The notes under the pieces: generated by a model
What the model was told of the DNA's origin: nothing
Databases searched by the model: none
What the model saw: only the letters and a program-made list of their open reading frames with translations
Shown: piece by piece, positions 1-64,000 of the stretch
How positions within the stretch are numbered: the first letter of the stretch is position 1
Layout of the letters: each line of letters begins with the position of its first letter
Position numbers and translations under genes: made by a program
NCBI GenBank assembly: GCA_010093705.1
Contig: MU006107.1
Location: 418,031-482,030 of the forward strand
Length of the DNA stretch: 64,000 bases
Direction: 5' to 3'
Origin: Patellaria atrata CBS 101060
Taxonomy: Eukaryota

Positions 1-688
1 CCTGCGACTCCCACTGACTTGTAGCATTATCTAAGTCTGAAGTTGCATTCGCAACTTTCCCCGCGGCAGCTTTGGGGCCTTTCTCTTTGAGTTTATCCGC
101 CTTTTTGTTCGCACTATCAATATCCTTGGCCATTGCTGCAAGGTTTCCACTTATTGTAGACATGGCCTGCATCTCACGATTTGTGCGCTCGTAGTCCCTC
201 AGAGGTCGTTCGACATCAGTCTCAATTCTAGTTGCAAGAGTGTGATGAGAGTCCGCGATGGCTTCAGTCGAACTTATTATTCTATGCCAGGGTTGGGAGA
301 ATATCCTAGGGATACCTTAACTTACTCCGGCAAGCAAACTGGTATCAAGAAGATGTCTGTACATACCCTAAGTCGGACGACTCATCTGGACTTGGTCTTC
401 TCGCCAGTTTCCGCAGCCCTTGAGCGTACGCTTCTTCGATCCTCCGTCTCTCCTGTATATTCTATTAGCGCAAGGATTGGGCGTTAGAAAGCCGCGATGT
501 TAACCTGCAGCCAATCCGCGATTTCCGAGTTGATTTTCCCAACATGCTTAACCCTATCTAAAAGTATGGTGACGGCTTGCGACGGTTGGAGGGTAGCCTT
601 GCAGCAATTTTCTCAGTACTCAGTACATAGCATATCCAGTGTGCACACTCACCAGCATTGCTGGGTATTCCTGCCTCTGGAGATCCAT
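1..688 (-). CDS. syp1: Syp1/muniscin (FCHo-like F-BAR) endocytic protein, 5' part; gene runs off the left edge
   Basis: Manual splicing of 4 exons (ATG at 688; donors GTGAGT, GTTAAC, GTATGT) gives MDLQRQEYPAML-ATLQPSQAVTILLDRVKHVGKINSEIADWLQ-ERRRIEEAYAQGLRKLARR...IFSQPWHRIISSTEAIADSHHTLATRIETDVERPLRDY, the FCH/F-BAR N-terminus typical of fungal Syp1. Not present in the ORF track. Confidence 0.8.
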
Positions 689-1100
689 TGTGTATGCGCT
701 AGTCACAAATATCGTACAGATAGAGCCGCTATTACATGAGGTACAGTTCGTCCGGTGCGCGCTGCGCAGTTTGAATGTTCAGTTCGTGTATATGGAGCTG
801 TATGGCTAGGAGGTGAGGTGAGTGTGAGGTGTTGAGCTTCGACGGAACTTGGGGACTTGGGACGAGACGGGAACACCAGAACTAGAAAACTAGTGCCAGT
901 TCTATTCTTGCCAAGGTTGAACCTCAAGTGATATAACCATTCGCCCTTCTTCAGCATCCTAACCTAAAGGGTACCTCACCTATGCCATATCTCCATTACA
1001 AGGCAATTTGAGCGCTCAGAAGAATTTTCTTCTATTTCCCTACCTAATCCTGTTTATAACTCCCGTTTCATCCGGGCTGATCGGTTGTCCACAGGAGCCA

Positions 1101-1118
1101 CACACGTGTGGGTATAAG
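1101..1118. promoter_or_regulatory. Palindromic E-box (CACACGTGTG) followed by TATAAG in the syp1/kinase divergent promoter
   Basis: Perfect 10-bp palindrome at 1101-1110 about 100 bp upstream of the kinase ATG; related (T)CACGTG sites occur upstream of other genes (21972-21979, 46652-46659). Confidence 0.3.
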
Positions 1119-1205
1119 CAACTGTAAAATCTGTAAATAGGTCTATCCGTATCTTCATCTATTAGTATTTCTTATATTGTTCTAGTAACATTGGATTATC
1201 TCAGC

Positions 1206-2871
1206 ATGTCACAGTCTCATCAGGCAATGACGTGGCGGTCATCTATTAGCTTCTCCGATAGACTCTCCATCATCGTTAAAATGCACGTACGTCTATCTCC
1301 TTGAGTGCTTACAAATTCTTTCGTCTGTCATGTCTCTCTAAATTGAAATTCGTTTTCGGTTCCATATCTTTCTGCGTGTTAATGTTTTGCGTCCGAAGAA
1401 ATTGCCGAACCATTTACAATAGTGCTATCACTATGGGCTTACAGTGTTTCGCAGCAACTCGTTCTATAGAACTGCGAATCCTCATATATCAGTACCAGTA
1501 GCTCATCAAGAAGCCAAAAAATTAGAAGGCGAGGCGTATAACTCTGCTTCATCCAGTGTAAGAGGACCTGAATTCTGTAACAACAGAGACTGATGAGCGA
1601 GAGGCCGATTATGAGGTGCGCTGTCAGAACATAATCTCACAGCTTGAATTACAGGCAGAGACATGTGATTCTCCCTTAGAGGTGAGTAAATCGCTGAAAA
1701 AAAACTACTTTTTACGCCAAATCCCTCTTTCTTCAAGCAATGCCGTAACAATCCAATATTCACATATTGGTAGGATCCAGAGGAATATCCTTCCGAACTC
1801 TTACCTGCGCCTATCCAAATTGGGCACTATAAGCATGCACACCACCATAGATCCGGACTTTTTTCTCATGTGTATAGAGCACCCACCCTAGAAAAGCGGT
1901 CTGAGGATTCTGTACTATCGAAGAATAGGCAGGAATTTGTAGCCTTGAAGGTGACGACGCCGTCGCTGATGACAGCTCCCCATGATTCCCGTCGAGAAGC
2001 ACGTATATTATCTACCGTAGAGGGGCCAAATATCCTTCGTCTTCTAGACACATTCCAGCAAGCTGGTGACCATCTCGTCCTTGTATTTCCGTTTATGTCA
2101 CACGATCTTGAGACTCTCATTAGGCTCAAAAAGTTATCAAAGCGGCATTCGAGGTCTTGCCTCCAAGATATGTTCACTGGACTCGCTCATATACACTCCA
2201 GAGGGATAATACACAGGGATATCAAACCTTCAAATATTCTCCTGCGTTCCATATCTGGCCCGGCATATATAGCAGATTTCGGGATAGCCTGGTCCAATAT
2301 AGACCCTTCCAGTGAACCGCCGGACGAGAAAATCACAGACGTAGGTACTACATGTTATAGAGCACCAGAGCTTCTTTTCGGGAATACACATTATGGGTCT
2401 GCTATAGACCTCTGGGCAGCGGGGTGCGTCGTTGCAGAAGTTGAGGACTCAACTATCGACAGTCTCTTCGATTCGGGAGATCTTGGAAGTGATCTGGCTC
2501 TAATTAAGAGCATATTTGAGAGTCTAGGCACTCCCGATCTTATCACCTGGCCGGTAAGAAGATCCAATGTTCAATTTCTGTGCTAATTCTTGCGTTCAGG
2601 AGGCTGAAACATTCCGAGACTGGGGGAAAATGATGTTCTACGAATACCCCGCTCGTAAATGGAGCGAATTACTTCCTAATGCATCTGATCCTGCTAGAAG
2701 CCTAGCAAGTAGTTTGGTGCAGTACCAAAGTTCCCTTCGACTCTCAGCGGAGGAGGTAATTGCCCTTCTGGTTGCCCTCGCTCGTTAAGTAGTCCATTAC
2801 TTACACTTATTCCTCAGGTTCTAAAACATCCTTTTTTTTGCGGCGAGGATTCAATAGAAAAAGGGCAATAA
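1206..2871 (+). CDS. Csk1/Cak1-like CMGC Ser/Thr kinase (putative CDK-activating kinase) with N-terminal KIX-like helical domain
   Basis: Kinase motifs SGLFSHVY, VALK, HRDIKPSN, DFG, DVGTTCYRAPE, DLWAAGC. Exons approx 1206(or 1227)-1282, 1455-1557, 1604-1681, 1774-2552, 2600-2756, 2818-2871 (ends VLKHPFFCGEDSIEKGQ*). Confidence 0.8.
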
Positions 2872-3690
2872 ATTGACGTTCGTGTAGCTTCGGTAGTGAA
2901 GTGATTTCAACATTGCCGGTTCTATCTCCGAACCTCCTCTCACCGTAGCCATTTCAAGCTTCTATATTCAAACCGTCCTCTCGTCAGCACTTACTCCATC
3001 ATTGATCTTAATCAACACATCTTATGTCGGAATCTTGACGAGTAGAGTGCTTTTAAAGAGAAGTTGTGCGGCTACAGTGGAACTCAAAGCTTGTTTCGAT
3101 AGTTATGTATCCGGTAACGAGTGTCATTACCTATATATAAGACACTATTCTAGGGTTGGGCTAGGTCTTATGTACATTATGTAAATGCGATGGGATTACC
3201 TTACCGTATCCTTTGAATTTCCTGAATGTGTAAGTGGTTCCGTTGTGTTTACCTTAATCGGTGAATTTAGTTCAAGATGAAGTTACTCGTAGCGTCAGGG
3301 GCTACTAGAATATCTAGCGCCAAGCAAGACCGAATGCCCTGGTTGCCGGTTGCCCCGCAGAAGCGGCCTTGGGCCTTGGGCTTCTATCTTAGTTCTAAAC
3401 ATCAAACGTTCCCATCACTTATTGTATTATTACTGAACGTTTTGAGTTGCATGAATTTGCTTCCAACTCTCTGAGATCCTCGGACTATCTCAACTTTGGA
3501 ACTAACCCCCCACTTAGTACCGCACGCAATCTTGTTCAACCGGCTTTTATTTTAGGTTCTAATACCTGATTTATGCCTCGATTTCGCCTATAGCAGCTCT
3601 ATTACAGCTGCCGGTATCTCACCTTCACAATCTCCCAGGTCCCAAGCATTGACGAGGGTGTTCGTATAAAGAGAAGCCAAAGCCGGCAAG

Positions 3691-5013
3691 ATGGCCTTTC
3701 TATTCTCCAGAAACAGGCAGAAAGGTAATATGGACCTGGTCAAAGGTACGAAAGAACTCGTCCTGAAATGTTTGGCGGAAGAGAAACCACAACCGAAGGT
3801 AAAGACCGCCTGGCGTTTCGATTTGGAGCAATTAACCTTATTTGATATAGACAGAGGAGGAATTGGCACGAAATCTTGCTCAGATGAAATTAGTACTTCA
3901 GGGTACACCAGGTTGATTCTCCCCAATATACTCACTCGATGATTTGTGATTAAACTCATACCACTTAGAGCAGGAAGTTAGTCCGGACCAAGTTCTCCAG
4001 CTCATTCAACTACTACTCCAAGAAGACCTTTTATTGTCACTCGCGAACACAATTCACAAGCTACCTTTCGAATCGCGCAAGGACACCCAGGTCATAATCG
4101 CAACTGCTCTCCGTTTCAAGACCAACTCGAGTACGGCCGACGAGCCTTTCGCCCTCAATACTATTATCTCGCAACGGCCACAACTCATAGTAACATTATG
4201 CAATGGGTACGACCGGAGGGAAAGTGCAATGCCCTGTGGCGGCGTCCTACGAGAAGCTTTGAAGTATGATGCGGTGGCTGCTTTGATCTTGTACGATGAG
4301 CCTTCTGCAGGAGGTCCACCAAACCTAAGTCGAGAGCTAAATACATCGGCCCCTGCTAAAGGTGATGGGGTGTTCTGGAAGTTTTTCGACTGGATCGATA
4401 AATCCGCCTTTGAAGTGAGCGCAGACGCCTTCAACACATTCAGGGTGAGACTAGAAAACCTATGATTTCCTGTCAGTCCATCCTGCTGACAGCGAACGAA
4501 GGAGATTTTGACGAGACACAAACAACTGATCGCTACGTTTCTGGAAGTGAATTTTGACCTCTTCTTCCAGAAGTATAACCGCATTTTGGTACAGTCTGAT
4601 AGTTACGTGACCAAACGACAGTCTATCAAGTTACTTGGAGAAATTTTGCTCGACAGAGCAAACTACAATATCATGACCGCATACGTAGCCTCGGGCGAGC
4701 ACCTGAAAATCATAATGAAATTGCTCTTGGACGAGAGGAAAATGATCAACTATGAAGGATTTCATGTATTCAAGGTAGGTAAATCGCTTGATCTAAGGGT
4801 ATCAACAAAATTCTGACGTAATTCCAGGTTTTTGTAGCGAACCCAAATAAGACGGTATCTGTTCAGCGCATGTTGATCAACAATCGAGAAAGACTGTTGA
4901 AATTCCTTCCCGGTTTCCTGAGCGATCGAAAGGAAGATGATCAGTTCATGGACGAGAAGAGCTTTCTTGTGCGGCAGATCGAAAACCTGCCACCACAGCC
5001 GGTACCGACATGA
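3691..5013 (+). CDS. hymA: Mo25/HymA (CAB39-like) scaffold protein, 5 exons
   Basis: Mo25 motifs LPFESRKD, FEVSADAFNTF, SYVTKRQSIKLLGEILLDRANY, EGFHVFKVFVANPNK, DDQFMDEK; 4 introns reconstructed; stop TGA 5011-5013. Confidence 0.92.
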
Positions 5014-5229
5014 CGGCTTTGTGAAATTCATTACTGGACGACCTAGTCGTACCAATGAATCGTTTAGCATTCAAGGTGTTTGGGTTAGGGTTTTCGCTAT
5101 TATCCTGAAGTCGGGAAAAGCAGAACAGCCACGTAGTTTATGAGGGTCGATCGCGATATACCACGATGGGTTTGCATGGTCTTTTAGATTGTTGTACTAT
5201 TTTTACCGTGTAGTTCTACTGTACAACAA

Positions 5230-5623
5230 GTAAGGTAGACAAGTAGCCTTCCATTTATAAGAATGCAACAAAGTACCTTACGGATAGTACGGTAAATTCG
5301 GTAAATCGGCAGACAGAATAACAGATTTTAGCCGAAACTAGGAAGCCTAGAGATAGGGCACCGCACCAGGGCAGATGCAGATGAAATACTAGATACCTTA
5401 CCGCCTCACGGATGTCGGGTACGGTAAGGTATCAGTATTATATTTTGTGGAATTACCTTACAATGATCGGCGAGAAAAGGAGCTTTTGGCAGTTGGAAAT
5501 GACAATGGACGAGAAGAGGTTATTGGATATGATATGTTATTAATGTACAGCTAATCGTATTATAACCATGTCGCGCGTATTCTTAACGTAGCAGTACGGC
5601 GCTCACTACGTCACCTACCTTAC
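5230..5623. promoter_or_regulatory. Cluster of six TACCTTAC/GTAAGGTA motifs upstream of the histidine kinase
   Basis: Exact copies at 5230, 5274, 5394, 5424, 5454 and 5616 in both orientations. Confidence 0.5.
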
Positions 5624-5840
5624 CTATGAACAGCGCTTTCTCTTCCCCTTCGACACACCCACCCAAGTCAAACGAACGGCCTCCCTTACAGCTTATTTGT
5701 CCTCCTATAGTCCTCCCAATATCTTGCGGAGGTCATATCTCTCTCATGTGTGTTACCGATCTTATCGTCTATTATCAGCAACCCTTTGGCCTCATCGAGC
5801 AGAAGGCCAGAAAGCTGTGCGGAAGGGGCAGGGGGGCGAT

Positions 5841-8800
5841 ATGACAGGAAAGAAAACACCTGCTTCATCACCCAGTCATTCTTCGACGGAAGCCTCACAA
5901 TCGGCGAGACCAACCCTCTATCGGGCAATTGCGTCGCACTCCTCTAATGAAGACAAATCCGAGACGACTGTTGCTATAGCATCAGGTTCTACACCAACGA
6001 CAACGTCGGCTACGGATGACGAAGTCACTGAGAGTGAAATTAGTAGCGTTGGTGACGTGACCTCAGAGGATGATAATCCGAGCGACGCAGAGGACAAGAG
6101 ACGTGAGGTGGATACGGGACCACTCGCATCAGAAGCCCAAGAGATCGAGAGGCTGAAGGAAGCAGTGCACGCAAAACTGCTCCTCAACTCTCAACGGATG
6201 AAAGCAGCTCAAACTGGTCCAGGCATGAAATCCTCTGCCTTTGCCGCGAGGAGGGTCTCGCCGATCAAAGAGGAAGTGCCAAATGCTGTTTCACCTTCTC
6301 TTGATGCTGCATTCAGCAGTCCTCTTCCGACAGGCGCCCAAACGGCCTCAACCGAATCAACAGAGTCTGGCAAGACTATACGAGGAAGTGTGCCGGCTAC
6401 GCCAGGACAATATCCTCTTCGGACGCCTTCGTATCCTTTCCCATACGTCCCAGGGACACCCAGAGCTTGGTCCTCGTCCTTTCACCAACCATTCACTACT
6501 CTATCACCTACAGTGTCAGGATTGCCACAGCGAACTACCTCGACAGCGGTTGACACGACATTGTCAGGAGATAGTACACCCGCTGCTTCAACCGATACTT
6601 TCATGCCTCGTGGCGGGTCCATACCAGGTCCCCAGGATCCCAAATTTCCATCTCCAAATTTGTACGATCTCGTCCTCGTCCTAAATACCGAGCCTGGATT
6701 AGATGCCTGGTGGTCCACTGTTGTCACTATACTGACTGATTGGTTTGGCGCCGTAAGAGTAACACTAGCAGTTCCAGCGGATGCCACTGATATCGAGAAT
6801 GTTCCCTGGGGGCAGAAGGCGACTTACAATTTCAACCTAAGCAGAGAAGGCCCGCTAACGGAAAAAGAGAACAAAGCATCCCATACCAAACAGGAATCTT
6901 CGGAAAAGTCCGCTCGACTTGACGATATCGACTTCCATGACGCGGTGTCAAGCAAAGCTCCTCGACCGAAGATAGAATCACGCCATTCATTTGCAGGCCC
7001 CGAACCTATTAAGAAATGGGATATTGCGGGTGAAGGCTTGAAAGCACCAGCTCCAAGCTTGCGACCACATGGTCCCGTAAGAACAGTTAGCCATGTTCCA
7101 CATAGCAGCTTAAGGAGCGAATTGAGTCACACGTCGCCTATTACAATCTCAAGGGAATCCCCACCCTCAACCCACAGGACGCCTCTTAAAGAACACTCAT
7201 TCAGCGACCCCGACTTCTCTAGTGTCGGCGATGGTCCCGCCGGTCCGGATTCAGCAGTCTTTCCCGTTCTACGAGCACTGGACCATGAGATCGACCCCTT
7301 GATAGACAGTGCTGGAATTAATCGAGTTCTTGAGAGAGGAAAACTTGTTACGCTAACTCGGGACTATACTAGTACTAGTGACTCGGCGAAACCAACCTCC
7401 TCTGAGCCTGCGTATACTACAGAGGCAACACTCCGTCCGAAAAGCAGGCAAGCAAATGCTACGTCTCAGGCGACCAAGGGATCACACCGTGCGTGGGCCT
7501 TCGGGATGATACCTGATGATAACCCACGTGGAAGACTGAGCACACACTATGAGGAATATGAACAGTTTCCTTCGTCACCCTGGGCACAATCACCAGCGCC
7601 GTCACCCGCCATTCAAGCGGACCCTTCAGAGAACCCATTTTTTACTTCTGCAGAAGTTGACGAGGAGACGTTCAACCCGAGCGGTTCTGGGCCAGATTAT
7701 TCACAGTTTGGTCAAGTCGAAGCAATTGGTGTCGATAGCGCCAGTACAATCATTCACCTCCCCTTCATTCATCCAGTTCTCTCTCAACCGATGTCATCCT
7801 TAGATCCAGAACCGCCCCCGATGACAGAAAATACTCGAGACAGGGGTAAATCTAGAGCCGGATCAATCGCTCCCACTGAGATACCAGAATTCCAGAAGAA
7901 AGCTCCTATTGCGATTCTATCCTTACTCACGAAGACTGTTCCCTATCCCCATAACTTGACCCATTCCCTTAAACTCTTTGGTCCTCACCTAGCTACGTCA
8001 TTTTCAATTGCACAACAGTATAGTAACGCAATAACGCAGGCGATGGGAGTACGGCACCGCCGCTTCTTATCTGGACAGCAGGTCGGTTTCACACCGGAAA
8101 CTGAAGGTCTCGAAGATCTTATGCGTCTTGACATTACAGAGGAAGCGCATTCAACAGCAGGAAGCATCACAAGCCCTTCAGACTATTCGGGTCGCTCTCG
8201 ACACTCACCTGGAGGGTCTATTACCGGGACGCCCGCATGGGACCCGTCCAATATCGCATTTTCCAGTCGACATTCTGTTGGAGGCACTCCTGCAGCTCTC
8301 TTAGCTACGACCGACTCTATTGATAGTTATTTCGATGCGAAGAAAAAGTCGACCATACCACGCACCGGTAGTGGTGCAGCGCTTTCCCAATTACAAGCAG
8401 GTGGAAAGACTTCTCCGACTGTCGAGTTTCGGACCGCAACCCGCCCCGCTCATATTCAAACTCCTGGAGATGATGATGCCACGCCTAGAATTGAACCAAA
8501 ACCCCGTCTACCAACACAATCCCGCAACGAAAAAACTCCAATTACTACCTATAAACTTAGAGAAAGTAGTCCCCCACGGTCCTCAGATACGTCAGCCTCC
8601 AGAAAGCCGGGAATGAGACTTACTGCGATACAACCCCCAGAACGTGGTACCCGCCAGCGACATTCTCTCCTGCATTCTTATGGGGCAGATTTTAGTTCCT
8701 CATTCCAATCACTCCCTTCTGCGGCAACCCCTACTCCTAGGACGCCCGGAGGAGCGATGCACAACAGGAGTGGCTCTGCTGACAACGTCTATGATATGCC

Positions 8801-11800
8801 ACCACCTTCAGAACGCCTATTGAGAACTATCATCGATTCGCTTCCGGTTCAAATCTTTACTGCTGCGCCAACAACTGGAGCCCTTACGTGGGTCAACTCC
8901 AAGTTTCTAGTTTATAGGGGACAAGATCAACGTCAGTTTCTCAAGGAGCCCTGGCAAGCGGTACATCCCGAAGACCGCGATGAATACTCGGATGCGTGGA
9001 CAAAATGCCTACGTACTGGCCAGCAGTTACAACATAAGGTTCGGTTGCAACGCTTTGACGGCAATTATCGCTGGTTCTACGTGCGGGCAGCTCCATTAAA
9101 AGATAAGCGACAGAATATCGTCCATTGGATAGGCACGAACATGGACTTCCACGAGCAGCATATCGCCGAAGTCAACTCTGCGCGACAGCAAGAGACCGCG
9201 GCCTCAGAGGCGAAATATCGTGCACTTGCAAATTCAAGCCCCCAGATCGTTTTCGCAGTTACCCAAACGAAGGGTTTGATATTTTGCAACTCGCAATGGC
9301 TATCCTACTCTGGGCAATCCGAGCAACATGCCCTGAAACTAGGCTTTATGGACTTTGTACATCCCGACGATCTTGGTAAATGCAGGCTTCCTACAGTTTC
9401 CGAGGATGGCACTATTCTAACGGCAGACCTCCCAACCTCAGTTCCCCCAGACGCTAATCTTTCTAAGTCTGAAACATCCTCGTCATCCGACTCATCGGAG
9501 ACAGGCCGAACAGTAACGAGCCCTGATGTGACGGGACCATCGAGTCAGGGCATGCCGCAATCTCAGCTCTCTAAATTAGCTAGTACTGGAATCTTAAAAG
9601 TCTCTAAAGACGCTGACGGTAGGCCGTCGTATTCAACTGAGGTCCGATTGCGGTCAAAAGACGGAGACTACCGTTGGCATCTTGTGCGCATCCTCCTTGC
9701 CGAGTCTATCGCCCAAGATGGGGATGAAGAAGACGTCTGGTATGGAACATGCACAGACATCAATGACCACAAGCTTTTGGAGCAGACATTGAAAGAAACA
9801 ATGGACGCAAAATCTAGATTTTTGAGTAACATGTCACACGAAATAAGGACGCCGTTGAATGGGATAACGGGCATGGTTAACTTTCTAATGGATAGCAACC
9901 TCTCTCCCGAGCAAATGGAACACGTCAACATAATAAGGAACAGCACGGAGGGTTTGCGTGATCTCATAAATGACATTCTTGATCTCTCCAAAGTCGAAGC
10001 TGGCATGATCACACTTGCTATGGACTGGCTTCACGTTCGATCCCTAATTGAGGAAGTCAATGATCTTACATCGGCATTGGCGATAGGGAAAGGGTTAGAA
10101 CTAAACTACGTCGTAGATGAAGATGTCCCATCGGCAGTTAAGGGCGATCGATTTAGAATACGGCAGGTTCTTCTTAACGTAATCGGTAACGCGATCAAGT
10201 TCACGCAGACCGGTGAGGTGTTCATCCGTTGTAGGAAGCTATCTGGTGGGGATTCTTTACCTGAGGACGAGGTTATACTTCAATTCGATGTCATTGACAC
10301 TGGAAGAGGGTTTAACGAGAAAGAAGCCCAATACCTGTTCAAGCGTTTCAGCCAGATTGATGCGAGCAGTACAAGACAGCACGGGGGAACAGGACTAGGG
10401 CTCGCTATATCAATGCAGTTGGTTGAACTTCATGGGGGAAGCATGAGAGCTTCCAGTGTACCGGGAAATGGTTCCACCTTTACTTTCACCATCAAGTTCA
10501 AGGTTCTTACGGCAAATGAATACCCGTCAACTGATCCCATGCGTCCATCTGTCTCTGTTAATACGCCTCTGGACCCACCTACCTTAGCCTCGATACCATC
10601 ACGGTCACCGGAAATGGAGACCTTGAATACCGCCATAGAAGCCGCTGTAACAGCCCAACAAATTCCAGGCTCTCCTGGCTTCAGTCATCCGTCACATATC
10701 CTGTCCCCCAAACCACCACAGGATTCGCCCGCTATGTCCTCGGGTAGCTCGGATCCATCAATTCGAACGGCACAAACGAGCATTCGCTCAGAAAGGTCTT
10801 CAGTATCTTCATACTCTCCTGAACCGTCGTTGCTCAGATCACCATCGATCACTCTTTCGCTCCCCCGGGATCCAAGAATTGCTCGAACCGAATCTGACAG
10901 TTCTATTGGTGAGCATTCCAACGATTCAGAGGGAACTGTTCGTCCTAGCCTATCCAGTCCAAGTATGTCAAGGACACCGCCTCAGGTTACTAGCGTGCAA
11001 CCCCCCCTTTATTCTATCCTGGTTGTTTGTCCCCTGCTCTATAGTCGAGAGGCCACCGTTAAGCATATCGAGATGACATTACCAAAAAACGTTCCTCACC
11101 AGATCACAGCTAGGGAGAATCTACAGGAATGCCATGATATGATTGGTGGCGATGATCCGGTCATCTTTACGCACATTGTTACCGTTCTTCAAGAACCAGA
11201 AGAAGTTATCGGCATCATGGATCAAGTCTTCCGTTCGGGTAACAACTCAACGACATCGATTATTGTCATTGCCGATTTACTTCTTAAACGTGAAATAATG
11301 AAGGAAGCAAATACATACGACTTCAACCAATTAAATTCCGATCGACGACTTCGCTTCATATATAAACCACTCAAGCCCTCTAAGTTCGCCATCATCTTTG
11401 ATCCACAGAAGGAAAGAGAAATGAGTAAGGATCGCAATCAGGACAACGCGCAACAGGTTGCGGTCAGCCAGAAGCAGGTTTTCGACCACCTCAAAAATAG
11501 GCTAGGAAATAAGGGTCATCGTGTTCTGTTGGTTGAGGACAATAAGATCAACCAGACGGTAAGTTGCAAAGGTCAACTTTTAGTAGAATCTGGACCACTA
11601 AATTTCATTATAGGTCATTTTGAAATTCCTGAGTAAAGCATCCATAGCCGTTGAGACGGTCCTAGATGGCGTTCAATGCACCGAAAAAGTGTTCGCAAAG
11701 GATCACGGATACTATTCGATCATACTTGTATGTTCTTGCTCTATCTATCAACCTTATTTTCGGATAGCAAGCCATTAATATCAATCTTGGTACTAACTAT

Positions 11801-12107
11801 TGATATTTAGTGTGACCTCCACATGCCGAATAAAGACGGTTATCAAACCTGCAAGGAGATTCGTAAATGGGAAAAGCGATCTAAATTCCCTTACCTTCCT
11901 ATTATCGCACTCAGTGCTAATGTACTTGGTGACGTATACGCTAAGTGCGTTGAAGCAGGTTTCAACTCGTACGTAACCAAACCAGTGGATTTCAAAGAAC
12001 TGAGCGATGTCATGACCAAATTTCTGGATCCAGCGGAAAAGGGTCGCCCGCATGAATTTATGAGGGGGAAAAGTTTCTCAACAGGAAAGAAAGCAAAAGG
12101 CGGATGA
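5841..12107 (+). CDS. Cytosolic hybrid two-component histidine kinase (PAS-PAS-HisKA-HATPase-REC), resembling group V HHK2/PhkB type
   Basis: Two PAS/PAC regions (IIDSLPVQIF...VHPEDR...RFDGNYRWF; ANSSPQIVF...SKDGDYRWH), H-box MSHEIRTPLNG, N-box NVIGNAIKFT, G-boxes DTGRG and GGTGLGL, receiver VLLVEDNKINQ...SIIL|CDLHMP...YVTKPVDF. ATG 5841; introns 11559-11612 and about 11728-11810. No transmembrane segment seen. Group assignment is from recalled architecture. Confidence 0.9.
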
Positions 12108-12951
12108 TAATGACAACGATGATGATAAAATAAGACACTCGCGGTCTATGATGACGGAAAATCAGGGACTATATGCAATCCCAAAGGGAGGGTAGGGCCT
12201 ACAACGCATGAAGGAGTATCTCGTAAATTATGGCGCGCCATCGTCCACCTTGGAGTCCATCCTTTGGAGTAGGGGAAAGGGAGCCCGTTTTCAACGGGTT
12301 AAGGACAATCGGTAGCCATGGGGACTTAGGGGAAACGACGCGCTTTTACTACCCTTTTTGCCCCGTAATACTTAAAACCGTCGGTGAATCTTGCATCTGC
12401 ATAATCGAGACGGCGTTCACCTTCGCTCTTGCGAGGCGGCCAATTATCCTTTCTCGTGTTGGTTGGATCGGAGCGCTTCGGGTGTCTCGTCATCGTGGAT
12501 GCTCACCAGGAGGCACCGGCCAGCTAGAAAGGGCTTTTTGTATTGTACTTGTAATATTACGCGGTCTCAAACCGCAAGGGTTACGGAACCAGACTTGTGA
12601 TGCTATCAATTGATCAACCTCTCCAACGAGATTCGAAAGTATCGATGCTATCATGGCAATGTTCCCCTTATCCTGATATATTTTCTAAGCCGAGTTGTAC
12701 GATATAAACTTGTGACACCCCATAAGAGCCCATTTCGACATCTATGCGATTTCATGTACTTTTACAGCAAGTATATATTAACCATTAGACTCCACCACAA
12801 TAGAAAGGGAAATTGTATGAATGTCTCACGGCATCAGTAGCATATATTGTCTTGTTAATTTCCATCATCTTGGATACAATAGGTTACAACATAATCAATC
12901 TCTGTCCACCACTCTCCTCTTTCTATGGCACGTGGTCTTCAACCCATTGCC

Positions 12952-15451
12952 TCAGAATAGTCCCAGTATGTCCTCATTGCTCTTCGGTTGTTGTTGTTGT
13001 GGTGGAGGTTGTTGGTGTCCCATACTCAAGCTCGCAAATCCATTCATCAAATCGTCATTACTCATCCCCGGTGGATGTTGCGCCGCACCTCCATTATCTG
13101 CTCCTCCGAAAATGCCCATCAAGTCATCCATGTTGTTGTTTGCTTGCGGTGCACCGGCGGCCGGCGACGCCACCCTCTGCGGTGTTCCCGCGAGGCCCTC
13201 TAATCCCGAAGCGCCTCTTTCAGGTGCCTTCTGCAAACTGGCCGGCGCTGCACCATCGAAGTCGATATCGAGGAGGTTCTCCACATTTGACTGTGCAGTT
13301 GTCGTACCGCCTTGGACGGCAGCGAGCGCGGCCGCAGCGGCAACGGGGTTCTCGCGAGCCTCCTCCTGCTGCTCTTCAATAGCGGCACGTTGCATCGCCT
13401 CAGCACCAAAGCGGCCATGCCCGAGGAAGCTGGAAGCGGGTTTGTGATATACGGAAGCAAGCGTAGAAAGCTCGGAGAGGAGGCCGTCGAGGAGAGTTGG
13501 AGGGAGAGCCGGAATGGTGGAAGTGATTGGGGGCTTTGTCGCGAGAACGACATTCTGAGAGAAGTTTTAGTAGGCGAGCAATACGAATCCAGAGTTTCCT
13601 TTAGCATGAGCTTTCGACTCACCTTTGCAATCTGAGGGTCGCTGGAAAGAAGTCGCCAATATACATACGCACGGTCTCGGATGTCGGGATTGTCATTCTC
13701 GGCGGTAGCTTTCTGAAGTACCTTCTGGACTAGTCCTTGAGACTGGTCTGGCTTTTTGAGGAAGAGCTTCACAACTGCTGTAAGGATCTGTAGCTGGGTT
13801 TGCGTGAACTCTTCACCAAATTGATCTATAAACCCCGAGAGAATGTCACCAGCGTTATTTATCTTTTCGGCGTACTCTCCTACGATCCAGATGAGGGAGC
13901 CTCTAGCATTCGGTTCATCCAGCTCGTCGATGCACTGGCATAATGTTGGAATGATGCCCTCGTACCCTGGATACTTCCGGAAAATGTCTTTGATGACGAC
14001 GACTGCTTCTTGAACAACATAGTTCACTTTCGTCGCGATAAGATCCAATAATGCGTTGACACACTTTTCGCTGGCTTCTTCAATTTTGATGGCAACCTGC
14101 CCAATAGCCTTGACGGCTCTTCGTACGAAATCCATATCAACTTCCATGGCATACTCTTTCAGTTCGGCCAGAAGCTGCTCGAAATTGTGAACGTTTGCTA
14201 TCCGGACCATGATTTCGAGCTTCTCGAGTTTGAGATATGGGGGATCGTTATATTTGCAGAAGAAAACTCGCATTTCCTTGCTAAGGATATCAGGTTGTTT
14301 TTGTAGTAATAAGTCAATATTCCTTAAAGCGACGAACTGAACTTCGGGTGCCGATGATACAAGAGTCACTTGATCTTTTAGCGGTGTGATGGAAGAGCTT
14401 TAGGGGTCATATCAATACATACCTAAAGGCGGTGCCATTTTCCGTAAATATGATTTCGCAAGTTCGGGACTGATATACTTCATATGCAAAAATACTACCT
14501 TGACGGCCGCAAGTACCACACTAGGATTAACATGTTGGAATTGAGGGGCGCTCCGTTCGCAGATATGTTCTGCCTCTTTAACGTCTGATGCCTTATAAGC
14601 AGCAAGCGTGCTGAGAATCGTGACGCGACCCCATTCTGTACACTCATTAAGAGCCATAAGCATCTTTTTGAGTATTGTTGGAGTGACTATAAGCGCCTTG
14701 GTGTCTGGTGCCGATTGTGTAATCTCATTTAGAGCCGTTACGCAATTCGCAACAACCATAGGGTTAGGGTCCCCAATGAGCTCTTGTAGAGTTTCCAAGA
14801 ATCCGTTTTCTATGCACATTGCTGCATTCAGGTCGAAGAGTTTGGCTACGCAAAGCACAGCAGTTTTCCGCACGTATGGTGATTCGTCCCGTAAAGTCTT
14901 TCGTAACGGTTCTTCCATGTAGTCTACCATTTTGTCTACTCTGATACAACCCATCGTCCTGATAGCTAATGCGCGGACTAGCGGATTTGGATCTTCTGCG
15001 TCTTGTATGAAGGTGTTCACTGCAAGAATACAAAGGTCGGGGTGAGATTTTGCATAATTCCTGGAGGAAATGTGAGCGACATAAATTCGAACTTGGTGAT
15101 CAGATGACAATACATAAGATAGAGATATACTAGCTTCTTCTGGTCCAGGTCTGAAGTCGCGATGTTCTTCAGAACATCAGGGAATAGCGCTGATACATCT
15201 TTGCCTAAGGTCATAGACATGATAGTCTTTTGTATAGCTTCCTTTCTAATTATCATCAGCCCTAGATCTCCGCAAATTACAGGATTCTTTCAGTTTTACC
15301 GTTCGTAGGCATATTGCGAGCTGTACATAGCAGTTAGCATTACCTATCCAAATTTGAAGAGCGGACATTCTTACACCAAACCAGCCCTCAACTCGAATGT
15401 CTCGCCCTTCCGAGGGACAGCAAAAGCGCCCTTGATCCGATTTACCGCCAT
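12952..15451 (-). CDS. apl2: AP-1 clathrin adaptor complex beta subunit, 6 exons
   Basis: Spliced N-terminus [57 protein letters not shown]; adaptin core ([37 protein letters not shown]); clathrin-box-like NLLDIDFD and C-terminal DILGLF. Confidence 0.92.
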
Positions 15452-16153
15452 CTCTGCTCTTTCATGCAGAGGTGACGATCGAGGGCGCGCCCCTCATATA
15501 CTACACGCTTTCTTTGTCGATATGGATATGCGGGGATCTGATTGCAGGTAGCACGTAATTGCAGGACCATATAACCTAGTTCTATCTCGGGGCGTTGGGA
15601 AGTTCAGAGACAGATATAGAGACTTATGTCATTTAATAGAGCAAAGGAAACAGCAAGCATCGGATTATTTGGAGAGTAGTTGAAAGTTGAACCTTTCGCT
15701 GTGTCAAAGTTATAGATTCGAACTAGCGCGGTTTTCACGGTGCAGTAGTTCTACAGCAGATATGACGGTTGACCACGACAAATGGTCATCAAACCCACCT
15801 CATCATTATCCTTTGGCGCCTTGAGGTTAAATATAAAATAATACCATGGTATTACACGCTCTGACTTGATTAATGCATCGATGGTCATAAAACACATTGC
15901 TGATACGGATCTACGAAGCCTTCAAATCTACCAAACCTCCGCCGTCTATTTGTGGAAGCACGAACGGAAGCAGAAGAAAGTGCCTACTCCAGAAACGCTG
16001 TGCGTAGCTACAGTATACTGTAAAACCGCCCACATGATGCGAAATCCTGACTAGTACCTAGTTCTACAACTTAGTTCTCTTCATGTCCTCTGTAGCTGTC
16101 TTCAGCTTGCTCGCACAGCGCATGACGACGGGTTGACCAAATCAGCAAATGTA

Positions 16154-16399
16154 CTATGGAGGCCGTGATTGACAGATGTGGAAGCGTCTCGGATGGGAAC
16201 TTCTTCGTGGATCCGGGCATCCTAAGCAGCACCAGCATTGAGAACCAAATTGGGACGGTGCCATTTCTACTCTGGATTCTCTCCATGCTGGAGGGCATGC
16301 TGAACCTTGAAGAACTGCGTACTGGCAGAAACGGGTCTGATCACTCTGAGGGATATGTGGACACGAACAAGGAAATTGGTAGTATAGGATGCAACACAT
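16154..16399 (-). CDS. Small Cys-rich hypothetical protein (81 aa, 11 Cys, no signal peptide)
   Basis: ATG-started single-exon ORF in otherwise empty intergenic space, MCC...CSCPH...C...C...CWCCLGC pattern; TATA-like ATATAT about 100 bp upstream. Confidence 0.45.
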   Translation of the reverse strand: MCCILYYQFPCSCPHIPQSDQTRFCQYAVLQGSACPPAWRESRVEMAPSQFGSQCWCCLGCPDPRRSSHPRRFHICQSRPP

Positions 16400-16673
16400 A
16401 GTGCGCGTGCAATGGTATATGTGTTCAATGTCTAGAATTCGGTATTATTTTCCAGACTTTTGAACCGAACTGCGAGAGGCGCTGCCGAAGATGCATAGAC
16501 ATATATGTACAGGACCTTTTAAAGGCCCAAATAATTGGCAAATCGCTGTCACGACAAATCAGGAAGCTATCAAACTAAGGTATTCGGATACACCGAACAC
16601 GCTATCCTGGATGTATCAAACGATTGCTCTGTAGGCAATGGTATCGACATGAAATTGTTTGAAAGTAAGAATC

Positions 16674-17267
16674 TCAACTCGTTTCCTCGCCATCGTCGTC
16701 TCCAAGGAAATCGAGTTCTCTAAGTCCTCTAGCTATCCGACGTTTTGGTCTACCCTCCTCAGAATCTTCAGAATCTTGTCCCCACCTCTTGTTACCGTCT
16801 TGTACGGCTTCAAGATCTGCAGCTAACTCGCGCTTTTCCTTAATTTTCTTTGCTTTCTCCTCTGAGTACCGCCCTTCCATTCCAATATCTTTCAACATAT
16901 CCTTGAGATGATTGATTTTCTCTTTCGGTGTATCGTATGGCGCAAGTTCCCTGAACCACATCTTGCGGACACCGCATTTAACCAACCAGCCCTGTAAGCG
17001 TTTGATCTCTTCCTCCTGTGGCGTTTTCTCTTTATCCTCCTTTACCTTTTTCGATCTAGACTTTGGCACTTTGGATGCTTTCCCTGATGATTGCTTCTTT
17101 TGCGCTTTCCTTTTCGTCGGAGGATCGTCTATCAATATAGACATTTCACTGTCTGAACCAGGACCGGGTTCGGTTGCCTTCTTTACGTCACCATCCTCTG
17201 AGCTCCCCTCTTTCTCTTGTATAGATCTTGAGATATCTCCATTTACTTCCGACTCCGCTTCATCATC

Positions 17268-17298
<31 letters not shown>

Positions 17299-17920
17299 AT
17301 CGCTGGAGACGTTGCTTGCTTATTTTTGACGGCATTCGAGCCTGCTCGTTGCTTCGGCTCGCTCTCTGTATTCGATATTTCACTCAGGGGAGAATCATCA
17401 GAACTCTTCAAAGGGAATTCCGACTCAGGTGTAACCGATGCTTTCCTACGCTTGCGAGGCTTCTGTAGTTTGGTCTCCGTTGGCTTGCGCTTCAATGCAT
17501 CCTTATTACTATTTGGTTTAGTAGAAGCTTTGACTTGAGCTTTTGCGGGCGCTCTCGTCTTGCTCTTTGCTTTCATCTTGGGTTGTTGCGCCTCATCAGC
17601 TGACTGCGCATCGCCGTTCTGATCCTGTGCTTCCTGGTGGAAAGTATTAGTGCACTGGTTTCCAAAGTTGGGGTGCTTTAATAGCTCACCACTTCTTCAC
17701 TAATGATATCCTTACTCTTGTCTTTCCATGAGCTATCGGTTTTCAGAAAATTTTCAGGCAAGTCCAACTTCTGTTCAGCACTTTCGCGCACCCTTTTGAT
17801 CGTCAGTGCTTCAAAATCCCCAGCTTTAAAGAATGCGCATACGACATTGCGCAACGTCTTTTCAATTTGTGCATCAGATGGGATAGGTAATTCGGCATCA
17901 GAGAGCTCGGAGTCGGACAT
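16674..17920 (-). CDS. HIRIP3-like chromatin protein (N-terminal DEK-C-like domain, acidic/basic disordered middle, C-terminal conserved histone-chaperone-like domain)
   Basis: Exon 1 17920-17690 (IEKTLRNVV...LTIKRVRESAEQKLDL...WKDKSKDII), intron 17689-17634, exon 2 in frame with IKRLQGWLVKCGVRKMW...GMEGRYSEEKAKKIKEKRELAADL. Confidence 0.75.
17269..17298. repeat. (TCA)10 microsatellite encoding a poly-Asp tract
   Basis: Perfect trinucleotide run read directly; encodes the DDDD... tract on the minus strand. Confidence 0.9.
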
Positions 17921-18597
17921 TTTGTAGGTTAGAAGAAATTGGACGCGTTCGATGATCGCGTCTGTCGTTTTTACTGCTGCAGAGAGAACCTAAAGTCTAC
18001 TGTGCAGAGTAGGTGGGGCTTTCCCGTCAGCCCGGACTTGTGCCGGCGTCGGGCTCCTTGACCAATCCGTGCTTTTCCCTAGCTCCAAATTGGTCTTTTT
18101 TACTTCTTTGGTAAGCTACTTCTATTTTCATCAGACCGCTTTAGGTAGTTTAATAAGGTCTGTATCATATCGTAATCATCCTTCCCGTCAGTTAGCAAAG
18201 AGAAGATCAACATGTCTCCCAGTGCTGCGCCTTCCCTTCAATCGAGTCTGATTGTCCATATTTGGGATCAATTTTAAATTCAATAGGCCAACATTTCTTT
18301 GAGCATTTCCTAACATATCCAAAACATCGTCTTTGTTGCATCTACAAGGTCTCTATAAGCCTAATATTGGCACCACATGTCAGTTCACGACCATAAATAA
18401 GCGGTTCCACGAGTATGAATACAGTTGAGAAACCTGTGTCCAGTATTACCTACGCCATGTCGACCTCCTTATACTATATTCTCCTTGAATCTCACACTCT
18501 CATATCGAAAACAAACCGCCAGTCTGCATTGCTCCATTTTCACTTTTTGGATATCCCTTTCACTCAAGATTTCAACGTCCCAAACCGTCTCGCAGAT

Positions 18598-19030
18598 ATG
18601 GTCCATGTCACATGCCTTTTCACCATTCTAACGGGTGTGGTCCTCTTAGGTTTCGACGATCCTGCACCCACCGAGGCTGCAGACCCCCAATTGTAGAAAG
18701 CGGTTCAAAAGTGCCAATGAATGGAATTCCCCCGTAAACGTCTCTCTCTGCGAATTGGCATCACTAGCTCCAGGGATTAGCAAGTGCAATTGCATTCTCT
18801 TCCCCTCGATTACGAATGATCTCTGCATCACTTTAGGTGAGGGAAAGCGTACGAACCATGCCGCACATGTCGCACCGGGCTATTCATGCGTCTTTCCCGA
18901 AAACTGGGACTGCACTGGGGAGAACAGAACCATGACAAAGCCAGATATCTCGAACTTCGTTCATGTCAACTTTGACAACCGAATGAGGAGCTTCAAATGC
19001 AAGCAGGGCGATAACTTTGTAGACCCTTGA
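18598..19030 (+). pseudogene. Frameshifted small secreted Cys-rich protein, beta/gamma-crystallin-like fold suspected
   Basis: Signal-peptide-like MVHVTCLFTILTGVVLLGF plus acidic propeptide ends in TAG at 18694; one base later another frame resumes KR-FKSANEWNSPVNVSLC...GYSCVFPENWDCTG...NFDNRMRSFKC...* (7 Cys). Confidence 0.55.
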
Positions 19031-19437
19031 TCTATCGGGTAAGTGTATTCCTTCTGGAGGCCTTGAGTAACCGCTGTTAAGATCTTTACACTCGTTTGTA
19101 TCTTGTTATATTTTCCCTAGAAGCTCACGTGCTTATGTTAGTGATGTTTCATTAAGATATTTTGTCTGTTATAATTGTAATATTCATCAGTTCCCTAATA
19201 GGAGTTATTCTGTTACTCCTAACCGGACTCATTGAAAAAAAAAAAAAAATTTCCTGCTTATCGCATGAATGAAGTACCATAGTAGCGGGACATACACTGT
19301 TTGAACATCAACACAAATAGAAGGTTTCTGCTGCACGTCACCTCTAGTTTTTGACCTAACATGGTTCGCAGAGTTCATGGCCAGCTAACCTGTATGGACT
19401 GAAGAGATAATTTGGATAACGAATCTTCGTTCTAATG

Positions 19438-21154
19438 CTACATCTTTGCTATGTTCTCCTCATCATCGCCTGAGTACGCATATTTCGACCTCCTCCTGAT
19501 TCTCTCCCCCCAGATCCAAAACACGTAAGGAATCGCGCAACACGCAAGACCGATGAATGCTAAAAGTGTTCCAGCCCACTGGAACCCTAATCGGTCGTAC
19601 ATCTGATTAGTGAAAAGAACAACTGCTGCACCCCAGAAACTTCGAAGAAAGGTCTTCGCAGCTAGAGCAGAGGCGGCTTGGTGTTGATATGTATCAACGA
19701 GATAGTTATTTGCTGAATTGTAGAGAAAGATGAATCCAAATCCGACAGGGAACCCGCCTAGAGCTGGACCAATCCAGTGTAGCCTTGGATACGAGGTCCA
19801 GGCAAAGATAAAGAGACCAATCGGAATGAACCAGCAGCTGAACATCATAGGAATAAGGCGAACTTCTGCCGGTGGCTTGCCATTGTGTTTTCTGACCGAC
19901 GTGAGATAGTGACGGTTGATTAACGGAGAACATGCTGCGCTAAGAAGGACACCCACGGCAATAGGGATGAACATGAGTGTTGCTGGCGCTATAACCCTTA
20001 CCGCGTTGGTATACGATTGGGTATGCGACAAAGAACATGTAAAGAAGACCGTACAAAACAGACATGTAAAGAGAGACGAAGAAGACGATTAGTTCTTAGA
20101 AGAGTAGCTAGAACAGACGGAGAAGAAAAAGATGGAGGCGTTGAGAAAGAGGGCGGATATCGAGATCTTGTTCCGTAACATGCTGTGGGCTTCCTGTTTC
20201 TGCACGTAGTTTACGAGCACGCTGAGAGAGGAGCGTAGGGGCGTATGTCTCGGGAACAGTAAAGGTAATGAGCAGCCAAACTACACCCGAAAGAATAAGT
20301 TGAATCCAATACAGCCAACGCCAGCCGAGGGCGTCCGACAAGAAACCTCCGATCAAGGGTCCGATGGCTGGACCGATGAAAGGAGCTGTAGAAAACGCTG
20401 CCATAGGAACACCGCGTTCTTCACTCTTCCAAAGGTCTGCTAAAGTGCCCCCGACAAGGGTCATAGGAGCACTGAAGGCAATACCATCAATTGCTCTTGT
20501 CACAAGAAGTGTCGAGATGTTCTTAGCCACTGCACTAGGGACAATGAATACCACAGCAACGAGGAGGGTACTACAATAGACCTTCTTACGTCCAACAAGT
20601 TCGCTTATAGGAGCAAAGGCCATAGGTCCTACACCAAAACCGACCACGAAGACTAGGATAATGTTAGCAACCATACTGGACGTCTCATCCCTGAGTTGAG
20701 CTTGACTTCGACTTACGTGTGATGCTCAAAAGAACTACTTCCTCAGAGACGTGAAATTCCTCTGCAACCCCTTCGATATCTGCAGTTATCACCGCGCTGT
20801 TGAATGCGACTACAAAACACACAAGAGCAACGACCATCGTACACCACCACTTGGAGGATTTGGTCCAATTTTTTGGATTCTCTGGATCGTTGACTCTCCA
20901 TGTCACTAACTCATATTTCTCGATGTTTCCTGTCTTTCGGGATGGAAATGTCTTTAGCATCTGTCCATCGATGGTCTCTCGTGTATATTCTTCAAGTTGA
21001 ACTCTATTAGTCAGAGTCCTTGAGGGTAGATTGACCAGATCTTCTCCACTCAGGTCTTGAGAGAACACTCGCCGTAGGTTATCATTCGAAAAAAAACTTT
21101 TGTGACTTCAGACCGGGCATCACTGTTAAGGGAACTTAATGAAAGCTGACTCAT
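19438..21154 (-). pseudogene. DHA1-family MFS (polyamine/multidrug:H+ antiporter-like) pseudogene
   Basis: DHA1 motifs DPENPKNW, APISELVGRK, GPAIGPLIGGF, WRW, VPETYAP, YLVDTY are all present, but the frame is broken by a frameshift in an A8 run (21089-21096), TAG at 20108-20110, TAA at 20096-20098 and a frameshift near 19978. Confidence 0.85.
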
Positions 21155-22324
21155 GTTTGTAAAGGAAATGTTTGGTAAATTTAGCTGAGGATTGAAGTAG
21201 GTTGATATTCGAGAGTGAAGATCGAGTTACAAGAGGTGAACTCGAGCCATATTTATGAGACTTTTGTTTAGCTCACAGTATATTTATTTCCGAGGAATTT
21301 CTCTGATAAGGGGATTCCACCAGTTTCGGTACAGAGTTGCATAGCTATGATGACTATTGGGATGGCTCCGTCGATTAGGTACCCAAACGGTGTGTTTTGT
21401 AAGATTTCACTAAAAGATCGGTATTTGATATTACTTTTTTGCCAGGAAACGATTTTGATTTGCTACCTACATGAGATGGTTCGTTTGACCGATTCTTACA
21501 GCTAAATTAAACAAAACGCGTATATAAAACCCTCGATCTTTTTCGGTGTTCACTCGGAGGTTGGAAGCACGTATCGCTGATTCTCTGCAGTGTATGAAGA
21601 AATGGATAGGGTAGATGGCTAGAAGAGGAGGTGTATAGACTTATTAAGTGTTTGTTAAACTATCCTCCGTTGTATATTTTCTCGCTGATTATACGGAGTA
21701 TGTTCGCTCCTCAAAATCCCAAATATGCACTCCCGTCCGACACTTCCGTACGTAAATGAGAAAGTTTGCACATGACGTACAAACCTACTTGGGGATTGAC
21801 GACATAGTTCTACCCAATCATGATTCATTGATACTCAAGCTTATGGAGATATAGAAAATCCTAATCGCGCCGGGTAAGGCGATAGTTCTGGAAGACAAAG
21901 GAGGTGAGGTGAAGGTACGAGTACAGAACTTTAATAAGACGGTAAGCATGACCTGTTATTGTCTTAGCCCTGTCACGTGTTAGGCTAGTTTTATCCCTGC
22001 TTAAAGTCTTTAAGGGTCCGCGTCTACCTATTCGTTGACCTTTTCAGGCGCCAGTCACTTTTATCATCCCGACCCCCTCATACTTTTCATTTCTCCTTCA
22101 TCGTGTTGCTTGTTAATTTGCGTTGCAGCTGGAATACATTCTTACGCACCTCGAGCACTGAATAATTTCCGTAAGTTGTTGTGTTCCCCTCGCGCGATGA
22201 TAGGGTAGGAGAATTATATCAGTTCGAAGAGTGATAGCTCACATTTCTGTTACAGATTTCCCGTTCACCTCTCCAATGTCTTCATGTTAAAAACTTTGCT
22301 GCCTTTCACTAGGTGGGGCGCCCC

Positions 22325-25300
22325 ATGGCGTCCACCGTTCCTCAGAAAACCTCGGGAATTACGTCTTTAAATCGTAACTCCACGGGTCTTCAAACCGCGA
22401 GTGCAGATACACTGCTAAGACAATCTCCCCGGATCTCTCCCTCTGAAAAGCTATATACCACCACTGGGCCAGTTCTGCCTCGCGGCCCATGCCACTTTCA
22501 AGAGCTCAGTCATGGCCCCAAAGCCCCAATTTGCGGATGTCGACGGTTTTATCAGGATTCCGAGAGGACGTTAAAGTGCCAAGGTCAAACATCGAACGAT
22601 ATTAAAGATGAAGGCAATATATGGTGCTTCTGCGGTCACCATGCATGCTTTCATGCTCTTGGGGAATCGATAGAAGACTCCGTAGTGACAAGAGCAAATC
22701 CTGCGGTACCTAGCTTAACCGCATCCATTGAGCGTTCTTTGACCTTTCCACATAGAGTACAGCATGAGCATGAGGAACCCATGCACTTAGCGCCCTCAAC
22801 TACTCTTCACAATGTACGACCTAGATGTAGAATCACCGACGTTTCTGTGTTCGAGGAACCTCTAAGCTCGCATAACAGTTGTGGGAATTGGGCTCTACAC
22901 AGGTTAACCACTGGAGTAACTACGCAACATATGGACATATCGCTTCCACCAACAGACCGGAGTTTGTCTCTTCCCTCAACGGACAGAAATAACGCGCGGT
23001 CTGGAGATCACGCCTCGGACAAGTCAAACCTCAGTTCCTCTGGCTTGCCAAGGATTCCCTCTATGTGCTTGCTCAGTACGAATAAACTTCAAAGCTCCTC
23101 ACATGGTGGTACTTCACGAACCTCTCACTTCTATGACGCGGTAGGCCGACCAGAACGAGATATGGTCACCAGTCTGCCCGGTCATACTCTTGAAGCTTCT
23201 CACGAGCGTGAGTCACATAGTGACAGTGAGCTGGCTAGAGTGACCAATATCAAACCCCAAAGGTTTGGAATTCCTCGAATAACTGGTGGGAATAACTCTG
23301 AAGGTGTCACGTTGCCTAACCAAGTTGACCATCTCGAACATCCACGCTCCGCTGGCCTATCGGTACAGCTGCCAGCTGATCCCTCGCCAGGCTTCGGTCT
23401 TGATGACTTGATTCAGAGCGCCACGGAAATTGCCACACCGAGTGTCGCTAACACGCCGGATCTAGAAGGATTTGCAACCGCGGTCCATGAGACAAAGAAG
23501 TTGGTCAGCGCTATTACGGATGCCCTTGATGTGTCCTCCCGTCGAGAACAAGGAGCAAATTCTGATGACGAGACGAAACAGTTGCCGGTGGCCAGTCAGG
23601 CAAGGTGCTCTACACCCCCTCCTCCGCGTTCAGAATCACCAAGCGAGCGGAGAAGCCTACAAGCTATGCTACAACGTCTGATTCCGCAATTTCACCAGTT
23701 ACATCGTTACTTGGCCCCTCATTCTAGCATTGCTACATGTATTAAGGCCTTAGCTGATCGTGTGGACTCGCTCGAAAGCGCATCATTTGCTCATATTCCC
23801 GTGGAAGAGCTACAAGAGAGGTTTGAACATGTGGATGGGCGCCTTCTCGATGTCGAAGGGCGCTTGGCGGAACATGAAAGGTTTCACGCAGCGCTTGATG
23901 GAGAGAGTAACTCTCGTGGTAATGCTCCCTATAAATCCTTAAACGAGACAGTGATTGGAAATGGCTCATTCGCCTCTGGATATACCGTTGACTCTGCTTC
24001 ATCTTCTGCACTTGTTGTTGCAGCTATCGACCGTGTTGATGCTTTACAGCGCCTCGGTGCCGTCGAACAACGCCTTGACGATATTGAGATTAGCGCTTTA
24101 CCTACGTATACCCATCCATGGGATATCGAGGTCATCCTGATACCTTGGGGTCGACACCTGAAAGGGGTATGGTTCTCCCCAGACGAAATATCAAATGGTA
24201 CTTCCGACAACGCCACCCAGGACTCTGAAGGATGGACTCAACCTCGAAGCATGAGGGCGTCGACTCAGCCTTCAATCTCAAGTAGAGGAAGCTGGAGTAG
24301 CCAGGTTATTCATAGCTGGGCAGAAGAACCCGCAGAATTAATGGTTCCTAGGGCATGTGGCATAAACGGCATCGCGTATAAGCGACTTCAAAGTCGCGGT
24401 TTTGTCAAGACAATCACCCTCAAAGCTACCGGTGCTAGAGAGGTGGAAACTGCTCTTCGAAAAGCATTTGCCCCAGTACTAAGCATACTCTCTAGCTCCT
24501 CGCTTGAGTACGCTGCCAATTACATCCAGGATCAGCCGGAATTCGCAAAGTATCTCGGACTCCAAGCCCCGCTAATCCCTCTTCGAAAAGTTCACAAGTC
24601 CTCACGGCTTCGATTTTTAAGTAGAGCAGAAATGCTTACTCCAACGAATTGGACTGTGGATTTTCTCGCCTCTGGTGTGATAATGCGTGCAGCTGGAGGG
24701 ATGAAGAGGCTGTTCGTGACACATCGTGATGCTTACCTGCAGCCCTCTCATCCGGAAAACAATTCCCGTACAAGTACATGGCAGAAGTTGAGAGAGCTAC
24801 CTCGAAGGGATATCGGCTCTGCTAATCCGAATCTTGAGTATTCCCATGTTGGTGAAGCTGATGCAAAAGAAGACTGCTGGGTTTTCCATTCGAAATTTGA
24901 TGATATTCTGTTACAGTCATCATTCACATCTAACAATAGCAAGAGTTCTTTCATGTCGAATAATCTGAATCGTTCTTCCCGACATATCAGTACTGATTCT
25001 CAACCACAGGATGACCCCAACCACGACCAGTGCTCCTCGTGGGAAACTGTGGATCAGGCCAGAATTCGACAGCAAGAACCACTATCCCCACTCTCCGAAT
25101 TCCCAGTAATGTTTCCGCGTGGTCAATCGCAGCAACTTAATACACCTCCTCTGCATCGATCTCGTAGACGTCACAGGACCTTGTCAGTACCGCTTACCGA
25201 AGACTCAGAGTTAGAGGCCGAGTTCATGAACGAATTAGGCAGATTCCATCATAGACAGGAAGCTAAGAGGAATGCCTCGAGAGGCGAAGTATCCCCGTCA

Positions 25301-25993
25301 CCTCTTAAAGGCAGAAGGAAACGACGACGAGTCATTATGTATTCAATGGGTCCAAATACTGAATGTCTGGATGGACTCCTAGGTGATGACCATGGTTCTA
25401 TTGCGCAGGAGGCTCAGATCGTTGAAGAAGCTAATCAAGAGAGTGACTCTTCGGGCGGGGAAGATGCAGAGATATATTGTAGTGATGAGGATGACTGTTC
25501 AGATATATCCGGTTCTTCCAGTGACTCCGAGTGTGATTATACCAGCGATGTCGAGAATATAGCGAACTCTGTTTCTCGTCCGCCTTACGGCGGCTTCAAC
25601 TTTACTCCTCGCCGGTCTAAAGAACCACCGTCTCCTCACGCGCTCAACTCGAGGTCTTCTATTTCATGCTCTGACGGTTCACTTTCACCCAATCATATTG
25701 TTAAATCTACAAATGATTACCATGAACTTGAATTGAGACGAAAAGGATCCAGCGGTTCTACGTCGAGATCTACTCCCTTCGCTTATGCAACGCCACATTC
25801 CGCAAGCACCGGTCCAAGCAACGGGTTAGTGCAGTACCCGGTCGGGGCTGGGCAGGATATAAATGGATTGAGCGAAGAGGGAGGGACAGAAGACGATGAA
25901 GGGGATGAATTCATGGGTGATACTGAGGTCGAGAGTTTTGCAGATGAGGTGTGGGAAGGGGTGTTGGAACCGGATGAAGAAATGGGCGATTAG
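22325..25993 (+). CDS. Large conserved-type fungal hypothetical protein (about 1,222 aa) with N-terminal Cys/His cluster, central coiled coil and acidic tail
   Basis: 3.67-kb uninterrupted ORF, first ATG at 22325; CHF...CGCRRF...WCFCGHHACFH; heptad-like LADRVDSLE...VDGRLLDVEGRL; likely 5'-UTR intron 22171-22255 (GTAAGT...GCTCAC...TACAG). Confidence 0.8.
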   Translation: MASTVPQKTSGITSLNRNSTGLQTASADTLLRQSPRISPSEKLYTTTGPVLPRGPCHFQELSHGPKAPICGCRRFYQDSERTLKCQGQTSNDIKDEGNIWCFCGHHACFHALGESIEDSVVTRANPAVPSLTASIERSLTFPHRVQHEHEEPMHLAPSTTLHNVRPRCRITDVSVFEEPLSSHNSCGNWALHRLTTGVTTQHMDISLPPTDRSLSLPSTDRNNARSGDHASDKSNLSSSGLPRIPSMCLLSTNKLQSSSHGGTSRTSHFYDAVGRPERDMVTSLPGHTLEASHERESHSDSELARVTNIKPQRFGIPRITGGNNSEGVTLPNQVDHLEHPRSAGLSVQLPADPSPGFGLDDLIQSATEIATPSVANTPDLEGFATAVHETKKLVSAITDALDVSSRREQGANSDDETKQLPVASQARCSTPPPPRSESPSERRSLQAMLQRLIPQFHQLHRYLAPHSSIATCIKALADRVDSLESASFAHIPVEELQERFEHVDGRLLDVEGRLAEHERFHAALDGESNSRGNAPYKSLNETVIGNGSFASGYTVDSASSSALVVAAIDRVDALQRLGAVEQRLDDIEISALPTYTHPWDIEVILIPWGRHLKGVWFSPDEISNGTSDNATQDSEGWTQPRSMRASTQPSISSRGSWSSQVIHSWAEEPAELMVPRACGINGIAYKRLQSRGFVKTITLKATGAREVETALRKAFAPVLSILSSSSLEYAANYIQDQPEFAKYLGLQAPLIPLRKVHKSSRLRFLSRAEMLTPTNWTVDFLASGVIMRAAGGMKRLFVTHRDAYLQPSHPENNSRTSTWQKLRELPRRDIGSANPNLEYSHVGEADAKEDCWVFHSKFDDILLQSSFTSNNSKSSFMSNNLNRSSRHISTDSQPQDDPNHDQCSSWETVDQARIRQQEPLSPLSEFPVMFPRGQSQQLNTPPLHRSRRRHRTLSVPLTEDSELEAEFMNELGRFHHRQEAKRNASRGEVSPSPLKGRRKRRRVIMYSMGPNTECLDGLLGDDHGSIAQEAQIVEEANQESDSSGGEDAEIYCSDEDDCSDISGSSSDSECDYTSDVENIANSVSRPPYGGFNFTPRRSKEPPSPHALNSRSSISCSDGSLSPNHIVKSTNDYHELELRRKGSSGSTSRSTPFAYATPHSASTGPSNGLVQYPVGAGQDINGLSEEGGTEDDEGDEFMGDTEVESFADEVWEGVLEPDEEMGD

Positions 25994-26600
25994 GTCGGAA
26001 GATAAGAACAGCGAGGATGAACTAAGAAGGTGTTGGTTGATTGCATGCGTTCCATTTCAACTGAGATTGGCGAGTCTAGTGAAAGTGTTTTACTAGATCT
26101 ATTGGCGAGGCGTTCCGGCTTGATCACTTGTAGGATATATCTTTAAGCATTGGAGTTACTAGAAGGGCAAACGGGTCAGAGAAACGAGGTCAGGTTATTC
26201 TAACGACGGAAAGACATAAGCCAGGTGGGAACAGGTAACAGGCAGGACATAAAATGGCACGGCAATAGGGTTTCTGAAGAAGCGGCACGGGGCTAACTTC
26301 AGTGTAGATGTACTATTTAGATTCGATATCTACCCTCCAGACGTAAATTGAATCAAATCGGATCTAATCAGCATAATCAAATAAGTAGCACTTTTAGCGC
26401 TCAAAACGAACTAACCAACTAATAGTAGTTTTCTAGAAATGTTGTACTCGGTAAACGACCGCCTTATACATAAGAGTAACACTACTTGATAGACTACGTA
26501 TTCCTTAGTATGTTAAACCTCAAATGCCTTTGCTATAGTTGGTGGATCTAAGGAAAGTAATTAGGTTCATTACTATTTGATACGATTTCGCTCTAGTCGT

Positions 26601-28375
26601 CTAATCCCTCTTCTCCCCAACCTTTCCTGCACCCCTCAACCCCCACACACACAAAGCCAACGTCGCCGCAGTTAAGGCAAGACCATACCAGTACGTCGCT
26701 CTATATCCATCCATTAAAGCGTCCGGGCTTTCTTTATGCTCGTGGGCCGACCTCGCCGTAATGCTAGCCGCCAACACAGCGCTTGTAGCTAGCCCGACGC
26801 TCTTCCCTATCTGAGCAACGGTATTGAAGACGCCGCCCGCCAGGCCTTGCGTCTTCGCCGGAAACACCGACGTGATGAGCAGATTGCTGATGGTGAAGAG
26901 GCAGTCTGCGCCAATGGGGTTGAGAAAGATAGATGGGAACGCGCACGCCCAGTATGGCCATGCCGGGTTGATGACGGCCATGAGCAGCGCGGCACCGCAG
27001 CTTAGGGTGGTGCCGATGGTGACGCATCTATCGGCTCGGATCTTGTGGACGATGAGACCCATGACAACGTTCGTGAGGGCGCCGGATACGGGGCCTGGGA
27101 GAAAGCGCAGCGATGTTTGGATGGCGGATATTTCCTGCACGTACTGGAAGAAGAGGGTTGTGATATTTTCGATCAGGTTGAAAGCACCCCATGTGAGAAA
27201 TACGGATATACATATCGTGCTGAAAACCCGGTTGCGCCAGAGCGAGTTGGGGATAATGGCTGGTCTGCCTAGGCCCTCCTGACGCCCAACCCAGAAGATG
27301 AATACTGGGATCAACACAAGTGAGAGGGCGAGGAAAGCGATATTGATCGGTGCACTGATGGCAGATGCGGCGGCCGTCACGGAGGCAAAGACGTACGACA
27401 TCATGGCCAAGGAGGCGCTGGCGATCATTGCGCCAATCCAGTCAATATCCCATACCAACCTCTCCCATGTAGCAGGTTCCCGATGCCTGTCGATATTGCG
27501 GGGCAGGCCCCAGATGGCTAAGATCAGGATGACGGTGTTCAGAATTGCTGCGACGTAAAAGCCCCAACGCCAACCTACTGTATCAGCAAACACACCACCC
27601 ATTGTCAGACCGACGGAGAATCCGATGGGTTGACCGCCGCCCATAGACGCAAAGGCGATGTTACGGCGTTTTCCGGTCGGAAAGGTGTTGGTGATAATAC
27701 TAACAGCAGAGGGCAGACAAAAGGAGATGGCGATTCCAGCGAGGGCACGGAAGGCAATAAATTCGTTACCGTTCCGGGCCAGACCGGATGCAAGAGTGAA
27801 CACGGATTGGAGAGCGCAACCTATCAGATACATGATTCTGCAGCCGACGACGTCCGATATTGACCCCAGGAGGAGTAGCGTGCAACCGCAAGTGAGCGAG
27901 TAGACGGATGCGGGCCTGAGCGATATTAGTTGTCTACTGTGTGAGAGCCATGTCAACTCCGAATTTAGGAAAGGTACCATAGTAAAAGGTTATCAGCAAG
28001 TTCGATATCCTCTGCAATTGGAGGTAGAGCTACAGTCACTAGACCCGCAAGCATACTCGAAATCAGTGTCACACAAGTGACGCTGGTGATAACAGAAGCA
28101 GTATCTTTCTTGTTGATGTTCGAGTCTCTACCAACAACACTGGGGTCGGTGCTTTCTGCTAGCGATCTCTGTGACGAGTCATCGGGAGGAGCAAAGGCGG
28201 CACCTGAGGAACCAGCGCCGCCTTCTACTCCTAAACCAGGCCCGAGGGTCAACTGAGGTGCTGGATCATATCGATTGGTTGCAGTCGCCTTGTCGGATCC
28301 GGTGACGGTGGTATGATCAAGCACAGAAAGGGGTTGTATTGGCTCTAGCTCTAGCTGAACAGATGTGCGAGACAT
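26601..28375 (-). CDS. DHA2-family (14-TM, ATR1/aminotriazole-resistance-like) MFS efflux transporter, 2 exons
   Basis: VTVALPPIAEDI...LLW|PASVYSL, GSISDVVGCR, FRALAGIA, MGGGQPIGFSVG, WRWGF, DWIGA, QGLAGGVFNTVAQIG, GYRATYW; one intron about 27977-27917; alternative in-frame ATG at 28447. Confidence 0.88.
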
Positions 28376-28953
28376 ATCCGCAAAGCTCAATGGCGAATTT
28401 TTCCGATTCTCAATATTCTTTTCAGGCGAGTGATAATTGACATACACTATTCAGACCAGAATCTTCGTTCTCGTAGGTGGCCAAATTGTCTAGACACAGC
28501 AGAGTGCTAAAGGGACTCGATGAGCTTCACTGAGATATTAGTTGAGGCGCGGAAAGGAATATTGTGAAGCACTGCATTGCAGGTACGGGTATTTCTAAGT
28601 GCTGTCAAAGTCTTGTGGAAGTCTCGAATAGCCTAACGACACTAAACAATTTGAGTAAGCAACGTGCAGAATCAAATAAGCTAGCTCGATGCATAAAAGT
28701 GCGTCATTCTACTGTATTCTCCTTTAGTCCCGGGAACGTTTGCTCGTTAGATTGTTCTATGGCAAAAGAGCGATCTGTACGGAGGAGTACGCACATCAAT
28801 CACCCTATGTCATGACTCTTTCGAATATGAATCTTTCACAATTCGGTTTGGTCAAGCGTACTGTACGAGCTCGAATGCGGTCGCTAGAAATTGTGTGAAC
28901 TGTAGAAGCAGACGAAGTGTAAACTGCAGAGTGGGAAGGAAAGTAATAAGCCA

Positions 28954-28960
28954 TGACTCA
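28954..28960. promoter_or_regulatory. Gcn4/CpcA (AP-1-like) element TGACTCA in MFS promoter
   Basis: ATGACTCA at 28953-28960, plus variant TGACTCT at 28813-28819, 440-580 bp upstream of the MFS start. Confidence 0.35.
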
Positions 28961-29243
28961 AGGAAAAACTAGCTAGAGGCCTAGAAATAAAGGGCGGCAT
29001 TGTTCCGTCTTTGACCTTATACGGGACAAAAGGCAGAGCTACAGAAGTGGATTAGTTCTAAAACAAGGTGAGAGAACCGCATCCATTGAGTTGTGGACAT
29101 CAAGATCTATTAGACGTATTCGAATAAAATTAACTCATAGCCTCTGTTCTAAAAGAAACAATCCAATTAAGAAAAGCCATATCGATGAACGCAATATCAA
29201 AAGTATACCCAGAAATATTGTGTCAAACCCTCTTAAAGTAATG

Positions 29244-30896
29244 TCAAGTTTGACTATTGAGAATTTTATCTCTGAAGAGTAGAGCTTGTCTAATTCCTTT
29301 CGCATAGCCGATTACGAGTAAGCGTTCAAGGACCCATTCTTTCTGCGCGGAACTGATGAACGGTGATGAGCCAGCAAAGTAAAGTGCTCTCGTCGTGTAC
29401 ATGGCACCAACCGCCTTTGCTTCTGACCCAAGATGTATCACCGCCTTATCATTGATCTCCCCAAGAAAATAGGGAGCGGCGCCACAGACATCATCCACTA
29501 TCTTAAGTAAGCTAGAACGTATCTCGCCCTCCGTGATCGCAACTTGTGTGGTTGACTTTCCAGGCACGAGGGCCAAACATGAATATACTGTCCTCAGCAA
29601 ATGGATATGTGCACACCAATACCCGGTCCAGATGCCGCCCGTTTGAAAGTCCTCGAAGAGTAACAGATATTGAGGGTATATCGGTCCAGTACCCTCGTCC
29701 AACTCCTCGCTCGGAAAGGGAACACGAGTGTATTTCCACTCCCCAGTAGTACTTTGTTGCCAGTCCTGCAATTTTCCATGAGCTGTGACCAGTGACTTTA
29801 TAACATCGAATATGCTGGTCTGGACCACAGACAAAGAGCTTGACTCTCGCAACAAGGCATTAGCAAGGCTACAGAGATGATTTACTTCGGGAAGAAGATG
29901 GGCAAAAACAGCCGGAGGAGAGTTCCCTTGGAAAAGGGATGTATCCATTGGAAGGCCTCCGGTTGGGGTGCTATTTCCATCGATTTCTCGCATATGTATT
30001 TCGGCACTAAGCATGCGAAACATACTGATACCAACTCTGGTTGAAAATTGGTCCGATCCTCTCATGCGTAAGAGCTCCATTTGTCCTTGGCTGTGGGGAC
30101 GTTGTGAGTTCTCGCCTTCGCCCATGATGATCTATACCAATAAGTAATGCAATGCACGCTTGAATTCATGAGGAGTAGTTACCTGGAACTGTGATGTGAG
30201 TATTAGACTTGCGAGTACAGTATCTGACTTCGCCTCTTCGGCGTCATTCAATGCTTCCTGTAGTTGCTGAAGAGCGTTTCCATAAGCTTTCCGAGCTCGA
30301 AGTATGAGATGATCAGCTAAGCTAGACACGTTTCCAAGGCTTGCGAGAGACACGGAAATCAAAGCGTTTCGGAAGTATACAACATCGAAATGATTGTTGT
30401 AAAGTTCTGGGAGAAAGTCCAACTGACCAGGTCGGTCGTCATGTTGCGGGAGGACAAAGTTGTCGAAAAAGTAACCAATCGCGTACTGATCCCAATCTGC
30501 ATTAACCGGCTCGAAAGGGGTAAGAGGTGGCGGAGAGGATAGGACCTCCGGTCCGAGATTTGACACTTCTGCTTCGGATACACTTGAGGCATAACCGCTT
30601 AATCCCGCGTCGATGGAGTTCGAGCGAGGAATGAGAGTATTCATAGGCCGAAAGACTAATTCGCTTCGATCTCTATATCCCGGACATGGACGGCGCCCAC
30701 GGGCGCATCGAAGACACCCAGGCTTACCCTCATCGCACTGGAAACACTAGTGAGCGATCGATCGCGTCAATGGCCTAATGCGGGTATGTACCTTTACTTT
30801 CATCTTGATGCAAGCGTAGCAACCCGTGCTTTTTAGTCTCGCGTTCACCAGTGGCGTCTTCTTTTGTGACCTTGGCCCTGCTGATGGTTGAGGCAT
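29244..30896 (-). CDS. Zn(II)2Cys6 fungal transcription factor, 3 exons
   Basis: Spliced binuclear cluster CYACIKMKVK|CDEGKPGCLRCARGRRPCPGY followed by ELVFRPMN, and middle-homology region (YFFDNFV, GQLDFLPELY, ARKAYGNAL, HSQG..LLRMRG). Confidence 0.9.
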
Positions 30897-33189
30897 TGTT
30901 ATCAGATTAGGGATCCTCCAAATGTCCACCTTTACTGGTTTATGGTATCTTGTTAAGACCCCTTTTCGACTCAAACGAGTATATATATGTAGGTAAGACG
31001 GGAAACTGAAAGGCACATAGTTGCGCTAGAGAGCCTCCTAGTTCCATCTTAAATAGTAATAGTCTCTCTAAATACCAGATTGAAGATTAATGGTTTATAG
31101 CTGAGTATGAGAATCGGACCCCATCATGGTGCTCCTGACAATGATCCTAAGGGCTGATAAAAGGAAGGCTAAACATAAAGATTGGCTTCATTATTTGCAA
31201 TTACGAACTGTTGGAACCCCCCTACGAGGTTTAGCGGCTCGGGGCTCGCACTAGTACCTCGATTGATATCAGTCGAAGTTGTGGATCCTTTGCGGCCCAG
31301 CAGATATATATCATCACCAACGAGGGCGGAGAAATCAGAAAGAGCTCTGGCCTTTCTATTCGTGGCACCGCCTCTTTCAGCTCTTTGATTTTTAAATCCT
31401 AGAAGTTTTGACCGGCGTCGAAATAGTAATGTGCAACCTTTATAACACCGAGGGCTCCCATAAACGGGCCGGTAGTGAACCAGTCTTCTCGAGCCGCCGG
31501 GACAGGCGATAACTGTCAAGAAACTCATTATTCCGCTTCATCATCTCCTATTTCAAATGTCGATCACGTTCACAGGCCAAAGTGACTAAGATCCAGACGC
31601 TCGCTTGTTCATACTCTCTCGATGGGGAGGCCTGGTACGGATGTAATTCAAATGTTTGGCCAGCGCGTACGGAAGACGGTCACAAAATCCTCAGAGATCG
31701 TTTTTGAAAGCTTAACAAAGAAGTCGAGCAATTCTAAGCGCCCTTCTAACCGTTGTAAGGCTGTGTTCTTCCTAGGGGTGAACGATCTCGTTCCTTGACG
31801 TTAGAGGCAACTCGCTTATAAAAAGAGAACCGTGCCTCGCTGGATTAGGTTAGGAATAGGTTGGCGCGTCCGATACTTCTTAACCACAGTCGTTGATATT
31901 TCTTTTCCAACAGGAGGAATATCATCTAAGCCGGCGTTGGTGGCTCAACAGAGGATAACTGCTGCCTATGTGGCACCGGTCTACTTCTATTGAGATCAAT
32001 AGGACTATTTTACTTCTTCATGATGGTCTGCGGAAAAAGCGGTATGAACCACCTTACGGCTGCTGCTATGAGCAGATTCAATCTGATGCCATTGAAGTAT
32101 GGTTCATTGCAGTCCACCTGTAGGTATGCTATCCCACAAGGTTTGAGGCGCATAAAGAGCTTTGCTGGCTGGTATGATATTCTCCTTGTTTCATCACCCT
32201 CTTTCGTCTCATTCGAATCCACGATGTCAACTCGTGTGGAAAAAAACCCGGCATTAAGACATGATGTAGAATGGTTTGAAGACGCGATTATCGGAGGACA
32301 GGACAATAAAAGATTGTACTTACGGTTCGCGGTGCGCTCCTCTCGGTGAATGCTTGTCAAAACCCGATACTCTGTTTAGAGGTGGAGAAAAACCACCTCG
32401 ATTTTCAGCATTGTTCTCAGGTGGGACATGAAGGTGGAAAAAAGGACAACAATGCACGAAGTATCGCATAGTAAGGTACTCGGGTGGCATGAAAGATTGT
32501 GGTATTTGAACAAGCCCAGACGATATGAAGGAGATAAGGTATGGAGGAGGTTCGCGTAGATGTCGATCGTGAGATGAAAGATGGATAATTCGTAGTGTAA
32601 GCGTTCCGATGACTTGCTGGAAGCTGAATTGTAACATTACACATCGAACTGACCAAGGCTGTTAACAGATGGAACATGGACGAGACGACCGTAGTAACTT
32701 AAGAATGTCATTCATTATTTATTGGGAGTGATAGATGTATTCGATAGAAACCTAGTGTCTACGGAAATATTATTGTTGCTTCCCATCGATGTTGCTGTCG
32801 ACGAGTGACTTCCTCTTCTGGAGTGATTCCCTTCTGAGAAAGAGCAATGGTAAACACCCGTAACCTCCATTTTTCCTGCCACCATCACCTCCACCTCACT
32901 TCTAAGGTACCTACCTTACCTGATCTCTTATTGCCTTTACCAAATTTCACGCTTTATACCTTAAACTTTCACTTCTGTCCGCACCCTTCAAAGACCTAAG
33001 GTATCGTCATAAAATCTCGTCTCGTGACACTCACTCTCTATTACCTTTTGAAACTCATCTTTCCCCTCACCTCTTCCTTTACCTTTACGCACTCTGCCCT
33101 ATGATTCTCCCTCTACTTGTGCTCTAACCTTCGTGCTGCATCAAAGACCAGTTGTGAATTAGAACGAGACACATTCAATTGAAAGAATC

Positions 33190-35120
33190 ATGTCCTCCGA
33201 TGATGACGGATCAGTAACTTCCGCCAGTTCGCACAGTGAAGGGCGACTACTCCTCATCTCAAATCGTCTTCCTATCACCATCAAGAGATCCGAAGATGGC
33301 AAATATGATTTCTCCATGTCTTCCGGGGGACTTGTTACTGGCTTGAGTGGACTTTCAAAATCGACCACCTTCCAATGGTACGGATGGCCGGGCCTTGAAG
33401 TTCCAGAAAACGAAGTTCCATTGTTAAAACGCAGGTTGAAAGAAAAGTACAACGCTATACCTATCATGCTTGAGGATGAACTGGCTGATCGACATTACAA
33501 CGGATTCTCGAGTAAGCCAATTGCCCGCTCCTATGCTTGGTATTCGACGACTGATACGTATCCCATAGACTCAATTCTCTGGCCTTTATTCCATTATCAT
33601 CCTGGCGAAATAACCTTCGATGAGTCTGCTTGGAGGGGCTACACGGAAGCAAACCGCATCTTCGCGAAGACTGTAGCAGCTGATATTCAGGACAATGATC
33701 TTGTATGGATCCATGATTATCATTTGATGCTTTTGCCATCTATGCTCCGCGAAGAGATAGGTGACACCAAAAAGAACGTAAAGTTAGGTTTCTTTCTCCA
33801 CACTCCATTCCCGAGTAGCGAGATCTATAGGATTCTCCCCGTGCGAAATGAAATCCTAATTGGTATTCTACATTGTGACCTGATCGGCTTTCACACTTAC
33901 GACTATGCACGTCACTATCTAAGTAGCTGCTCCCGAATTCTGTAAGACGTCCTTTGTTCTTTTATGTCGGAGCTGGACTACTGACAGTGTATCTCAGTGG
34001 CCTCTCTACCACGCCGAATGGTGTCGAGTTCCAGAATAGACTAATTACCGTTGGCGCTTTCCCCATTGGCATTGATCCAGAGAAGTTTGAGGAGGGTCTG
34101 CGGAAGCCCAAGGTTCAGGAGCGAATTGCCGCCTTAGAGAGAAAGTTTGAGGGCATGAAACTGATTGTCGGGGTCGACCGCCTTGACTATATCAAGGGAG
34201 TACCCCAGAAGCTGCATGCACTAGAGATCTTCTTGACCGAACATCCGGACTGGATCGGTAGGGTTGTGCTAGTCCAAGTCGCCGTTCCGAGTCGAGGGGA
34301 TGTGGAGGAATACCAAAATCTAAGGGCCGTCGTCAACGAGCTAGTCGGACGGATCAACGGGAAGTTTGGTGAGACTACTCTAAGTTATGAATTCAACATC
34401 TATTAATGAGTTCTAGGAACTATTGAGTACACTCCAATTCACTTCATGCACCAGTCCGTGGCTTTTGACGAGCTGATTGCACTCTACGCTGTCTCGGATG
34501 TTTGCCTGGTATCTTCAACCCGAGATGGCATGAACTTGGTATCGTACGAATATATTACTACCCAAAAGAAGCGACACGGTGCTTTGATTCTTTCCGAGTT
34601 TACTGGAGCAGCTCAAAGTCTGAACGGAAGCCTGATCGTCAACCCCTGGAACACGGAAGAATTAGCTGATGCTCTTCATGATGCTGTGACTATGGGAGAC
34701 GAGCAACGTGCGAGCAACTATCAGAAGCTCGCGAATTACGTTACTAAGTACACAAGGTATGATTTTCGAGTGGAATCAAGAACGGGAGATATACTAATTG
34801 TAACTAGCGCATGGTGGGGTGAATCTTTCGTTCAGGAGCTCACACGGGTTTCTAGGCGGGCTGAACACAAGCTGAACGTGCGTCGTTCCTCTTGTAGTGT
34901 CACTACGTCTCCGGAGAATTCTGATTTCTCATTACTCGTGGAGTCTCCGACTATGGAGAACGGTGACAACGAAATCCTCGTGAGACTGCCCACCGAAGAG
35001 TCTGGCGCTTCAACTCTCCCAGAGCCGTTCACTCTGTCGAACGGCATAAATGGGATGAATGGCGCGAATGGCACGAATGGCACGAATGGCACGAATGGCG
35101 CAAATACTATAGCCCAGTGA
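33190..35120 (+). CDS. tps1: Trehalose-6-phosphate synthase (GT20), 5 exons
   Basis: RLLLISNRLP, SSGGLVTGL, WYGWPG, HYNGFS|NSILWPLFHY, WIHDYHLM, GFFLHTPFPSSEIY, GVDRLDYIKG, RDGMNLVSYEY, LSEFTGAAQSL. Confidence 0.96.
35040..35105 (+). repeat. 9-bp coding minisatellite (AATGGCACG and variants) encoding (NGx)7
   Basis: NGINGMNGANGTNGTNGTNGAN at the TPS1 C-terminus; three exact tandem AATGGCACG units. Confidence 0.85.
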
Positions 35121-35998
35121 GTACTGTGCATTTGGCGTTATGGGAGGGTTCAGTTCAGCGCATTCACCGGAGCCATGGGGTATAGTCAAAAGACATCAAA
35201 ACGGGATTGTGCAATTAAAGGGGTTCATGAACTTGCATCAGCGGCTGGCGTCTTAAAGGTTGAGCGGTACTGGGGCTTAGGGCCTCTCTAAACTCCTCCA
35301 TATCCTATGTAGAATATCATCATCTTGTAAACATTCATCCAACTGCATGATCCAGGTAAACGCAATGCTTCATCTTAAACCATTTGCTTGAAACGGCGAT
35401 ATGTTGCCGAACCTTACACTGAAGCAGATATGCTCGATATATGCACATGGCCTTATATTTTGATACATCCACAACGCCCTTCAGGTTTGAACTAACCGGG
35501 TCGTATTCTGGACATGGTCAACAACAAGGGTAAGGTACTACCGACAGATGATGCGATTGGTGGAGAAGGTTTGTATACATTGAGTATCGGAGAAATAGGG
35601 AGGTGTATGTACGTATATCAAACCTTTTGGCCTTATGTCAATACTCTAGTCATGAGCTTGGATGAATAGATAAGAAGACTGGATAGGCGCGTGTGCTTTG
35701 ACAAGGTAGATGATGGTAGAAGGTCGAACAAGGACGCAACTCAACGATGAACCTCGGCGCGGGAATCACGTCAAATAAGATGTGGACATGAAAGTATGTT
35801 TAAAAATACAACAGCATATCGGTAGAATTAAGTAGGTGTCGTAAATCATTCAGTACCAACTCATAAACCCATGAAATTAAAGATATCATTATCCGGAAAT
35901 AAGAATAAAGGGGAAAGTATCCGAACAGAAAATGAGAACACCATTTCAAAGATCGATTGTCTATACCGAAAGTCTTTCCAGCAGAAGCAAACAAATAA

Positions 35999-38831
35999 TC
36001 ATCTCCTCCTTCGATCCTCACCACCACCACCATTTAATAAAGTATCGGCTAAGCCTTTGATAATCCCACCAACCGGGCCTCCCTTTCCTGTGAGAAACTC
36101 CTCCAACTTGTCAGCGAGCGGATCTTCCCCCTTTTGTGGGATCCTCCGCCCTTCTTTATCGAACCTATCAGGGAGCACCTCGGTCTCAGTCGAAGAAATT
36201 GAATCCGCTGATTTAGAGCGCCGTGCGTGCCGTTTATCAGAAGCACCGTCCATGTAGTTTCGCCGGTGTCTCCGTCCACGACCATCATCGCTGTCGGAAT
36301 TGCTACCATCACGTTTCCCATAATGGCGAGAAGAGCGATGTTTACGTTGTCCAGATCGACGTTGGTCTCCAGAACGCCCATGAGACCGGCCAAGAGAAGA
36401 ATCATTAGAAATAGAAGTAGAAGAAGAGCGCTTACGCTCATCAGATCCAAGGTCAAATTGTACAGATTTTGGCGGCTGAGCTTCAGCCGCGGCCTCTTTC
36501 GCCGTCGTGGTAGACTGCGGATGCTGCGGTGGCGGCGACGACGATTTCCGCGACTTCGTTCTTCTTAGACCATCTGTATTGTTGACTATATTAGTTTTCC
36601 ATTTCGAAAACCAGCTCTTTTTACCCTTTCGAGCAGCGCCGACGTCTTCGGCCTTAGAACCGAGCGGAGCACTCACATTTTCATCACCCCGCCTGTATCG
36701 AGGATCTGGGTAAGGTTCAGCCACGGGTGTTCCGGCAGGTGGCGGTACATATGCGAAATTGTTCTGTTGGGGCAGTTGGCCTTGTGGAGCATAGTCCCCA
36801 GGGTTGTATGGCGCATTTGGGATGTAATGTGCAGGTGGTGCTTGAGACGATTGAGACATTGGAGTCGCGGTCGGTGGGGGTGGGAACTCATTGCTCTCAG
36901 GATAGTATCTCTGGCCCTGCGGAGGTGGGGGATAATAAGCAGGTTCTTCTTCTGAGTGTTGAGGTGGGCTGTGATTATCTGTAGAAGCCCTTCCTTCCTC
37001 AGCGCGACCTTTTATGTTTGTTAGTACAGATAACGATTATGAAAATCTGCAACTACGTACGAGCTTCCCTCTCCTTTTTCTTCTGCTCCCGTCTCTTAGC
37101 GGCTTCATGGGCAGCGAAGCCGGCCGCACCAGCCAGGGCAGCAGCTTCGGCGACTGTTTTGCCACGGCTCCTGCTTCGACTACGTGAGTGACTATGATGT
37201 CTCCCGGAAGAAGAACTGGAGGAGCCGTGGCGTCTTCTACCACGGCTTCGACGGGTAGAATCGGCGTGGATGGGATCGCCGCCATAGCTAACCAGGGCTC
37301 CATCTTCACCCCTGGACCTCGAGCGGTGTCTAGAATGGGCAGAATGAGACCTTGATCTAGAACGCGAGCGCTTTTCTTCCTCCTTCTCTTCAGATTTTGC
37401 CTTCTTTTTCTCGTACATCTTGGCAATAGCAGCTCCGCCTAGACCAGCGGCAGCGATCGGAACGCCGGTACGGACACGACTGCGACTTCTAGACTTGCCA
37501 TGTCGAGACTTAGATCTACTTCTTGCTCGTTCAGCAAGCCCGGCCATTGCTGCGCTCGCGAGGCCAACCTGGGCAACACGACGATTTCGGTGCTCAGGAT
37601 CGCGGTGCTTGCTCTTGGATCTGGATCTGCTTCGATCACTAGCACCGCTAACGGAATGTCTGCGACGACGCGATCTGCTCCTTCGTTCCTCTCCAGCGCC
37701 GTCCTTTTTCTTCTTATTCACAGCGTAGGCGATAGCTCCAATGGTTGCCAATGCGCCAACTCCCGCTAAAGTCTTCGCGCGAGAGTGCGATCTGCTGCGA
37801 TGCATATCACCGCCTCTCCGCCTTCCACGAGAGCCAGAACGGGACCGCGATTTGAAATGATTTGTTGCGCGGGTCAGGGCTTCTGCACCTACCGCACCAA
37901 GTGCACCATAGCCTAAAATTTGTCGGCCACGGTGGCCAGGGTCCTCGCCCTGCTTCTTGCGGTGGTGGCGCATCAAGGCAGCTGCGCCAACTCCTGCGAT
38001 GACACCCTCGGCAAGATGTCGACCATGAGGCGAGCTTTCTTCCCTAGTGCGGTGGATGTAAACGGCGTCATCGTCGCTCCAGGCGTGTTGGTCGTCATAC
38101 CGGTCTCTTCGGTATTCCCGCTCATCGTCGTAGTATAAATCATCTCTCCAGCCACCGTCAACTTTACGCACCCTCCGCTCGTAGTAATAGTCATTGTCTT
38201 CGCGAGGCTGGGGTCGACGGACGACCTGGCGGTCTTCAACCTCGGATCTGTCGATAAACTCGTAAGAGGGTTCTTCTCGCTTGAGGATGATTTGTTGCTG
38301 GCGCGGCTGCTCCTGGATGATGATCGGTTGCGGTGCAGCTTCTTGACGGATGATGATGGGTTGCGGGGGTTCGGGTCTTGAGAAATATTCAGTGGATTTG
38401 GCGTACCGCTCCAGCTCGTAGGGATCTGACCTTGGTTCTTCTCTGTAAATGTCCCGCTCGAATCGATAGGTTTCCCTAACTGGGGACGGAGACGGTGATC
38501 GCTCAACTTTACGGACTATACGGTATTCTTCAGTGCGGGGTTCCCTTTCGACCTCTCTTTCGAGGTCTACGACACGGTACTCTCTTCGTTCTCTTATCGG
38601 TTCCCTGTCGACTTCGCGCTCGTAGGAGTATTCTCGGACGTCGTGATGATGATCATGGTGGTCGAAGTGATCGCGCAAATCACGTTCTCGTCTGACGATG
38701 CGAATATCTTCCTCATACCTATCATCATCTACGGAAGATTCGGGAACTTTGTAACGTCGGACGGTGGTATAGGACTTGGGACCGTCGTATTCCCAGTCTC
38801 GGTCGCGCTCTTTGTAGATGATGGATGACAT
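35999..38831 (-). CDS. RS-rich, DUF3824-like fungal protein, 2 exons
   Basis: Two long ORFs (37053-38831, 35999-36859) are joined in frame by an intron of about 37061-37010 (GTACGT...ACTAAC...AAAG); repeated GAAAL/AAAGL motifs alternating with RSRS tracts; C-terminal ETEVLPDRFDKEGRRIPQKGEDPLADKLEEFL. Confidence 0.75.
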
Positions 38832-41812
38832 GGCGGGAAGTTTTGGGAGTAGTTAGTGGGATGGAGTGGGTAGAGCGAGGAGGATTCGGTCGGTGCGGTG
38901 GCGGGTGATATAGTTTTATCGTAGCGGCTTCTTTTCCTGCTGCACCACGCGATCGATGGTGCTGGAAATGTTTGACTAAAGATAAATTTTAGATACGAGG
39001 ATAGCGAACCAGTGGGAAAGCAGCCGTGGGTATCGGGGTTTGATGAATGGTGGGTGAGGGACTGACGCAAGATGACTTGCTTCTACCTAAGCTATGCGAA
39101 CTAGTAGAGAGCTCTCCACGCTCCCGGTGTGACTGTGACCAGGCTGTGACTGCGAGCTGCACTTGGTGATAGAACTAGGGATGCCGCCGCCTCGTTCACC
39201 GCTGAAAGAGGGAAAAATAAGAATAAGATGTGTAGTATGATGAAGATTAAGATGACTACTGGTAAGGTAGTTAGGGAAAGGTTTAATGGAGGGGTAGGTA
39301 GGAAGGCTTGATTTAAGGTAGGTCGGATTTTTTGTGTTCTTGATTTCAAGCTGGAAAGAGCTATCGAGGAGGAGTTTTTCCTTGTTATGTTCCCGCTTTC
39401 CAGTAAACTTCCATCAGTACATTGTTACTTTGGTTGTTGGTGGAGTGAGGATTTCCAGTTGAATGGTGACGGGGAGCTGGTGGTGTGCATGGCTTGTAAG
39501 CAGGCTTGAATTTCTATAAGCATATGACGTCGTTATGTGCATATCATTTGGTGCATCTGTTCAACTTTTCATTATTATCCAATACTATTATCATTACCTT
39601 ATGATTGAGAGAGCAAATATCTGAGCTGGTAGACATTATAAGACACCCGACTTTACCTTAAAGTATGCATCGTCTCGCATCAAGAATGGAAGTCGCGTCT
39701 GCTGATTGCACCTGCTGTCCCTTCCATCTGATCAGTCGATTGGCGCTTTCTTAATTAAGGTGAAGTACACCTCATGGATCCCCAAGGTAAAGCTAAGTAC
39801 CTTTCTATACTCTACCTTACGGTAATATACCGTAGTGATACTTTTTTCTTGCTTCTATTTCCGCAGTTCTACCCTTAGTACTGAGATACATTACTCCCGA
39901 TCCCGTCTCCCGCTTAGAGCCGGAACGATGCATGCTTAGCCACCCTTACACCACAGCCTCACCATCCAAGTCCTCATCAACCACCCCACGTTTCATATTG
40001 GATCTGCCCGTCCAACTCTTGTGACTCTTCACCGAGCTAACACGAGGCAGACAATCATGTTTCAACATTCGTCTAATTAGACCATCTTCCAGACTATACT
40101 GCTCTACTTTCACCGCTGTTCGTCTTTCAACTGTGAACTGTCCCTGCATCTCCAGACCAAGCCAAAACCCCATTCTCACAATACCTTACCTGTCCAGGGT
40201 ATCATGGCTGAGGATATGCTCTTCTTTATGATCGGCCCCGTCAGCTATTAGGTCAAACCCTCTGTAACACTAACAAGAGAAAGTGAGAGTTCACAACAGT
40301 AAGTCGTGAAACTTTCGACGATATCTACCGGTTGAACATGTTAGCTTCCATCTTTTATGACCCATTGTGAAAAAAAAAGAAAAAAAAAAATCTTTTTTAA
40401 GTCTTTATGCCCTTGAAGAGTCACAGAGGTGAGTAACACCTTGTATCCTGGGACATGGAACAAGTAGTCTTGACCGGGAACTCTCTCCTATTGATCAGTA
40501 GGCATGAGGAATGTGCCATCGCTCGCAAACTGCTGCTATTCAGAATTCAACATGTCGCTGAAGGGCCTTTCGAACCCCTATGACATGTGCCAATCATCCG
40601 AATAGGAGATACATTGCTATCCCATAATCATGCTTCCCTCTTCAATGATAGAGAGGGATATTTGGTATCAGATGTGGGGGCCGAAGTACGAAGTGTACTG
40701 TACGGGATGAGTACGAAACTGAGGTACTATTCAACAGACCGTCGGGTATCATCCAGACAGATCCGGTGAAGATATTGGATGTCCTCGAGATTGGAACATA
40801 CTTTGTGTATGGGTGCGGTTATTTATTGCCACGTGTGAAAAGGATACCTGAGAGTATATTTTCGACAACCTGTAGAATTCCAAGTTTTGGTGAGAGATTC
40901 TGGTAACCTCGTAGAAAATAGCGTACAATAATAGCATATTAAGATACATATAGAATACAACTGAAGGAACTGTAAGTAAAGAGGCTCGTTTATTAGACGT
41001 AGTATGAGCATGTAAACATATTCCATATTTAGAAGCATTTAGAGGTGTCATTTAGGCGCACTCAGAGAAATACTTCTCTTTACCTACTACTTCTTATTCT
41101 TTGTTAATAGAACTCTTCACCTGTCTGGAGCCCTTCCAGCTTGGATGATCTCGTTCGGCATGGGATGCCGAAGAGTACATGCGCCAAGAACAAATGCGAT
41201 ATGAGACGCGTGGACTGCGTTTTACGTGAGCTGGGCATTATTCTTGTAACCGTTGTTCAACAGAAGATTATGGTTTTACGAAGTCGCGATTGATTATTGA
41301 GGAACTGTTGCTCTACCGTAGGGGCTATTATTAGTTTAGGTGGTGCAGGACTCAAGGAGAGTATTTGAGGCAAAACGTCTCAGGAGTTAGAGGTAAATCG
41401 GCGGAGAGATAAGATGGTCATCGTTTGATTTGAAGTCGTGTAAAGGGTATAATCCCTCCGTAATATGCACCATTTTTTATGTTTTTTTTCTGTTTTGTTC
41501 CTGGGAGTTTTCATTATTGTCGATTATGTTTGCTGCGTACGTTCTATCTTCACAAGTAGATTCTGAAGTAGGCCGGAAAATGTCCCCTAACCCTAACCGA
41601 GTTCAGCCCTAGTCTGCCCAGCACAGCAGCCCCTGAGACCTGACTCCTGAGAGTACCTTCCCCCTCTTCAATATTCACAACTTTTGTGCAACTACATACT
41701 TTACCCCATTTCTTGTTGAGATCACTTTCGTTTCTTCTTAATCTTCAAATATTTCTTACCTTAATTTTGCTTCCATTTCTTCTGGTAATAGAGGAAGCGC
41801 ATCACATACACC

Positions 41813-43302
41813 ATGGCTCCGCCGCGCGATGCTAATTGGGTCGATGTAAGTCTTTCTCCTCGCTCCTTGCGTCTCCTAAAAATCGATTGACCTTATTCTC
41901 CTCCTGTAGGGACTGAGAGGAATTGCCTCGTTTATGGTCGTCTGCGGTCACCTTTGCACTTGCTTCGCTCCTTACCTACACGCTCCGGCCATGGGTCCCG
42001 AAGGCCCAGCCGTTCTTTTTCAGCTCCCATTCTTCCGGCTCTGCGTTGGTGGTAGGAGTGCCGTTGGTCTATTCTTTCTCATAACTGGCTATGTCAACTC
42101 TATCGGTCCTATCTCAAAGTCACGCGCCGGAAATACTGAAGCTGCCTTCACGGGCCTGGCCAAAAGCTCGCTGAGTAGATCTGGAAAGCTCATACTACCG
42201 ACCGCTACGGCAACACTGTTCAGTTGGTTTCTGGCGAACACAAATGCATACCATATGACTATGCACGTAGACTCAACTTGGATCAGACAAGGTTTTCATA
42301 GACAGGAACCTACCGTTTGGAAAGCGTTGAAAAGTCTTACTAAGGCTGAAATATCTGCTTGGACTACTGGCTGGAACGAGTATGATGGAACACAGTGGAC
42401 TCTGATTCTATTCCTCGAGGGGGCTTTCATGGTCTACTTGACTATGCTTGCAACAGTTCTCTGCAAACCCCGTGCCCGAAAACTCGTTTACTTTCTTTTG
42501 TACGCTTATTCTTGGATGACTGGCGAAATTAAAGGTACGTCAAATGTAGATACCGTGCATTCGCCCCTCTCCTGTGATTCTGAGCTAATGATTCTTCACC
42601 TTTCCAGGCTCTAACAAAGCTCAAATCAAGTGTCTCAATATAATTGTCGGTATGGTTCTAGCTGAAGCGCAGTCTGAGTATGGATCTCGTGCTACCTCCA
42701 TCCTCCCAACCCCGGTCCCTTCTCTACTCATAATATTGGGCATGTTCATGGCCGGCTATCCACAAGATGTGCCACATCACGCTCCTTGGTCCAATGCAAT
42801 GACACGTTTCTTGCACCCCCTTGTACCATCGGGCACCGATGTACGCCGTTACTGGGATCATCTCGGCGCTGCGACAGTGATGATCGGTGTCTTTCACTCT
42901 AAGAACGCCCGTAAGGTCCTTACTTCTCCGCTCTTCAACTTCCTCGGCCGCGTCTCGTTTCCCGTGTACCTGTTACACAACCAGTTGATCAAGTCGGTAC
43001 TTACCTGGATGATTTATTTGCCATCCGCCATGAACCCTCCAGTTAACGAAAAAGGCGAGCAACAAGATCTTCAACGGGGTAGTTTGACCCATGTTTTGGT
43101 AGCCATCGCCATTTTCTATTGGATCCTTTATCGATTGGCCTATTTCTGGGTACAAAACATCGATCCCGTCCTTGCCAGGGCCGTGGATCGTATGACGGAA
43201 TGGGCCTACGGTGAGGGCAGTCCGATCTACAAACCCGTATTAGCGACCCATAATGGCCATGCTGCGGGCGGAAAGGTAGAGCAGGAGAAAAGACCAGAGT
43301 AA
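41813..43302 (+). CDS. Acyltransferase-3 (OafA-like) integral membrane O-acyltransferase, 3 exons
   Basis: NWVD|GLRGIASFMVVCGH, FQLPFFRL, FFLITGYV, QWTL..FLEG, FLGRVSFPVYLLH motifs; multiple hydrophobic helices; introns about 41846-41909 and 42535-42608. Confidence 0.85.
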
Positions 43303-43841
43303 AGACCTCTAAGATACTTGTAGTTTGTCTCATGAGTTTTGGCGTGTACATGAAGGAATAGAAGTACGTGACAGAAAGATATCTATTATTTCATGGTCGA
43401 GTAACTTCCCCTTTTGCCGGAAGCGGGCGTTCTTGGAAATCATTCTTCGAGAGGTCTACAGATCTTTTTTTTTTTTTTGGTGGGGGGGGTTGACCTTTTT
43501 TTAAAGCTAGAGGGGAAGGCTTCTGAAGAAGAGTTGAATTCGCTGCATAGCGCTGGAGCATCTTGCTTCCTTTTCTCATTCATATCACTTGGCTATACCA
43601 TGTATCTATGCTATCTTTGGAATGACTTGGGCGGTACTTGTGTATAGTAATTTAAACTTGTGAAGATCCAGATTCTTGCATGCCTATCATTGGGCCAATG
43701 TTCATGGCCCTCGTTGCATTACTTTCCAGGGGGTCTGCATCGGTAACCGGTTATCGAGAAGTGATCCCCCTCGTTCACGATGTGAAAGCGATATGTTGAC
43801 GCAAGAAACCTTGAATTATAGGCAAAGTACCCGTTGAATTA

Positions 43842-46362
43842 TTAAATCTCAGCATCCAATTCTGCCATTGCGTCGTCGTCACCCTCTTCGTACCCGAATT
43901 CATCCTGATCTGCGGCCATATGGCCGTTGGTCGCTTCATTCCTGAGCTTCATGATCTGTTCAAACTCGACCTTTTCCTTATGCTTCCTCAAGTCTTCAGG
44001 TCCCCACGTACTTATCCCTTCCTGCATACTTTGCGGAAACGCAACGCTCATCTCCTTCAAGAATTTCTTCGCAACCGCCGTTGCTTGATCGACGCTGAGG
44101 TTCGTGTCACTCTCGAGTAACGCTTGTCCGATCCATTTCGGTAGCTGGGAACGCTTTTTGGCGAACCTCTTGTCTGCTAGTACCATGATGCCGTAGTCAT
44201 CTTTGCCTCGAAGGACACGACCAAGGCACTGTGCGGCGTGACGCATAGCATCGAAGGAAAGGAAGTCATTCTCACGGATACGGTACTCCTCCCTCAGGAA
44301 CTCCAGGCGAGCTTTCAAGACGCGAGATTCGGTATACTGAAAGGGTACACCAATACAAATCACGGTGCGACCGTAGTGATGGTCAAAATCGATACCCTCG
44401 GAGACCTTCCCACGAGCGACACAAAGGAGCACGGCGCCGCGGCCATTGTTGCAAGCGGTACGGTACGTCTCAAGGGCAAGAGATGTCTCCTGTGCGTCTG
44501 GCGTTTCGACGAGGATGAGTTTGTATTTCCAGACAGTGTCCAGAATTTCCATACCCTGCCACATGGAGATGATACTTTCCATGTAAAGGTAAGAGGGAAA
44601 GAACACAACTATCCCATCCGGTGTCAGCTTGCAGAATTCCACGAGCAAGTTTCCATAGTTGAGGACGACTTGGTGATCGTTACGGATTTTGAAGGAGGAA
44701 GAAATAGAACCCTGGTCGGAGCCTTTCGTCACTATCATAGGAAGAAAAGACCGGCGGGCGAGCGTCATAGAGTAGGATTCCTGCACGACGGTAGAAAAGC
44801 CCAACATTTTGGGATACATCTCGAGTGGGGAGATAGTGCCAGATGTGATGATAACGGAACTGAAACGCTCGAAAACAGGTTTGATGGCTATTGCGGCATC
44901 AAGGCACGTGAAGTGAAAGATAGGATTTGGTACGGTGGCAGTATCCGACTCAAAGGGCTCGAGAATAAGTCTAAAACCCTTTTCATAAGTGGCAACCAAA
45001 GTTGCAAAGGTAGCGACCTCCTGTAAAGGCTGATAGTCTTCTATATTCGTTAGCTCGAGTGTTCTTACAAGGGACGTCAGTCGTTCCGCGCAAAAGCGAA
45101 GTGGTTTTCGCTCGATAAAGGTCAAGTCTTTCAGGTTCTGCAGGAAATCTAATGGTGTCTCTGCAATAACTGCCAGTGTCCGTAAGCGGGTTTTGAGATA
45201 CTCAATGAACCGCTTTAGGAATGCCACGAAGTGCTCCGCCCTTCGGATATTACCTGGGACTGCTTCTTTCAGGAGGTCGTCTGGAAGTGCTGGGTTTGCC
45301 ATGAAAGCTTCTTCGTCTCTCGCTTCATCTGCTTCCCTTAAGCCTTCGACTAGTTTTGCATATTCATTTTGCAATTTTTCTGCGTCGGTTGCTTTCATCT
45401 CCGTGATCTTTGTTTCAAGATTGTTTGCACCTCTCGATGCCTTTCTGAGAATATCATCGGTAAGATCTATGCTAAGAGACTCTATGCAGACGTTATCGAT
45501 ATTGTGCGCCTCATCGAACACAACGATACAGTCCTTGGAAAGTTCCTTGGAAACTCTCTCTGCAATCTTCGGATCAAGAAGGTAGTGGTATGAGTAAATT
45601 ATAACATTACAGTAAGGCATCATCCGCCTCGCCGTAAAATAGGGGCATTGTTTGTGTTGCTCTCCGTACGTCAAAAGGTTATCCAGAGTCCATACGCCAG
45701 TCGGAATAAGGTTATGTGGTTCTAGAAGGTCAAGGTTCTGACACACCGTTAGCATGCGTATTTAATATGCTCATTCTCACCCTTACATCATGATAGATGC
45801 AAACATCTACGTCTTCTCCGCGCTCTTTCTTTTCTTTGACAAAGCCTGCTGTCAAACTTCTACACCGGGCATCAACAATTGAGCCACTCTTTTCACGCTT
45901 CACCGACGGGTGCAAGCAGAGGTTTTTTCGGCTTGTCAAACCGAGCCCTCGGAACTCCTCTTCGTAACCGAGTTGATCTGCTCGATATTTCATGAGAGCC
46001 TTTAGTTCCGCAAGTGCCTTCTCGATCTCGGACATCGTACCTAAAACTATCAACTAGGAACATGATGTTATGGGTTGATGCCGCGTACGGGAGCAATAGA
46101 TCAGCTTTCTCTTCTCGGGATGATGCTGTTGGTAAGCGACGATCAAAGAGAGGAGAGAGACAGTCTTCCCAGTGCCCGAAGGCATCTCCAGAACACAATG
46201 GCCACCCGCATCGAGGGTACGTTTGAGATCACACATGTAGGCATATTGCTCTGGGTAAATCCGAGGGTACGGGAACAGCACCGGGAGATCACTGTTGACT
46301 TAGTATATATTACCAAGAAAATCAAGTATGTGAGGGTGAGCGCACTCTATGTTGAACTTCAT
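43842..46362 (-). CDS. rad3: TFIIH Fe-S DNA helicase XPD/Rad3 (Rad15), 4 exons
   Basis: [22 protein letters not shown], Walker [68 protein letters not shown]. Confidence 0.96.
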
Positions 46363-46938
46363 TTTGGTAATTAGAGATGTTAGGTTATTCTAGGGATAGA
46401 GGTTCAGTTGACAGCAGAAGCATATCGAAATTTCTTCAACCCCCTTTTTCCTTGTTCCAGTAACTGATTTTCCAGTGGACGAGCTATCCTTGATTCTGTT
46501 GTATGTGGGTAGATAGGTACATACTTAAATCGGGTAGAAGTTGAAGTCGAGCGCGTCCCTTTAGGTTGTCGTCGCCACAGATGCGCGAGATCAGAAGACT
46601 TCTGACCAAACCCGATAAGTATATAAGCTAACCTATGAAAGGCCCAGTTGTTCACGTGATATGATTAAGCAAATGAGTTCTAATCGTCTATTAGTTCTAG
46701 TGCGCCAAGTGGCGGGGCGGCGGAATCGTCCGCGGGATGAGGTAACCAAACCCAGTCACCACTTCCGTTTTGATGAAGCATTTCGTCAAATTTCATTTTT
46801 TATGTCCTTTTCTTCTGATATTCATTACCTGTTACTTCTACATTCTTCAATTTTTCCAAACCCTTTTCTATTCTTTTTACTTCACTTTAAAATCCAAGAG
46901 CTTTTCCACTCCACTACTGCAGGACGCCCTCCGCAATT

Positions 46939-49900
46939 ATGAGTAGACGGACACCGAAGGCACAAGCAAGTAGCAGTCGCGCTGTTTCTGTGGGCTTTAG
47001 CATGTCGACGTTTGGATTTTCCTCAGCATCTAGGTCAACCTTTGGCTCTGTCTCCTCCCCTTTGGCGTATGTCTCTGAACCGCCGGATTTATCGGCTATC
47101 TCGGACCCGAAAACAATAGTAGCTTTCAAATCTCTCTCCAAAAAGGACAGTACTACGAAGGCCAAGGCATTGGATGATTTACAATCATACACCTCAGCTG
47201 GAGAGATAGAAGACGCGGTCTTGGATGCATGGGTACGTCAGTGTGCACTGGAGTATGTAGATGTTTTGTAACGAATGAGCCGGTGCTAGATCACTATATA
47301 TCCTCGTACCTCTATAGACTCTTTGCGTAGAGTGCGCCAATCCGCACATTTGTTACATGGCCAAATTTCAGCCTCGAGTGGGAAGAGGCTCGCGAAATAT
47401 ATGCCCACTCTAGCCGGTCCGTGGCTTGCTAGCACTTACGACAATGACAAAGGAGTATCAAAAAGCGCCCTGGAATCCTTCAATCGTGTCTTTTCGACAC
47501 CGGAGAAGGTTAATCAAGTACGGAAAGCTTATCAGAAATCTATAATAGAATACTGTAAAGATGTTATTGATAAAGAGACTCCTCATACTCTTAGCGATGA
47601 GCGGAGTGTTAGCCCTGACGAAGCAGAGGCCAAATATAGTCGTGTAATCGCATCAACGGTATTACTAGTAGCAAGTATGCTCTCAGAATTAATGCCTGAG
47701 GAGACATTAAAGCATCAAGCGTCTTATAGCAACATCCTGGGAGATGCTAAGCTTTGGGGGTTTGCAACTTATCAAGATCCATTTGTTAGGCGTTCCGTGC
47801 ATAGACTCCTCCACGTTTGTATTGAGCGTCAAAACGGTACGTTGTTTAATTCTCATGCGCATTCTACCTCTTCAATACCTGACATAATCAACTATTATCA
47901 CGCGGTGGACCTATAGCTGCTTACACTGAACAGATGCCTTACGCGAAAATCTCAAGTTGATCAGTACAAGTTTCTTATCGAAAGCTCTCAATTCCGATCA
48001 GACTGGATCGGAACCACAATACATCGAAGTGTTAATCGCTCTCACCGAAGTCTTTCCATCGGTTTGGACAGAAAGTTACACTGGGAAAAAGTCAGCAACG
48101 CAGCGCCTCCATCAATTCCTAGAACGTGGCTCTCAAGGAGGTCCTCCACGCTTTTGGGCGCATGTGTCTTCTCTGATAAAGAGCTTACCAAGATCCGTAT
48201 TACCGTTTGATGAGATCCACGCAGACGAGCTTGCAGATGCTATCCGCACCGGGATCCAATGCAAGGATGAACCTCGATTCAATTTCATATCTGCTTTCAC
48301 CGCGTATGTGGAGGTTCTGGCATATATCTCCGCCAGTCTCCCAGAAGCAAATCAGGTATCCCTAGCCCAGAAGAGGGTATTACCATTAGTAAGTGAGTAC
48401 ATTAGACCGCTTCCAGAACCCTCACAGTGGAAGATGCCTGAGCCGCAGGCGGTCCCTCTCATAACTTATGCTATGAGTTCTTGCATGCCATCATCATTAA
48501 TGCGGACCGAATGGACCCGAATCTCCAAAATTCTCATTCAGGATATAAGCACATCTTTACCCGAACAGGCAAGGGATTTCGAGCAATCTCAATCTATAGT
48601 TTGTGAGCAAGGTCGACGATATGCCACCGTGCAAAAGGACCTGTTCGCGAAGCATACTGGTTCTGAAATGCAAAGCTTCTTTATGCAGACTTGCTTCAAT
48701 GTAATCAAAGGTTCCTTGGATGGATTAAACTCAAGATCAGGTAAGCCATTCGGGGCAGCTGGTGTTATACTTGCTTTACTCCAGCACTGCTCTCAGTCCC
48801 TTTTCAGTGATGACATTATAACCCGTACTCTCGCGACATTCCTAAAAGAAGACCTGGCGCAGATTTTCATGAGTCCATCGTGCTCCAGACTAGCCGATAT
48901 TTTGTACTGCTGTAGCGAGCAAACTTTCTTTGAAACAGCTTTCTCCGCTGTCCTAAACATTCTTCTTAAAAGTCCACACTCTGAGTCTCAAATGAACGCG
49001 TTCAGAGCACTACTCACTTCGGAGAAGTTCCCCCAAAAGTCCACAATTGCGACCTCTAACAGTAAGCTCCAAAGACTTATTGTCAGTCGTCTTAACCTTT
49101 GCTTAAACGGTGCCAGCGACTGGAATTTCCTTAGTTCCGTCTTCTCACATTCGTCGAACATAATGGCCGCTTCGACGGAGGAGGAAGTCTTGATGACTAT
49201 GACACAGTCTCTTACAATCGAGGATAATGTGCCACGTGCTCTCAATGGGTTTTCAATAATTTCAAGAGTGAATCCTCATATGCTTCGTCGATATAGCTTG
49301 ACTCCTGAAGGGGTCAAGTTCCTTCAGTACCTACTGTTTCTCACAGAGTCGTCTGATGATAACTTATCACACATAGCATCAGAACTGAATACATCACTCC
49401 ACTCCAGGGGTTTTCTAGACACAGACAACATCGAAACTAAGCAGTCGATGATAGATCTCATTCGAAACGGATTACACGAAACATCCCACACGTCAATCTC
49501 CGTCGACACACTTCTAGACCTGACATTCAGAATACTGCAAGGCTCTGATGAGGAGAAGATTATAATGATCTCCAAGATCATTCCAGAACCTGCCGCTTGG
49601 AATGGGATTATAGAACCATTCTTGAATTTCGCACCTGGGTTGTCATTGGCTATCACAACCCAACTGGCTGGAGCGCTGTATCTCGTCCAGGAAACCAATG
49701 ATAGCAGCTCCCTGTTAACTGGCCCAAAGATAAATAGAGACGCAAACGGCTATTCTGGTGCATTAAGAACTGCTATATACGTAGTAAGACTACTCACCAA
49801 GGTTGATCTCTTTGTGAAATTGTCTGTGCAACAGCGTTCCTTAATCTATGAGAAACTTTCACTTTCGTATCAACTGGCAAGCGACAATCTTATGATATCT

Positions 49901-52052
49901 GGATCTAATAGGCTCTGGTATATCGATACGCCTGAATCTGAAGTTGATATTCTCGAATTCATATCGGAGACCTCAAGACTGACCCATTCCTGGCTGCAGA
50001 GTTCGAGTGACTGGTGGACCGGGGATGGTCAAGATTCGGAGTATGCATTCATCGATTTCGTCCACGATTGCTTCTTAGATGCATCATCAAATACTACACC
50101 TTCATCATTTTATAATGCAAGAGCGTACGCCACGGCTATCGCAGAACTCATTGAGATCCATGGCTGCCAGCAAAGTAAAGCAACAGAGGTCGAAGAACAG
50201 CTGAGAGCGGCCCGAAGAAGTACAAACGCAATTTCCACTGCAGCATTTCTATCAGCATATCATGTCCCCTGTGCGAAATCAAAGACAGCCGCAAGGTTCT
50301 GCGGAGAGCTGGTTGCTGACCTGACCAGTCCAGATGCAATGAAGCCACATGCCCAGGGACTTGAGAAACTCGTTTTATTGAACTGCTTGATTCAATCGGA
50401 GAGTGACCTACGAACAACGATTGCAAAGCAACGAATAATCTTTCTTATCAAGAATTTGGCATTACGGTTGAAGGAACAGTCCGTCCCGGATCCAATGAAA
50501 GCTGAAATCTGCAGAGCGTTTGCAGTTTTGTTACCTCTCGTGAGAGATGTGTACGGGTCTCATTGGACCGATCTCTTTGATTTTTTAACACAAACATGGC
50601 TGAAAATACCAGCGATCGATAGCCCAGGCACAAGAGTCACCGAAAGCTGCATCCCTTTATTACATTACTCACTTAAATTATTTAGTGTTCTTCGCTCATT
50701 AAAAGATAGCGACGATGCTAATGATGATCTGGCTGACGTCTGGAAAGAATATGAAGACAGTGCAACAAAAGGACTATTGCACTGTCTAACCCAGTCTCAG
50801 CATATTGAGGATGAGTCTCATCAACCGATGAAGATCACAAACGAACTGCTGGCACGCCAAATCTCCCATCTACCAAGTAATAACCTACCCAGTTCGAAAG
50901 ACTTATTCCCTCTTCTTTATGTCAATTCTCAGCCATTACAAATGACTGCCTACAATGCATTGCACAAAACAATACCCGCGGCGCAAGAACAGATATCCTT
51001 CGATGCTGCACTTGATAATCGATCCGCTAAACTTCCCGAGGAGTTGCTTTCACTGATACTGAACGCTCCTACGATGGCTTCCCTTGATACGATAGATCTT
51101 GAGCGGAACGTACCTCTACCCCTTAGGGGATACCTTCTTAGCTGGCTTCTCGTCTTCGACCATTTTCAGTATTCTGTAAGGTCTCTTAAAGCGTTCTTTC
51201 TATTGGTACTAACTCAGTTATTAGTCCTTCAAGGTGAAATCTGATTATTTCTCGGTAATCAAGGAAGGCGATTACCTACAGCAACTCCTTGATTTCATCT
51301 TTGATTTCCTAGGCCACTCTCGAGGTCGGCCTATTGACGTGTCGAAGTTCAATATATCCTCCTATTCTCCTTCTGAAAGCGCTGCCGAGAACTGCGAAAA
51401 GGACATTCAGCACTTTCTAACGCACCTCTACTATCTGTGTCTTAGTCACCTTCCCTCGTTAGTGAAAGGGTGGTGGATAGAGTGCAAATCACGGGCAACA
51501 GTACTTACCGTCGAATCGTGGACCGAGAAGTATATATCGCCTCTTGTTATCACGACTACTTTATCAAGCGTTAGTGAATGGGCAACCCACCAAGATACCA
51601 CCGTAGATGATGGGACTCTCAATGTCAGAATTTCATACCGCGCTCGTGAAATCACGGCATCTTACGAGGTTGACGAGCAGAACATGCAAATCCTCATTGC
51701 ACTACCTTCCACATACCCGCTCCACACGGCAGCAGTTCGGGGCATCAACCGCGTTGCCGTTGATGAGCGCAAATGGCAGGCTTGGCTCAACAACGTGGCT
51801 GGGGTGATTGCGTTTTCGAATGGAAATGTTGTTGATGGGCTTGTAGCTTGGAGGCGGAATGTGACGGGTGCATTGAAGGGTCAGTCAGAGTGCGCGATCT
51901 GCTATTCGATTATCAGTGCCGAAAAGACGCTTCCAGGAAAAAGATGCGGAACGTGTAAAAATCTGTTTCACGCGAGTTGTTTGCTCAAGTGGTTCAAGAC
52001 TAGCAATGCAAGTTCTTGTCCGCTGTGTAGAAACCCTTTCAACTACGGCTAG
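46939..52052 (+). CDS. rkr1: E3 ubiquitin ligase listerin (Ltn1/Rkr1), 4 exons
   Basis: N-terminal KSLSKKDSTTKAKAL...W|..YPRTSIDSLRRVRQ, long helical middle, RWD-like ASYEVDEQ...PSTYPL, C-terminal RING ECAICYS...CGTCKNLFHASCLLKWF...SCPLCRNPF. Confidence 0.93.
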
Positions 52053-52246
52053 AATGTATCAAAGATGGGAGATGATAGTGAGAGACAGGGGGGAGGTAGA
52101 TATAAATCATTGTTCTTAAACTTATTCGCGTTTCCTTGCTGTAAATGCTCCATCAGACGTTCCTTTCCGAAGTGCCAGCGCACGCAACCGATAACCTTAT
52201 ATGATAACAAGCTCGATACTATATATACAAAATGGTATGTTAAACA

Positions 52247-55200
52247 TTATACACTTCTAACCGGCATCAAAATATCAAAGCTGCCAGTACCAACGCCGCT
52301 TAACTTCCCTGCAACAATTCTCGCGCTCGGATTCCTCAGATCGTCCCAATCCTCTTCAAGCACTGCGTCTTTCAAAAAGCCTACAGTAGTCTCAAAGCTC
52401 ATCTTCATGAACGGTGACACGCTGCTTCTGATTCCCATACGATTAAAAGCCCTATAGCCACCCCCCTTTGTCATGACATCTCCAATGAGATTAAGGTGAC
52501 GATTATCCACATCGATGGAATGGGAGCGGAAGACAGCCTGCATCTCCCTCACAATAGTAGCACGGCACGCTTCAACACCATATAGACGTAGCATAGCGGC
52601 GATATCATTCGTAAAAATCATATGTGGGTTGATGATATCCTGGTAATCACGCATGGCTAGGAGGTTGGTACCCTCAGTGACCACGACGAGTTTCTCTTCA
52701 TTCTGGGAGTTCTTCTCGGTGCTGGCAATGCAACTAGTCAGGCCTGGGATAGCTTGTATTACAGCTTTTCGACAGCATGCCTCGACTAGACTGAGCATAA
52801 GTAGTTTGGCTGTCTCGACGTCGTATTCGAGGGAGATTTCGCACCAGCCGGCAGATCGGTGGTCGAATTTAAACGACTTGAAATCTGCATTCTTTTCAAG
52901 TATGCGGACCTGACACTCAACAGCAGACTCTCTCGCTGAACACTTCTTTCTGGGCCGATCTGGAATCTGGTCTGGTTCAGATTCCGATCCTGACGCGGTA
53001 TCGGCATCAGAAGTTGCTCTAGGACTTCTGCCATAACCCTCATCAACCTCATCATCGGTCTCAGGTGTCGATTCTCGAAAATTGTGGGCCGCAATTGCCT
53101 CTTCCTCTTCATCAGGATTTTCATATGACACGTTTTCTGCACGGTTTGCTCTCTGCTTATTGTCAGTGGCGTCATCATCACCACCGTCACTCTCATCACC
53201 AGCCTCATTCTCTACATCTGGACGCACAGCCTCCTGTTCTATCGTGCCAGCGGAGGCACCAATATCTGGAAGTGCATCCGTCTTTGCCGCTGTCTTTAGG
53301 GTTTTCTCCTCCCCTTTCTTCTTCAACTCTTTTCTTATAAGCCTTTGTAGATCAGGGCAAAACTTCTTTTCCAACGTGCGCATGACATCCGTAACTACTA
53401 TTCCGTACTCGTTACAATACTCTTCTGCGGGGAAGAAATCGAGCCGGATTTTGTATATCTTAGCTAGGGCATACGCTGTACCCCGACCTACAATCTCCGT
53501 TACCGTAACCTTATCAATGATCTCAGCAAGTGAAAGTCTGCTAAGACCTTTAGCAAAACGATCGGCATGTTCTTTCGTAAGCTCTTCATTAAGGAATAGT
53601 GTCATAGAAGGGGTTGAGATGTTAGCGCTGGCGGTCATGACAATCTCTCGTAGACGAGGGATACCGAGTGTGACGTTTTTCGCAGAATGGCCAGCCAAGT
53701 GGAAAGTATTTAATGTCATCTGAGTGGAAGGTTCTCCGACTGACTGTCCCGCGACGACACCAACAGCTTCCCCAGCTTCAACTAGAGATTTGAGATAATT
53801 GACGTATAAAGCTGCTTCGAACGCTTTCCGGCTAAGCTTGCCTTGAGAACTCTTCTTTTTGTCCTTAAACATCCCGTCCTTATTCTCGTCACAGTACTAG
53901 ATAAATGTGAGCGTGATATACACAAGCGAGACAAAGTAATTACCTTTTTAAAAGAAAGATAAAACTCTTCAGAAGTACTACCGGCAAATCTGCTAGGCGT
54001 ATATAGTGCAGTAACTGGGTCCATAGCAGCTAGATCTGCAGTCTTTTTGAACTTCTTGACTGCGGACTTGTTCCATTCTACAGCTTCGTCACACCTTACT
54101 TTGTCAAAATTCTGAACGAGGTCAAGCGACTCTACCAAAGATTTGAAATTTTCGGCCATGAATTTGAAGTTACTCAGATACCTCTGCTTCGTGACATCAA
54201 GGCCATCCTCTCCGTATAGAAATTGGATCATCGAACCGTCAGAATCGCGAACCGAAGTGTCATAGTGAACATTAAGCCCTTCCATTCCTTTGATCAAACA
54301 CCGCTGGAGATAACCGGAACGCGATGTTTTCACAGCCGTATCAATCAAACCTTCTCTTCCGGCCATGGTATGAAAGAAGTATTCTTGCGGCCTTATACCT
54401 GTCAAGAACCGATCGGTGATATAACCACCAGCACGGATACTTGTTTCAAAGGGTCTGAAACATGGTAAAGACTTCCCGCTGACCATAACGGGGACCCTTC
54501 GACCTTCCAAAACTTGCTGCCCCAGATTGCAGGAAATTAGATTAGCATTGACCGGTGACCCCTTAGCACCAGACCCAGTCATAGTTTGCATCTGATTCTT
54601 CGGAAATGCCTTGATGAGTCCGTTAGGGAGACATACTTTCGTGACCGACGAGGATAGAGTAGCAGTTTGTGAGTTCGTAACTGCGTCGAGACCTGAATGC
54701 TTAGTATCGTCCCTTAATACTTCTTCTAGCCTGCGTAGAAGTTCAGGATCGTCTGAAACTGGATTCTCCTTAGTGAGAGACACATATTTTATTCCAACCC
54801 GGAGTCCCAAGTGGTCCGCATCTTGAAGTGTTTGCCGTCTTTTGAACTCCCCTTCACCAGTAAGGATCAAATCTTCTACACCGCAGGAGAATGCACGCAT
54901 GTGAAGCAACTTTGTGAGCAACCGACCAAGAACACTCAGTAGCCTTCCAGCAATGGTATGGCCGTAAGTTTCATAAACAGCATGTATAATACTGTTGTCG
55001 GCGGGACCGATCTGCTTTTTGTCTAAGATACCAGTCATCATTTCCCCATCGGAGAATATGACTATACCCTCCTCGTTGCCATTAACTGTCCATCGGTCGG
55101 CGGCTGTAGACGACTTCGAGGTCAGATTTAAACCCATTTGACCTGCGGGAATAATGTTCTTTAGAACGGTTGACACAACTTGTTTCCCAGTCCAGAGCGG

Positions 55201-57494
55201 TCTTGGTTTATATATTGAGGGCTTGTCCATAATCAGATGTCCACTTGTAGTGTGACCATCTTCTGGCCTGAGTGCGGCATAAAGGAGTTGCTGATAATCC
55301 TCTCGCTCGTAGAATGTATCTCGTGTCGTGAGCCAGACACCCATCGAGATGTGATCCTGAATAAGACCTCGTAAAGGCTCACCGGCAGTAGCAGAGAGGT
55401 ACTGGTGATCCGTATCGGCTATAGTTACTGCCTCCGCTCTTGCAACCTCGTTTTGAGGGAAATGCATATTCATTTCGTCACCGTCAAAATCAGCGTTGTA
55501 TGTTTTACAGTTAGCATAGTGCATGCGAATAGTCTTTTCACCAGGTAACACCTTTGCGCGATGTGCCATCATGGAAGGCTTGTGTAAAGTAGGCTGTCGA
55601 TTCATAATCACTACATCGCCGTTGTTAAGATGTCGATGCACCTTCTTATTACGAGCCCCTGAAACATGATTATCCGAGGGAGCAAGCAGTTGATTTGCCA
55701 GCGCTTGACGCTCTTCTGCGTTCTTTTTGGCTAAAATAATGACCTGGCCATTTTCGTTTTCTATGGCAACTGCGCCAGGCCACCTTTCTGGTCCGTTGAT
55801 AACGGCTTCTTTTAGTTCATAGAAATTGTGATTGGTGACCGGTTCAGCATAAGTCAACTTCTTTGCAAATACTGGAGGAACTCCGATTTCGTTCGTTTCA
55901 ATATTGGGATCAGGCGATATGACACTGCGAGCCGCAAAGTTTACTCTTTTCCCCATCATATGTTTTCGAAAAAGTCCTTCTTTCTTCTCTAGCAATTGCT
56001 TGATCCCGTCTTCATTTTTCTTCCCCGCTGCGCCCTGAACAGGATTTCTGTCTCTGTCGATCAAAGAATTGACGGCATCTTGAAGATGGATCCAAGCGTT
56101 TTGCAAGTCGTCGAACCCGCGTTTTCGAGCGTACTGAGTAGCTGGAGCACTATCCCTGTGAATCTCCTTATGGATCTGGTTCATTGTTTCACAGCACATC
56201 AGGACGTTCTTATAGAGTGAATTCGCCTGCGCCTCAGCGATCTCATCCTCGCCAGTTTTCGCTTCTGGGCGATATTTGTTAGGAGGAACAAGCATGGTCC
56301 GAATAAAGAACATATCAGCAGAAACAAGGCTCAGCTTTTTGGACCTGAAGCTAGGGCGAGACCCATAAACAAGAGCGAAGACCTCCTGATCCCTCTCAAA
56401 TAGAAAGGAAAGTGCTGCGTGCACTTCACCAGCGCTCATAAACTCTTGCTTCGCCTCTTCTTTCTTGAGGTTTGTAGACGTGATATTAGAAGCCTCCATC
56501 GCAATAATGTCCCCTTCCCCCTCAACATCTTGCATCTCCACGTCTTCATCTTCACTCGAGATTAAGGGACTACCCATGTCGGCCACCCCTTCATCAACAC
56601 TGATGCCGTTTTGTTGTTCCTTTTTCTTGGGTGCGTGGTCCCTTAAGTATATTAACATTGGATTCTCAGCTTTGAAGCCTCCTTGGATCATGGCATTCCT
56701 AGCTTTTTCACCCAATGGCTTCCGGAAGATCTTAGCATAACGGTCTTTACGGTAACCAGGAGAGATACCTCTGCAAGTAGCGCATTTCCTAGGCTTCGTA
56801 ATATCTGCCAGAAACTCCTTTATAACTTGCCTGCGCTCCTGCGCGACTGTTTCGATCTTTTCCCCCGACCAATCAGTATGCAGACCTGAATTTCCAGCCT
56901 CCCTTATCGTGCGTTTCACGAACTGATTTCTGCTTTCTATAAGACTGCGCGCGTCTTCTTCTGACTCTGAAACGTTGTCCCCTCCCTTTTCAGCAGTATG
57001 CATCCCCTTCAATTGCATGTCCTCGATCGTCTGAGCTTCGCTTATCAGGCCATGCCGTATCAGTCGCAGTTTGCAAACATAACGATTGACCTCAATCCTT
57101 GACAATTGTAGGCGATGACAGTACACACACTTGGCGCGGAGCAAGCGGAGGCATTGGTCCATAAAGGTAGGGTGGTAGACAACTTGGGGTAGCTCAATAT
57201 GACCACAATGACCTGGACAAGAGAATTTCCCTAGCTTGCATGTCGAACACCTACTCCATGCAATGTGTTAAAGCCGGTTTGTTTTTTTTTGGGTGGGGCG
57301 AATTGTTCTTACGGGTGATCAGCGAAGGAGCCAAGCGCAGAATCGTAGAGCCCTCCCGGTACTGGGTGAAGTAGTGAGTCGAAAGTGGACGGGTTTGTTA
57401 TTCTCTTGACTGACAAAGCTCTGATCTCTTCGGACGGCAGAAAAGAGAATTCAACGGCTGACAGCGCCGACGCAACAGGTTGGGAGATGTTCAT
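52247..57494 (-). CDS. rpa1: RNA polymerase I largest subunit (Rpa1/Rpa190), 3 exons
   Basis: MNISQPV...GGLYD.ALG...CSTC...[41 protein letters not shown], catalytic [37 protein letters not shown]; Pol I-type acidic expander insertion. Confidence 0.97.
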
Positions 57495-57846
57495 GGCTGC
57501 AGTACTTCCGCCAATATTTGTTTAAGCTGGGAAAGTTTACTGCGTGGGCAAACAGCCCCAGGTGTCGGTATAGGTTATGGTTGATTATCAGTTCTATGCG
57601 CATCTTGAATACCAAAAATTGTTTCGTCAGGATCTTTGCCAAGAGCGAGCTATTGCGGAACATTCCGAAGCGGACCACAGTCCCTACCGTACTGTAGTCC
57701 TACGTAGGGTCGACTTCCACTTTCTTCGAAACTCACGTTCACAAACTACACATTCCATCAACCGCCTTGCCTTTAGAATAGGAAACTTATCACTCGGATG
57801 GAAAGCTAGTCGCCAACCCATACTTCGACCCAAGAAACTCCTGAAG

Positions 57847-59427
57847 ATGGTTGAAAAGCGCCCAAATCCCGATGTAACGCAGAATGGGGAGAATAAGAAG
57901 CCTCGCCCAAACGGGGCCGCGCCAGACCCTCAGAAGATCATCGCCGAAGCAAAAGCACGAGCGGAGGCAGCTAAAGCTCGTCTCATGGCTGGAAAAGGCA
58001 GTATCGCATCTTCGACATCAACCCCAACCCCTGTGCAGTCCAGTATGGCGGCGAAACTGGAGGAGATCAAGGCACGCGTTGCTGCAGCTACGAAAGGAAC
58101 TAAACCAGCGCAACCTACAAATATATCCCAACTACATCCAATATTGTTCGGGACTCAGAGCGCTACGTCGATCGCCGGTATAACCTCAGCAAGTATACAA
58201 GCCAGTAAAGGAGTATCGGGGAAACCGTCAGCTAGGGCCAAAGATGTAGTGTCAGGAGAGCTTGAAGAAGAGAAGAAGAACCCATATTTGGATGATTCTG
58301 GGTCGGCACAAGCACCCTCCAGGAAGTCCCGACCGTTAAAATTTCATCAGAAAGGGGTCTTTATAGCGCAAGCAAGTAACCGACGGAGATTCCAGGCAAT
58401 GGACGACATGAAACGGCGGATTGCAGAATCAGCAAAGACCGCAACTCGAGACGATGACAACACCTGTTTCTTAGTTTCAGCTCCGGAGACTGATGTAGAG
58501 TGGTGGGATGCTGGTATTATCGATAGCTACGAACATCTCTTCGACCCTCTTAAGCTCAAAATCGGTACGGACGATTCACCGATCACGATATATATACAAC
58601 ATCCAGTCCAATTGAACCCCGCGCAGGACATCCTCGAATTTAAACAGAAACCACTTCCCCTGACGGCTAAGGAGGCTAAAAAGGTTCGCCGGCAGCGTCG
58701 AATGAATGATCTTAAGGATCAACAGTTTCGCGTCCGACTTGGTTTACTCCCACCAGACCCTCCGAAACTTACAAAATCAAACATGTTCCGCGTATTAGGG
58801 GAAGAAGCAGTTAAAAATCCAACCGCGGTCGAAGCGATGGTAAACAAGCAGGTGGCGGACCGGCTTGAGAGACACGAGACAGCAAATGAGGAGCGGAAGC
58901 TCACAAAGGAACAGCGACACGAAAAGTTACAGATGCAGCAAAAGAAGGATGCTGACAAAGGGCTGGTTGTGTCGGTTTATAGGATTGAGAATCTCAGCAA
59001 TCCGCAACATAGATATAAGGTTGATATCAATGCCAAGCAGCATAATATGACGGGTATCACAATACTACATCCGAGCTTTTGTCTGGTCATCACTGAATGC
59101 GGAGAATATTCGAACAAGCAATACAAACGGTTGATGCTTAACCGTATACGGTGGGAAGAGCAGATGGCGCCGCACGAAGTCAGACAAGGGAACAGAGAAG
59201 CATTAGCCTCGTTCTTGGAAACGACGGACGAGGAAGGCAACCTCAAAGATCTATCATTGAACAAATGTACGCTAGTATTCGAGGGTACGGAGCAAAACCG
59301 GTCGTTCAGGAATTGGAAGTCAAAGGTATGTGAGACCGACAGGGAGGCGAAAGAGACATTGAAGAGAGCAGGTATGGAAAATATGTGGACTCTGGCAAAA
59401 AGTCAAGGCAGTTTGAGCTCAACATGA
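57847..59427 (+). CDS. prp3: U4/U6 snRNP protein Prp3 (intronless)
   Basis: NPYLD, VEWWD, IYIQHPV, KKVRRQRR, RLGLLPPDPPKL, AVKNPTAVEA, HETANEERKLT, YKVDINAKQ, KRLMLNRIRW, CTLVFEG; probable start MVEKRPNPD at 57847. Confidence 0.92.
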   Translation: MVEKRPNPDVTQNGENKKPRPNGAAPDPQKIIAEAKARAEAAKARLMAGKGSIASSTSTPTPVQSSMAAKLEEIKARVAAATKGTKPAQPTNISQLHPILFGTQSATSIAGITSASIQASKGVSGKPSARAKDVVSGELEEEKKNPYLDDSGSAQAPSRKSRPLKFHQKGVFIAQASNRRRFQAMDDMKRRIAESAKTATRDDDNTCFLVSAPETDVEWWDAGIIDSYEHLFDPLKLKIGTDDSPITIYIQHPVQLNPAQDILEFKQKPLPLTAKEAKKVRRQRRMNDLKDQQFRVRLGLLPPDPPKLTKSNMFRVLGEEAVKNPTAVEAMVNKQVADRLERHETANEERKLTKEQRHEKLQMQQKKDADKGLVVSVYRIENLSNPQHRYKVDINAKQHNMTGITILHPSFCLVITECGEYSNKQYKRLMLNRIRWEEQMAPHEVRQGNREALASFLETTDEEGNLKDLSLNKCTLVFEGTEQNRSFRNWKSKVCETDREAKETLKRAGMENMWTLAKSQGSLSST

Positions 59428-60087
59428 GTTATCTCAGACGATAACAGACTTACTGACAGATTAATATGCGACCCATTCGTGTATGAAGGGTCACGATGCT
59501 CCTTTTCTCTCTTTAGGGCGACGTCCTAGATCCGATCTAATAGCCATTAAGCCGTACTTTTAGATGCGGTAGCAAACTGCGGTTCAGGCCGCGAAGGAAA
59601 ACGATGAAAGCGAAGTGTACATTTAACTTAGGGAACAAGGAAGCAGATATATACTGGTATTCTTCTGAGAAGACTTTGGTGTTATTGAACAAATTATAAG
59701 GAGCGAGAAGATGACTAGTCGAAGCACACAGAGAGGAGCTTCTAATAGGAACGGAGGAATTACTCCGTACTTTGTACCTCCGTACTTGTAGATTATCTTC
59801 TGCTGTTCAATTTTCAAGCATGGGTATCATCCAGCACGTGGGCGGTGAGGAGCAGGTGTTGTATTTACAATCTAGTTAAATCTGATTGGTTTATAGTAAC
59901 ATCAATGGCGTCAATATCATGGAACATGCGGAACTGCATGCGAATATTATTCTTCATTGTTCACCCCCATAGTTCGAACTTATCATCCTTTTAAGTCCTA
60001 TATCTCACTACACCTCCCCAGTGGGCCCCTCCAATTACCTAATCTCGTAGAAACTTTGGTGAACAAAATCCACACATTTGGGCCAAA

Positions 60088-61114
60088 ATGGCATCAGCAA
60101 CTGGTATTCCTGATCAGAACCCTTCGACCATTGGTCGTGGTGAAGATGAGCCTTTGCTAGGAAGAGCAGGAGATGCCAGTCAACAGGAAGGAAAGCCGCT
60201 ATACTACAATCCTTTTCTAGGTGAGTGCCCTTACGCCCTCTACATGTTATTAAACAGATCAAAGGAAGCGCTAAAACTAAAGGCTTATGAAAGGTACTGC
60301 CGTGCTTGCTCAAGCAGGTATATGGATCGTACGTCCTCCTCCCCCCGAAAGATTTCCAACCCCCCCCCCCCCTCCCCTTCCCTTGGCCGAATAGCACTAA
60401 TAAGGATTTCCAGCTTTTAGGTATAGTCTGGGGCGGGATCTTCTCCCATGACTTGATACTCTTCTCGGCGCATCCTGTAAGTTAACAGCGTCTCTACAAT
60501 CCAGGCATTTCTTGTTTCCTCTGAACTCGTCACAGACGCTCACGCCTCACAGTTGCTCAATTCTGTAAGTACTTCAGCATACTACCATACATGTCATCGC
60601 ATCTGATCACGGACCCGTGCCATATAAGACCGGCATCCTCTTCAGCACTCAAGCCATTTTGCTCCTCCAACCTACCCATACTTCCTCCCAAAAGAGGTCC
60701 GGTACCTACGCCCACCTGATCTCCAACGATCTTGCCATCTTGCTACTCATCGCCGGCTTAATCGTCATCGAATACAACAAGTTCAGTCATGGTGGTGCTC
60801 ATTTCGAATCCCCTCATGCCGTCTTTGGCTTGATGACGTATATACTCCTCGCTCTTCAAGCCACCGTGGGTGTTACCATGTACTTCGTTCCGAGCCTGTA
60901 TGGCGGCATAGACAACGCGAAGAAAGCGTGGAAGTATCACCGTATGAGTGGCTACCTAACGTTATTGTTCATGCTCATGACCGTCGCGGCGGCGACACAG
61001 ACCACCTACAACATTGCAGTTCTGCATATCAACCTTTGGGCGGTGTTGGTTGCCGCCGTTTTGACGTGGATGGGAGTGCTGGCGCGAGTGAAAAAGCAGA
61101 AATTGGGTCTGTAA
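60088..61114 (+). CDS. Cytochrome b561 family membrane protein, 5 exons
   Basis: Spliced: ...EDEPLLGR...YNPFL|GTAVLAQAGIWI|LLGIVWGGIFSHDLILFSAHP|LLNS|TGILFSTQAILLLQP...; four candidate heme-ligand His (SAHP, YAHL, SPHAVFG, KYHRMSG). Confidence 0.88.
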
Positions 61115-62810
61115 GTATGGTTATGTGTGGTTCTACGAAGACAGAAGAAGCGACTACAGGCATCTCTAGAGAAATACTCAGGTGGAATGCGAATGTGGTC
61201 CTCGAACCACAGATGAAGATACGGACGTGCTTAGCACTTATCCCCGATATCATATTGTCATGACACTATACCTCCGCGGATTGAGCACTATGCTATGTCC
61301 ACAGCTTCAACTGGAGCATCCTTTCTGCAAAATGCTGAAGTAGGATGCATAATGAATCTTTGTGTCAGAACGGCGCGTTTGATAGTATACCCTTCCGATT
61401 GATAGATGGATGTAAAGCACCGACCCTTTATGATCCAGAAATATCGGATAAACAGATCCCATCATATAGCTGGTCATCTCGTCGCTGACAAGCACTGATT
61501 TCTAAGCGTGCACCATTTCTTAAATGTGCAACGTAAGATCTTTCCAGTATATGGTTCGACAATATATCCACAAAAGATTTCACGCAACAGAGTCTGCACA
61601 TTAATACAAGAGCACCATACATTCATTTATTCATTGAAGGTATAAGGTGTGATGCGCAAGTCCACCCTATTGCAACTATGTCCCAGACTTGGGATGATCT
61701 GGATTCCAGTCTAAGCCAAATGGTGCCGAACCCACACGACGATATGCTAATGCCGCGTAGAACACCTAAATTCTCCCAATTCTCCCAGTCCGTAAATGCG
61801 TCTCCACTTCGAGCGTCCAGATATCCCTATATTTACAATGTCAAGTCTGTATGACTTTGACGAGAAGAAAATGATTTACAGGAAATAATAAGCACCCTGC
61901 CCTCGGAAAGGAAATTCGCCGAATGCAACATACGGTAAAAGATCCATACCACTCCTACGAGCGCGATGATAAACAAACAGCCCCTCCGGAAATGAACTGT
62001 GAACAGTCAAAACAGTAGGGGCTCCTCCGCGCCAACAAAACCGAAACTCCCTGCCACAACTACGGACAGGAACTGCAAACCCCCATTGGAGATTATCCAA
62101 TTGTTAAGGGCGTACCGAAAAAGACTATTGAGAACTTTGATGCGGTCGCCTGCACTACATCAACGGTACGAAATGATGCCGCAAAGTATGCTACAAGTAC
62201 AATTAGCCGACTTAATAAAGAGCTCATGCCTTATATCCACGATAAATGCGGTAACAGACAAAAGTGTCAAGGACCATGATCGAAAGTACTATAGAATAAG
62301 ACGCTGAAGCCACATATTCCAGGAAATTGCCCCGGACATCGGCTTCATACTGGGTATAAAGGTAAAAATAAGGTATAGGAAAAGGCGGGCACAAAAATGA
62401 TGTTAGAGAAAGAAGAGTCCGGATATGAGATTGAAGCGACCCGAAACAAGATACAGAGAAGATCAATCTGGAATTCCCCGTTCTGAGATTCTGTTAAATT
62501 CTAATAGAAAGTGCAGAATGATATATAGTGTCCCAAAGTTCGAATGTGGTAAAAAAATATAGTCATCGAGAGGAAAAGGCATGAGGATATAATATCGTGC
62601 GATATAAGATCATGTCTAAGGGTGCGTAAGCGCGGTCCAAGCGTTTAATATCCGGACGATAACGATAAATATAAGGAGTGGTGCATGCACCTCGTTGAAT
62701 TTAACCAGAATTTGACATTTCAGAAAATCCTAGTATGACGGCTCAAAACTTGTGTAAAAACGGTGGTATCAAGCGTTAAAATCGCACCAACACTCCTCAA
62801 CGAATCAGGA

Positions 62811-63730
62811 CTAGCGTTTTGGCGAAGACGGGGCTGATACCCTTTCAGGAGCTAGCGGTACGTATTGTGCTGTCCCTGGTTGTCGCAACTCCGCTTGGAC
62901 CGAATGTGCTTGACCGGTGCGGGTGCTGGTACTGATGTCACCACGATCGTGATGCTGGGCATGCCATTGCTGGCTCTGCTGATCTGGATGTTCCGAGATT
63001 GTATGACTGTATTGTCTGTTCGGATTAGGCTCGTAGCTACCTCTTGTGGAAGTGTCACTGCGAGTTCTAGTGTGTCCCCGTCGTCCCGGCGTTGACGCAG
63101 ATGAGGCGAGTTGAGAAAAGGAGGGAGATGTGTACTGGGGGGTTGAAGTTGGTAATGGAGCGGGTTGATGTGCTCCTTGTGCTTTCCTTTTCTTCGGAGA
63201 GCTGGCGTGTTCTGATTCAAATAGATGAGAAGATGCATGAGGGGAAGATCTCTGCACTGGAGCTTTACCTGAGGGTGTTGCAGGCGGATGATCTTTTGCT
63301 TTCTCCTTCTCGGATGAAGGGGGTACCCAGTGATGAAAATATATGTCTGGTGAAGGCGGATTCGGCTCCTGCGCGGCAGTATGCGTTTGGTGCAAGGGAT
63401 GAACTGCCGGAGGTATAGTTGGGGGTTGGTGGATCTGCATTTCGTTGGTTGTCAGACGCGGGAGCGTTGAGTGGGTTGACTTGGTACCGGAAAGTTGTTG
63501 GCCTACCAGACTAGATGCTCGAGTACGGTTTGCAGGGGACAGAGAGTATGCTGAACTTGCAAATGGGCCTGGTTGAGGAAGTGGAGCTGCCATCTGCTGT
63601 GTCGGAATTAAGGACGTACCGGGGACGGATTGGGGTGATGTCTGTGGACCCCCAAAAGCAGACGACTGGAGTACGTTGGCGATGCGGGATTCTCTCCTCA
63701 TTTCTGGAGATTGAGCTTGGTTGAGCGCCT

Positions 63731-63761
<31 letters not shown>

Positions 63762-64000
63762 AGCTGCCTGAAGTTGAGCGGCATATTGTTGGAGCCATTC
63801 GAGACTGACATTTGCAAGGTTTGCGCCCCCGATTCCAGCGAAAATCATCGGCACAAGGTGTGGCGGAACGCCGCCCTGCATCGATTCCCTTAACATTGCT
63901 TGCTCAATCCTCCGTTGCTCTAGCCGATACGACTCCTGCTGCGTCCTCAGATCTTCTTGCTTCATTTTCAGATCTTCTTGCCGCGTCTTTTCTTCCTCTT
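62811..64000 (-). CDS. Q/P/S-rich conserved-type fungal protein, 3' part (start beyond the right edge)
   Basis: Open frame to the window edge; coiled-coil-like RRQEDLKMKQEDLRTQQESYRLEQRRIEQAMLRES followed by GGVPPHLVPMIFAG, poly-Q, IYFHHWVPP and a basic SPKKRK NLS-like motif. Confidence 0.75.
63723..63762. repeat. CAG/CAA triplet tract encoding poly-Gln
   Basis: (TGC/TGT)n on the plus strand; about 11 consecutive Gln on the minus strand. Confidence 0.8.

Follow-up and report, generated by a model that had tools for sequence, protein, structure and literature searches.

A predicted KIX-kinase fusion in Patellaria atrata, with a MED15-type KIX domain ahead of a Csk1/Cak1-type kinase

CDK-activating kinases (CAKs) are usually described as constitutive and little regulated. 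S. cerevisiae Cak1 and S. pombe Csk1 are essentially kinase domain only, and absence of the canonical GxGxxG loop marks Cak1. Among the KIX domains in the PDB that our searches matched, each characterised class is, from its entry titles, a protein-docking module: those of CBP/p300 (PF02172; PDB 1kdx, 1sb0 and 5svh), Med15/Gal11 (KIX_2, PF16987; PDB 2k0n and 4d7x) and the helicase RECQL5 (PDB 4bk0 and 9ei3), the last being an enzyme that bears one.

In the available parts of the filamentous-fungal papers, the Csk1/Cak1-type family of Pezizomycotina is treated as a monomeric CDK-activating kinase. The Aspergillus nidulans kinome table pairs An-Cak1 (AN0699) with S. pombe csk1 and Neurospora crassa div-4 (NCU04426), and the AN0699 deletant is reported there as viable with a strong growth defect; titles cited in the same paper record that S. 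pombe Csk1 activates Cdk9 and Mcs6 (PMC3591445, available part). In Fusarium, FgCak1 (FGSG_04947) binds Cdc2A and Cdc2B by two-hybrid and co-immunoprecipitation, and FgCak1-GFP is reported as cytoplasmic (PMC4470668, available part). For An-Cak1, the available part of the purification report lists no co-purifying protein and describes no defined localisation, the protein being spread throughout the cell (PMC3944740).

A combination of the two kinds of domain has been recorded before. One Discussion sentence of KIXBASE (2017) places MED15-related KIX domains with MED15 and with protein kinase or kinase-like domains (PMC5668377); the part of that paper available names neither the kinase family, nor the taxa, nor a function, and the architecture it mentions is probably the family treated here. 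No functional study of a KIX-kinase architecture was found in the literature, including for div-4/NCU04426. Published functional studies of FgCak1 and An-Cak1 took no account of the domain, the word KIX occurring in neither paper (PMC4470668 and PMC3944740). A preliminary description of the P. atrata locus had held that the architecture was without functional description; this stands as far as function goes, yet the architecture itself had been mentioned in the available text of KIXBASE. The KIX-kinase is an architecture that is catalogued but functionally unexplored, and the P. atrata gene is an additional member.

Gene structure and its conservation in Pezizomycotina

The window, which is the whole 64,000-nt stretch of Patellaria atrata CBS 101060 that was analysed, is predicted to carry at 1206-2871 of its forward strand a six-exon gene with a 415-aa product, the splice pattern being derived from homology:

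Exon 1, 1206..1282, + strand: start codon, conserved W-R turn and the N-terminal half of KIX helix 1; phase 2 at the exon end
Intron 1, 1283..1454, + strand: 172 nt; GC-AG in the best-fitting model
Exon 2, 1455..1557, + strand: last part of helix 1, the loop, helix 2 and, ahead of helix 3, the A-x-S turn
Intron 2, 1558..1603, + strand: 46 nt; GTAAGA...AG; branch-like CTGAT at 1590
Exon 3, 1604..1681, + strand: KIX helix 3 and the beginning of the acidic linker
Intron 3, 1682..1773, + strand: 92 nt; GTGAGT...TAG
Exon 4, 1774..2553, + strand: remaining acidic linker, then the bulk of the kinase domain (VALK, HRD, DFG and APE; no GxGxxG)
Intron 4, 2554..2599, + strand: 46 nt; GTAAGA...CAG; CTRAY site at 2583
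Exon 5, 2600..2755, + strand: kinase C-lobe
Intron 5, 2756..2817, + strand: 62 nt; GTAATT...CAG
Exon 6, 2818..2871, + strand: end of the kinase domain with the H-P-F-F motif common to homologues, and stop codon TAA; placed by alignment of homologue C-termini
KIX-coding span, 1224..1672, + strand: residues 7-83 of the spliced protein; contains introns 1 and 2

The three small exons join the kinase ORF starting at 1774 in frame, as the preliminary description had proposed; their peptide pieces were found where it placed them. Scored with the family profile, the three exon ORFs are the top three of the 1,932 window ORFs of at least 20 aa (exon 2 the best at 27.6 bits, exon 1 at 23.7 and exon 3 at 7.8), and they lie in the right order and on the right strand. 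The spliced product scores 81.2 bits against the profile of homologue N-termini (residues 7-83 on profile positions 2-78 of 82) and is collinear with homologues end to end, with zero gaps at the junctions. Over residues 7-405 it is 54% identical to P0002, 52% to the Phyllosticta homologue P0137, and 37% to each of the Colletotrichum 'csk1' (P0266) and the Fusarium homologue (P0405). No RNA run is listed among those that contain the stretch; the two that do carry it as genomic contigs, continuous and without joints.

The ATG of exon 1 is the first in-frame one after a stop at 1134-1136, with a second in-frame ATG at 1227; a gene start within exon 2 was rejected for want of an ATG in its frame. 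The ends of introns 2 and 3 are canonical. In the preferred model, the donor of intron 1 would be GC (GCACGT at 1283, directly after AT) and its acceptor would end at 1454, a pair that fits best among the 10 open in-frame donor/acceptor pairs (86.3 bits against the family profile, without an indel). Among canonical pairs the best, GTACGT at 1287 with AG at 1422, reaches 69.1 bits, and a GT-AG intron of 1287-1422 would add 13 residues inside helix 1 and disrupt it. Other acceptors for intron 1 were rejected after the open pairs had been scored.

The gene is mis-annotated in the public genome. Its model there (P0001) is 298 aa long and without exons 1-3; it is 100% identical to the kinase exon, matches the six-exon model through exon 5 and then reads through intron 5. 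Gene models in several other genomes are likewise truncated, split or merged with a neighbour, and domain-based surveys therefore undercount the KIX-kinase architecture.

In species-named representatives, KIX and kinase stand in one chain across five classes (Dothideomycetes, Lecanoromycetes, Eurotiomycetes, Pezizomycetes and Sordariomycetes), and three further KIX-kinase clusters were found (P0143, P0149 and P0180). Some relatives have uninterrupted ORFs of 392-402 aa on run-assembled contigs of 1,355-2,922 nt (P0025, P0017, P0002 and P0274); such contigs are too short for five introns, and these ORFs therefore give transcript-like support in relatives.

These data bear on whether exons 1-3 belong to the kinase gene at all, as they could instead form a separate small gene, or be decayed remnants, with fortuitous in-frame joins. 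The public annotation omits them, the Pleosporales Exserohilum, Decorospora and Ophiobolus have the KIX piece annotated alone as a hypothetical protein of 76-125 aa, and intron 1 is without a canonical donor in the best model. However, the KIX profile matches 27 of the 30 homologues of at least 370 aa in the list from the kinase search and, in the Sordariomycete list with its Fusarium members, 114 of 116, all in a single chain with the kinase; some single-chain homologues lie on the contigs too short to hold introns; and the window pieces are colinear and in frame, with no indel at the junctions. That the three exons stand apart from the kinase gene, in either form, is highly improbable.

The KIX domain and its relatives

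The first 80 residues of the 415-aa product form a genuine KIX domain, of the MED15 type. The Pfam, fold, hhalign and profile-search tests were run on homologues in place of the window's own spliced product. A profile of 11 homologue N-termini (A1), searched against 1.84 billion representative proteins, gave 154 matches at E<=1e-3, among them 25 at E<=1e-10, with E down to 1e-22. Pfam KIX_2, KIX or Med15_N is present at E<=1e-6 in 112 of the 150 matches listed, and the remainder consists of 12 KIX-kinase proteins, 25 proteins without a family (mostly short fragments) and one with PH_28 only. In a sequence search of the PDB, the best 11 matches of A1 and the best 14 of a second profile (A3) are all KIX, led by CBP (5.5e-5), Candida glabrata Gal11 (6.3e-5), yeast Med15 (2.2e-4) and Arabidopsis MED15a (2.3e-4), followed by p300, RECQL5 and ARC105. 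Aligned by hhalign to 20 Pfam-delimited KIX domains, A3 gave 98.6% probability (E 9e-16) over 70 columns that include helix 1.

Single homologues give fainter Pfam matches: 14 of 21 match KIX_2 at E<=1, 6 at E<=0.001 and one above the gathering score, so that 20 fall below that score, and 7 have no KIX_2 match even at E<=1; one of the 21 matches Med15_N as well. Scanned singly, window exons 1-3 match no Pfam family, the pieces of 25-34 residues being too short to inform. The KIX part of P0137 drew no usable match from the ESM Atlas.

Alignment A3 shows no variation at the R or at the Y of helix 3; F, A, E and S are retained by at least 90% of its sequences, and W by at least 70%. The KIX core, defined from alignments to CBP and Pfam-defined KIX domains, comprises an initial W, the R of helix 1, E...Y of helix 2, the A-x-S turn and the Y that opens helix 3, and it is complete in the window product. 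The residues that the family conserves (W, R, E, Y, A-x-S and Y) are this general KIX core and therefore give no pointer to a ligand site.

The AlphaFold model of P0137 residues 1-85 (pLDDT 89.6) has helices at 3-6, 9-26, 32-49 and 53-83, that is, a three-helix bundle preceded by a short helical turn, and the full-length model of P0017 repeats this pattern. The best 15 Foldseek matches of the P0137 model are all KIX, none of them at an E-value <=0.001. With VIA-align, the best 18 rows are all KIX (Z 8.0-11.6) and the next fold follows at 7.1; Gal11p stands at Z 11.6 (1.8 Å over 80 residues), CBP at 10.7 and RECQL5 at 10.2.

Helical bundles easily give middling structural scores and all Foldseek E-values lie above 0.001, so the resemblance could be convergent, a generic three-helix bundle joined to a chance motif match. 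However, sequence profiles alone recover KIX in the 112 of 150 listed matches, hhalign extends the match through helix 1, and all 18 of the best structural rows are KIX with a gap before the next fold. Already at the level of sequence, the profile searches and hhalign contradict convergence, which we find scarcely credible. An N-terminal KIX-like domain, to be recognised by KIX or Med15 profiles and by a three-helix fold, had been put forward in the preliminary description, and Pfam KIX_2, the PDB profile matches, hhalign and the homologue model agree in upholding it.

The closest relative is the KIX of Med15/Gal11. It is the best Pfam family of the homologues, the best structural match of the homologue model (80 of 85 residues superposed), and a full-length profile-profile match that takes in the W-R start and helix 1, although sequence identity is only 10-14%. 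Unlike in Med15, the protein that bears the KIX here is a protein kinase rather than a subunit of Mediator. Behind the KIX lies neither a Med15_fungi domain nor a Q-rich region: Med15_fungi is present in 0 of 21 homologues, and Pkinase stands in its place in 21 of 21. True fungal Med15 proteins among the A1 matches (P0243 and P0246) carry Med15_fungi.

With CBP/p300, the domain has in common the fold and the helix 2-3 signature A-K-x-x-E-x-x-x-Y-x-x-A-x-S-x-x-x-Y, to which the product of exon 2 aligns, but the KIX-kinase has no HAT, TAZ or bromodomain neighbours. In CBP, Y658 and K662 of helix 3 contact phosphorylated CREB (PMC3936767, available part). Counted from the alignment and anchored on L664 (title of 4i9o), these positions are occupied, in gap-free alignments, by E and A in the consensus of the family and by S and L in the window product; MED15 is likewise without the two CBP residues. 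Since they are S and L, the window KIX is predicted not to be a phospho-KID reader of the CBP kind. RECQL5 (profile E 0.003; sequence identity 8-12%) resembles the predicted protein in carrying a KIX docking module on an enzyme; its KIX lies C-terminal to the helicase and binds RNA polymerase II, whereas the one here is N-terminal to the kinase.

The kinase half

From its sequence, the kinase is CDK-like but divergent, lacks a glycine loop and belongs to a family that sources name csk1. The kinase exon matches Pfam Pkinase at 7e-38, and the nearest solved kinases are CDK7 and CDK2 (about 1e-31). The catalytic residues are intact in the 415-aa product (VALK142, HRD233, DFG254 and APE283); GxGxxG, sought throughout that product, is absent, and in the family a conserved G-L-F-S-x-[VI]-Y stretch takes the glycine-loop position. 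The enzyme is thereby likened to Csk1/Cak1, An-Cak1, div-4 and FgCak1, with their CDK-like domain without a glycine-rich loop. Sordariomycete orthologues are called csk1 by their sources, and the links to S. pombe Csk1, S. cerevisiae Cak1, AN0699 and FGSG_04947 come from such source names and from tables in papers. Fusarium homologues carry the same KIX as the window kinase. The assignment to Csk1/Cak1-like kinases made in the preliminary description fits the CDK-like domain, the missing GxGxxG and the csk1 name in Sordariomycetes, and a real fusion of a KIX domain with a kinase of this type is very likely.

Docking and alternative roles of the KIX domain

As a whole, it is somewhat probable that the P. 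atrata region encodes the N-terminal KIX of a Pezizomycotina Csk1/Cak1-type kinase with the KIX acting as a docking module. The predicted protein would comprise a MED15-type three-helix bundle (residues about 7-75), a short, acidic and poorly conserved linker of about 25-30 residues, and a divergent CDK-like kinase with all catalytic residues and no glycine-rich loop. The proposed target of the KIX is a short amphipathic helix on a partner protein, for example on a CDK substrate or its cyclin, or else a motif in the transcription machinery that resembles an activation domain; binding would hold the kinase beside the T-loops that it phosphorylates. Docking is proposed because the characterised KIX classes are docking modules and RECQL5 is an example on an enzyme; that the ligand is bound in trans, and which ligand it is, we infer by analogy, so that this mechanism is plausible but tentative. 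Two observations speak against docking in trans: An-Cak1 was purified without a listed partner and showed no defined localisation, in the available part of that report (PMC3944740), and FgCak1 was cytoplasmic (PMC4470668).

The same domain could act within its own chain, where KIX would bind the kinase domain or the acidic linker, either as a built-in cyclin-like stabiliser, Csk1/Cak1-type kinases working without a cyclin, or as an autoinhibitory lid released by a partner. KIX domains take acidic-hydrophobic stretches as ligands, and the linker between KIX and kinase is short, at 19-51 residues with a median of 24; it is net acidic in 81 of 87 family members, a partial count of those with both landmarks located. 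Domain order and linker length are kept over the five fungal classes, and the recovery of An-Cak1 alone on purification agrees with such a role (PMC3944740, available part). On the other hand, the linker sequence is poorly conserved and its residues 73-86 have pLDDT <50 in the full-length model of P0017, and we regard an intramolecular regulator, in either form, as rather unlikely. A direct tether is also conceivable, in which KIX would bind a surface of RNA polymerase II, Mediator or an activator, as RECQL5 does, and the kinase would activate the transcriptional CDKs (orthologues of Cdk7, Cdk9 and Cdk8) on chromatin. The polymerase-bound RECQL5 KIX is among the best structural matches, the closest match of all, Gal11p/Med15 KIX, is an activator-binding site, and the activation of Cdk9 and Mcs6 by S. 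pombe Csk1 (titles cited in PMC3591445, available part) points the same way. Against this, identity to RECQL5 is just 8-12%, a Med15 association domain is absent, and in the available texts FgCak1-GFP is cytoplasmic and An-Cak1 is spread throughout the cell (PMC4470668 and PMC3944740); the cytoplasmic FgCak1 therefore does not suggest stable chromatin recruitment. Both the tether and chromatin-bound activation of these CDKs are very unlikely.

A role for recruitment or autoregulation in Pezizomycotina, the subphylum of Aspergillus, Neurospora and many plant pathogens, is suggested by the conservation of a docking domain on the CAK-type kinase of five of its classes. In a bolder version, argued by analogy and in our judgement quite unlikely, the KIX would make the filamentous-ascomycete CAK activator-guided, reading activation-domain-like helices as does the KIX of Med15, which reads zinc-cluster activators such as Pdr1. 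If so, CAK activity would be brought to particular promoters or CDK-cyclin complexes, transcription factors would locally license T-loop phosphorylation of Cdk7, Cdk8, Cdk9 or Cdk1, and there would be a direct wire from activator recognition to CDK activation that is absent from yeasts and animals. Deletion strains for An-Cak1 and div-4 already exist in model fungi.

Gene model and the spliced N-terminus

From a reading of the sequence together with all stop-to-stop frames, the kinase gene was modelled as six exons on the forward strand.

Predicted exons of the kinase gene (window coordinates, strand)
1206-1282, +, exon 1
1455-1557, +, exon 2
1604-1681, +, exon 3
1774-2553, +, exon 4
2600-2755, +, exon 5
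2818-2871, +, exon 6, ending in stop TAA

The predicted coding sequence of 1,248 nt encodes a 415-residue protein; introns 2 to 5 are 46-92 nt long and have GT...AG ends. The ORF at 1774-2553 is 100% identical to the annotated 298-aa protein P0001 (Patellaria atrata CBS 101060, Dothideomycete). This public model is N-terminally truncated, beginning within the first strands of the kinase, and therefore lacks all sequence upstream of 1774, including exons 1-3. Its starting Met is absent from the genomic frame, and it translates through the last intron into a different C-terminal tail. The only two sequencing runs found to contain this stretch are genomic contigs, colinear across the locus.

In the preliminary description, the three small exons missed by the ORF track were joined in frame to the kinase. 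This is borne out by the spliced product, which aligns over residues ~7-405 to full-length homologues with no gaps at the junctions (identity of 54% with P0002, 52% with Phyllosticta P0137, and 37% with both Colletotrichum 'csk1' P0266 and Fusarium P0405). Residues 7-83 match, at 81.2 bits, a profile HMM (A3) built solely from the N-termini of 23 homologues with the window excluded. Against the same profile, the ORFs of exons 1-3 took the top three ranks among all 1,932 ORFs of at least 20 aa in the 64-kb window; they lie on the correct strand and in the correct order. Relatives carry unbroken KIX plus kinase ORFs of 392-402 residues on short contigs from assembled runs (1,355, 1,708, 2,922 and 1,385 nt for P0025, P0017, P0002 and P0274, respectively). 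With introns totalling 418 nt, the window gene spans 1,666 nt; the simplest reading of these short contigs is therefore that they are spliced transcripts.

The least secure part of the model is intron 1. When every GT or GC donor in 1240-1329 was combined with every AG acceptor in 1380-1499 and the frame was kept open, 10 donor/acceptor pairs were found. Among them the pair of the preliminary description, a GC donor at 1283 (GCACGT, 1283-1288) and the acceptor at 1454, gave the best fit to the family profile (86.3 bits) and a product of exactly the homologues' length. A perfect GTACGT begins four bases later, at 1287, and with the AG at 1422 forms the best canonical pair, which scored 69.1 bits and would place 13 extra residues halfway along helix 1. 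The GC-AG intron is modestly favoured over the canonical alternative; the KIX exons are in frame with the kinase under both. At this site K-M-Q-V... stands in the annotations of several homologues, as if gene predictors had stumbled on the same problem.

Sequence, fold and type of the KIX domain

Single-sequence Pfam support for KIX is marginal: across the 21 full-length homologues scanned, KIX_2 matched at E<=1 in 14 and at E<=0.001 in six, only P0017 scored above the gathering threshold (25.8 versus 25.6 bits), and no KIX family was found in seven; P0083 matches Med15_N as well. Profiles decide in favour. A search of 1.84 billion representative proteins with A1, a profile from the N-termini of 11 homologues, returned 154 matches at E<=1e-3, of which 25 reached E<=1e-10. 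Pfam places KIX_2, KIX or Med15_N at E<=1e-6 in 112 of the 150 matches listed; these 112 comprise MED15-like proteins of plants with KIX in tandem, CBP-like proteins, and fungal Med15 that also has Med15_fungi. The others are 12 KIX-kinase proteins, one with PH_28 only and 25 to which no family was assigned, most of the latter being fragments of 42-181 aa. Among PDB sequences, the best 11 matches to A1 and the best 14 to A3 are all KIX domains, from CBP, p300, yeast and C. glabrata Med15/Gal11, Arabidopsis MED15a, human ARC105 and RECQL5. Alignment of A3 to 20 KIX domains, bounded by Pfam's own coordinates, with hhalign gave 98.6% probability and an E-value of 9e-16 over 70 columns, taking in the W-R start and helix 1. 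The KIX domain read at the N-terminus in the preliminary description is thus upheld by comparison with KIX profiles.

Pfam, fold and structure comparisons were made on homologues (P0137, P0017 and others) rather than on the window's own joined product. The AlphaFold model of P0137 residues 1-85 with alignment A3 (pLDDT 89.6) comprises three helices (9-26, 32-49 and 53-83) preceded by a short turn (3-6); in the full-length model of P0017, the same bundle is followed by a linker (73-86, pLDDT <50) and then the kinase. When the P0137 model was compared with the PDB by Foldseek, the best 15 matches were all KIX (probability 0.96-1.00, TM 0.55-0.76), with no E-value reaching 0.001. With VIA-align the best 18 rows were all KIX, including Gal11p (Z 11.6; rmsd 1.8 Å over 80 residues), CBP (10.7), C. 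glabrata Gal11 (10.5), RECQL5 (10.2), p300 (9.9) and ARC105 (8.0), and the next fold followed at Z 7.1. The three-helix KIX bundle is thereby supported.

Both in Pfam and among structures, the domain's best match is of the Med15 type. Excerpts of a KIX review give Y658 and K662 of CBP as contacts for phosphorylated CREB and MED15 as being without both (PMC3936767). In gap-free alignments the window has S and L at these positions, so its KIX is not a phospho-KID reader; in this it differs from the CBP domain and, as far as those excerpts go, resembles that of MED15. The N-terminal positions that the kinase family keeps (W, R, E, Y, A-x-S, Y) form the core shared by KIX domains in general and tell nothing about the ligand.

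Several other proteins were encountered in these searches. P0140 (1,031 aa) matched the first half of the profile 12 times, each time in part, with only a kinetoplastid PH-like family in Pfam, and is probably a repeat mimicking helix 1, not a KIX. Four other proteins have two to four tandem KIX domains, linked to a SOCS box in P0129 and P0151, to an IBR half-RING in P0125 and to a RING-variant domain in P0163; this would make them KIX arrays attached to modules of the ubiquitin-ligase type.

Kinase type, spread and proposed role of the fusion

The kinase half matches Pfam Pkinase at 7e-38, and the solved kinases closest to it are CDK7 and CDK2 (about 1e-31). VALK, HRD, DFG and APE are all present, while GxGxxG was not found in the spliced product; a missing glycine loop is a hallmark of Cak1. 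Sordariomycete orthologues are labelled 'Serine/threonine-protein kinase csk1' by their sources, and the Csk1/Cak1-like kinase of the preliminary description is supported. Orthology of this family to the studied csk1/Cak1 proteins is likely. In excerpts of the published work, the A. nidulans kinome table sets An-Cak1 (AN0699), whose deletant is viable with a strong growth defect, against csk1 of S. pombe and div-4 of N. crassa (PMC3591445); An-Cak1 purified alone and was distributed throughout the cell (PMC3944740), and the single F. graminearum CAK1 orthologue is non-essential, cytoplasmic and binds Cdc2A and Cdc2B (PMC4470668).

Species-named representatives of KIX-kinase clusters fall in five classes: Dothideomycetes (Westerdykella, Trichodelitschia, Phyllosticta, Eremomyces), Lecanoromycetes (Agyrium, Teloschistes), Eurotiomycetes (Ascosphaera), Pezizomycetes (Peziza) and Sordariomycetes (Colletotrichum), with three more clusters represented by P0143, P0149 and P0180. 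The KIX profile matches 27 of the 120 listed homologues of the window kinase; all 27 are among the only 30 that reach 370 aa. In the Sordariomycete list it matches 116 of 120, and 114/116 of those of at least 370 aa; three Fusarium species are among the matches. The fusion is therefore older than the Pezizomycotina radiation. The window holds one more, so far unannotated, member. In Exserohilum, Decorospora and Ophiobolus the KIX exons have been annotated by themselves, as hypothetical proteins of 76-125 aa (P0124, P0127 and P0133), a recurrent split in Pleosporales that masks the architecture from domain surveys.

The preliminary description knew of no functional account of this architecture, and none was found in the literature searched; the architecture itself is already catalogued, in one KIXBASE sentence stating that MED15-related KIX domains occur alongside domains of protein kinase or kinase-like type (PMC5668377). 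Some homologues are labelled PF16987 in precomputed Pfam, and the KIXBASE supplements or database may list these proteins. The word KIX does not occur in the FgCak1 (PMC4470668) and An-Cak1 (PMC3944740) papers. The observation is correct, and the architecture is catalogued but functionally unexplored.

The characterised KIX classes among the matches are all protein-docking modules, and RECQL5 offers a precedent for an enzyme with a KIX domain. The best guess, a tentative one, is that the KIX would act in trans and dock the kinase on a partner's helical motif, the partner being a substrate CDK or cyclin or part of the transcription machinery. Its main rival, an intramolecular role, is rather improbable; in its favour, the KIX-kinase linker is short, with a median length of 24 residues, and its net charge is acidic in 81 of 87 members with both landmarks placed.

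The next gene downstream (3690-4816, +) encodes a Mo25/HymA-like scaffold protein, with Pfam Mo25 at 2e-36 and 5e-41 on two exon ORFs. 'Mo25-domain-containing' proteins of Cenococcum geophilum (787-788 aa) share a 90% cluster with the kinase P0002, which suggests that kinase and Mo25 are conserved neighbours and that annotation has fused the two genes in that species. At the other side, a 105-aa ORF (2-316, -), helical and charged by eye, runs off the window start; no Pfam family was found in it, and it is probably the last exon of an upstream, divergently placed gene.
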